A stretch of DNA of 64,000 bases from Phoronis australis (Eukaryota; Animalia; Phoronida), in assembly GCA_002633005.1 (NCBI GenBank), contig NMRA01000084.1:172320-236319 (forward strand), given 5' to 3'. Position numbers and translations under genes: made by a program. The number at the start of each line of letters is the position of its first letter. Positions within the stretch are counted from its first letter, which is position 1. The notes below the pieces were generated by a model, which saw only the letters and a program-made list of their open reading frames with translations, was not told where the DNA came from and did not search any database. Shown here piece after piece: positions 1 to 64,000 of this stretch.

Positions 1-2784
1 AAACGAACCAATCCTATGCTTTTCTAGTCTGCGCCTCATGTATTACTACTATACAAATAAGATCATGCTGTGCCTGAACTATCCCATGGTCTTGTGTACA
101 AATGCGATACGGTGCACGCAGCATTATTCTCCGTGTCTATAACAAATATTCCTTTGTCATTTAGAGGTGAAGAACAAGCCTTACTAATAGAAACATGCGA
201 AACATATTAAATTTTATAGGCGGATTCCAAACCACAATAGCGAGGCAAATAACATCAATTATTACGTGGCGCTCATTTTTCAAAGAGCAGAAGAAAATCA
301 GAAAACGTTGTTTTTGAAGATATCCGTTTTTAAGTGCGTGTATCTCCGGAACGATATTAATGACTGGACAACCAAATTTTTAATCGAAATATCTTCAAAA
401 AGCTAGGATCCTATTGTGCACTAAACCTCTAAGATCAAATTTATCTCGCCGCAGAAAATCGAACATGGTAATAATTCTTCTATAGGAAACGTTTTTCACG
501 CGAGACAGCTATTAAAATTAATTCCCTTGTGTTTTAATCCTGCCAAGCGGCTTGTGTGAAACGTTTGTTTTTTTTCAACTCGCAAATCAGTTGAAACAGA
601 GGTTAAATAACATACACCTTCAAAGGTAGAAAATTTCATTATTTGGCGCAAGATACCCAACCAAAATCATTTCATTGTCTTAAAACGTAAAGGAATTCCT
701 CTGCCAAAATGTCAGACAATTACCGTAAAACCCTGCAAGTAAGCCCATACGCCTATATCCGAAATAATGTGCTTTTTCCACAAGATTTTCTATTCAAATG
801 TCCGGCATGTCGGTGCATGTGCTCCAGTTACGCAATCAAGATCCAATTATAGGCGCACCTAGATTTAAAAATACACTATCGTGCCATTTTATTTCACACA
901 GCTTGTGGCGTCAGTGACACTCTTGGTAAAATAAAAAGACAAGAGTACTGGTTAAATACTAAAAATGTGAAGTTTTAAAACTCATAGCACCAATATCCGC
1001 AGCACCTCAATTAAGGCAATTTCTACTTCAATGTCCCGCCTATAGGCGCATGCGCCAAAGTCCCGCAATTATGGGCAACTCCACAATTAGACGCATGCGC
1101 TCAATTGCCGGACTAAACGGTTGTCTTCAAGAAATGACAAGTGCTTTGGCAGATTAATGGGAGTTAATATCTTCCCTCACAGCTATACTAGTTATGTTTT
1201 GGTAGAAACATTTCATGCTCGATGTCCATTTCCAGTTCTCTCATAAAATAAGGTTCCAATCAAAAAAGGTTTCCAGTGTCCACTGCGTTTACGCTTCTTG
1301 ACGTACCCTATTATGGAAAAGCGTATAGCTAAGTAAATGGGTGTTTTTCGTTTATAATTGAATTATAAATGTTTTGTCTTTGCTGTTAATTAATTTCATA
1401 GTGGAACTGGGGCAAAAGTTCTCGTTAGATTTTTTCATTTGTTTTATATAAGATGAATCTATACTATAAATGTTATTGGCCCGTAGGCACACATATAAAG
1501 TATAACATGGCAAAGTCGTTATCCCACGTGATCTAGAGCCCTCAAGGATTTTGGAGAATTATTGGCCGAGGGAGTTAGCCCCGAGGGTGATAACTCTATA
1601 AAATTCACGTGGGCTCTAGAAAAGGGGGATAACTACTGAGAACACGTAATATTCTATTTATACCACATACTGAACGAGAAACATTGCACTGAATCATCTA
1701 GTACCTTTCTCGACACGCCTCGAGTTTTGTAACTACTTTCTATGTCAGGGGCCTGAGATCGCAAGTCGTGACCTTTTAAGAAGCGCCGAGTTTTTCTTGT
1801 TAAAATGATGTTTTTACTTGAAATCAAATAAAATTTAAAACAAAATAGAAATAATGTGACTCTGTTAAATAATTTTTAAGCAACTAGTCTAACTTACTAC
1901 TCATCGTTTCATGCTAAGCTTCCACCGTGAAAATATCGTCTGCTAAAGTAGGTTACCAATGGTTACTGATTATAATGTCCAAGTCAAAGGATCCCAACGA
2001 CACGTTACTGGCATTCAAACTGGAGATCGATGATTTACAAGTGAGAGGAAATGACAGATAAATTTTACTGAATTAAAGATGTCGTTTTCATTGAAATTGT
2101 GCGTCTTATTTTTTCATAGCGTATAAATGTCGGTAGAATGCCGTTTGTTGAACATGCGAATGTTGCACGTGCTGAATCAAGTATTCTATTTTCTCGTTCG
2201 ATAACGTCAGCTGCTGAGTGGTGCAGTCGTTAGGTCGACGACTCGAAACTCTTGCGGAGTGTGTTCGAAACCGGCTACGGTTTCCCGCCATAACGGTTGT
2301 ATTCGCCATGATGTCATAATGTGGTATAATTACTGAATATTCTCGACACATTCTCGATTGGACAGAAAGCTCCAGAGATTCATAAATTGGCCTGTAGCCT
2401 TATTTCACTAGGAACCTTGTGTAATGCAGAGTCAGGGTAATTGGGGTATAGCATTTGCAGCGACACCGGCCTTAACGAGGCCATGTCGGAATTCGTGTAT
2501 CGGCAAAGTGCACATTTTCTTCGCTCCTCTTGTATGTTGGAAAAAATGAAACAAAATCAGGAGAGTGACGATTTGCTGTTACGATTAATTGTTGTTGTTA
2601 TGGTAATACCAGAAACTATAAACAGTTTCAATCTTGCTGAGACTGTTCTTTGGGTTACAACAGATAATGTGACGCGGATGTAGGGAAATGCCCGTTAAAA
2701 CGCGGTAGGCATGTAAAACACCGTGTTTTCTAGTGTATTATGCTTTTATAGACAATACAACTACATTACTATGGTGACATGAAA

Positions 2785-2865
2785 ACAACAGCATCATGAG
2801 CAACAGCAGCAAACTCAGCAGCAGCAGCAACAACAACACCACCACCACCAAGAACAACAAAATAA
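2785..2865. repeat. Compound (CAG/CAA/CAC)n low-complexity tract
   Basis: Read directly from the sequence. Confidence 0.85.
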
Positions 2866-4203
2866 TACATAATTTTTACATTTTCAACCAAGGGTCACTG
2901 TCAAAATTTTTTTGAATGGTCAACATGTCAACGTGTGTGGAATGTTACGACGCCTATTTAAAGTAGTCATGCTATTATGGCCTCAGTCATACATTTTGTG
3001 ACCACAACGGCTTGTCTAAGAAAAGTGACTTAAGATTAATTTTAAGACAGAAATTTTATTTTACGCTCCACATGACTGTTTCTGAAACATAATTCAAACT
3101 TACTTAAGCAAAAGAATGAAATATTTAAGAATATACCCATAATTGTTAATTAGTTGGAAAATTTGTACAAATTATTTCCAAGCAGTGACGTCATAATAAT
3201 TTCGTGATTGGACATTTGTTCAGTAATTGACATATCGCAAGCTCCGCCTCCTGGTGAAATGTCAACAAACAAACAATAAGATTTACCGGGGAACGTGCCG
3301 TTTGTCGGGTAAACTGGCGAATGAGAAACGAAGGTGTGTCAAGAAAGATGCGTTCTTATTGGTCAGTAAAGTCGTCACAGGACCAAATTCCTGTCTCACA
3401 TTTCATGAAACTGGTCCCACAAATTAGGGATGTTTGAATTAACAGTTGTCATTGTTTTCTTGCCTCACTGGTTCATGAAACTTACAGGAGATATTAGGAA
3501 ATTAACTATGCTCCATTCCCGGCCTATATCTACTTGCTTTATTAATTTCTTCTCGCAAACTTTACCTCTTCAAGTTATCTCCCAATTTTGTTTTCCCGAT
3601 GGACTTGTGGAGAAGTGCGAATTCTCTTATTACGTCAACCCTTCTATAGGACTGTCGGCTATTCCCTGTATTCATCAGTGTATCTTTATCGCTTGAAAAA
3701 CCTGATGGCCTGTACCGTATCTCCCATGAAAGCCGGTTTTATGACTATTTTGGAACAGTGAGCATGGCACAAACGAGTGCAAGTGTATTGAAAATCATAT
3801 CTATGGATTCAGTGAAGACGAATTTGTCAGATTAACTGTATACTTGCGGTAAAATCTCTTATATGCGATTAAAGACTACAGGCTGTTTAGGAAGGGTCTC
3901 CAATTTCCTAGTAATACTACATTGTAAACGTGAGTGGTTCCAATCTATCTTATGGGCTTAGTAGGTGTCTAAAGTTAAGGATAAAGGGTTGCTGCTAGGG
4001 TTGTCTTGTCAACAAGCGAACAGCTCTGAGTTATGTCAGTGTCGGTCCTTTTAATCAGTTCATGTATGCTAATCACACTCGTGATCTCAAATCTCAAAAT
4101 ATCAGCGGAAAACTTTCTACATGGGCGCAAGGCAGCGTTGCAGATTCTTACAGTCATCACGTAAATGGTAGCGCCGTTATATGTACGTACTGACTGTAAG
4201 GTT

Positions 4204-6332
4204 TAGGCGGTGGGCCAGAATTTGTAGGACTTCTAGAAAATGGTTTTTGTGAGTACTTTAGGGGGCAATTTTATTTTGGTGTTTTTTAATTCATTTACTA
4301 GAGTGCTTTCAAAATCTAAAAAGTTCCCACATAGTAAAGTTGCACATTTTTGAGAAATTTGAGTGTGAAGTTGCATAGCAACCACCGTAGAGCTTGGAGA
4401 ACTTGTATTTGTAAAACAACCGGTTTTGCTATCTTTTTGTAAAACAAGTAATATGGCCGGATAGATGTCATTGTATTGAACAATAATACGCTCACATTAC
4501 ATGTTTTACTACTGTAGACTAATTGTAAACAATGAAATTAAAAAATGTAAAGTGACACCTAGTGGCAGAAATGCAAACTAAGTCTGAATTTTACTAGGAG
4601 GTTATTCTGGCATTGTCTGGCAACAAAAACAACACAAAACACTTGAGACTGGGCAGAATTTGTGCCTCAATGACTAAAACATTGACTAATGGTGTAAAAT
4701 ACAGCTTGTTTGCATAATACACCAGAAATACGTTATAGTGCAAAAACAATATAGTTGAATGATCTCTGTGAATATGCACATAGACTGTATAAAAATAATA
4801 GATTATTCTGACAGCGTTTAGCACGCAGTATGAGACAAATACATGACAATGATCAAAGTATGTAATTTCTATGACTTAATCAACAAATAAAATTCACTTT
4901 TTAATACAAAAACACGAAATAACGGTGTTGGAGGTCTATTTAGGTTGACTTATCACGGAACTTTCCAATGTTATGCAGTCAGTGTTGCTGATGTTACTAC
5001 AGTTTTCACAACTACGCATTTCTGTACACTTTGACCCAGCATTGCAGCACAAACTCAGTTTCCCAGCATAAATGTTCTTTTGCTATTGCAGCGTTCATCA
5101 TTTTGTATTGTCAATGGAGCTGCGGGCATTCCCATACATTTTATCTGCAAAGCTCCACCGCCAATGAGCCAACTATGGTCGATTAGAGAGGGTACCGCAC
5201 TGCACACTGGTGATTGGCCCGCACGCTATGAAAGGTCAAACACTGAGTCCTTGTTTGGAGGCAGGCAAGATTTGGGTAAACGTTTGATTCAAAATATGTT
5301 ATAATGGGCTGTTTTAATTAGAGTCAACAAGTGAATTATTGAACACTAGCCTCAATTTTCCTTTCGTATCTCTTACAACAGTGAGTAGCTTCAACAGTCG
5401 TGTCTTAAGATTGCCTGTCCAAATAACTTCATGCACACCAGCTTTCTGAAGAACAGCTTCAAAGTCTTGCTTTATTTTTGAAAGGCAAATGACATCTCCA
5501 TGTGTTGGAAGCTTTGATTCAATGAATTCCAAACAAAACTGTTGAAAAACATCTCTGAAAACTGTGGATTCGTCACTCTTCACAATCTTTGTCTTTCTAT
5601 TTTTATAGCATGATGATCTGTGGTACTTGGCTTCTAAGACACAAGGTCTTTCTCTTTGAATTTCATTTGCATATTCAGGGCTCTAGACTGAGCTGTTGCT
5701 TGCGATACAAGTCCAACAGAAAAAACCTAAACTGGTAACAATAATGAGTGAGTTGGCATGCAAATTTTTCAGACGGACTTATCAGGAACCGATCCACCAC
5801 CAGCCTAACAAATTTACATGCCGTCTGATCTGTCGCATAAAAATGTTGATCGTCTAATAATTAGATTAGTTGATGTAACTGAAAATAAATCAGCTGATAT
5901 ACCAGTGCAGTGATTGAAATTTATTTCTTTTTTAAATCAGATGCTCATACCATAGTCAATCGATTTACATTTAAGGTAACCAACGTTTGACGAACTGGAC
6001 AGTGACATCACAATTTTGCGCTGTTTGATAAACCTTGGATTATATAGGCATCACACTACATGGGAGGTGCCATATTGAAGTAACTATGCACAACAATACA
6101 ATGTGGCTCTCTGAGTGGTCAATTCAATAGAAAAGCGCCACGAAGTGGCAGGAATGTGCATAATATTTAGTGCAACTAAAACACCTTTTTTTAAAAAATG
6201 TGCAAGTGTAGACGTGGGAACTTTTTTGAATTTGATTTATAGCCTATTTTCTAGCTACATAGAACAAAAAACTAGGTTGCCCCCCCAAAGTACTCACAAG
6301 GATGAACGCTATGAGATCTGGCCCACCGACTA
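4204..6332 (-). mobile_element. Internally deleted Academ (AcademX-type) DNA transposon, copy 1
   Basis: TIRs TAGGCGGTGGGCCAGA...TCTGGCCCACCGACTA and 3-bp TSD GTT on both sides. Minus-strand remnants: LEAKYHRSCY (~5640), LKTRLLK, LPPNKDS, HSW...L.I....PAAP and a Cys-rich tail CCNAGSKCTEMRSCENCSN (~4990-5050). Confidence 0.8.
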
Positions 6333-8749
6333 GTTGTCTTTGACTGGACATAGCGAATAACTAATTCAGCGCGTTGTTTAAGCATAACTACGAGTTATTA
6401 AGCACAGTTCAAAGCACTCGTTTAAGAACCATTTGGCGCTTCATAGTAATCAACGCATTGTATTACTTAATCAACCTGCTGAATGGGGCTATTCGGAAAC
6501 TTTACAATAACTAGATGGCGCGCGTGTACTAGTGGTGATAGATTAAGCAGCCTCGATTTCGCGAGGCCTTTAAATACATGGTGAAATGGCTTGCAGCCGT
6601 GCCAACTGAATCTGAGATTGCGTAAAAAGGGTGCTTCTATGAGAGGAAGTAAGCACGACCTTATACAAAGGTAAGGTTTGTGATTATTTTATCGGTTAAT
6701 CCATGTTTATTCTAGTGATGCCTGTTAACTGAAGTACTCGCCAATGTCGACTTCGCGGCAGTCGCCAGTCGGATTAATCTTTGTTTGTTGTGATGCGTGT
6801 TAAGATACTTGACGTAAAACTCGGGATCTTTTGGTATATCAAAGCATTATTATTGTTCGGAATGATTTCTAACAGGTTTATCAGTGACAGTTACATCAAT
6901 CTATGCTGAATGTTTAAGCTTTGAACTCGATATTGGTTAGTGAGTTAAGATTACAATCCAAGGGTACGTGACAAATATCCATTGCATTAGACTATTTGTT
7001 AACTCCCTATCATAAGTCTTCCGGAAATTTATTACATGTTGAAAAAGGAAATCTATCATGTCTGTTTTCACGTGACCTTTGGTTTTTAGGTTTGAGGGCT
7101 TCACCGTACCTGAGTTGACAAAAATTGGTTTCTGCAACTAAGCAAGATCTTAATTCCCATCCAGTACAGACATGTTGTCAAAGCCTACTTTCTATATCGG
7201 AGACAACGAACAAAGTCTTTCAAAAATGAGCTATTTTAAAGAAAAGTATGTCAGTCGTTTTGTTAAATTTACTTATTCAGGTCCTTAACGAGGGATTGGC
7301 ATAGGGGGTTGGGGTTGTAAAATTTGGTGAAACTGAAAGTGTGGAAGTAACAGGTAATACATGTCTGCGGGAAAGAGCATGGTAATGTAATTCTTAACCG
7401 TCTTGAAGTTCCTTCAAGTTTATTTCATGAAACTGTTTTGCTATGAATTGTAACCCCATAAAAATATATTACATTTTCTGAATTTTCTGTGTCTGAATAG
7501 TCTTAACTCGTGCCTTGAAATGTTACAAGTCGTTTACAAATTCAAATGACTACCATTTTTGTGAAAATTGCATTTTTGATGGTGTCTTACGATTTGTAAT
7601 TACTGTTAAACAACAGAAAAATTATCGGTCATTTTTAAATGACCCAAGTCTTCATATCTTCTATTAGAAGAAAAATATAAAGTCTGAGAAACGGTTCTCT
7701 CATCCTTAGACACTAGAAGTATGCTTGACAGACCCATGAATCTGTAACCGGAATTTAAAATTCCTGAAAGTATCAAAAATAAAAAGGCTTGAAAATGGGT
7801 AAAAAGGTTTGAAGTTGTCGCAAAAAACTTGTATGTTTTGCAGACAAGTGATGCGTTTAAAGAATTTTTATGGCTACGAATGAAAAATAAAGACGCCGTT
7901 TTATGCAATACTTATTATAAACACCCCTGGTTTCTGAAAATAGTAATTATTTAATTTTATGTGAAATTGTAGAGCAGTCACCATTTCATATTTTTGAAAA
8001 ACAGGGGTAGCATTTTTGACTCAACCTGGATTACTGGTATAAATACCTGTCCTTTCTCACTGAGTGACATTAACTTTTCCTTTCAGAAGAAAGGCTTTAT
8101 ACTAATGGTAAAACCTTTTCAATTTCGTACATACTATGGGTAAATGACATTCAGTGACTGTATCGATTGTCTTATTGTCAATAGAAAGCCCGTTAATGTT
8201 ACACTTTGATAAATCAAATAAATTTTTAATCAACAGGCAAGTTTGTCACTAATTATTGAAACCACAATATTTCTTCAGTTTTAAAACCCCATACAGTGCA
8301 GTTGTGCTTATTCTTGATAAAGCTGAATTGATTACCGAATACGCTTGCGAATTGTCATTTTCCTGTTGACTTATAGAAATGTTCAGCGATCAAAATGAAG
8401 TATTACGTTTGTTTGGATTTGATTTGTTTGTGTGTGTAATTCTTTTTAGAGCTTTTTCAAGAAGGCCTTTGAACAATTTTATGGTTTGTGTTAACTTGTC
8501 TATGAACAAAAGTTCAACATGCAAGAAAAGTAATACTATGTTTACAATTGTAGCTAGCTGGATAAGTATCTGCTATGCACAAGATTCCAGAATAAACAAT
8601 TATCAGTGTATTTAAAAACAAAATGGCAAACTAAACAAGCACATACATACATACATGTACATACATACAAAGAAACGACATTGCAATGGAGTCCATAATT
8701 GGGCATATCAAGTGCTGAATTTCTGAATTAGTTTCATTTCTCTCGGGTT

Positions 8750-9650
8750 ATTGCTGAAGGATTTCTTTTCACTATGTCCAAAGATAAAATAGATGGTCAG
8801 GCAGTTGGTTTCAGCTGTTTTCTCTCACCTGTAACAGAATAGTGCGAGAAATATTAGCAAATTATAAACGAAAACACAAGACAAACAACTTTTGTAAGCC
8901 AGAACATACTTGACGTTTCATCTTCATGTTTATATGTAGAAACTAATAATCTTTGTACCCAAGTCTTATTTAATATCTGAATTAAAAAATATGAAAATGT
9001 GATTTAACAATGTGTATTTTTCATAACACTTAAAATGTGCTTCTGATCTCAACAAGCAAAATTCATTCTATATGTAAATTTTTATTGCATTGCAATGTTA
9101 CCTTCACTGAATTAAGGCTTATTCATATTAATTTGGTAACTAATCTGGTAGTCCTGGGGGTGGTTTCCGCTATAAAATAAGGAAACTCACTCATCTAGAG
9201 AAGTTTATTGGACACAGCATGGTTTGGAAGAGAAACTGCTGTGAAAAAGTCACCCTTGACTTCTGAGCGTCACGTACCATACACCTCTTATATTGGGCGC
9301 ACTTCTACCCAGGACAATATGAATACGTGGTGCTAGCCTACCCGGCATCCGAGTCCCGGGTGAGTTTCCGAAAGGAAACACTTAGCTCCACCCAATAAAC
9401 CCGTTATTCAGTGGGGGTAACTGGTGGGGATAACATCACCGAACGATGCCGATAGAAACTGATTGCTAAAAACTTACCAAGTAAACGGAAATGCATAGAG
9501 TACACAGGGGGCTTCAGCATCCATACACTCTTTGTCAGTTGGTTAACCCGTTTGACAGCAATTGTCCATGAATACAGTAACCTTAGGTCTTTCGGGAATT
9601 TGTGGCCACCTGTCGAAGACTTGCGGCACGGAAAATAGCTGTAATAAGGC
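8750..9650 (-). pseudogene. Two-exon THAP-domain relic (DNA transposon N-terminus)
   Basis: Exon ~9650-9478 reads STGGHKFPKDLRLLYSWTIAVKRVNQLTKSVW..VYSMHF then G|gtaagt. Exon from 8828 (ttacag|) reads GERKQLKPTA*PSI, matching the AVPTIF box. Confidence 0.65.
9140..9440. mobile_element. Structured ~300-bp insert, probable terminal repeat of a DIRS/Ngaro-like element, inside the THAP intron
   Basis: GC-richer island with hairpins (GTTTCC-GAAA-GGAAAC; GGAAACTCACTC pairs with GGGTGAGTTTCC) and AATAAA. Family assignment is from recalled similarity only. Confidence 0.35.
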
Positions 9651-12600
9651 TTAGCGCGACGACGTATTTTGATAACAGTTCCATCTTTTACCAGTTGTTT
9701 ACATGCAGACAGCGATGTTATTTAACGCGCACTTTTGTTTACAACGCGCAGTTTTGCTAAATCAAAGCGCTGAATCAGTTATTCAGGGCCCTTATCGACA
9801 GTTTTTGTAATTCACGCAGAAAAGAATACAAAATCACACCTATCAGTAATTCATCTTAATAGGAAACAAATGCCCTCTCCAGAAAATCAGAGCACAGCCT
9901 AACAACAGTCAACGACATTCTGAAGCTGCTGATCACACCAGGATAAGGTGAGCGAATTTTATTTTGAAAATTTACAGCAATGCGCGCGCTACGAAAATAA
10001 CAAAACTAAGGGAAACTTTAAACTTTTGAGACACAGCACAATTTCGTCGTTTTCCAATATTTATTTGGAATTTGAAAGATAGGTAAAGCACGTCATCACA
10101 TTTTTATATCTGCATTATGGCTAACTGAAAGGCGGGAAATTAAGTCGGTTCATTCATCTATACAATTCACTGCCTCAATAGATTCAACCGCCTGTTTACT
10201 GGAGCCACACCTTAGAAAAACAACGGAATCCCCTTGGCAGCAATAGCTGCTTTTGTGACACATTACACTGCACTAATGCGCCTGAAACAAAAAGATAAAT
10301 CCTTTACCTTTCCTCGTTCCATTTACTATTCTCAGCTACTGGTGGTTTTTCGCTATTCAAAAAAATATTCCGATTCAGTTAAATTGTTTGACTCTATTGC
10401 ATAGTAACAATGCAATCTTCAAAAGTACACGAACATCGAATGAAAATAAGCACATGTTCTGACCCTTCATTCCCAGTCCTTTGAAGCGGCACGTTATTGT
10501 AGTAAGTAGTTACATGTATTCTTTCACACAGTACCTACTGCAGACGTGTTGTTTCTCGTTTCGTACTGTTAAAATTCTTTATCGTGGAAGCCATAATTTC
10601 AGTGTCCTCTGAGAAGACCGCCTAAATAGTCTTGTAAACTTAACTTCAGCAAAATAGTACTTTTCATAGAACAACACCGTCTCCCCGTCTGACTCAAACT
10701 TGGCGCGGTCATCGCCAGGTAAGACCGACTGTATTTTACCAACATTGCGTAGAGTCAGAAGAAAAGGTCGCTATTCAAGTAATGCACACTTAGTCGCCAA
10801 CCAATGAAAGTGACACAATCTCCTGCTATAAACCATTTACCATTATGAAATTAGTCTCAAAATAGAAGTGACATCTGGGCTTGGGATCAAGTACTACGAG
10901 TTGAGTTGTCATAGCGTGCAATATTTTTCGCCGAAAATGGTCTCGAGGGAGAACGAAGTCATTTCTTTACAAGACCAGAAATCGCTTCTCATCTGACCCA
11001 GTAACTTCTTGAGGCTAATGTTGCAACGGTGAAGTCGTCTAAATCAAAAGTTAGTTTTTTCGACGTAACGCATAGCTGCTCTTTATCTAACAAAAGGTAA
11101 AAACAGAAACAACGCCATTTGAATTACTTTACCTTAACATTCCCGGCAAACTAGAAACACCGTCACGTTGTATCAGTAGCCGTTGTGCATTAAAACTAAC
11201 CGTGGCGCTTTTCTCTCAAAAAGTGTGAGCGGTTAAAAAATGCGTGCTGACAAGTTCGCGGATGAATGTGGACTGACAGAAGACTAAGCGCGCATAACAA
11301 CTATTTACCGTGTTTACCGCGATTCCAATAGGAGGCGTACTGTACAAGGCACACTCGTTTACGAGCACTACTCTGATCTTGCCGTGGGAAGCTCAAGATA
11401 AACATCAACACTCATTATCGAGGGTCATTTAAGAGCATTTAAAAGGCACGAACTAACAAAAATACAAACACTTAAATCCCACACAAACGAAGCGTATAAT
11501 ACATGGCAACTTCATATTATGTTTTGTGAACAGAACACGTCGTATATTATCTTGGGCCTAAAAAATGGGGTACTCGAATAATGTGGCCATTTTACTACGA
11601 TTTACGGGGTACGTTCAGAACTATGAAATGTGCAGTCGCCGAATTCTTTAAGTTTCTGCCTTTTTAGGGGAGAGGGTGGCTCGTTCGAGTCCCCCGAGGC
11701 CCCCCTTGGGTGCGATGTAATAACTTCCTTTGTCAACAAAAACAGAAATTTCAGTCCTTATTTGGTTTTGTTGACAAAGGAAGTTATTTCATCCGAAAAT
11801 TTCAAATTTCAGTTGATCCATTCTTGCTGTTTTATTTACCGATTTATATTCTTCATTTCATGAAACAATAGTATCCTTGGGAGGATCTGGATCGCCTTAT
11901 TTAGTTTCAGAAATATTTTCTACGTCTTTGGTAAGAAATCTGTCGCAACATCCATCAACGAGGAAGAACGACTTGGATTAGCGATTTTTGTTCATAACTT
12001 GAACAGAATACCGTAGACACCCATCTTGTATCAGTGTTTTTTCGCAATGGTGATCTTGGAAGAGGCAGAAACGTTCGTAGCACATGCCAGAGGATTTAGA
12101 GGTTATACCAAGGATGCAGACAGGATTCCTTTCCATTGTTCAGCACGGATTCGTCATGTTTCAGTCTGTCACAACGGTGCCGTATATGCTGGTATTCACA
12201 ATTGATGACTACTTCTAATTTGTTAGCAGTTATACAAACAGCGTCACTTTTTACAGTTTCATCAGGGCAGTACTTCGCAATTTGTGTGAACCAGCATATT
12301 AATTATTCATATGACTGAACAGTGATTAAACTCTTCATCAAACGTCGACGCACACTTTCTTTGCGCGACTTTCTTCAATGATTAGCCAGTTACGTTATTG
12401 TGACTTTCAAGAGTCGTTTAATACAAACAACTTTACAATGACCCGGCCTTATAACATCACTGAAGCACATGGCAGCCATGAAGGTCAGTTATTCGGAGCA
12501 GCAGTAAAGTGCACACTGTGTTTTATCGACAGCTAGAATACACTGAATTCACTTTTATCATCGTGAGACTCTAACACTCGAGGTTATTACAGAGGACGAT

Positions 12601-15600
12601 TTTCGAAAGAACCCTTGCCAACGTAAAGTCGCCATCAGATCTCTTTCGGGGGTCGAAAGTGCTGCAAGGTGTCATAACTTCCTCAATTTTGGCGACTAAA
12701 TCAACAGAAGCGCCACCGAATTACTCGTAACTGCTGACAATTGAAACCTGGCTAGTTTCTATGGCCGCCGTTTCTTCGAGTCCCCATACAGTAAGACGCC
12801 TGACGAAGAAGCTCAACCAGCGGCCATATTCTACTGTCACATGACCAACCACCTTAATGCATCTGTCTATTTTTTCCAGGATAAAATTTGGAACATCATC
12901 GACTCACAAATGACTGGATTTATTCATATGTAACTTTCGGACCTCATGCTTTATGCACGCACATCTCCAAAACGATGGAAGGATTCGTGCTTTAAAGTTT
13001 TCTACTTTCGCATGTGTGGCTATCAGAAACGAGGCTTTCTAATGTTCATGAAAAATTCAAAATGGCATGAATGAAACGAAAACGAATAATATTACATATA
13101 TAAAAGTACACCTAAGTTTTTGGAATATCACTTTTTGCAAACGCAATTCGGACTTGTACCTTTGCTAGTGAACGTATCGTTCTTATAGCTAAATTATAAT
13201 AAATCAATTGCAGATTGCTAATGAGCAGGGTTCTAACAGTCCCAAAATATATACCTTGACACGATTAAATTCTAAGCTTTTACAGCTTGCCTACTAAATG
13301 TAGAGACTTGTCGATTATTAGGTCCCACATATCTGCATAAATGACAAAAAACTGGTTATTTCACACAGAAATACATGTACCTCTGCACAGCAGAATTTTT
13401 GTTGTATTTTAATTTTCACTGTCCGTAATTAACTACATCGTATTCTATGCCTCTTTGTTACTTTTGCATTTAAAAAGGCTTTAGACAATAAACAAAACAC
13501 CGTTTGTTTGTTGTTGACAACTGTACAGTATCTAGGATAAGGTTTGTAGCGGTGTTGCTCGATTACTAGAAACTACGACCGATTAGTATTGGATGAAAAT
13601 AAACACCAGATCAGTACAGAAGGAGAGTGAGCTCATAAAAGTGGTGGTGGTATCGAGAGCGGCCATCAACGTGGATGATAGAAGATGATAGCGATGACGG
13701 GACCAACATGTGCCGCTGTTGGGCGGCCCAGTCTTCGTTGCTAAGTTATTCGGTCTCGTTTGCTGTAATGAATAATGGATGGGCTGAAGCCATCTAGACT
13801 CTAGGTACTATCCGCAGTTGGTACACGTACCTGTTACTTTTTGTTTATGCTCGATTAAAAAAACACCAGCCGTCAAACTCACCGACTGTTGCTGATGAAA
13901 TGGTGAAAAGCCGCGTGCCGAAAATCAATAGTTGACACATGACAACGTCCTGACGTCCTTGGGTTCCCGCATGGTCTGACGCGCAGTCGTTCTGTCGCCG
14001 AGCGCTTGTGGCTTCAGCGATAAAGGACTGGCGACAAATCTTTATGACAAGTTATTAAGATCTGTATCGATCATTTTGACGCTTTGTGCAACAAAAAATC
14101 AAGGGAACTCTCGCAATCCTGGGCTACCGTTGTACCGTCAGTATTGAATGGGACTAGGTCAAGTTGAAATTAGCGAAGTCGAGAAAAAAGTATCGAATTG
14201 ATTTATGGAGCGCAGTTGTATTGTAAACACTTTGCAAGACGCAGACTGTCAAACTCACATGTTTCCATTGCCTCTCTTGGCTTTCAAAGGACTTTTGGAG
14301 AGAGTGAAGACTTGGACAATATATGTGTGACATCCCTCAAGTAAAATGACACGTTTTGCCTCTGGTCGTATGCCTGTATTACAGAGCAGTCCCCTGATAC
14401 TTGCCTTAAATAAGAGATAGCTGACTACTTACGTTTTCTTGAAATATAAGGAGACGAACAAAACTACAGTTAGGTAACTCCGAGCCTCTTAAAGATATGC
14501 AAACAAACGGTTTCGATGGCGCAAACGTTATACTTGGACGCGTTGGCGGCGTACAGATTAGGGTACGCAGCTGTGTCTGCAGACTTCGAGTTTTAAAGAT
14601 TAGAACAAAATAGCCTTATGAGATTAACATTTAGTTTCTTAACCTAAATTATATATCGGTTGTTTAGGCTGGGAAAAATACAACATCCTAGTCATATTTG
14701 TGACGACAAAGCCATGAGTCGCGTAACTGCAATGTACGTCAGCCAAAATGGACGTAGATTTGGTATCATATCTGCAACGCCAGTGGACAGCTTACCCGCA
14801 GACAGAATAACGCTTGCTTAACTGACAGAGAACACGGAACTTGTGACGTTTGAAATAATATCATGAAACAGGTCTCAGAGTCTGCTTTACATATAGTGTG
14901 ATCACGCAAAAGTCTCCCAGTCTCGTTCAAGCCATCCTGACGTGTGCAACACAGACAGGAAATCAAACTACTCTTGATGGGTTTAATTTGCATAATATAG
15001 GATGTAATCACCAGCACACCGATTTTATTAAATTCATAATATAACTTTAGTGCCCTGTCAGGAAGTAATGAGTGGAACGTTATTTTAATGTCATTTGCAT
15101 AAATCATGAAAATATATCCTGCAAACTAATTTACATGAAGAGAAACGTCAATATCATTTACCTGTGGTGCCGGATAAAGGAACTACAAGCGCAAGTAGAA
15201 TTTTAAAATATTGCCGTCTTAATTTGCATAAATTACACGTCAACCTCACGATGTATCCACCAGGGAACCGGCTCCGAAATTTAGAATACGAAGATCGTGA
15301 AAACTTCAAATCAAAGTGCCTTTGATATGTAAGTTACAAGCTAAAACTGAATTTTGCATAATGCTTAACGGAAGCCACTTCAACACGTAACAACCAAAAA
15401 CCTCAATCTATCAGACATTTCTACGTCCCCATTTCTGGCTAATTGATTATTATTGTTCCGAAAGTTGATACAACATGGCGTTTTTCAGCATTTTCTCTTT
15501 GGGCACGACCTCAAACTTCAAAATACAACATCTTGACAAAAAGTGTGCGTTTGGATTTCGGACAGCCGAAACTGCTATTGTCAAAATGATGGGTGAGATT

Positions 15601-16670
15601 TTTTAAAAATCTTTCGTTATTGTTGATTTTTGAGTCACAATATTCCTAGAAAGGTTCTTAACACTGAACGTATTTTTGCGATAAAAGATAGCTCAAGTTC
15701 TAAAAAGTTTCTGAAAAGCTTTTTTGGCATTTTTATCAATGGTTTCATATGGAAAGAATGAGGGGGAAAGGACCTTTTCCCCATCGATGTACTTTTAAAA
15801 AGGCACTTTTCGAAAAAATCATAGTGTTGTGAATGATATGAAAAGATTCGACATCATTCTTAGTTTGTAGAAAGTATATACCCTACATAGACCGAGTGCG
15901 TGGGACTCAGATGCGAGGAGCTTGTGTTATCAATATGACGCCATATTGGAAAGTGTAACACAGAGCAAAATGGTGGACAACACTGAGAGCCTTACGGCAT
16001 CAGCCACGAAATCCGGGGGCTCGCACTCAACTCTTTGGCTGCAGGCATAACGAGTTAAGCCTGCAGCCAAAGAGATGAATATTTTCTTCCTGCCATTGAG
16101 TCATGGATTTTTTTAGTACGGCCATGGGGGTGCTGCCACTTGGTTTTCAGGTTCTGCCACCATAGTTTGAGCGGTGCGACCATGTGTCGTTTCCATCTCA
16201 GTCTTGTTTCCCATATCAGATCAATTAAAACATATTGAACGGCACATGGAGTTATCCAGTGAAAATGATGTTAACTGTACTCGAGAAAATATTTTGTATT
16301 GATGAAGTGTCTTGACTTGTATTGAAAAACAAGTGCATGGTTGAACTAATTTCTGGTCATCTATGTGAGTAAAATATTCCTTATTGAAACACATACTGCT
16401 TTAAAACCAATTTCTTAATATGTATTCCAAAATCAGATATTTTTCTGATGTGTCAAGACAAACAAATCCACAACCAGTACTTATGTCCAAGACGACATTG
16501 GGAAGTCTGTAGATTAGTACTGATTGCTAATAGCTCTTTGTTTTCTGACTTAAAAGGCTGCGCAAAGCGTGCATGGTAACCAAAACGTCAAACCCGTACG
16601 ACTGAATTGCCCACCAGTGCTATACCCAAAATGCAGAATTTCCCACTCGCAACCGAGTGGAAATCGACCA

Positions 16671-16866
16671 AACCCACCCGGTATAGAATCAAATAATTAA
16701 CCCACCCGGTATAGAATCAAATAATTAACCCACCCGGTATAGAATCAAATAATTAACCCACCCGGTATAGAATCAAATAATTAACCCACCCGGTATAGAA
16801 TCAAATAATTAACCCACCCGGTACAGCAGTAAGTAATTAACCCACCCGATATAGCATTAAGTAATG
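16671..16866 (+). repeat. 28-bp minisatellite (AACCCACCCGGTATAGAATCAAATAATT), 5 perfect plus 2 diverged copies
   Basis: Head-to-tail units at 16671, 16699, 16727, 16755, 16783, 16811 and 16839, with no spacers. Confidence 0.95.
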
Positions 16867-17924
16867 ACCCGTGAAAAAAATGACCCCGAGTAGTTCTTTC
16901 ACGGGGTCTAAACTTAATGTGAAGAATTTTCAAGCCATGGAAAATCACCTCACGTCCGTAAAAAACTTGTCCCGTCATTATTCAACGGTTCCCCGCAAGA
17001 GGGGGTTGAGATAATCACACATGGTACCCACAATAGATGATTTTTCAAAAAAAAGTTCGATACGCGGATGTATATGTCTGGGAGTGACCTATGTGAGGGG
17101 CGGAAAGAAATGTACATACCTTGCTTTTTCAGGATATGCCGCCTATTAGGCAGTGCAGGCCAGGATTGTGGTGTTTGGGAGTTGGGCAGGTCTGTTCACG
17201 AGCTAAAACAATTATTTTTTTTCGAACAGTCCTTCAATCAGTTGCCGAAATCGGCAACTGGCCATTTTTACACTACTCTCGCCAGGATATGATATATGAT
17301 TAGCTGCATAACGATTAATCCCAAAATACTTGGCACATGTTAAGAATCTTACCATCGCAGCCAAGTTTTCTTACTATCAAAGACAAGCTTGAATCCATGA
17401 GAGGGTCAAGCGTACATGTACGTGTGAGAATAATTTAAAATTTCTCACCTGATCGACGCACAGTTTGTATAATTATCAGATTAAGGCCGGAGAGGGAAAG
17501 GAGCGGTTAGAAATGATATGCGGGAGCGGGGCTCACCTTTTTGCGAGCAAATAATTACACGGTGTGGGGATATTACGCACGTCAAAAGTGAGTGGGTGCT
17601 TGATCGGGGGGGACTTCAGATCCATGAGAGAGGATTACGGTGCGTGGGAGAAGAATATTTGTACGCCGGGTGGCAATCCCCAACAATGCACAGGAAATGA
17701 AGTCTGTGTTTTCTTTGCTTTTTAACGTTAAAAACCTATCATTTATTTATATGACCCCATGGGATCACTTTTTTCAAAGTAGTTCACATTAAATCTAGAC
17801 CTCACTAAAAAGTGACCCGGGCCATATTTTAACATCAAAAAGTTACCCGGGGTCATAATTCAATTGTGTGAGAAGTTGACCCATAGGTAATTTTTCACGG
17901 CATCATTTAATTAATGCTACACCG
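16846..17924. mobile_element. Non-autonomous element with long imperfect TIRs and TGACCC subterminal repeats
   Basis: Left end CCGATATAGCATTAAGTAATGACCCGTGAAAAA versus reverse complement of right end CCGGTGTAGCATTAATTAAATGATGCCGTGAAAAA. Confidence 0.5.
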
Positions 17925-18502
17925 GTGTATACCTGGGGCGAAAGTACAATGTACGTACCACCCTTGTGAGCAGCACGTCTCTGTGTATCTGTGTATACTC
18001 CTAGATGTACTGTATTTGCTTCGAGTGACACGAATTAAATGATAAGCGTGCGCGATCTTACTGGTTTCTCTTGAAAAAAAAACTAATAGATCACTCGCTA
18101 TGGATTGACAAGTGTGCAGCCGCACAGGCCACTCGAGAATCTGCCACTGGTTGGGAATTTCTATCAGTTTGATATTTCCCTATGGTCTGATTAACTCTTA
18201 AAAACACATGTCCGTGCTACATCACATGATTTTATTTTCTAAAAAAACTCAAACTCTTCCGTGTTTTTGTATGTTAGATATAGCACTTTGCAAAGGGCAA
18301 TTTGCCCCGTTTGTTTACATGGCGAGTAATCGTGTCACGTGACTAGAAACAGTTTCCAATATGGCGTCATTTGACAGGATTATGACTGACGGCTTAACTG
18401 ACCAATCAAAATACAGCATTCTTGACACACCTTCGTCTGTATTTCCGAGCCATTTTACCAGACAAACAACGTCTTTGTCGGTAAAGCTTATTTTAGTCTA
18501 TA

Positions 18503-18666
18503 CATGGGCGGCCCACCATACGGAGCTGGGGGGAGGGGGGGCTATAGCCTCCAACGTTTTCAGTGCTCCGGCGCCCATGGTCTATAGGCGGTCCACCACA
18601 GGTGGGCTGGGGGTCTATAGCCCCCCACTTTCCCCTGTTTTTTCAGTGCAGCCGTCGCCGCCCATG
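18503..18666. mobile_element. GC-rich MITE, tandem dimer
   Basis: Termini CATGGGCGGC...GCCGCCCATG, flanked by CTATA on both sides. An internal end GGCGCCCATG at 18579 is followed by GTCTATA. Confidence 0.75.
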
Positions 18667-20380
18667 CTATAGCTCAAAAGTCGTGCGATGGAGAAATGGT
18701 GTTGATATGGTATGTATAGTTCTGACAGTAGTTATACAGCTCCAGAAGAACATCCCGTCATTTTTTTGGCATTCTCTAAGCCCAGAAATGTTATCGACTG
18801 TGTAAACGATGGATCGAACTGTGTGGACGACCACACGAGCAGCTAAACTTGCCGGGCAATGTTGCTGGATTACTCGAAGGTTAAACACAAATATATCAGT
18901 TCCAAGATATATCCTTTTCAGTTTGGTGGCTATACAGTAGGCCTATCTGATTTTGATTCCGGGGTTGCCTTTGTGTCGTCATCTGCTGGATCCCAGCATT
19001 AGTCTAGCTCCCGGAGATTTGTATTTAAGGACATTTTTAATATTTTACATTTATTTCAACCTATAATTGACACCCTTCTGTTTCGTTGAACAGATACATT
19101 TTTTGGAAAACCTTCTTAGAAATATCGCCAAAATCCCTAGGCTTGAATTTGTTTTTCACATGAAACGTAAAAATGATCTTTTTTGCCGAAAAACTCTACG
19201 TGTTTAAAACTTTCAACCACATGACGTGTAAAAACACGCTTGCGCAATGTAAAACGAACTCAGCTACATTTTGTTATAAGTTTTATCTCACTGAAATTTA
19301 ACAACTGTAAATTGCATTCAGCTTCCGTAACAACATTCAAGTTAAAATCTGATAAATGGTCTTTAAAGTTGTAACGTAAAACTTAACAGTCACAGTCACT
19401 ACGGCTTCCCCGCGTGTAAGTACAGAATTGACTTTGAGGCAGCAAAGCTAGACAGTCTTGAGTTGGGGTTCGTCTCCGTTTGAATGAACGTGGATATGGA
19501 ATTCGCCGCCGAAGATGTGTCCCTTTAAGAAGTTGTTTGCATGCCCTTCCGACTGGGAGTACGTTCAGTTGCGACACCCGATTTGCCAATCATATCCTTA
19601 TCACCTTCACGGAATTCCGGCATTGTTTAGTTACCACGCGTTTCGTTGTTGGTATAGGCCTAAGTGTTTTGCAGACGTTAAAAGGGATATGGATTTCTAC
19701 TTTGTGATATGTCCATATGATATCAAAAATTACGTACTCGGTGTTATTAACCAGTCGTGTCGTCACATATTCCAGGTCATGTGAGAAACAAACATTATTT
19801 TATGGCTTGATCGTTGCTAGCTGGCTAGATATTTCAAGACCAAGATATCATTTTCATTCGGGATACATGTACCTGTAAAATACATTTTCGGGTACACGGA
19901 TGAACACGCAGTTTTGGGATTATTGCAAGATGGTCAAACCGCCACCTATTGGCCAGAATAACGATAACGTCACAAGCCAAGCTGAAGTCCGTGAGATGCG
20001 GACGCAACGTCGCTAATATTCGTAAGTTTATATTCCAGTATTAGCCTCAAATTTTATCTGTTTTCTCAATTGGATGTCTCAAAATCTTTATGCTTTTAAG
20101 ATGGTATAAATTTTTTGAAGTTTATTTTACTTTACCCAGGAGAGTTATAAAGCAATATATCAGGGCAGTCGATTTAGGATCTGGAAGTGGAGCCATATCT
20201 TTCTATTCAAAATCGAGCTAGAAAATAATTAACCGTTTTCTGTTCTACTTTGAGCGATCTAACTTTAAGGAGGAGGCAACCTTTTCGTGTCACTTTTAGT
20301 CAAAATAAGATATGTTGATTAGCCCAGACACATGTTTCAGTTAATTACAGCTTCCCGTAATTTTATTAATTAGTCGTGCC

Positions 20381-20505
20381 CTACTCCGGAAGTGACGTTT
20401 AGGGTTTTTTTCCCACCATGCCTTCGAGTTTACTGTGAGGATCTTTTCCACTGGTGTTTTCGTGCTGGTTACCTAAACTTGTCGTCATCATTTCTCATTG
20501 ACGAG
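20381..20505 (-). repeat. Partial inverted copy of the right end of the 50388-51018 element
   Basis: Matches the reverse complement of ~50885-51018 (CCTACT.CGGAAGTGACGTTTAGGG...TTTACTGTGAGGATCT...TTTTCGTGCTGGTT). Confidence 0.7.
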
Positions 20506-21009
20506 TATTATACGACAAGCTAGGCTGTTAGAAAATTCAATTACGTTGGATTTAAGCATCGTTTAGTTTGTGGTAGCCTAAAAAGGCTGCACTTGACGAC
20601 CCATTGACGTGAGTAACGAAGACACTGTTCATAGGAGTGGTGACCAGGATTTTTCTCACGAAAATTCAATGTTTGAGCCCACGTAAGACACGCAGATAGC
20701 TGTTGAGAGGGTTGAGACTGAAGCTGAAGACAGACGTGGTGGGACATCTTGGTGCATATGCATGGCGTGTACTGTAATGTCGACCTCAATGGAATGCTTT
20801 TGCTGGTCCCACTAGATGATGACCTGAGATCCCAAACCGCGTACATTCCTCGGTGTGACCATAGACTATAGTACATGGACCGCCAACTCCGTATACTTTC
20901 AATGGACGAAATCTGTGAGCTTGCGCACAAGCCCTTACGTCATTATTCACTGGCGACACCTGGCTAAATTATCTGGTGTAATTTCCGGCAAGTACGTCGT
21001 CTGCTAATC

Positions 21010-21217
21010 ATGGTCGGCTGCTGTGTAGCCGGTTGTTCGCCTACGCAGGCGAAATGCAGAGGCGTTAGCTTCCATAGTGTACGGAGACCCCAAAATCCGC
21101 TGTGGGAGAAAAAGTTAATATGTTCTCGCGTCGACGTGAATTGAAGTTGTTCTTCCAAAAAAAACTTGTACATTTGTTCACGTCACTTCGAAGATGGGTG
21201 TTTTTTAAGAGGCTCTG
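21010..21217 (+). pseudogene. THAP-domain relic with a premature stop
   Basis: MVGCCVAGCS...GVSFH...W...N*...LYICSRHFEDGCF: the C2CH THAP signature, with TGA at a Trp position, ending at a G|gtagg donor. Confidence 0.75.
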
Positions 21218-21982
21218 GTAGGCCTACTACTTAATCCTGTCTTCACAAATCCATTTTTCTTTTCTCCGTTTTGATGAAAACTATCTGGTAAACTTTTTGA
21301 CGAAAAATGTCCGCTAAATTTCTTCCAATGGTAGTGACTGGTGAACTCTTGTCCTTACGAGGACCTTCAGCCATAGTCTAGTGAGCGAATTAACCAAATT
21401 ACTCTTAGGTGGCCCTGATCAGACGGTTGGTCTCAGCATAATGCGCAGATTTGGCCAGGATTTGGATCAGCGATTTCAACAAATTCACATTCGTGTACAA
21501 ATAAATAGGACGCTAGTAAAACCTTTAACATAAATAAAGATTACATTAATACTTCAGAAATAAATACCTGGACCTGTCAAAATCTATCCCGCAATTCAAC
21601 AGCAGGTTACATACTCAATTATTTATGTCGACTGTATGCCGCACAAAACTTGAACCATCTTAGCCAAGTACGCTGCAGTCTATGAAAATACCAGAATAAC
21701 GAAAAACCTCGGAAGCAAGGGAAATGAACCCTAAGAGGTAGCAAGCAAGATAAAGGGGGTGGTAGGGACGTGAAGCTGACGTGTGCTAATTTTCAATTTC
21801 ATACTTTTATGTGGCATTTTCATAATTTTGATTTGAGATGTCAACTCAGATCAAACGGTTTGAAAGTTCGGATTTTTAATTTGTAATGAACTTGAGTTGC
21901 ACTGCACGTGACCTTTTATGAATTTACCGTAGTTGGCTACAGACAGGCCCACCTTTATAAAAACTAGCAACGTAGACAAACG

Positions 21983-22139
21983 CATGCGCGCACCCAGGGG
22001 AAAAGTCCAAGAGAAAGAGACGAAAGTCCACAATACGGCAGCACCCCGTTTTTTATTTTAGTTCTCACGCTTTTTGTTAGCAAAAGGTCCACTTTGCCAG
22101 AGATTCGAGCCCCCGTATTAGAGGCTGGGTGCGCGCATG
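21983..22139. mobile_element. MITE with CATGCGCGCACCCAG TIRs and 5-bp TSD AAACG
   Basis: Perfect 15-bp TIR; AAACG duplicated on both sides. Confidence 0.85.
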
Positions 22140-22418
22140 AAACGTCTACACAAATTGCACCCAATGCAGCTCCTGGTTTAAACGCGGGCTTCTTTTTCAA
22201 AGTTTGGTCAGGTATAAATAACGCCACAAACATGGAGGTTCACTGAAACACGTCTACCTTACAGATGTGACAATCCCTAGCCACGGAAAACTTGAGAGGC
22301 CGACAAAAATACTAATGATGAAATACCGGTGATGATAATCATCCACTTTGTTAATTTACTTCACCTACACAATTGGAAATAGCCGCTAAAATGAAACTCA
22401 TTCGAGTAAGCACCACGT

Positions 22419-22561
22419 CATGCGCGCCACTCAGAGGGGGGGGGTTCGAGCCCCCCCCATTTGGCGAAGTGGGCAAAAAGGTCTGCCCGCTCTCTTGTTA
22501 ACAACAGTTCCATAACGTCAGGAATTCGAGCCCCCCATTTTGAAGACTGGGTGCGCGCATG
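22419..22561. mobile_element. Related MITE (CATGCGCGC...CTGGGTGCGCGCATG) with 5-bp TSD CACGT
   Basis: Same right TIR and TTCGAGCCCCC motif as 21983-22139; CACGT duplicated on both sides. Confidence 0.85.
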
Positions 22562-22733
22562 CACGTGAGTCCCTGGACAGCCCCAATATGGTAAAACCCA
22601 AGGAGCTCAAGTCGGGGTTAAATCAGGATGGGCATAAATAAGGAAATTTACTGTATCAACAGATTAGACAAATAAGAATAAGATACAAAGCATTGATACA
22701 GTGTACACGCGCACAATAACTGGGTCTATCAAT

Positions 22734-22772
22734 TTTCCCGCCGCAAGCGATTGAACCAATCGGATCACCAAT
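22734..22772 (+). promoter_or_regulatory. Candidate promoter: E2F-like TTTCCCGC plus two CCAAT boxes
   Basis: TTTCCCGC at 22734-22741; CCAAT at 22756-22760 and 22768-22772; about 290 bp upstream of the PHD-like ORF. The motifs are short and could occur by chance. Confidence 0.3.
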
Positions 22773-23058
22773 GGCGCAAACCTTTCGAAAACAAGCCTAA
22801 TTTTTAGGGAGTCTGTTACTGCTCTTTATATTTTCAAAACTTTAATTTGTTATAGTTAATTTATTTGCTGTGCACCTCAATGAGACCAGTTCATATATAT
22901 GCATTTAACACTATTAATACATTGTAAAATCATAGATTATGCACTATCAACATGAGCCAAAAACAGTACACCCCTTTATTAAAAAATGGGTTAAAGGTTA
23001 GAAACAAAGGACGAGAGCGTAGACAAGTTTCCATCACTTGCAACGTCGATTTTTTACG

Positions 23059-23376
23059 ATGGACGTTGGAGAAGAACATCAGTCTGGTGACAGCAACACG
23101 GAATCGTACGAAGGCGATGATTTTCGAAATTTGATTCGTTGTGTTGTTTGTCATTTTTTTCCTACAGTTCAGGATTATTTGTGGATACAGGAACAAGAAC
23201 TGAACGATGCAGGGTTCGTGACAACGTTGGTGAACGGTGATATCTATCTAAGGTGTTACAACTGTCATCGATATTGTCATCTCCTCTGTTTTCATCCAAC
23301 CTTTCCAGATGAAAACTTGAATGAAGAGGACCTTCAGTACTTGAGTGAGCATGGTATACTGTGTGATTTATGTTGA
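23059..23376 (+). CDS. Intronless 105-aa acidic protein with PHD-finger-like Cys4-His-Cys3 pattern
   Basis: ATG at 23059, in-frame stop upstream at 23020, TGA at 23374-23376. Ligand pattern C-x2-C (CVVC) ... C-x2-C-x4-H-x2-C (CYNCHRYCHLLC) ... C-x2-C (CDLC). Expression is unknown. Confidence 0.6.
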   Translation: MDVGEEHQSGDSNTESYEGDDFRNLIRCVVCHFFPTVQDYLWIQEQELNDAGFVTTLVNGDIYLRCYNCHRYCHLLCFHPTFPDENLNEEDLQYLSEHGILCDLC

Positions 23377-23386
23377 ATTATTCAAC

Positions 23387-23402
23387 GGTTCTTTTAAGAA
23401 CC
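23387..23402 (+). promoter_or_regulatory. Histone-mRNA-type 3' stem-loop 1 (GGTTCT-TTTA-AGAACC)
   Basis: 6-bp stem and 4-nt loop matching GGYYCT TTTH AGRRCC, preceded by CAAC and followed by A, 10 nt after the ORF stop. Confidence 0.7.
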
Positions 23403-23427
23403 ATTTCACGCTATACCTACAACCAAC

Positions 23428-23464
23428 GGCCCTTTTAAGGGCCACTCAACACTTCCCAGAAGAA
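23428..23464 (+). promoter_or_regulatory. Histone-mRNA-type 3' stem-loop 2 (CCAAC-GGCCCT-TTTA-AGGGCC-ACTCA) with purine-rich candidate HDE (CAGAAGAA, 23457-23464)
   Basis: Perfect SLBP-type stem-loop with the expected flanks. A purine-rich element lies about 14 nt downstream and resembles the sea-urchin HDE CAAGAAAGA. Confidence 0.75.
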
Positions 23465-25637
23465 CTGCTCACTTGAGAATGTTGATTTATAAACACGCTT
23501 TCGTAGTTTTCTCAGTAGGCCTATGTGAACCGTAAATCAAAAACTGTCCGATAACTATGCTGCTATTGCGCAAGCAGACGACATAAAGGGTCAGAACCGA
23601 AGTTTGAATTTTGAAATTAATTACCAGTAGCATTGCCAAAAGTACTCACAATACCAACACTTCTACTATTGAAAGACTTTGAAAAGCGTTTCAATACTGA
23701 AATTAATATAAATTAATGTTTTTTCGCTGTTTTGGTCAGTAAAGTAGATGCAAGTATTTCTCGTCAAATTACACTGACCGGAAACTGCAGCAGATAGGTC
23801 AGGAGAGTTCAACTCAGCTCGTAAGAATATGCCGGAGTTGCGAATCTGTTGTCTATAATCTATGGTGTGACTCTCTCGCTTCACACTTGGCACCATCTAA
23901 ATAGCTCCAATACTTTAGCTAACTCCTGGCTCATCGGGCTGTTTGGCACCGGACGGCGAACTGTCCTCTTCACTATGTGTTGAACTGGACTTGCATTCAC
24001 TCCCACTATTATAAAATACGGAAAAAAATCTTATTTTCATTTCCGCGTGTAACTTTCGACAGGTTATTTTATGTACTGAACATAGATTCAAGCATTCGCG
24101 ACCTGCTAGTTGTTGCTAAACCCGGTAATCGCTGCTTATCTACATGTAGCTATATATTGGACTGCTGTCTTCGTGGGAAGTTAGTATTTGAAACAAGGCG
24201 GGCTCATCGCCATGGTAACGTTCCTTAGACCAAGTTAGTGGCCGAGACTTCGCAAATCACGGGAATGAAAAACACATGTTTCACGAGTGTTGCCGGTAGC
24301 TTTCAGACATTGTTTCGAGAATGGACACGAGTCAGTGAACATGCTCAGTGCATTAGAGTATTATACAAAGAAATACAAAGAAATGTCTGTAACAAGTCAA
24401 GTAATCTAACAATCAGCAACACATTGCAAATCATACGTTTGGTGGAATTGATTAGATTTGTCATGATATTAATAATGCAGCTTGGTATTTGAATTTGTCG
24501 TTTTTGCATCAAGTAATGTATTCCATTTTAATGAACTATGATGTCTAATCACCACACCACAGCTCTGTTTCGTTAGTCAGGAGCCACAATATCATTATAC
24601 CAAGAAGCGGAATAGATAGGAACCTGTTACATTACAAAGTGTATGCTTATACCCACAAGGAGAACTGCGGTTCCCGGAAAATGTATCAGTAACAAGAATA
24701 TTGCGGTGCGTGAGAAAAAAGAAACAGCTCAAGATCAAATATTTTAAAATCATACTACCAGAACATTGTTCATGACAACAGAACCCTGTTCCTGACAACG
24801 CCCGTGTAAACGCTGAGTGAGAAGGGAAAAGAGAGAGATTGTTTGTGGTGTTCTTTCTTCACACTCGATGGTCCCCTTGCCTATACAGTACATGTTTAAA
24901 GCGTTGCAAAAAAGTTATGTCCTATACCCAGAACTCCGGTGATATGAGACATTACTAAAAAATTAGCAATTGCATGACACGCTTCGAGTTTACATGCAAG
25001 CTTGTTCTCGTATCACGCCGTGTGATTGACAATCTGAGTCCAAGTCTCGTGGGCCCAGTTATAGGTGAGGAACATACACTCTTTCACAGTGCTGCGAAAG
25101 GTAGCACTGCGGAATGTTGTTTAACATAGATTCTCATTGGTTAAATAACGAAACCAACGACATCACATTCAGTCATCTCCATTGGTTGAAATCTGGGAAA
25201 CCTCATTCAATTTACGTAGTATGGCGAAGACTTTTGACTTGAATAGTTGCAATTCATTAAAACGGGCAGAGATCAAAGCAAACAAAATCAAGAAAACCCC
25301 GATCCAGTGGCTTAAGTACAGTGCATAGAAGGCGTGTGCAAGTGGTGGCGATGTGATCGGTAAACTGCTGACCAAGCATGCGCACTGATGCTCACACATT
25401 GAATTCCGTGTGTCGTTCATCATGTTTCTACAGGGCCACTTCTCAGTATAGGTGGCGCTGTGTCAGAGGATAGTGAGGAACACATCGCTGCAGACTAAAA
25501 CCGGAGTGCATTTGAAGCGACCTCTGTAATAAACACAGCTAGCCAAGCAAGGTTGTAAAGGGACGTGAAGAGATTAAAACAAGACTGAAAAATAATCATT
25601 CCAAGACTCTGAAAAAACGACCCAACAGGCACATATA

Positions 25638-27120
25638 TCAGGTGTCACAAGAAATGAACCACTTTTTGAGAAGTCATTTCTCAGCATTTGACCAACCGAA
25701 TTACTTAAAAAATTTCAAAATGTATCTTCAAGGTATCGTCAACAAGTCCGCAAAGTATATTAGAGAAATATAAATAGTTATAGAAGAACTGTGAAATTCA
25801 AAAAGCGGAGTGAAAAATTTAATATCATTGTGCCTTTCACCGTTTTCATGCTGTGCTAGCATCTGTCAGTCAAAAAATTGCCTGCCTGTCTACTGTATTT
25901 TATTGTCAGATCTGTATCCAAATCAGTGATCAATTTACAATTGGAACCTGTTTCAAGGAGAAAGAGTGGAGCGCAAGAAGAATCGTAAATGAGTTCCCAT
26001 GAAAACGGTGGAGTCATGCAACTGTAAATAGACTTGTTGCTAAAACGCGCAGCACAGGGTCTGTTGCTCGTAAAAGTGGCAATGGGAGACCAAAAACTGC
26101 ATGATCGAAAGAAAAGTAAGATCGTGTTAAGGAACTGAATCAATCTCAAGAGAACAACCCGGGGAATCCCAAATTTCTGAGAGAAGTCGCAAACAATTTA
26201 CAAGTGAGCAAGTCTTTTGTGCAAACAATGGCGAAAAAATGGAGTTAAAATCCTGTAAAAGAATGTGGGCATCACGGAGACATCAAAAAAGAAAAACCCG
26301 ATGCCGCTACTTGCATGACAGCTATTCAGTCACTGCTGAAAAAGCCTTAACGTAGAAATCGCTAAATGGGTCGTGCTTATGGTAAACAAGAACGAGAAAT
26401 TCAGCGTTCTCGATTCTATCAATTTTTCAAAAAGTATATTGATGATTTCTGCAGGAGTATCTTGGGAAGGAAAAAGCAAATTTTAATTTTACTGACTCAG
26501 ATAGAACCAATGTTAACAGTCAACGCTACATGCAGTTATTGGATGAAAATCTTCTCCCGGATTGCAGGCGATCCTGGAAACAATTACGTGTTTTAGCAAA
26601 ATGAGGCTCCTTCACACACGAGCAAGATAACCCACGCTCATCTGGAGGAGGCCGCACAGAAATTCATCCAAAAAGGATGAATGGCCTCCACTCAGTCCTG
26701 GCAATCCAATGGACTATGTCATAGGGACTGTCTGAATGAGGAAGTTCACCGGGCAGTGAGAGGCAAACTGACTGAGCAAGTGTTAAAAGACAGGGTAATT
26801 ATGTCACGGGAGGGAATCTCGATGGAAGAAATACGGAAAAGCATTCTTGGTTGGAAGAAACAGCTCCGTTTATTAGTGGAGGAAGATGGAATCCACATTA
26901 AACATGGACTGAAATAAGCGAGCTTCCCTTTGACATTTTATTTTTTGACCAGATGTTTTTAATTTAACAGTACTCGCGCAATTGGACACACATCTCTTTG
27001 ATATCTTGCACAATTGTTGATGGTATCATTAGGTTCATCTGTAAGAAATACAAAAGATATCGATATATCCGTTGCTGAGAAATTACTTGTCAAAAAGTGA
27101 CTCATTTTTGCGACACATGA
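25638..27120 (+). mobile_element. Tc1/mariner-superfamily DNA transposon with decayed transposase
   Basis: ~50-bp imperfect TIRs (TCAGGTGTCACAAGAAATGAACCACTTTTTGA... / ...TCAAAAAGTGACTCATTTTTGCGACACATGA) flanked by TA. Remnants NVNSQRYMQLLDENLLP, *QNEAPSHTSK (QQDGAP.H) and WPPLSP..NPMDY (WPPxSPDLNPxD), with stops and frameshifts. Confidence 0.88.
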
Positions 27121-29643
27121 TATTTCGGCCTTCTCAAACACGACACAATGCATGCACACATGAACTTTAACGGATAATTTTACTCGTGCAGACTTACCAC
27201 GTCCAAATAAGAGCGGAATGTCGCTAGTGTTATCTCTAAAGTTCGACGCTCTGTTTTTCATGGTTGAGGAACTTTTTAGTTTAAGTCACAAGAACATACC
27301 ACTGCCATGAGTCCACTCAAATTTCCCCGATATGAAAAGACTCCTGTGGTTCGACCTTAAGAATAAATGCGTTTTGAAATTCTTGGGTGAAACTGAACTA
27401 AAATCGCATCCTAGCACCAGTGCAGCTTCACGGCAAACTTAGTCGATACGATTCGTGCCCCATCAGTAAAACACAACAGAGATCAACAATTGCACAAATG
27501 TTGTGTCCGATATCTTTATGACCTTCATTTGCCCCTTGTACTGACCTGGACTTCAGTCGTAAATAGAATTATCGTGTTTTTCTCTCATCCACTTGTCTTT
27601 GCAATAGAATCTGTTCATACGCAACTGAGAAATGAATTGTCACTCCGTGATCAGTTAACGAACTCAAACTCTATCCTCTCTGTATTTTGCATTGTTTATT
27701 AATTGGCTACCGAAAAACCGAATGATTGAATTAAACCAAGTTACTCTCATAAAATTGGTCTCGCATAACACTTTACCGTAATAGGATCCCAGTTCCGTTG
27801 CCAATAAGAATGTTGGAAACACCAGCGTCTTAAAAAAGCGCCTGAGAACTTTTTAGAGAAGTTGGCCAATCTAAAATAAGGAATTCGAAAGTAGCGAATG
27901 TACGCATCATTGTTTGTCAGTTGAGTTGCTGCCATGGCCTATTTCGCAGCTATTCAGATAAGTGTGATAATGTATTTAAACCTCAAAGAGCTTGCTTGAG
28001 AACTGAACAAAATTGACAGCTCATAGGAGTGCTGCTTTCAGAACACGGCACACACTACAGTGTATATGTTCACACATCTTTTGGTTGTGCTGTTAACGTA
28101 CTCATGAATAACGGTAAAATGCCACTGACCAACGCAATTCAAATCCCTCGTGATGGGCTGATATCTACCAAACATCATTTCAACTGATTATATATGTAGG
28201 CCTACTGGTCTTTGCATCGTGCCGACACGTACGGCTAAACCAGATCATAGATGTAAGTTACTATGGCAATATTTATGTATATTCTGCAAGTGATGTAAAT
28301 CAACCAAACGTTGTCTGTTATATTGACCGGGAATAGCTGTTGGTACTTCCGAGACCCTAATATGGTCTCATGATCGATGTACCTTGATTTTTTATCGTCC
28401 ACGTATGCTTCTTCCTTTGTTCTCTNAAAAAAAAAAAAAAACCCGAGACATGCGCCTTCCTGAGCATGCATTTGTGAGATATAATTCAATCAATATAGTA
28501 TCACGGAAACATCACGAAGGTGATCAGGTGTTCTATAAGCTGGCCGTTGATGATGAATATATCGCTTAATTGTTTCCTGCTATCTAAGATAAACTGAGCT
28601 GTTCTCTTGTTTGATTTTGCGTCATTTTCACGTTTTGGCCGAAATAAAAAAATTAATAATGATTTACGTAGTGCTGTAAATAACTAAACTTTTTGAGTAA
28701 TATTACCTGGATACGGAGCTGATCAATCCTAATCCCTCTCAACTCTGCGAGAGCATACAACGGTTGCATCCATTGTCGGAGCCCTACAATTAACCCAAAC
28801 ATCCAATATTGTAAAATGTTCAAGTTTAAAAAAATTCACCTGTGGTCAATTGAATCGGAAAAATTCCAAGACCTGCGAATTGAAAAAATGACGTGACTGT
28901 ACATTTCTATTCCTATATGTGGATTTAAATCGCGTCATAGTAATGTAAGATACGTGCTCACTAAACTTCCCCATACAGTACGTCGACGAGATTTTACCAA
29001 CATACGGCGTCCATGAAGACTAATAATCCTTACTTACATGTACATGAATTGAACTTGTTGCTGCTTGAAATAGCTACCATGAATTAATTTCAACCATCTT
29101 AATACAATCCTTTGTGAACATGACGTCCAACACTATCCGTATACATGTGTATACTTGAGAGGACCCTGCTTTGACTGGAAAGTACATTTATCAATTCACG
29201 TATGCACATGGTCAGTCACACGGCATTATTTCAACGATGTTTTGTCGAATCATAGGCAGACGATCTTCAATTTGACGTTGTTTAGGGACATATATGTATG
29301 CCTTTTGATAAAAATCATTGAAATTTGTTCCTCAACAGTTTAGAGTAATGATAGTCATACATTTGGTGAATGAGATCAAAAGTCCAATCGTAAGCCTACT
29401 CTGTAGCAGGCTGAGTTTCGGTCTTAGCTTAGACCGATCTTTGTCTTAATTTTGTCTTAATGAATTTCATGACAACACGTTTTTAGCACAGTTAGTTTGG
29501 CGCTAGTTAAATAAGAAAAAGCTTCATTAAACAGGTCTCAACAGTTTATGAATTCTGTAGCTTGCAATCGGTCTGTTTAACATGGACCCACACACCCACG
29601 CGTACATGCACGCACACACACACACACGTGTATATACACACAA

Positions 29644-30703
29644 TAGTCGGTGGGCCAGATTTTGTAGGGCCTCTAGAAAATGGTTTTTGTGAGTACTTTA
29701 GGGGGGCAATTTTATTTTGGTGTTTTAAATTCATTTATTAGAGTGTTTTCAAAATCTAAAAAGTTCCCACATATAAAGTTGCACATTTTTGAGAAATTTG
29801 AGTTTGAAGTTACCTAATAATCACCAAAGAGCTTAGTAAACTTATGTTTGTAAAAACAACAGTTTTGGTGACTTTTTTGTAAAACAAGTCATATGGTCCC
29901 ATCAGTGCCATTGTATTGAACAATATTACACTCACATTACATGTTTTACTATTGTAAATTAATTGTAAACAGTGAAATTTAAAAAATGTAAAGAGACACA
30001 TAGTGGCAGAAATGCAAACTAAGTCTGAATGTTACTAGGAAGTTATTCTGGCATTGTCAGGCAACAAAAATAACACAAAACACTTGAGACTGGGCAAAAT
30101 TTGTGCCTCAATGACTAAAACATTGACTAATGGTGTAAAATACAGCTTGTTTGCATAATACACCAGAAATACGTTACAGTACAAAAACAATATAGTTGAA
30201 TGATTTCTGTGAGTGTGCAAAGACTGTATGAAAATAATAGATTATTCTGACAGCGTTTATCAAGCAGTATGAGACAAATACATGACAATGATCAAAGTAT
30301 GTACTTTCTATGACTTAATCAACAAATAAAATTAAGTTTTTAATACNGGAAGCTTTCCTAAGGTTCTTTAGGCTCTGACATCACAATTTTGTGCTGTTTG
30401 ATAAACCTTGAATTATTCAGGCATCACACTCCAAGGGAGCAGCCATATTGAAGTAACTAAGCACAACAATACAATCTGGCTCTCTGATTAGTCAATTCAA
30501 TAGAAAAGCGCCATCAAGTGGCAGGAATGTGCATCATATTTTGTGCAACAAAAACACCTTTTTTAAAAAAATGTGCAAGTGTAGACGTGAGAACTTTTTG
30601 GAATTTGATTCATAGGTATGTTATATAGCCACATAGAAAAAACTAGGTTGCCCCCCCAAAGTACTCACAAGGATGAACGCTATGAGACCTGGCCCACCGG
30701 CTA
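29644..30703 (-). mobile_element. Academ-type element, copy 2 (both ends only, joined at N 30347)
   Basis: Same TIRs (TAGTCGGTGGGCCAGA...CCTGGCCCACCGGCTA). 29644-30346 matches 4204-4906 and 30376-30703 matches ~6003-6332. TSD does not match across the gap. Confidence 0.8.
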
Positions 30704-30719
30704 ATATACATTGTACATA

Positions 30720-32015
30720 TGCAGGCATGCATGTATACGTGTGTGTGTGGTCACTTGTTGTCGTCACTTTTCAGGGCGTTGGGGGAGGGGGGGGGGGTCA
30801 ATTTGCTCCTGCGCCTGTGGTCAGGAAGAGGTAGCTTTTCTGTATTTTGGGGGAAGAACTTTTCTGGATGATATCTAGAGAACTGATTGACTGATTTCAA
30901 TGAAACTTGTGATACCGATGCGCCCGTAAGATTTGATTTTCGGGTGCCGGGCCACTGTAGCACCTCCTAGTATCCAAATTTTCTTGACGTGGGGGTCTCA
31001 AATGTTGTTTTGGAGAAAAGAGCGCTTTCTGATGGTATCTAAATAACCGTTTGGCAGATTTCATTGACACTTGACACAGTGGTATACGAATATGATGGAT
31101 TGCTCCGGCACTATTGGCCGGAATCGACTACTTCAGTGCACCCCAGTGGCCATTTGTGTGAAATTGCTTCCAGATGATACATAGAGAACCCAGTAGAGGA
31201 TTTCAATGAAAGTTTGTGAAGCAGCGACACAATTAAATTTTCAGGCGGATTCGAATACAGCAACTCCTTCTAGTTTTCGACATGGAGCTTTTAAGTGTTG
31301 TTTGGGGGAAGAGCACTTCCGGACGATATCTAAACAACCGATTAATAGACTGCATTTAAACAGAGGCATGTTATAATTTTGGTGTGGATTCGACAACAGC
31401 AGCGCCTTTTGATAGCTATTTTATGTGAGAGCGTTTTCGGATGGCGTAGAGAACCCATTGAATACGATTTCTGTAAAATATGGCGCAGAGGCATATGATG
31501 CCAATGCAAGGGGGATCATTCAATTTGCGGGCGGATTTAACCATTGCGGCACCTCATATAGTGAGTATTTTGTTCTCGTCAAGGAGGCTTTTGTCAAGTG
31601 TTGCTTGGGTGAATAGCGTTTCCAGGTGATATCAATAGAACCGACAGATGGATCTTGATAAAACTTGATTCAGAGGTTTACGATGTCGCTTCGTCGGCCT
31701 CATTTTATTTCGGATGGATTCAACCAATTCAGCATCTCCCGATGAAGCACTTGATGGATTTTAATAAAACTTGACATAGAGATATGTGATGTCAATGCAC
31801 CATCACCATTAAATGACTGGGCGGTTTCAATTAATACAACGTCTCCCAGGGTTTTCGTGTGTTTCTAGGGTAAGAGCATTTCTGGATGCTATGTTAAAAG
31901 ACAGATGTCAGATTTCAACGAAACTTGACTCAGCGGCATGTGACAACAGTGCATTTGATTTGCGGGCTGGTTCGACTTCTGCAGCAGCTCCTAGTCAAAG
32001 TGGCGTTGCTCTTGT
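30720..32015 (-). mobile_element. Second Helentron-like element of a related family with a diverged internal tandem array
   Basis: Ends with GCGTTGCTCTTGT (reverse complement ACAAGAGCAACGC, as at 51451). Recurring GATTTCAATGAAACTTG and GAGCNNTTTCTGGATG motifs. Left boundary is approximate. Confidence 0.55.
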
Positions 32016-32695
32016 CTACGAATAAAATAGCTTAGAAAGTAATGTAAGCCTACTACTACAACCCGGGAAATATTTCTTCGTAGCGGAAGTCGCCGTACAG
32101 TGTTTGGGCCAATCAGAAGACAGATTGAAGTTTCAGTGGTCGTAGTATAACCATTATGTCCAATATTGAACAAAAGCCCTATACATAAGTACGTTATAAG
32201 TAAGGTGGAGCATCAAGTGTAGAATTAATTGCTATTTATTTGTTTTGTTTTGTTGTAATTTGTTGTTTTGAAACTATTTTTTATTTGCTCGGCATTTGAC
32301 CTGTGCGAGAATTGTTTTATCAAAAGATGTTTTCTTGCGTATCACAACAAGGTTATTGTATGAATGACCTACACGTACGTACACCCCGGCCAGCACAGTC
32401 TGGATGTACTGGAGTCGTGGCACGCAGAAACATTTTAACAAACGTTCATTTCTGTGGAAAAATATAGCACAGTTCATGATACGAATAAACACAGTTTATA
32501 ACAATGATGTGGGAACGCGGTTCCAGCAATGCGGGGATAGTCGTGGTAGTATAGTTGGGTAAATTACCCTTTTTCTTGGTTGAACGGTAGCTAATTGGCT
32601 AACAAGGTAGCAATAGGAAGTTGATGGAGAGCAGCATATTCTAACACAGTCGTTGAGTTGCTTCTGACACACAAAGTTTATTAACTCTAGCTACA

Positions 32696-32710
32696 ATGTG
32701 TGTGTGTGTG

Positions 32711-32770
<60 letters not shown>

Positions 32771-32913
32771 NGGGTGTATATTGTTCCGGGGCATATACCC
32801 AATGGGGCATATATAGTTGCGGGCTATATATTATATATATACCCCGGAACGAGGTCTCAAAATTTTACCCCACTGCAAGGTTTCAAATAATAACCCCATA
32901 TCTGCATACAAAC

Positions 32914-32952
<39 letters not shown>
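32696..32952. repeat. (TG)n/(TA)n microsatellites around N 32771
   Basis: TA tracts at 32713-32770 and 32917-32952. Confidence 0.95.
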
Positions 32953-32956
<4 letters not shown>

Positions 32957-33390
32957 ATAGAAATATGTGTGGGTGGTGAGTGCAAAACAACAACAACAAC
33001 AATATTTAAAGATCCGGTGATTTCATCCAACTATACATGTAGAATGAGGTTATTTGTAGCCAATAATCATTGGGTTTGCTGCAGTATGTTGGAAGATGAC
33101 CTCCATCGATGTACTATAAATTGCATAAGAAATTGTTGTATAGGAAGTAATTAGTTGCTGTATCTTGCCTTACATGGCCATGTTACTTGTATGTATATAT
33201 ATTGATGCGACCATAGAATGAAACATTCTGATTGATATTCTAGTATTACGGAAACATGGCGTTATTTTATTAACCGGCATGTCACACTGACCAACAAATC
33301 CACTTCGTGCACAATGATCCACCAATCAACAACAGGTTATGGGAAGTGCTTACTGTTTGTCGGCGATGAAAGCGTTTGACTTATGGTAGG

Positions 33391-33607
33391 TGTAATGGCT
33401 TGCGGAGAGAGGAGTGAAGAAGACATCTTTACTTGAACACTTTTGGCTAACTACTGTACAACAACATATATTTGCAATACACAAGACCACATGCATATGA
33501 GTCACATTTCATAGAACTGCTTGACAAGACTTATATAATAACCAATTCTAACTAATTGTGCCATATAAGGTAAGTGTAGCTCCAGTACAAATCACAATAC
33601 TATTACA
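33391..33607 (-). mobile_element. 3' LTR of the Gypsy element
   Basis: Starts with TG directly after the PPT; inverted termini TGTAAT...ATTACA; 217 bp. Confidence 0.65.
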
Positions 33608-35265
33608 TCCCCTTTTCTCTGAAAAACAAGAAAGTAGCACTAAGAAACCTAAATTAACAACAGTTAAAAACGATAAACAAATTACCATCCTAACAGATAT
33701 TTCACTCAACAAGACTACCAGCTAAGTGCTAAAATAATAAACAAATAGTATCTAACCATACAGACTAATCAAATTACAAAAGTTGCTATTCTTGCAAACT
33801 GATACTCAGCAATACACACTTACTGCCAAGAAGTTATATAATCATTAAACCTGGAGGATTTCTTGATTTACCTTTCTGCCCCTGTAACTACAGGTTTTGA
33901 TTTAATCTCTGGTGAATCATTACCAGTGTCACTTGTTGATTGAATGGGATTTTCTGTTGGTTTAGTATTTCTGTCGTAATACTTCTTTTTTCTCATTTGA
34001 TAATTGGACATTTGTGAATGCACTTCATCAGGTTAATTGCTTCAGGTTTCAGCAACGCATTCGAAGTAGGTAATATTGTCCTGGTACGTCTACCCATTAA
34101 TCTTTGAACTGGGGACCCAATAATTCCGTCTCTTGGTGTATTTCTCAAGCCAAATATATATCACCATTTGTTTCACTTGTTTTCATTATCAATTGCTTGA
34201 TAACATGAACAGATTTCTCTGCAAGACCATTTGCCTGCTGGTGACCTGGAGATGATGTTAAGTGGATAATACGATAGTTTTCCACACATTCTCTGAAAAT
34301 TCTGTAGAAAACTGAGGCCCATTACCTGACACTAACTTCACCATAATGCCATAACGTGCAATATTTGCTTTGATATGTTTAATCACTGTAAAAGCATTCG
34401 TAGAAGGTAATGGGGACACTTCAATGAATCCTGAATAATAATCTACCATCAACAGGTAGTGTCTGTTTCCATATTCAAACAAATCACATGCAACCGTGTT
34501 CCATGGAATAATAGATTTCTCAAACAATTTCATTGGCTCTGTTGGCTGGTAGTTTCGATGTTTCAAACATGCAGCACATCTGCCAATCATATCTTAAATT
34601 TGTTTGTTCATACCTGGCCAAAATATAATATCACGAGCTCTTTGTTTTGTCCGTGTCATTCCCGTATGTGATTGGTGTAGCACACGTAACATGTGCCGAC
34701 GGAGCGTAGCGGGAATACATACTTTATCTGCTCTGAAAATAACACCATTGTAAGTAGCTAATTGATCTCTGCAATCCCAATAAGGTAATGCGATGTGAGG
34801 TACTTGTGACCTATGTTCTGGCCAACCATTCAAAATTAATTGCTCTACACACTGCAGTTCATCATCATCACATGTTGCCATAGCAATCTTATCATGCACA
34901 CAATTTGCTAGAGTATCAACCTTACAAACTATGGGCTCATCATCCATGATAGCATGTCATCACCATTGTGAGGTAATCTACTCAAACAATCAGGTAAACC
35001 AATAGTAGTACCTTTTTGCACAACATATTGAATGAGTATGGTTGAAGTTTCAGGATCATTCTTTGAATTCTCATCGGAGACATGCCTATTGGCTTCTTAA
35101 ATAAACTCTCTAAAGGCTTATAGTCTGATTCAATTGTGACTTCAGGCATACCGTAAGTCAACTTGTGAAATCGAATGCACCCAAAACATACAGCTAACAT
35201 CTCTTTCTCTATTTGAGCATCTGTTCTGAGGGTGTTAGCGCCCTAGAGGCATAAACAACAATGCC
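33608..35265 (-). mobile_element. Gypsy/Ty3 LTR retrotransposon pol remnant (RNase H, integrase) with polypurine tract
   Basis: ORF fragments: AQIEKEMLAVCFGCIRFH..SDYKPL (RNase H); H..H.G..RTKQRARDIIFWPGM (integrase Zn finger); PWNTVACDLF..LLMVDYYS..VSGNGPQF (rve). PPT AGAGAAAAGGGGA at 33620-33608. Confidence 0.92.
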
Positions 35266-35864
35266 ATCATTGATAGTTTCTTGTACGGTGTTATTTTATT
35301 AATCGGCTTATCACACTGACCAAAAAATCCACTTCGTCCACAATGTTCCACCAACCATCAACATAGTGTTCCACTGCATGCCTGCTGAGAGGTATCTATT
35401 TGGTCATGAGTCGGTGTAACCACTAGAAGCACACGTTTTTAACCCTTATTAAATGGTTTAAATAAACGCGTTACGATTCCGACCCGAAGATCACACCGCC
35501 ATTTTGAACTAACTGCGAAACCGGAAGTACAGCTCATTCAGGAACCCAGGCTTAGTACAGGGATATACCCAGGTTTCAAAACCCTACTCGCCAGCTGGGC
35601 GAGTGAACCAGAAAATCTACTCGCCCAGCCCAAAGTTCAGTCGCCCGGCCGTTTGCGTCTGTCACCACCGAAACTTGTAATCAGTGTAAACCAAAGTCAT
35701 CGCTTCTTGCGTTGACGTCACCATCTGTTAGAGCCTCGCTGGTTCCCTATGTGCCTAGCCACCGCGCAGGTGCAGAGGCACGCGCTTTAGAATTGGTTGA
35801 CGTAACCTCAACCGTCATTGGTTAGCTTTACAACACCGTGAAAAATGGCGGGCTGTGAACGATG

Positions 35865-36235
35865 TTTAGAATTATCATGCAAGTGGCGTCGCAGCAACTA
35901 TTTCGTTTCTGTAATGATGTTCAATAGCCGCGTGCTTGAAGCGCATACACGTACAAAAAAAACATACCTGGCCTATTTAACCGATGTGTTATTCATACTG
36001 TATGAATACAGGACAGTATCGTAAACAAATGTCATCGACAGAAGAAAGATGTTCTCCGAAAATGCGCCACCGCAATTTTTAGGATTCACATTTCACGAAC
36101 ATAAATTTTAAGCACCGATTTGTCTATACAACAAGCCACATTTACACTTCAGTCTATCAGTCATGCCAGTTTGTTTGCTTAAAGCGCTGCCTGTTGATAT
36201 TTCGACTAGCCAATCAGAAACGCCGGTGTAAAAAT
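35865..36235. repeat. Dispersed repeat, inverted copy at ~51095-51440
   Basis: CATGCAAGTGGCGT.GCAGCAACTATTTCGTTTCT, TACTGTATGAATACAGGACA and AAGCACCGATTTGTCT appear as reverse complements at 51200-51440. Confidence 0.75.
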
Positions 36236-36769
36236 ATCCCGAGAAAAATTAAGTGATACCTGGGCGAGGTACCAACATTTGACCATAGGAGCACTTAGAG
36301 TAGGGGCCATGTGTTGTTGCTGAAGCACCTTTCCTGCTGGCAGTTTCTATGGTCATTATACAAAAATAGCTGCAGTATTAATCATCAATTAATGGGTTGT
36401 TTTTTGACACTTCCTGGTATCCCAAAGTTTTAGTGTTGTCAGGTATTTTCCAAAATGTCGTTACTTTCCGCCATCATCCATTTGGCACTAAGTGTAAGTA
36501 ACCCTGTTATTAATTTTAAGCAAGTAGAGAGTTCAGTACACGCGAAAGTATCACGGTAATACAAGAACTCGCCACAAACTGCAAACTGATCACGTGATCA
36601 CAGCACCCTCCTTATCGAAATCCTTGATTTTACAAAGCTCTACCAAAATTTAAACGGTATCTTCGTTATCTGATTAATTTATCAAATATTTACAACTGAA
36701 TGAAGTGGTGAGAGTTCTGGAGGCGGCACGCAAAACACAGAATGGGTTATTGTCTGTCACAGCTGGGCC

Positions 36770-37520
36770 ATTTAGTAATCAGTAACTTCTATTTGAATCT
36801 CATGGAATTGTTTATTGTGTCATCTCGAATACACATATATGAGCTAGCTCCTTTTTAGGTCTCGTTTTTGAGTTTACGCCGGACCCTTTCCAGAGGACAA
36901 TTTGTCTTCCGTGGATCATCCAGTGTTTGTTTTTAGTCAGCCGGTGCCACGAATATCTAATGTAGCTAAAATTTTCAATGGCATGCCGTGGTTGGTATTT
37001 TTTAGCATTTCAGACGTCAAGACCAATGTCATAGGGAATTTAGTGATCACTGACATGTATTCTTTCACATGGAATTGTTTCTTGCGGTACCTCGAATGTA
37101 TGAGCTAGTCCATTTTCAGGGCTCCTTTGGGGGTTTCTGGCGGTCCCCTTCCAGAGTGGAATTTGTCTGTCATGGTCATTCGGTGTTCAGTGCGGTACTT
37201 TTGTTCGTTTTAAATTAGTTAAGATGGTACCTCGAATTTCTAAACTAGCTCAAAAATTAAATGGCATAAGGCGATTGACATTTTTAGGGGTTTCTGGAGG
37301 GCACAACCCAGAGTGTATTTTGTCTGTCACCGGCATTTAGTGATCAGTGACATGTATTGAATCACGTGGATTTTTGCGTGGTACCTCAAATGCATGAGCT
37401 AACTCATTTTTTTTTGGGGGGGGTCCCTTTTTGTTTCTGCTGGACACATTCCAGAGTGCAACTTGTCTATCATGGGTCATTCGGTGTTCGGTGTGGCATT
37501 ATTGTCCGTTTTAAATCACA
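36770..37520 (+). repeat. Diverged ~250-300-bp tandem repeat array
   Basis: Recurring GTACCTC(G/A)AATG..TGAGCTA, CCAGAG.G.AA.TTGTCT and TTTAGTGATCA.TGACATGTATT motifs. Confidence 0.55.
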
Positions 37521-39931
37521 TTGTTGGTACTCTTGTAAGGTCACCAGGGGTCACACCCAGATCGCAGACAACGGTAGACGTCCATATCTGTATGTACTGA
37601 GGCGGACTCTAAGTGCTCCTATGGTCAGATGTTGGTAAATTGCAATGTACCTCGTTCATCTATAGTGAGTGCTCTGTGTTGCCCGTCTATTCGTACAGCA
37701 TACCTTACTCAAATTTATGTATGCGTTTACATACAAGAAACAACCGAGTAGGGCCGTACCTGTGAAGAAACTGTTACACCCCGCAATAATCGTCGATTTA
37801 GTTCGGTAAAGAAACAAAAGTTCACTCGCTTTACTGAAGACGATGGAGAAAAATACGTTTACAACTACCGTCGGAGCGCTGCAGTCCTGGGTCGCAATAA
37901 TCACGACCCTGTCTTGGTTCAAATAACATGCATTAGGGTATAGGCGGCCCTCTCCTGACAAGAATATCAATGCTATAAGACAATGCCATTTTAGAGACTG
38001 AACCGTTATTTTTCTTTACAGAATCTTGGTTGTACCTCCGCCCCCCTTACCATATCCCAAGACTGCCATAGTGTAGCAGTTACGTCAGTATATATATTGA
38101 ATGGTCAGGGTGGTCGGTGAAAAAGGAGATTTCCACGGAGGAGATGCAGTCTTTAAAGTCAAACTAATCTGAAATAAACATCGTTGGTGACAGGTTTACA
38201 GTACTTTGGTTTAGGCAATGTAAATAATCGTGTTACTAATAGATGTTGAGTGAGCCACAGGTACCACGTTTGTACATGGAAAGGAAGTTCTCGTGTAAAT
38301 TTTTGAGTAAACTATTGCGTACGTTTTTGCGTGAGTCGCAAATTTTACTTATGCAGTGCTGCAAAAAAATTAAAATAATTACGCAATCACTTACGAAATC
38401 TTACAGACCTATTGCGCAAGTTAGTGGAAATTTATGGCGCCTAAATAAGTTGATTTTCTTCGTTGTATGATGAAAGGAGATCGATCTTCCTGTCACGACC
38501 GTTCTGGTCTTCGTGTCATCAATCTAATTCCTGTCAGCACCATTTGTAACCCCGGCAGTTACAAAATTTCACGAGGTCCACACTTGTCTGTCCCTTCCCC
38601 AGACACTATACCACACCGTGTTACAATTTCCTGTCCTCTGTGGTCGCCACTTGTGTTGTCGCCGTGTAAAGTAAACCAAGCACAATTCAGTATTTAACTA
38701 CAAACCTAGAGGCACGTGCCTCTGTCCTTTATTCAAAGAGAAATTCCCCTAGAATTATATTGCGAACACGGGCACTTTTGCTCTACAACCCTTCCGCATT
38801 CTAAAAAGCATAATGAATCCGCTGCATAATGGCGATTCCCTAACGATAATAAGAGCGTGGTGTCCTAAATAATGGGTTGTGTTTAGCAAAGGGGCATTAT
38901 CGGCTAGAAAAATGATTTTTTGCAATCATTCAAAGTGCAGAATTTAACCTGCAGCCGTCACTGCAGCAATCTCACGCTCATGATCAGTTAGTGCAATTAA
39001 ACCCATTCGATAAATGACGTAGAATGTTAACTCAGTGGGCACCAAACAGTTATGCTGCGGCCGCGGCCAATTTGCACTCCCAAATATTAAAATTTTGGGG
39101 TAGGCCAAGTTTGGGGCATTTTGTAGGTAGGCTCAGTGAATGTGGTTTGTTTGTATTTGTGAACATGGTGAGAATAAATAGGGCCACTTTCTTGGCTCTA
39201 TTTGCACTCTTCTTCAAGATGGCGGCCCCCTCAACGCCAGAAATATCTGACATAGGCAGTGCGCATGCGCAGCCAGCAGCTAACTATTCCCCCACAGAAA
39301 TACACACAAGAAGGGGTTTTCCGAGGAATTTTGATTTAGGGGAGACAACTCTGCAATTTGCCGATAGCTAGCGAGAAAAACATAGATCTAAGGATTCATT
39401 ATGCTGAATATTGGAAAGATTGATGAAGATTTTTCGGTGTCCATTGAAGTTTGAAGTTTTGGAAGGCAATTTTTGAGCCCAAACCCATTTTCAAATCAAA
39501 TCTGTGGAGAGTATAATTCAGTTCCCTTGTTTGCCGATAGCGGAGGTCACGAACAGTGTGACCTAGATATCACAAATGCTGTTTTCGAACGAATTTTCTG
39601 AAAAAAACCGGTGTCCAACAGGGTGTTGAAAACGGGTTTGCGGCCAGAAATGTAAAAAGCAGTCACTTAAAGTTTCCTGATCTGTGGTACGATTTTCAAG
39701 CCCTAATGAGGAAGATTTAGCCTGGATTGATTATGTTCATTCCCAGTAGTGCAACAAGAAGCACGTCGGTCATGTATTTTGCTAAAAAATGAATTCTGAA
39801 ATTATTGCACATAGAGCACTTCATGAGACGCAGCTAGGTTAAGGTTGTACTAGTCCTTTTTAACATTATATTTCTGTTTTTAATTTATGCTGTGTTGAAG
39901 GTATCACATTTATTAAAAAAGAACTCATACA

Positions 39932-40285
39932 CATAGACGGATCCATGGAAGTGGGGGCCCCGACCTCAATTTCCGAAGGATTAACCTTCCTAATAGCCTT
40001 GCAAGGGGCGTGACGTCAATTTTTGTAGGAAAAGCCCTCGCGAGATCCCTGAAAACGAAAGGTCGGCGCCATTTTTTAACCGTGTGCAGAATGAGGGAGC
40101 CCTGGGCCCCTTCGGACCCCCCTATATCCATCCATGCAGCGTATCGTCACGGTTTGATAGGCGGATCCAGGGGGGGTAAAAGGGTTCCGGATCCCTTTTT
40201 CCCTTGATTTTAGTTATGTAAAATCTAGAATTTTCGAATTGTTGATTTGAACCCATTTTTAAAAAAAAACCTGGATCCGACCCTG
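39932..40285. mobile_element. Two adjacent GC-rich MITEs (CATAGACGGATCCA...ATCCATCCATG and ATAGGCGGATCCAG...CTGGATCCGACCCTG)
   Basis: Imperfect TIR pairs at 39932/40136 and ~40156/40285. Confidence 0.55.
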
Positions 40286-42831
40286 CGTTTGGTTTCAAAA
40301 CAGATTGTGCTGGTGAGTGTACAGATAAATAATATGGATTGACGAAATTTTATCATTCCGGAATCAGTAGTAGGTATCAGAAATGGCTAAGGATTTCAGG
40401 AACTGAAAACGACATGTCAATGCCATTTTTATCATGTGCGAAAGGGAAGCCTAAATCCACTTATGGAGTGTAAAGTTTGGTTTCAAAACAGATAGCACCG
40501 GTAAATGTATAAGTAACTAATATGGAATGGACATTCCAGCAACAGAAACAGGAGTTCATATAGTACCCAGAAAAAAACAAATGAGTAATTTTTGTTCAAA
40601 ACTTTATTTTTTATAACGATAAACATACAAAATGCCACCAATGCTGCTTTATATACCAGTGTTCAGATTTAAATAATAAATGACTAGAATGGAAGATTTA
40701 GCCAGTTCATATGACATGTTTGCATGCAATAAGACATTGCTGCGAAAACAGCAACATCACTTAGCACGAAATGAACATCATCAATGAATACAAAAAATGC
40801 AAATGTTACAAATTTCTACCATGAGGAATAACTGAATTTCAACACATGTGAAAATTGTCATAAGAGATCAAGTAACAAAATAAAATCTAGTGTAAAATAT
40901 ATCAGCACTACTTCCATACAACTCTTACTTTTGCACAGTGTCATAAATGACATCTGATGCACTTCAAAAATAAAAAAAAACAAAACAAATATATTCATGC
41001 CAGCCCTCTACACAGACGAAAATGTCTGCTCGAAAATACGGGTGACCGCATATTCTGCACTTGTATTTCCCGCCGAATTTGGACTCGCAAAAAGTGACGA
41101 TCTAAAAAAATGCTGAACGTTCGCTCCGTGCCTGTTGGATTGTACGGGAGAGGTCAATTTCCCATTCATACTTAACTTTTTCAATCGTATTTTCGAGCAT
41201 GTAAATGCTTAATTATGTCGAACCCTGCATGCAATGAATATAGTTTTGGGATATTCAATAAATACCGACTTGACCCTAACTAAGATTGTAATCATCTACC
41301 AATGGTCACTACAATACTGCGAAAAGTTCTCTTTTTGACCGCCTCTTGATTTTGAGAGGGAGCAATAGCTTGGTGTACAGAGGAGCTAAGTCTGGTGTTA
41401 AAGGCACTCTGGTTCCCTGGCTGCAGTCTCCCTGGCGAATTATGTAAGCAAAAGGTCCAGCCAACCTAAAAATAAAAGCAACGTATAAGCAGCAGAATCT
41501 CCAGCTTTATAGAATAAATCAACCACATTGGCATTTTGTTAGTCTGAATGGAAATTAATTTGTTTTGCAGCATAATGCCATAATGCTGACCTAAAGACAC
41601 TAGTACTATTTTAAGCCTGAAGACTGAGGTCAGACAGCTGTGCTTGTGTTGCAAGTTTAATAGTACATACGTGCAGAAAGTGTAACAGACGTAATAAGGC
41701 TACCGTATATTAAAACACATTTCACAGACCATTGCAACAATAAAATAGTTAATAATAAATCGTCAGTAAAATCATTAAGTAATTGTCTGCAGCAACAACT
41801 CGGTTGGTCAGTCACTGAATCAGCTGAGCTGTGCCGCTACACCAGCTATGCGTGGCATGTTTATACTCACTGTTTTCGATTTTTCTCACGCTATGACACG
41901 TTCAACTTGCCGAAATTCCTCGCCCACAGTTTCGACGTGCTTCGGTAGTTTAGATTCTGTGATATCACTATCAGATTCCACAAAACTTTTAAGTTAATTT
42001 CAATTCTTGTCGATCACCTCCTTCGTGAGAGTAAACGCAAAACAAGGGAACTGACCTCTGACCTAGACTGTGATTGGCAAACACTCACACGACGATCGCC
42101 ACCTCGCGGATGGCCTAGTTCACGAATTTCTGGTGATGTGTTGCAATATGATTGTGCATTGTTGGGTAGCGACTGAGAAATTGGCTGCGATTTCAGGTAA
42201 CCCTCAAACAAGTCAGAATTGACAAAACACTAGTTTGTTGACAGTACTTTTGGACCACATTTTCGGAACTGGTTGGAAATTTGCTTTCAGACTCTAATGT
42301 TGGCTTTAGTCGTGCATCGGCAGGGAAGTGGTGTTTTTTGGGTGAAAAGTGCCGATTTTGCATTTTTGCCCTTATTTTACTTAATCTAGCTTGGTTTTCA
42401 GCTTGATAGATAGGATAAAAAATACACGAGAGAATAAATTTCTGGGCTTTTTATGTGAAATAACTGAAAACATGCCATTCTTTGCATCCTGTTTTCGACA
42501 GAGTGAAGAAAACGTGACAAATCAAGTGATGTGTGTTATGATGGGCCAAACCCAAGTGTGAACTGTTCTGTGCCTCTTCAGGGGTAAAGCAGCCAGCCTC
42601 GATTTCAAAAAGTGTATCATGACAGTCAACGGCGACACTTTGCCATTTGTAACAAAGTCATGAAAAGAACGCAAAGGGTTTGGTTGTTTTATAACTCTGA
42701 TCAAAGATTCTTACTCCAAGAACTCAATCACATCCAAAAGTGACAAGAAGGATGTAGGGCTGGATGGACTAGTTTCGGATTTTGTCTTCGGACACTAACA
42801 GAAGGAACTGTGCTTGTAAGTAGCAGTTCGT

Positions 42832-44325
42832 AATAATACCAATACCAATAACAATAACAATAACAATAACAATAATGATAATAGTGTTTATTGTACATCG
42901 TAGGATTTGCCTACTCATACATAAATACATAAATTCAAACGTATATTCAGAATATTTACACGGAGAGCAGTTTTTCTCTTAAAGCCATAGTCTTCTGAAT
43001 ATACAATGCGAGGCGCTGGAAGCTGTCATCATTTTTCTGTTGGAATAACCTAACAAGAGAATAGTTAACATTGACAAGCTCTGGAAGAAGATTTCTTCTA
43101 AGGTCTCCACGAACAGGGTATCGACACCTGAAATGAGGCTCATCTTCAATTTCACCCAGACAGCATATGCCGCATATTCCCTCACCTATAGGAATACCCA
43201 TATGTCTCCCTTTCTCTATGTTAAGTGAGTGACCTGAACACCGAAATTGCGCAAGTATTTTTCTCGAATAAGCGCTTAAGCAATTCACAAGATCACGTTT
43301 AATAAGACTATAAAATTCATGTTTATTTGAGCTACCTATTTCCAGTTGCCATTCCTGTACGCCACAATCCAGTAATCTCCGAATACCATAATAAGCTCAG
43401 CACTAATGCCTGGGCCAAATAACCACACTTCTCCAAAGCCGTACCTGTACAAAATTTCTTTGACACGGTGGGCCCAGTTACAATTACCATTTTCACTTTG
43501 TTCCCTAAGCATACTATAACACTTCAGTGGGTACCTATGTTCTTCCATATCCAGTAATTTTGTCAAATAGATAATTGGTTTACACATATATTTTGTAATT
43601 AACAATTGTCTCCCACATTCACCACGAGCCATAGCACTTGGCGTTTTAATACTTAATCTGACTCAGAACATATTTACAGAAATCATTGTAAACTTTTTCA
43701 ATAGGTTCACACATTGATGTTGCCCATATTTCTGCACCATATGTTAATATGGGCAATATCATAGAGTCAAAGAGTTTAAAATGCACTCCATGGGAAATAC
43801 CGTAACAGTTAAGTTTGGACGAGCTTACTCTACAACACTCTGTCCATTTAAGTCTGCAGGAGAACGTGACTCCTAGGTACTTGTAGTACGATTTGGTATT
43901 TACTTTCTTATCGCCAAAACCCACCTTTCATTACTTGAAAGTATGCCCCCTCGCTTAAATATCACAACATTCCTTTTCTCCTAATTAACTTGCAAGTTCC
44001 AGTCTCGACAAAACTTTTCGAGGACATTGAGCTTCATCTGTAGCCCAGCAACAGTATTCGACACCAGCACTAGATCATCAGCAAAAAACAGAGAACCTAT
44101 ATCACAACCCGGAGAAACACGTATACCTCTGCCTACATTTTCTCTAATATCAGACACTAGTGTGCTAACAAACACCGAGAACAGCCATGGACTTAAAACA
44201 CATCCTTGCCGGACACCAACTGTACAGTTGAAATAGGGTGTGGTCTGGGACTGTACCATAACGCACGATTGTATAGAGTCGTATATATTGTGGAAAATGT
44301 TAAATATTTTTCCATGCAAACACTC
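42832..44325 (-). mobile_element. 5'-truncated non-LTR retrotransposon (RTEX-like LINE), decayed reverse transcriptase
   Basis: GVRQGCVLSPWLF, LFFADDLVL, YKYLGV, PILTYGAEIW and C-terminal FRCSGHSLNIEKGR..C..C..IEDE.HF. AATAAA is followed by a (TTATTG)n tail at 42832-42882. Confidence 0.9.
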
Positions 44326-47300
44326 GACACTTTTCCTTTCTGGCTTTTTAATTTTTCTAAAAATACACCTGCTTTCTCATTATGCCATCTATATCTTACT
44401 CGTAGTTAGCAGTTAGTAGTAGCATAGATTGTAGTAGTAATATACTTTATATAAGAATCCACAGCAGATGATCCAGGAAGTAGGTAGTTGCATAATTTCG
44501 GTGTTAATAATTTCAAAAGAATGAGAATATAGTGGGGTTTTGTAACATTTTTGATGGCTAACGAGTTTTTCTTTGTCATTTTAAGTCTTCGATCTGTTTT
44601 AGCCTTTGTTCACTTTTTTCAAATGTAAAGCAAATGTTGTTTACGCACATGTTCTTGTGGTACTTTGGTAGTCTTAAAAATATTAATGAGAAATGAACGT
44701 AATTATCACTAATGAAAAATTACCACAGCAGTGGAGTTGAAGTAAATGTCAATTTGAATCCATCTATTTTACAAAATACGTAACCATTAAGTAAATTATA
44801 TTCAGTACATGACAAAAGTATTCTGTTCTAAACTACCGAGGAAAATCGAATCTGCGCGCCCTCGAAACTGCGCCAACTGGCGCACTTTCGAAAACTAACT
44901 GGTAATAGGCACTACTCACTTACATAGATCTCGTAGTTTTGAGAACCAGTTTCATGCTGGTTATTGAGTGGAAAAAATGGTTCTGAAATTCCAGGAGCAC
45001 TGCATGTTTGCCGAACACCCTTGTTCAGTTTCAACCATTGCGTTTATATTGCGGTTACCATTTGGCTTTTCTGTTTAGAAACTTTCAGTTTTCCTTGTGA
45101 TTTTTGTTTTGTATTCGACATCTGGAAAAATGGAATGGCACAAAACACTATAAAGAATTATTTTTACTTCATTTTCACAAACCAAGAGAAAGGCGTATGG
45201 TTTTAACCCTACAAACCAGTGCCAGACTATACATTATGCAAATTCAGCTGGAACATAAGGCCCCGCACATGTACCGCGTCGTAACCCCTGATATCATTTT
45301 GGATGAAAATCATGGCAAGCGAAGAGAAGAATGTGGTGTGTGGTGGTTGAAAATAGCAGGGGGTTGAAAGAGAGTGAGGGTCGAACATTGTGCTGACAGG
45401 AGGGGTACCTTGAAAATTTTAACAAATGGGGCAAAACGTGTGAGTACCCAGGGATAGCTCGAAAGTTTTGGCGACCGAGAGGGGATTTGCAAATACCGGA
45501 AGCAGCTTAATTCACCAGGAAGCTCATTCCTCTTGTATCTTAGTGCCCCAAGAAACCTTTGTCTGCCACTGCTACACACTCAAGGTAATGTCAAAAGCTG
45601 GTGATGAATCACTTTTACGTGATACATTTCGATGGCTTCTAAATTTCTGTCCTTGAAACTATTCGCGTTTGAAAGCTGCTCCAAAATTTGTTCTCCGAAA
45701 CTTAGTTTTCTTGCTTGCCATTTTAACCAGAAGTGGTCATTTTAATAAACTTTTCAGTCTCGTTAAAATGGCAACCATTAAAATGACTTTTATCTCATTG
45801 AAATAACATTAGCGAAAATTTATTGTCGACACTAGGATTGACGCTTTCAATACTAATATAGGTGGCCCCACCTGAAAGGGGCCGAAAAGTGGGGCCCCAC
45901 TTTTTAGTCGCCTTCAGGAGGGGCCGTCTTTCTTAATATATGCGGCCCGCATTTTAGCGCCCTCAGGCGGTGACATCTATATTTTATAGTGTATAGGGGC
46001 CCCAATTCTGAAGCTCCAATATGGATCTTTGCCTATATTGTTTTAATAAAATTAAGCCATTTAAAATGCTACGCTAATTCAATGAATTATAACAGAGTAG
46101 AAAATTACGGTCACCTCAAAATTTTAGTAAATATGAGCCATGTTCTCTGTCTTTTTTATAAAAAGAGCAAATATCTAATTTTTGGGCACCAATTTTGACC
46201 AAGAAGACACCTGTGGTGACAATTGGATGAAGAATATTTGTTGGAAACCACTATAATCTCAATTCATCAGTAAAATTAAGGGAGCAAGCATGAACGTCCC
46301 AGAACCATTCCGGTTGAATCCCGAGCGTTAATTTGCGATTCCCATTTAGTTGATTTGTAGTACTATATCCGAAGCAGCAGACGAAGCAGAAAACTTCATA
46401 TTTTTGGAATCATTATTAAAACGAAAACTCAGGCGCCCGAGTCCATAAAAATCGTATATTGTGAACAGAAAACATGCACTTGCACAATAAGAATTTGTAA
46501 CGTGAACGTTAAAAATGATGACGGCGGTAGTCTCCCGCGACTTCCGTTACGGGCGGGCGGCTGACTGCCATCAAATAACCATGAACGACAGAGTACCATT
46601 TGGTGGCGAAATAACTTCAGGAAGAAAACTTGCCATGGTAAGTATCATAAGTATCAATGAATTTAAGGCAAAAGGAATACATGTAATTTCCACTTAGCCA
46701 GAAACATTCGTCTAAGCTGCTGCGCAGCGGGGCCGGACCGCCTGTCCGGCCGTGCTCGGATATCTGTGCTCCGCGGGGCAAGATGAACACAATTATTTGC
46801 TACCCAGGCCTTGCATGCGTGAAATTCCTGTGACAAAGGTATTAAAAAATACTGCGTCATACTCCTAACACTGCAATATTTTACCATCGCTGATAGTCAG
46901 CTCAGTGACTAAAAATCACTACACAACAGAATTTTTATATTTAGGCAACAGAGGTATATGCTGGAAGTTTTTGTCACCTATATATATGTGTGTGTTTTCC
47001 CTAATAATTGAAAATAAAAGCCAATTTAGCAAGTATTATTTTCCAGGTGAGGAGTCACGGCAACTGCAGGGGAATTACTTCCCCGGCCTGTTTCCAGGCA
47101 GCAAAATCAAGGACAGGTGCGCGTTATTGCAATTGAGCTCATTGTTTTGAGATAAAAATTGTTTTTGTTTGTTGAAACATCGCCGTGTGTGGATGCTTTT
47201 TATTTTACAATTTTAACTGCCAGTAAAGACGGTGCTGATTTGCTGGAAAGTAAGCACTGCGCTCACACGTCCTGTAGTCACATACGGCAATTGCTTCGTT

Positions 47301-47696
47301 CAGGTTGGTATTTTGCATCAGTTTCACGATGTGGCGATAAAGATAAGACATTTGCTGGTCACTAAAGTTTTTTCCTCTAATTTATTATCTAAACGGGTAC
47401 TGTTTCTGAAATTTGACGTATTTGAAATCTATAATCAAGTTTGTATAAAAAGAACCAAAATGAGAATCAAAAACAAGCAATCAAAGTAACAACGTATTTA
47501 CGCTCACGGTGATGTTAATACGTTTTCAAGGACAACATGATCGTCATTCAGGAATTGTTTCTGAACTGATGCACATGAACTCAGGTCACGGAAATAGACG
47601 GGAATGGTTAATGATTTTCCGATCTCGTCCGAAGTACAAAGTTGTGCTCAAAAAGGCTCTTAGTTTGATAACAGAAAGGATGCGAACATTATGCTA

Positions 47697-48322
47697 TGTA
47701 ACAAATTATTTAGGTTTTTGAACTAGACTGGGCTTTGAGATAAGGACTTTATTCTATACAGTACGTTCACAAGCCCACTCGAACAAAACGTCCAACGTAG
47801 TCTGTTTTGTGCTCCAGCCAGTGCTACGAAGACGTGACTTGTAGTGAACTTTTGAGACACTTTCAGCAACTATTACACTCGTTGATTCAATAACCTGCTG
47901 TATCTATAGCTGGCTCTCTATTGACTATCACTGTAACTGCTGATTCTCTTCAGTGCAACTCAGCTCAAGGTAATTCTCTTGTAACCACCTTTAACTGACT
48001 TTCAACTGCCTGTCACACACCCGTGCTTGGATAGATTCATGCAATTTTCCAGAACTTTTCACTAATTTAAACACATTTTAGAATTTTTCAGAATCTACCC
48101 AATCACTCTACAAATATATACTACGCTCTAGAATGTTCCAGATTACATGTACATTAATCACTTACATGCTAGAATCTCCTCATATGTTCCACACTATTCT
48201 TTGGTAAACAAATTAGGTCATCACTGTTCTGACTTCAGGGGTCATGCCGATTAATAACTAACTGCTGTAGAACAACAGAATAAAATAATAAATCTAAGAA
48301 CTATAACAGTCGGCTCCTGACA
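47697..48322 (-). mobile_element. Possible solo LTR
   Basis: TGTAACA...CCTGACA termini, minus-strand AATAAA near 47750 and repeated TAGAA/TTCCAGA motifs. No TSD found. Confidence 0.3.
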
Positions 48323-48899
48323 GTCTCAGCGGGAATATTTACCATCTGTTGTTACTTGACCCCACAGTTTACACAACATCTAATGAGACTGACTGGATTG
48401 ATGGAACGATGTTGTAATGAAAAACACTATTCTATCTACAAAGGTCTGCCTGGCAACCAAATTCAAATAATTAAAATCATCTCTTAGCTATTACACTAAT
48501 GTGTTCAAAGATGCTCCTAATGCAAGACCTAGTATTATTTACGACGTGGTTTAAAAGTCTTCAGTTGGTTTTGACAACTTAAGTTAGCACAGACGCTCTG
48601 CTGATGAGTTCTATTTGTGTCTATTATTAAGACTTAGCTAATTAGACCGGGTCTACCGACTACAAATTAGGGATAACTTATATAACATTAGCCTATCGGT
48701 GGTAGATCGACACTTAATTTTTGACGCAAAAACGCATGTCAAATCTGTGACGGATCTAATGACTTATTCATACATGTATATGATAACACTGTGTGTTTTA
48801 AGCTTTTTAAATAAACAAATTAACTGTTCTTGTTTTAATACATTAGTTAACTGTGGTAGTGCCGATTGTGACTTTAAAAACGGAAAATTTGTAAAACCG

Positions 48900-49643
48900 C
48901 AAAAACTCCTACTCACCACCTGTTGGTCAGAGAGCGCGTGCTCTTCCATTGCGCCACCACTCTCCCAAATACAACTGCCATGCTAAGAGACATACATGTA
49001 CATGTACAGTACTTGTTTATGGTCCACACTGTTTACGAGAGAACGTTCTTCTTCGCGTAATGTTTATTACACGCTTTATATTTTATGCAACCAGTTCGTA
49101 GCAAAAGTTTTGTTTAAAACAGTCTTAAGTTGCTCAAAAGATCATGTAAATTTTTCGTATTTACTTAAGTCACGCGCGCGCTTTGCGAATCGTCTTAACT
49201 TTAATGATAGAATCATGTGTTTCTGTGTGTTTCACTAAGGCTTCGATTTAAGAGTTCATCTTACCAGCAGCTTCTGTTTCTTCACTGTTACTCAGCTTCC
49301 GTTTTCCCTTAAAAAAATGATTTAATTTTGTTCATTGTACAGTGGAGCAGACGACGGAAACGGAGTGTTAGTGCGCAGCGCCACAACCGATAGCCTTGGA
49401 TATCACGCGCATATCCACCCGGAGTGGAGTTATACTTAGCCATAGTTACCGTTACGATTGCGCCGGTTGTCTGAATCGGACATTGAACACCCCCTCAACC
49501 ACACACAAAATAAAATTCCACACACTGTCAACTCTTGTTTCGGCTGCATAATGTTACTTACCGGGATTAATTGATAAACTCATTATTTCTTCACGATTTT
49601 GCGGCTCCCAAGGGAGGGGGGAACCCCCCTTAGTCCGCCTATG
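48900..49643 (+). repeat. Diverged copy of the 61748-62725 element (right part)
   Basis: TACTTGTTTATGGTCCACA...TTCACTAAGGCTTCGATT...GGAGCAGACGACGGAAACGGAGT...TCCGCCTATG are shared with 62098-62725. Confidence 0.8.
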
Positions 49644-50196
49644 CAACTATTACGAACGGGGCTCTTACAGATTTCTCGTAAACATCTGTGATGCTTAGTT
49701 GGCATTTTACCGCCTGTGTGGCGTTGTTAGCCGTGATATTGGGAACCTCATTGATTTGAATTTTAGAACTTTGACCTACAACTAAGNGCGCCACAACCGA
49801 TAGCCTTGGATATCACGCGCATATCCACCCGGAGTGGAGTTATACTTAGCCATAGTTACCGTTACGATTGCGCCGGTTGTCTGAATCGGACATTGAACAC
49901 CCCCTCAACCACACACAAAATAAAATTCCACACACTGTCAACTCTTGTTTCGGCCGCATAATGTTACTTACCGGGATTAATTGATAAACTCATTATTTCT
50001 TCACGATTTTGCGGCTCCCAAGGGAGGGGGGAACACCCCTAAATCCGCCTATGCAACTATTACGAACGGGGCTCTTACAGATTTCTCGTAAACTTCTGTG
50101 ATGCTTAGTTGGCATTTTACCGCCTGTGTGGCGTTGTTAGCCGTGATATTGGGAACCTCATTGATTTGAATTTTAGAAATGTGACCTACAACTAAG
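49378..50196 (+). repeat. ~409-bp near-identical tandem duplication across N at 49787 (likely an assembly or haplotype overlap)
   Basis: 49378-49786 is repeated at 49788-50196 with only a few substitutions. Confidence 0.85.
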
Positions 50197-50387
50197 TCCT
50201 AGTAATTGACATTCATGACGCTGTCATGTTAGAAAAAATTTAAGTGTACCATTAGTTGTGCGAGATTACAGAAGAAGGCAAAATTTTTCACGTCAATTTT
50301 AGTGTCTGAGATAATCGTTAATTGCCCCAGGCATATTTTTATTTTTCAGCTTTTTACGCCTTTCTGTAATTTTATTAATTGGTTGTG

Positions 50388-51018
50388 CCTTGTACGGGAA
50401 GTGACGTTGAGGGGATAAGAATTTCCCGCCATTTTGTTATATAATCTGACTGTGTGAGCTGTTGAGTCCATCATCGTTTTCTACCTCGGTTGTGATCTGT
50501 TCCTGGGTCGCTTGCAATTGTTTACGAATCAGTCAAAACGCCTGGGTGTACTAACTGCCGTCTCGTGAACTTTGGGTATGCCATTACATCGCTTTCCGAA
50601 AGATGACACATTCCGCGGTACTTGGCTCGTTTGTGTGAAGAAGGCAGCGTTACCCGTCCACACAACGTACAAAGCAGAAGAGAATTACCGAGTGCTTGGC
50701 AAGCATTTTCTGCCGTCGGATAAAGAAACGATAGGTACGTGGAATTAATGAAGATTCCTGAAAAACAACGCCTGAAGAAAGGGTGCCGCACAGTTTCTGT
50801 TGATTCCCGGCAGTGCCCCGTCGCCACAACAGAGAAGTGCATTTTTGAAGCGAGAAGTCTCTCTGACATGATGAGCACGCTTGTCGGTGGGAAGTGGTGG
50901 CGACAATTTTAGGAAACCAGCACGAAAACAACAGTAGAACAGATCCTCACAGTAAATTCGAACGCAGAAGCAAAATGGCGGGAAATTCTAAACCCCTAAA
51001 CGTCACTTCCGAAGTAGG
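50388..51018 (+). mobile_element. Non-autonomous TIR element carrying a decayed THAP domain
   Basis: ~45-bp TIRs (GGAAGTGACGTTGAGGGGATAAGAATTTCCCGCCATTTTG / CAAAATGGCGGGAAATTCTAAACCCCTAAACGTCACTTCC). Internal PGCTN..LHRFPKD....W...V....RV.GKHF...RLKKG. Confidence 0.7.
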
Positions 51019-51449
51019 TTATGTACATGTACTCGCTGGTTCCCTGGGTGCCGGCCGCTAGGTGGTAGCCAGCACGCAGGTATCACTTAATTTTTTTACA
51101 CCAGTATTTCGGATTGGCTGGTCGAATTCTTAACAGGCAGCACTTTACGCAAACAAACTGACATGACTGATGGAGGAAGTGTAAATGTGGTCTGTTGCAC
51201 AGACAAATCGGTGCTTATCCCAGAAAATTGTGGTTGCGCTTTTTCGGAGTGCATCCTTCACCTGTCGATGACTTTTGTTTACATTGTTGTCCTGTATTCA
51301 TACAGTATGAACAACAAACTAGTTAAATCGGCCAGATGACGGTGTGTTTACTGTACATGTACGAGTGTGCTTAAAGCACGCGGCTATTAGACATTAGGCC
51401 TACTGGAGAAACGAAATAGTTGCTGCTACGCCACTTGCATGCCAAGGCT

Positions 51450-52371
51450 AACAAGAGCAACGCGGAGCGTTGAAATGCGCCCACAAATGCATTGCAAATG
51501 GTGTGCTATTACGGTTATTTATTTGTATCATAAAAATGGCCACTAGATGGCGCAAAAACATACAATCCATTCAAAAACAGGAACATGCCATATTTCATAA
51601 AAATCTGTCAAGGAACTTCAGAGAAACAAAGGAAAACGGAATAAAAGGAAATTGCCACTAGTGGACACAGTGTCCGTTGGATCCGCCTGAAAGTCGTCGT
51701 CGTCTGTTGTTATCTTCATATAAACACACTTACTAAATTTAGTAGAGATTCTGCAGTGGGTTTAGGAAAGTCGTCCTCATCCGTATTCAACATCATATAC
51801 ATACACTTGCTAAATTAAGTAAAGATCCTGCGAACAGTTTAAGAGATTCAGCCATAGGCGCAACAAAAACAAAACTGCCACTAGGAGGCGCCACAGTAGT
51901 CGAAATCGTCAACCGTCCTCTTTATAGTAAGCACATACATGCAAATTTTCACAATCATCCTTTGGTTGATAGAGGGGTGGACGCAAAAATCAGACTCCAA
52001 AACAGTAAAAATGGCCACTAGGTGGCGCAAACTACGCCGAATCCATTTGAAAACGGAAGGATAGCGTCATCTCACTAATAGGTGCCTACATAACGAATTT
52101 CACGAAAATCCGTTCAAGACTTTTGAAGATACAAAGGTAAGCGTAAAAAAATAAAACTGCCACTAGGGGGCACACCGGTAGTCGGATCTGTCCGAAAGTT
52201 CGCTCATGCCGTCCCATTCATAGGTGGAACATATGTGCCAAATTTCATGAACGAAAGTCAAAGGGTTTTGGAGATAGAGCAGCGGACGCCGGGTGCCGGA
52301 CGGACAGACGGACGGACGGAGATGATGGCATAATGCGTCCACATATAAATACGTGTATGGGCGCATAAAAA
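51450..52371 (+). mobile_element. Non-autonomous Helentron-like (HINE/DINE-1/pearl-type) element with internal tandem repeats
   Basis: AACAAGAG start, hairpin CAACGC-GGA-GCGTTG, subterminal inverted repeat ATGCGCCCA/TGGGCGCAT, repeated GCCACTAG(G/A)NGGCGC units, (GGAC)n microsatellite and ATAAAAA end. Confidence 0.7.
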
Positions 52372-53329
52372 TCGTTCATTGTCCAATGACTGCCGAGGTT
52401 ACATCAACCAATGATTAAGCGCGAGCTACCTCCTGCTACCTGCTTGCTTGCTACCACCTAGGGGCACGAAATGGAACCAGCGAAGACTAACTAATACAAC
52501 TACAAGAAGCCGTAATTAACTGAAAAAATGCCTGGGATAATCAACCAACCCTATTTTTCTAAAAATGACATGCAAAACTGAACTGAGTTGAGCTGTCTCA
52601 AACATGCAAGGTGAACACAAGGTTGAAATTTATTATTTTCTTACTACATGAATCTCTCCCAATTCTTTACTAACTTTATCAATTTGCAGCGCATAATTTG
52701 AGATGTCAAATATTGTTTGAGACTTCACATTAACGGGTTTTCTTTTCATGGAGTGAAAGCCGCAGGCGACACCGAGAAGAACGCGTTTGTAATCCATTTT
52801 TAAATCAAACTACATGTACGTCACATGTCATACATGTACTTGATCAGCTCGCTAAATGTCGCAAGTGTAAAGTTTATGAGAGACTGGGACGCGTTTGCGC
52901 ACGGGCGCGTTGAGTTGGTCGCATGTTTCATGGAATCGAAGAGTACATCGGAGAGCCCACGGCCCAGTGAAAAGGCTTTTCACAGAAATCGATGTTTAGC
53001 TAGCGTTTCTACAAGGTTCTGTAGTTGGTTACCGCTACGATTTTGACATAAAGAAGCAGCTGGGCGCTAGTCGGCACCACAGGTAAGCCTTCCGTCCCAA
53101 ATGGAAGAAACACATTTGTAACAACACATCCACCTACCAGGAGGACCAGGGAGACTAAGCAATCAGCCTGAGGGTGTCGTCCGCACCGCGCAATGTGCGG
53201 CAGGTGACCCAAGACCACGTACGTCTTTCAGAAATATTGCTTGCAAGCAAAACATGGCCATAATTACTAAGAAATCTATTGCGTTCAGATATTTTATGTA
53301 CCCTCAGCTAAACATGCGCATTCCGGTAA

Positions 53330-54830
53330 ATCTCCCCGGCGAGGTTGCGGAAGACTAATTTTTTCTACAGAATTGGGAACAGACACTCTTGTTCATTATT
53401 CAACAAGAGTGTCTGTAGGCTGTCCCTTAGAACATTTATGAGCACCCAGGCAGCACATCAGGTTTGTTTCCAAGTTGTCACCAAATGGAACGGATCAGCT
53501 CTCAGTAAAAGTGACATGACTGCTGGGAAAAGGCAGTCGAGGAAACCAATTAAAATTTCAAATAACTGTCCATACCTTCCTGCGACTTGCGATAAACGGG
53601 AATAAAGATCTGTGTTCATTTTGAATCCAAGGAATCAGTGTGTGGCGTAAGATCATTTAACGCAAGTGCTCGTGCCCCGCAACGATTGTACATGTATGCG
53701 TACCGTGGGTCTCAAAGACGCATACTTTTGCATTCTTTTAGGTGACTATCACAGGTTCTCCCCTAGCTTTTTTGGCAAGGCAAGACGCACCATCTTCGTG
53801 TGCTGTCGTTGGATCTAGTCTATTGATCTTGGTTAAGAACGTTCAAGTAATAGCTGAAGGTAGTAACGGCCACTGAGAATTTGTTTGGTAATCTATCAGG
53901 ACGACACTGCCGTCCTCAACCAGTCAAACAGAAAGGAAATTCGTCCTGTCGATGTTATACATGCTGGGTTTCGTCACCATCTGAGAAAATAGCAGCTAAA
54001 AACAATTCAAGATGTGGAATGCGTTGGATTTCCAATAAAGTCTGTTCTCATACTACCAGTAGTCAATCAATACAAAGTGCAAAGCGTTTAAGAAAAGTAC
54101 GAAGCGATGCTGACTAAGCAAGAAACAAAAGCTTTCCAAATAGATAGCAACACTAAGTGCCTCCATCTTGATAGTTCTCCCAGTCCTTCTGCTTTATCGG
54201 CACCTGGAAATGCAGAAATCAAAAGCGTTGCTGGACGAGAATTGAAAGTACGAGGTCAGAGTACACCTTTCTGTGGAATGCAAACAAGAACTGCAGTGTT
54301 GGACTTAGTACATGTACGTCGGTCAGTGGAATGGGCGGGTGATAATTACCCCAGTTCCCAATTTTGTCATCTTCGCTGATGCCTCCAAGACAGTTAGGCT
54401 GGGCTGCAATGTGCAATGGTCTCACCAACCCGAGGACAGTGGGTTCCACATAAAAATAATTTCCCACCAATGTTTTGAAACTCACAGGGGCCATGTTTGT
54501 CCTGGTATCATATTCGAAGGACATGTGCAACATTCATGAACGCGTGGCGACACTGACTCGGCTAAACAAGACGGGAGGCCATCGCTCACGAGACCTGTTC
54601 CAAGTCACTCGAGATTTGTGACAATACTAGTTGATGTCTCCAAAGCTGTTCCAAAAGCTTGAAAGGCTAGGATCCGATCCAGGTCGACTTGTCCAGGGAT
54701 AGATCGACTGCACAAGACACGCGTTACGTCACCTAGAAACCAGGCTCACATTGTAACGGCTGTGTATGCCTTGCCTCTCGACTGGTGCATGATGGATGGG
54801 CGTTTACTTCACCTTCGTTTTGTTTGATCA
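53330..54830 (+). mobile_element. Heavily decayed DIRS-type (tyrosine recombinase retrotransposon) pol region
   Basis: GLKDAYF (RT DLKDAYF, ~53710); IFADASK..GC and HIN-like RNase H with a QDGRPS-like GG motif (~54370-54580); VDL..RYVT..P..W..FT-PSFCLI resembling the DIRS MT domain. Many frameshifts. Confidence 0.65.
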
Positions 54831-55579
54831 GAACATGCCTGGTCATCTAAGTCAAACCAGAGACTAGCTGACAGTTGGAACAAACCCGTCTGGGAATTCT
54901 AACTTCATGTATTGGAGTCATTATCAATACTTTGGTCATAAAATGCATTTCCCATACCTATGCGTGAAGACTAGGTACATGAATTCACGTAAATCAAGAC
55001 CGGGGGGCCATTCTGTACTCGAAACCGAACTCAAAACTATTTTTGACACTTTTCATTTTACTTTTGTGCATTCTCAAGGTAACGGTCTAGTACTGTGTGC
55101 TCAAGTACATACAGGTGTAGTCGTTTATTTTGATGATAGTCTATAATCCTGGTTTCTAGCTGATGACCTTAGCATTTACGCTATGAATTTGAGCGTTTAC
55201 TCGAAATCTTGAGTTGATACAAAAGTTTTTAGTTACAATGTAGAATCGAGGGCTCATCTCATGCGAACTTTGATTGAGTTTGCACAAAAAGTAGAACGTG
55301 AAATGTCAATAACCTCTTCGAGTTCGATTTCTAGTACAAACATAAGACGTCAGAGCCTGCTATCTTTAAAAGTATTTAGTTCAACACACTTTATGTTGAA
55401 CGCACTTACATGTACTATGCCTTATCTTTGATATGATACAGCGAGTAGGATCAGTTTGACATGCTATTAAATTGAGCCCACGGCGATGAACTGTTGTTAA
55501 GCGAAGTTGAGTGTAACCGAGCAGGACGTTTGGGAAAGGTACATAAAAAGCGTTTACTTGTACTGACAACTGAAATAAC

Positions 55580-63266
<7,687 letters not shown>

Positions 63267-64000
63267 GTATAGATTACGATCTCTATGAAACAGGAACGCT
63301 TCACTAATGGATTTACAATGCTGATGCAATTTTTACCAACGTGCGCGGTTGTGAATTCTAATGCTGAAAAGTTCACAACTTATTAAAAGCAGAAGTCACA
63401 ATCTGACAACATCGAAATCGGGATCATGGTTAATCTGAAAGGTTTTGTCCAAGCAACCCCAGAGCATTCACGCTGTGGTGGAATACAGTAAGTGTGTTAC
63501 CAAAAGCTGCTTTCGCTTTTTACTAGTCGTTTATGAGAAATTTCCAAGTCACCGAAGAGCCTAATGCCCACGCACAACGTATTCCCAACTTGAAATCGTG
63601 GATTTGCGAATGAAAATAAGGCGACTTTGACAAAAGATCTAATGATGTAAGTGCATGCCTGCATTTGCTGTCAATGGGAGTGAAATTTGAAAGCTTGTGG
63701 CAAACTTCATCTTTTATTTTCAGTGTTTTTTCAAAAATTGGTGGAAATTCTCGTCCAGGCCGAAGTGAACAAGTTTCCCTTCGCGTTATGAAAAGACAGT
63801 TTACCCAAAAATTATTTAAACGATATATTTCGAAAAGCATTCATAATTTTAAACGACGATCCAAGCAGAGTTTATTGAATTATTTCTCCAGATGCACAAT
63901 CGCAACCTGCACTTTGCTTCTAGTGCATGTGAATACGAGAAACCCTTTCAAATTCTTAATACCTATAGATAATTTGTAATTCGCAGTTACCTAAACAGAG

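Follow-up and report, generated by a model that had tools for sequence, protein, structure and literature searches.

The window, by which we mean the whole 64-kb stretch of DNA analysed here, holds a mobile repeat in which an intact open reading frame (ORF) of 105 aa for a predicted PHD-type zinc finger is followed by two tandem histone-type stem-loops and by a candidate U7 site. The ORF with its tandem hairpins is real and far above chance. In the reading that we prefer, to which we assign a probability of about 0.55, this is a PHD-type gene in a mobile repeat that was likely once the accessory gene of a DUF7869 transposon, lost its transposase and gained a histone-type end. That a selfish element put a chromatin-reader gene on the histone mRNA pathway, with tandem SLBP hairpins, a U7 site and a replication- or oocyte-timed mRNA, is a tentative proposal that we hold at slightly below even chances. 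The finding joins two known parts, a histone-type end and a transposon accessory PHD gene. The features concerned are the following.

21000..24005, no strand assigned: multicopy interspersed repeat of at least 3 kb, right edge near 24005, covered continuously by RNA reads and contigs, with coverage of about zero from 24006
21010..21231, + strand: broken THAP-domain gene with one internal stop (Pfam THAP 31 bits, E 4.5e-7, X at the stop)
21983..22139, no strand assigned: MITE with CATG ends and a 5-bp target duplication, nested in the repeat
22419..22561, no strand assigned: second MITE of the same kind with a 5-bp target duplication; empty site in an X5 contig, joint 22417-22581
23059..23376, + strand: intact ORF of 105 aa, acidic N-terminus and predicted PHD-type C4HC3 zinc finger, member of a family best read as transposon accessory proteins
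23387..23402, + strand: histone-type stem-loop 1, starting 10 nt past the ORF stop (Rfam Histone3 22.8 bits)
23423..23448, + strand: second histone-type stem-loop, its stem at 23428-23443, with flanks CCAAC/ACTCA close to the consensus (Rfam Histone3 36.0 bits, E 8.3e-7)
23457..23464, + strand: candidate histone downstream element (U7 site) CAGAAGAA, weak alone (2-8% background)

A non-histone ORF with a histone-type 3' end

The original prediction had named a 105-aa ORF, two hairpins and CAGAAGAA, and all are present at the positions given above. A scan of the 64 kb for the consensus stem-loop pattern, tolerating one mismatch, yielded two matches, both at the 3' end of this ORF; shuffled versions of the window (n = 100) gave a mean of 0.05 matches and none of the 100 reached two. 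The Rfam model Histone3 (RF00032, gathering cut-off 34 bits), proposed earlier as a check of the region, accepted hairpin 2 as the sole gathering-level match in the window and left hairpin 1 below the cut-off. Minimum-energy prediction gives the hairpin form for both 23387-23402 and 23428-23443. The hairpins are separated by a spacer of 25 nt, and their stems differ at two pairs with both sides altered each time (T-A to C-G), bearing out the compensatory differences described before.

CAGAAGAA begins 13 nt past stem 2 and its GAAGA core lies about 15-16 nt past it, where the core could pair with the UCUUU box of U7 through one G-U pair; this is the general box, called universal in the excerpt of PMC5054213 at hand, and not the species' own U7. 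The chance of such a 5-mer in a 13-nt slot is 2-8%, and the candidate U7 site is the weakest component of the histone-type end. Hairpin 1 lacks a separate purine-rich element downstream. Neither AATAAA nor ATTAAA occurs between 23377 and 24400, in agreement with the predicted lack of a nearby poly(A) signal, and no RNA joint falls within the ORF in run X8, which is the basis for calling it intronless. Histones themselves were not detected: there was no histone Pfam match in the 104 frames of at least 45 aa at 17-28 kb, in 100 of the 112 frames of at least 72 aa elsewhere in the window or in the 10 listed ORFs, as had been claimed, and no histone fold match for the window protein.

The PHD-type family and its transposase neighbours

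The zinc ligands of the window protein are C28, C31, C66, C69, H74, C77, C102 and C105. Searches for relatives returned two proteins with the single sequence, seven in an exhaustive search (plus P0008, a spurious repeat-protein match that was excluded) and 31 database proteins with a profile. These 31 form a family without an existing name; one member is annotated as a hypothetical protein in the bivalve Dreissena polymorpha. Alignment A3, composed of the window protein and 30 relatives with the truncated P0001, P0004 and P0005 omitted, retains all eight C4HC3 ligands in 28 of 31 rows, the window protein among them, and has an aromatic residue (Y/W) at position 72 in every row (31/31). Near the N-terminus, the acidic motif S-D-T-E-S is kept almost without exception across A3, yet it is predicted to be disordered.

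The structure model of the window protein has a mean pLDDT of 81 and is confident past residue 20. Its best structural match was MLL1 PHD3, with a low score (Z 4.6, rmsd 2.6 over 59 residues), and Foldseek, the fold search recommended earlier, ranked MLL3 PHD6 first with a weak E of 0.07. The named Atlas neighbours are PHD fingers, and the nearest solved domain by sequence is an SLX1-type finger (E 0.03). Against Pfam PHD the window protein reached 11.8 bits, under the cut-off, and relatives P0003, P0017 and P0023 scored above the PHD_NSD cut-off. From the ligand pattern, the model and the structural matches, we describe the protein as a predicted PHD-type finger with a long insert, against which stand the low fold scores and the SLX1 match by sequence; its best structural matches are PHD fingers, in line with the earlier description as PHD-finger-like.

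Family members are multicopy within assemblies, the P0003 cluster lying on 5 contigs of 0.7-9 Mb and the P0039 cluster likewise on 5 contigs, with near-identical members. Longer fused forms were not found in a weak search, and a scan of prokaryote genomes returned no relatives. A motif scan of metagenome contigs gave 14 loci, seven of which encode the PHD family; the others (L001, L004, L006, L008, L009, L011 and L012) were chance motif matches and were dropped. The seven homologous loci correspond to five distinct elements, since three belong to one element family. The motif demanded an EPG tail, so that the sample is one of long-tailed relatives only and the short-tailed P0002, P0006, P0038 and P0039 lie outside it. 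Scanning metagenome or viral contigs with alignment A2 returned no relatives, and neither did the motif scan when applied to viral contigs.

A transposase-like long ORF, matching DUF7869 with E 2.4e-6, follows the PHD ORF in six of the seven loci, and in four (L002, L003, L005 and L010) its ATG lies 2 nt past the PHD stop. At L007 and L013 an ATG opening toward the transposase occurs 24-31 nt past the PHD stop; the pair in these six loci looks like a two-ORF message with putative re-initiation. L003 and L005 carry a splice-acceptor-like run just ahead of the PHD start and have a common left boundary, with no inverted partner found in these short contigs; at L010 a reverse-transcriptase-like frame enters the middle of the PHD ORF, being either an insertion or a chimera. 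The D, D and E residues of the DUF7869 ORF could be assigned, with low confidence, to a predicted arrangement of strands and helices resembling that of RNase H. Its structure model has a pLDDT of 38, its RNase H-like matches are weak (E 0.0025 or worse) and its Atlas neighbours are DUF7869 proteins, one cluster being 11% DDE_Tnp_ISAZ013. From its sequence, including motifs that we take to be those of Sola1, it is likely a Sola-type DDE transposase.

Since six of seven loci have a downstream transposase-like ORF and near-identical members recur on several megabase contigs, the reading that fits the PHD family best is that of a transposon accessory gene. None of the seven homologous loci carries a histone hairpin, whether by Rfam or by a relaxed scan (0/7), and this count, taken with the transposase at 6/7, makes the hairpins likely a later gain in the window lineage. 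The transposon-linked form would have come first; the tree, which is unrooted and without an outgroup, groups the window protein with P0002 on a long branch and leaves the remainder poorly resolved. As none of the seven homologous loci has the hairpin, its retention is so far seen only within this organism. Homologous ORFs lacking hairpins had been named beforehand as evidence against the proposal, and such are the seven distant loci, but other copies in this organism carry the ORF and the hairpin region together.

The repeat, its other copies and their RNA

Coverage of the repeat was examined from 21000 onward, which makes its length of 3 kb a lower bound. In run X4, 308 contigs aligned on 801 bases, 93 of them less than 90% alike; these contigs, and reads that derive mostly from diverged copies (in X8, 201 of 4824 at 99% or more), are the reason for calling it multicopy. 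No terminal inverted repeats or target duplication were found at the 24005 edge. Kolobok, which has TTAA ends according to the part of PMC9587614 at hand, and Helitron were both considered for the repeat, and the ends of neither were found. The window held no DUF7869 transposase remnant (tblastn with five transposase pieces, best E 1.2). Joints 21026-23634 and 21026-23837, seen in RNA reads and one contig with a short side of 25-27 letters, suggest shorter relatives of the repeat without the PHD segment.

The original prediction had suggested cargo of a selfish or viral element, for instance of the Polinton/Maverick type. Selfish-element cargo is favoured by the multicopy repeat and the transposase-linked relatives. 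A Polinton/Maverick or viral origin gained no support: the frames at 17-28 kb have no hallmark of Polinton/Maverick (pPolB, integrase, capsid), the relatives of the PHD protein stand next to a DUF7869 transposase, and the protein has no relative in IMG/VR and no match in a viral fold library, the last carrying little weight. Two histone-like hairpins detected in IMG/VR (L015 and L016) lie inside open frames and were set aside as chance.

The window as a whole is repeat-rich animal DNA. Small CATG-ended elements with 5-bp target duplications number three, 18503-18667 (by eye) and the two MITEs listed above. Other THAP relics occur at 9407-9721 on the minus strand (Pfam E 5.6e-4) and at 18780-18900 on the plus strand (by eye, no Pfam match), and two Cys/His-rich open frames without a Pfam match stand beside the repeat, at 19515-19784 (+, 89 aa) and 20541-20876 (-, 111 aa). 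Farther along are 60-bp inverted repeats around an apparent decayed Tc1/mariner element (25627-27131, by eye), a decayed LTR retrotransposon with integrase, RNase H and 77-nt direct repeats (33258-35363), a LINE reverse-transcriptase relic (42956-44376) and the exons of a host gene for an FMN-dependent dehydrogenase (56324-63269).

The ORF and the hairpin region travel together in other copies, a point that the original prediction had proposed to check. One X5 contig (record 6) spans both, over 23190-23485, with four differences, and X4 contigs (records 2, 7 and 8) bridge them at about 85-90% identity; run X6, from organism B, was too similar for an independent comparison. Among the 40 best-supported substitutions (238 further ones exist), 22 fall in the ORF, and 11 of these are silent, where 6.6 would be expected (P 0.03). 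None of the 40 falls in 23305-23495, and two other substitutions do (23355 and 23416, the latter in the spacer); because the diverged contigs are gapped and 238 substitutions stand outside these 40, the hairpin letters of other copies remain unread. The hairpins may be under selection. Some copies are broken by a premature stop at W42 or by frame shifts at 23142-23154, and a loose end supported by 10 reads before 23491 suggests a subfamily with an altered purine core or downstream element. In one X4 contig, position 23448 is followed by 36 other letters and then by the sequence from 23429 again, which gives an extra tandem hairpin with a different spacer. X4 depth is highest over the hairpins, a depth that is no measure of copy number.

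The 2026 RNA runs, whose library selection is unspecified, behave as stranded, several joints being found on one strand only. Reads map to both strands of the ORF; the presumed sense side is in excess by 1.6-fold in X8 and by more in X9, and X10 gives little cover. In X8 the total depth amounts to 55 at the hairpins and to 73-79 past them, and no clustered RNA 3' ends were found around the hairpins in the reads examined, which are fragmented and mix many copies. A fall of one-strand X8 depth at 23363, from 60 to 25, was rejected as an RNA end, given that the other strand dips too and X9 is flat; a decayed subfamily that aligns poorly there is enriched on the strand that falls. On this point the evidence went against the original prediction, which had counted read-through transcripts as contrary: the available RNA reads run past the hairpins. 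These observations fit most of the RNA seen being decayed or passenger copies read through within other transcripts. Because library selection is unspecified and poly(A) libraries lose such RNA, the data neither show nor exclude a short non-polyadenylated mRNA.

Readings of the hairpins and comparison with known systems

In the preferred reading, the PHD gene would first have been translated upstream of a transposase and would later have come to stand alone within a different mobile repeat, its lineage losing the downstream transposase and gaining the histone-type 3' end. While it travelled with the transposase, a chromatin-reading role may have helped the latter to choose or reach target DNA, by analogy with the PHD of RAG2L, and histone-tail reading by the window protein is conceivable. 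Intact copies would then make a short non-polyadenylated mRNA through the SLBP/U7 histone 3'-end pathway (outlined in the excerpts of PMC7026596 and PMC2781718 at hand). SLBP would bind the hairpins, the doubled hairpin offering a second SLBP site, and the U7 snRNP would cut at the predicted point, after 23448 and about 5 nt beyond stem 2. The mRNA would be tied to replication (S phase) or to oocyte storage. SLBP binding, U7 cleavage and this timing are what we infer for the window gene.

The rival that survives best, unlikely in our estimate, is that the hairpins are captured histone 3' ends without function and that the PHD gene is a decaying relic, present in RNA by read-through only. The two stems could derive from two histone genes, but no histone coding relic was found before either hairpin in the frames scanned, hairpin 1 stands exactly 10 nt past the stop and a purine core follows the last hairpin, all of which speak against inert captures. 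Broken copies and the broken THAP neighbour speak for decay, against which stand the intact window ORF, the silent-site excess among copies and the X4 contig with another tandem-hairpin arrangement. The missing RNA end, the read-through depth and the seven of seven relatives without hairpins are also on the side of this rival.

A second rival, which we regard as improbable, is a role in which SLBP on the hairpins serves to stabilise, store or translate a longer or polyadenylated transcript that U7 does not cleave. In Drosophila, maternal histone mRNAs that are polyadenylated and depend on SLBP have been reported (excerpt of PMC11997800), and two hairpins served by a single weak U7 site, a subfamily seemingly without the purine core and RNA continuing beyond the hairpins would suit such a role; it is at odds with the lack of a poly(A) signal within 1 kb and with a purine core whose position and spacing fit cleavage. 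That the palindromes act as DNA (a transposon end, TTAA junction, Helitron terminator or protein site), their histone likeness being incidental, is very improbable. Their place in a mobile repeat and the TTAA within each would favour it; against it, this TTAA does not coincide with the palindrome axis, a CTRR end is missing downstream, the repeat extends 560 bp further and the flanks also fit the histone consensus.

The preferred reading, a former DUF7869 accessory gene with an acquired histone-type end, bears on a rule: only replication-dependent histone mRNAs end in this hairpin, as stated in the excerpts of PMC2781718, PMC5054213 and PMC1924863 at hand, and the literature searched gave neither exceptions to it nor transposon use of histone ends. 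A non-histone client would, if true, break the rule, and mobile elements would be one route for non-histone genes into the histone 3'-end machinery; the relatives without a hairpin, as the likely before-state, give a testable route for the gain of the signal. No paper on DUF7869, on a Sola-linked PHD ORF or on a free-standing PHD gene 2 nt ahead of DUF7869 transposases was found in the literature searched, in which Repbase, where an entry for this PHD ORF may exist, was not covered.

Like metazoan replication-dependent histone genes, the window gene has a short intron-free ORF followed by a 6-bp stem with a 4-nt loop and matching flanks, then a candidate purine core some 15 nt further on, and it lacks a poly(A) signal; it differs in its non-histone ORF, its tandem hairpins and its location in a dispersed repeat, and it is known here from sequence, with no processed end seen. 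With PHD fingers (MLL1 PHD3, MLL3/4 PHD6 and NSD-type; PF00628, PF22908) and the SLX1 C4HC3 finger it has the same ligands and predicted fold. PHD fingers usually carry an aromatic residue just before the last Cys pair, a place at which the window protein has Ile, and its score is below their cut-off. DUF7869 DDE-type transposons carry the same PHD family directly upstream of the transposase (6/7 loci), whereas the window copy has neither the transposase nor the EPG..NY tail at the C-terminus, is placed on a long branch of the tree and ends in hairpins instead. The RAG1L-RAG2L system (ProtoRAG) is also a DDE transposon with a PHD-bearing partner, of spacing C-x2-4-C-x4-H-x2-C, and the sea urchin RAG2L PHD binds methylated H3K4 (PMC7204232, in the excerpt at hand). 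The window family differs from RAG2L in that it lacks kelch, is free-standing at 95-115 aa, has an insert of 34-36 residues after the first Cys pair and accompanies an unrelated transposase; a PHD gene 2 nt ahead of a DUF7869 transposase would give a further transposon group a chromatin-reading partner comparable to RAG2.
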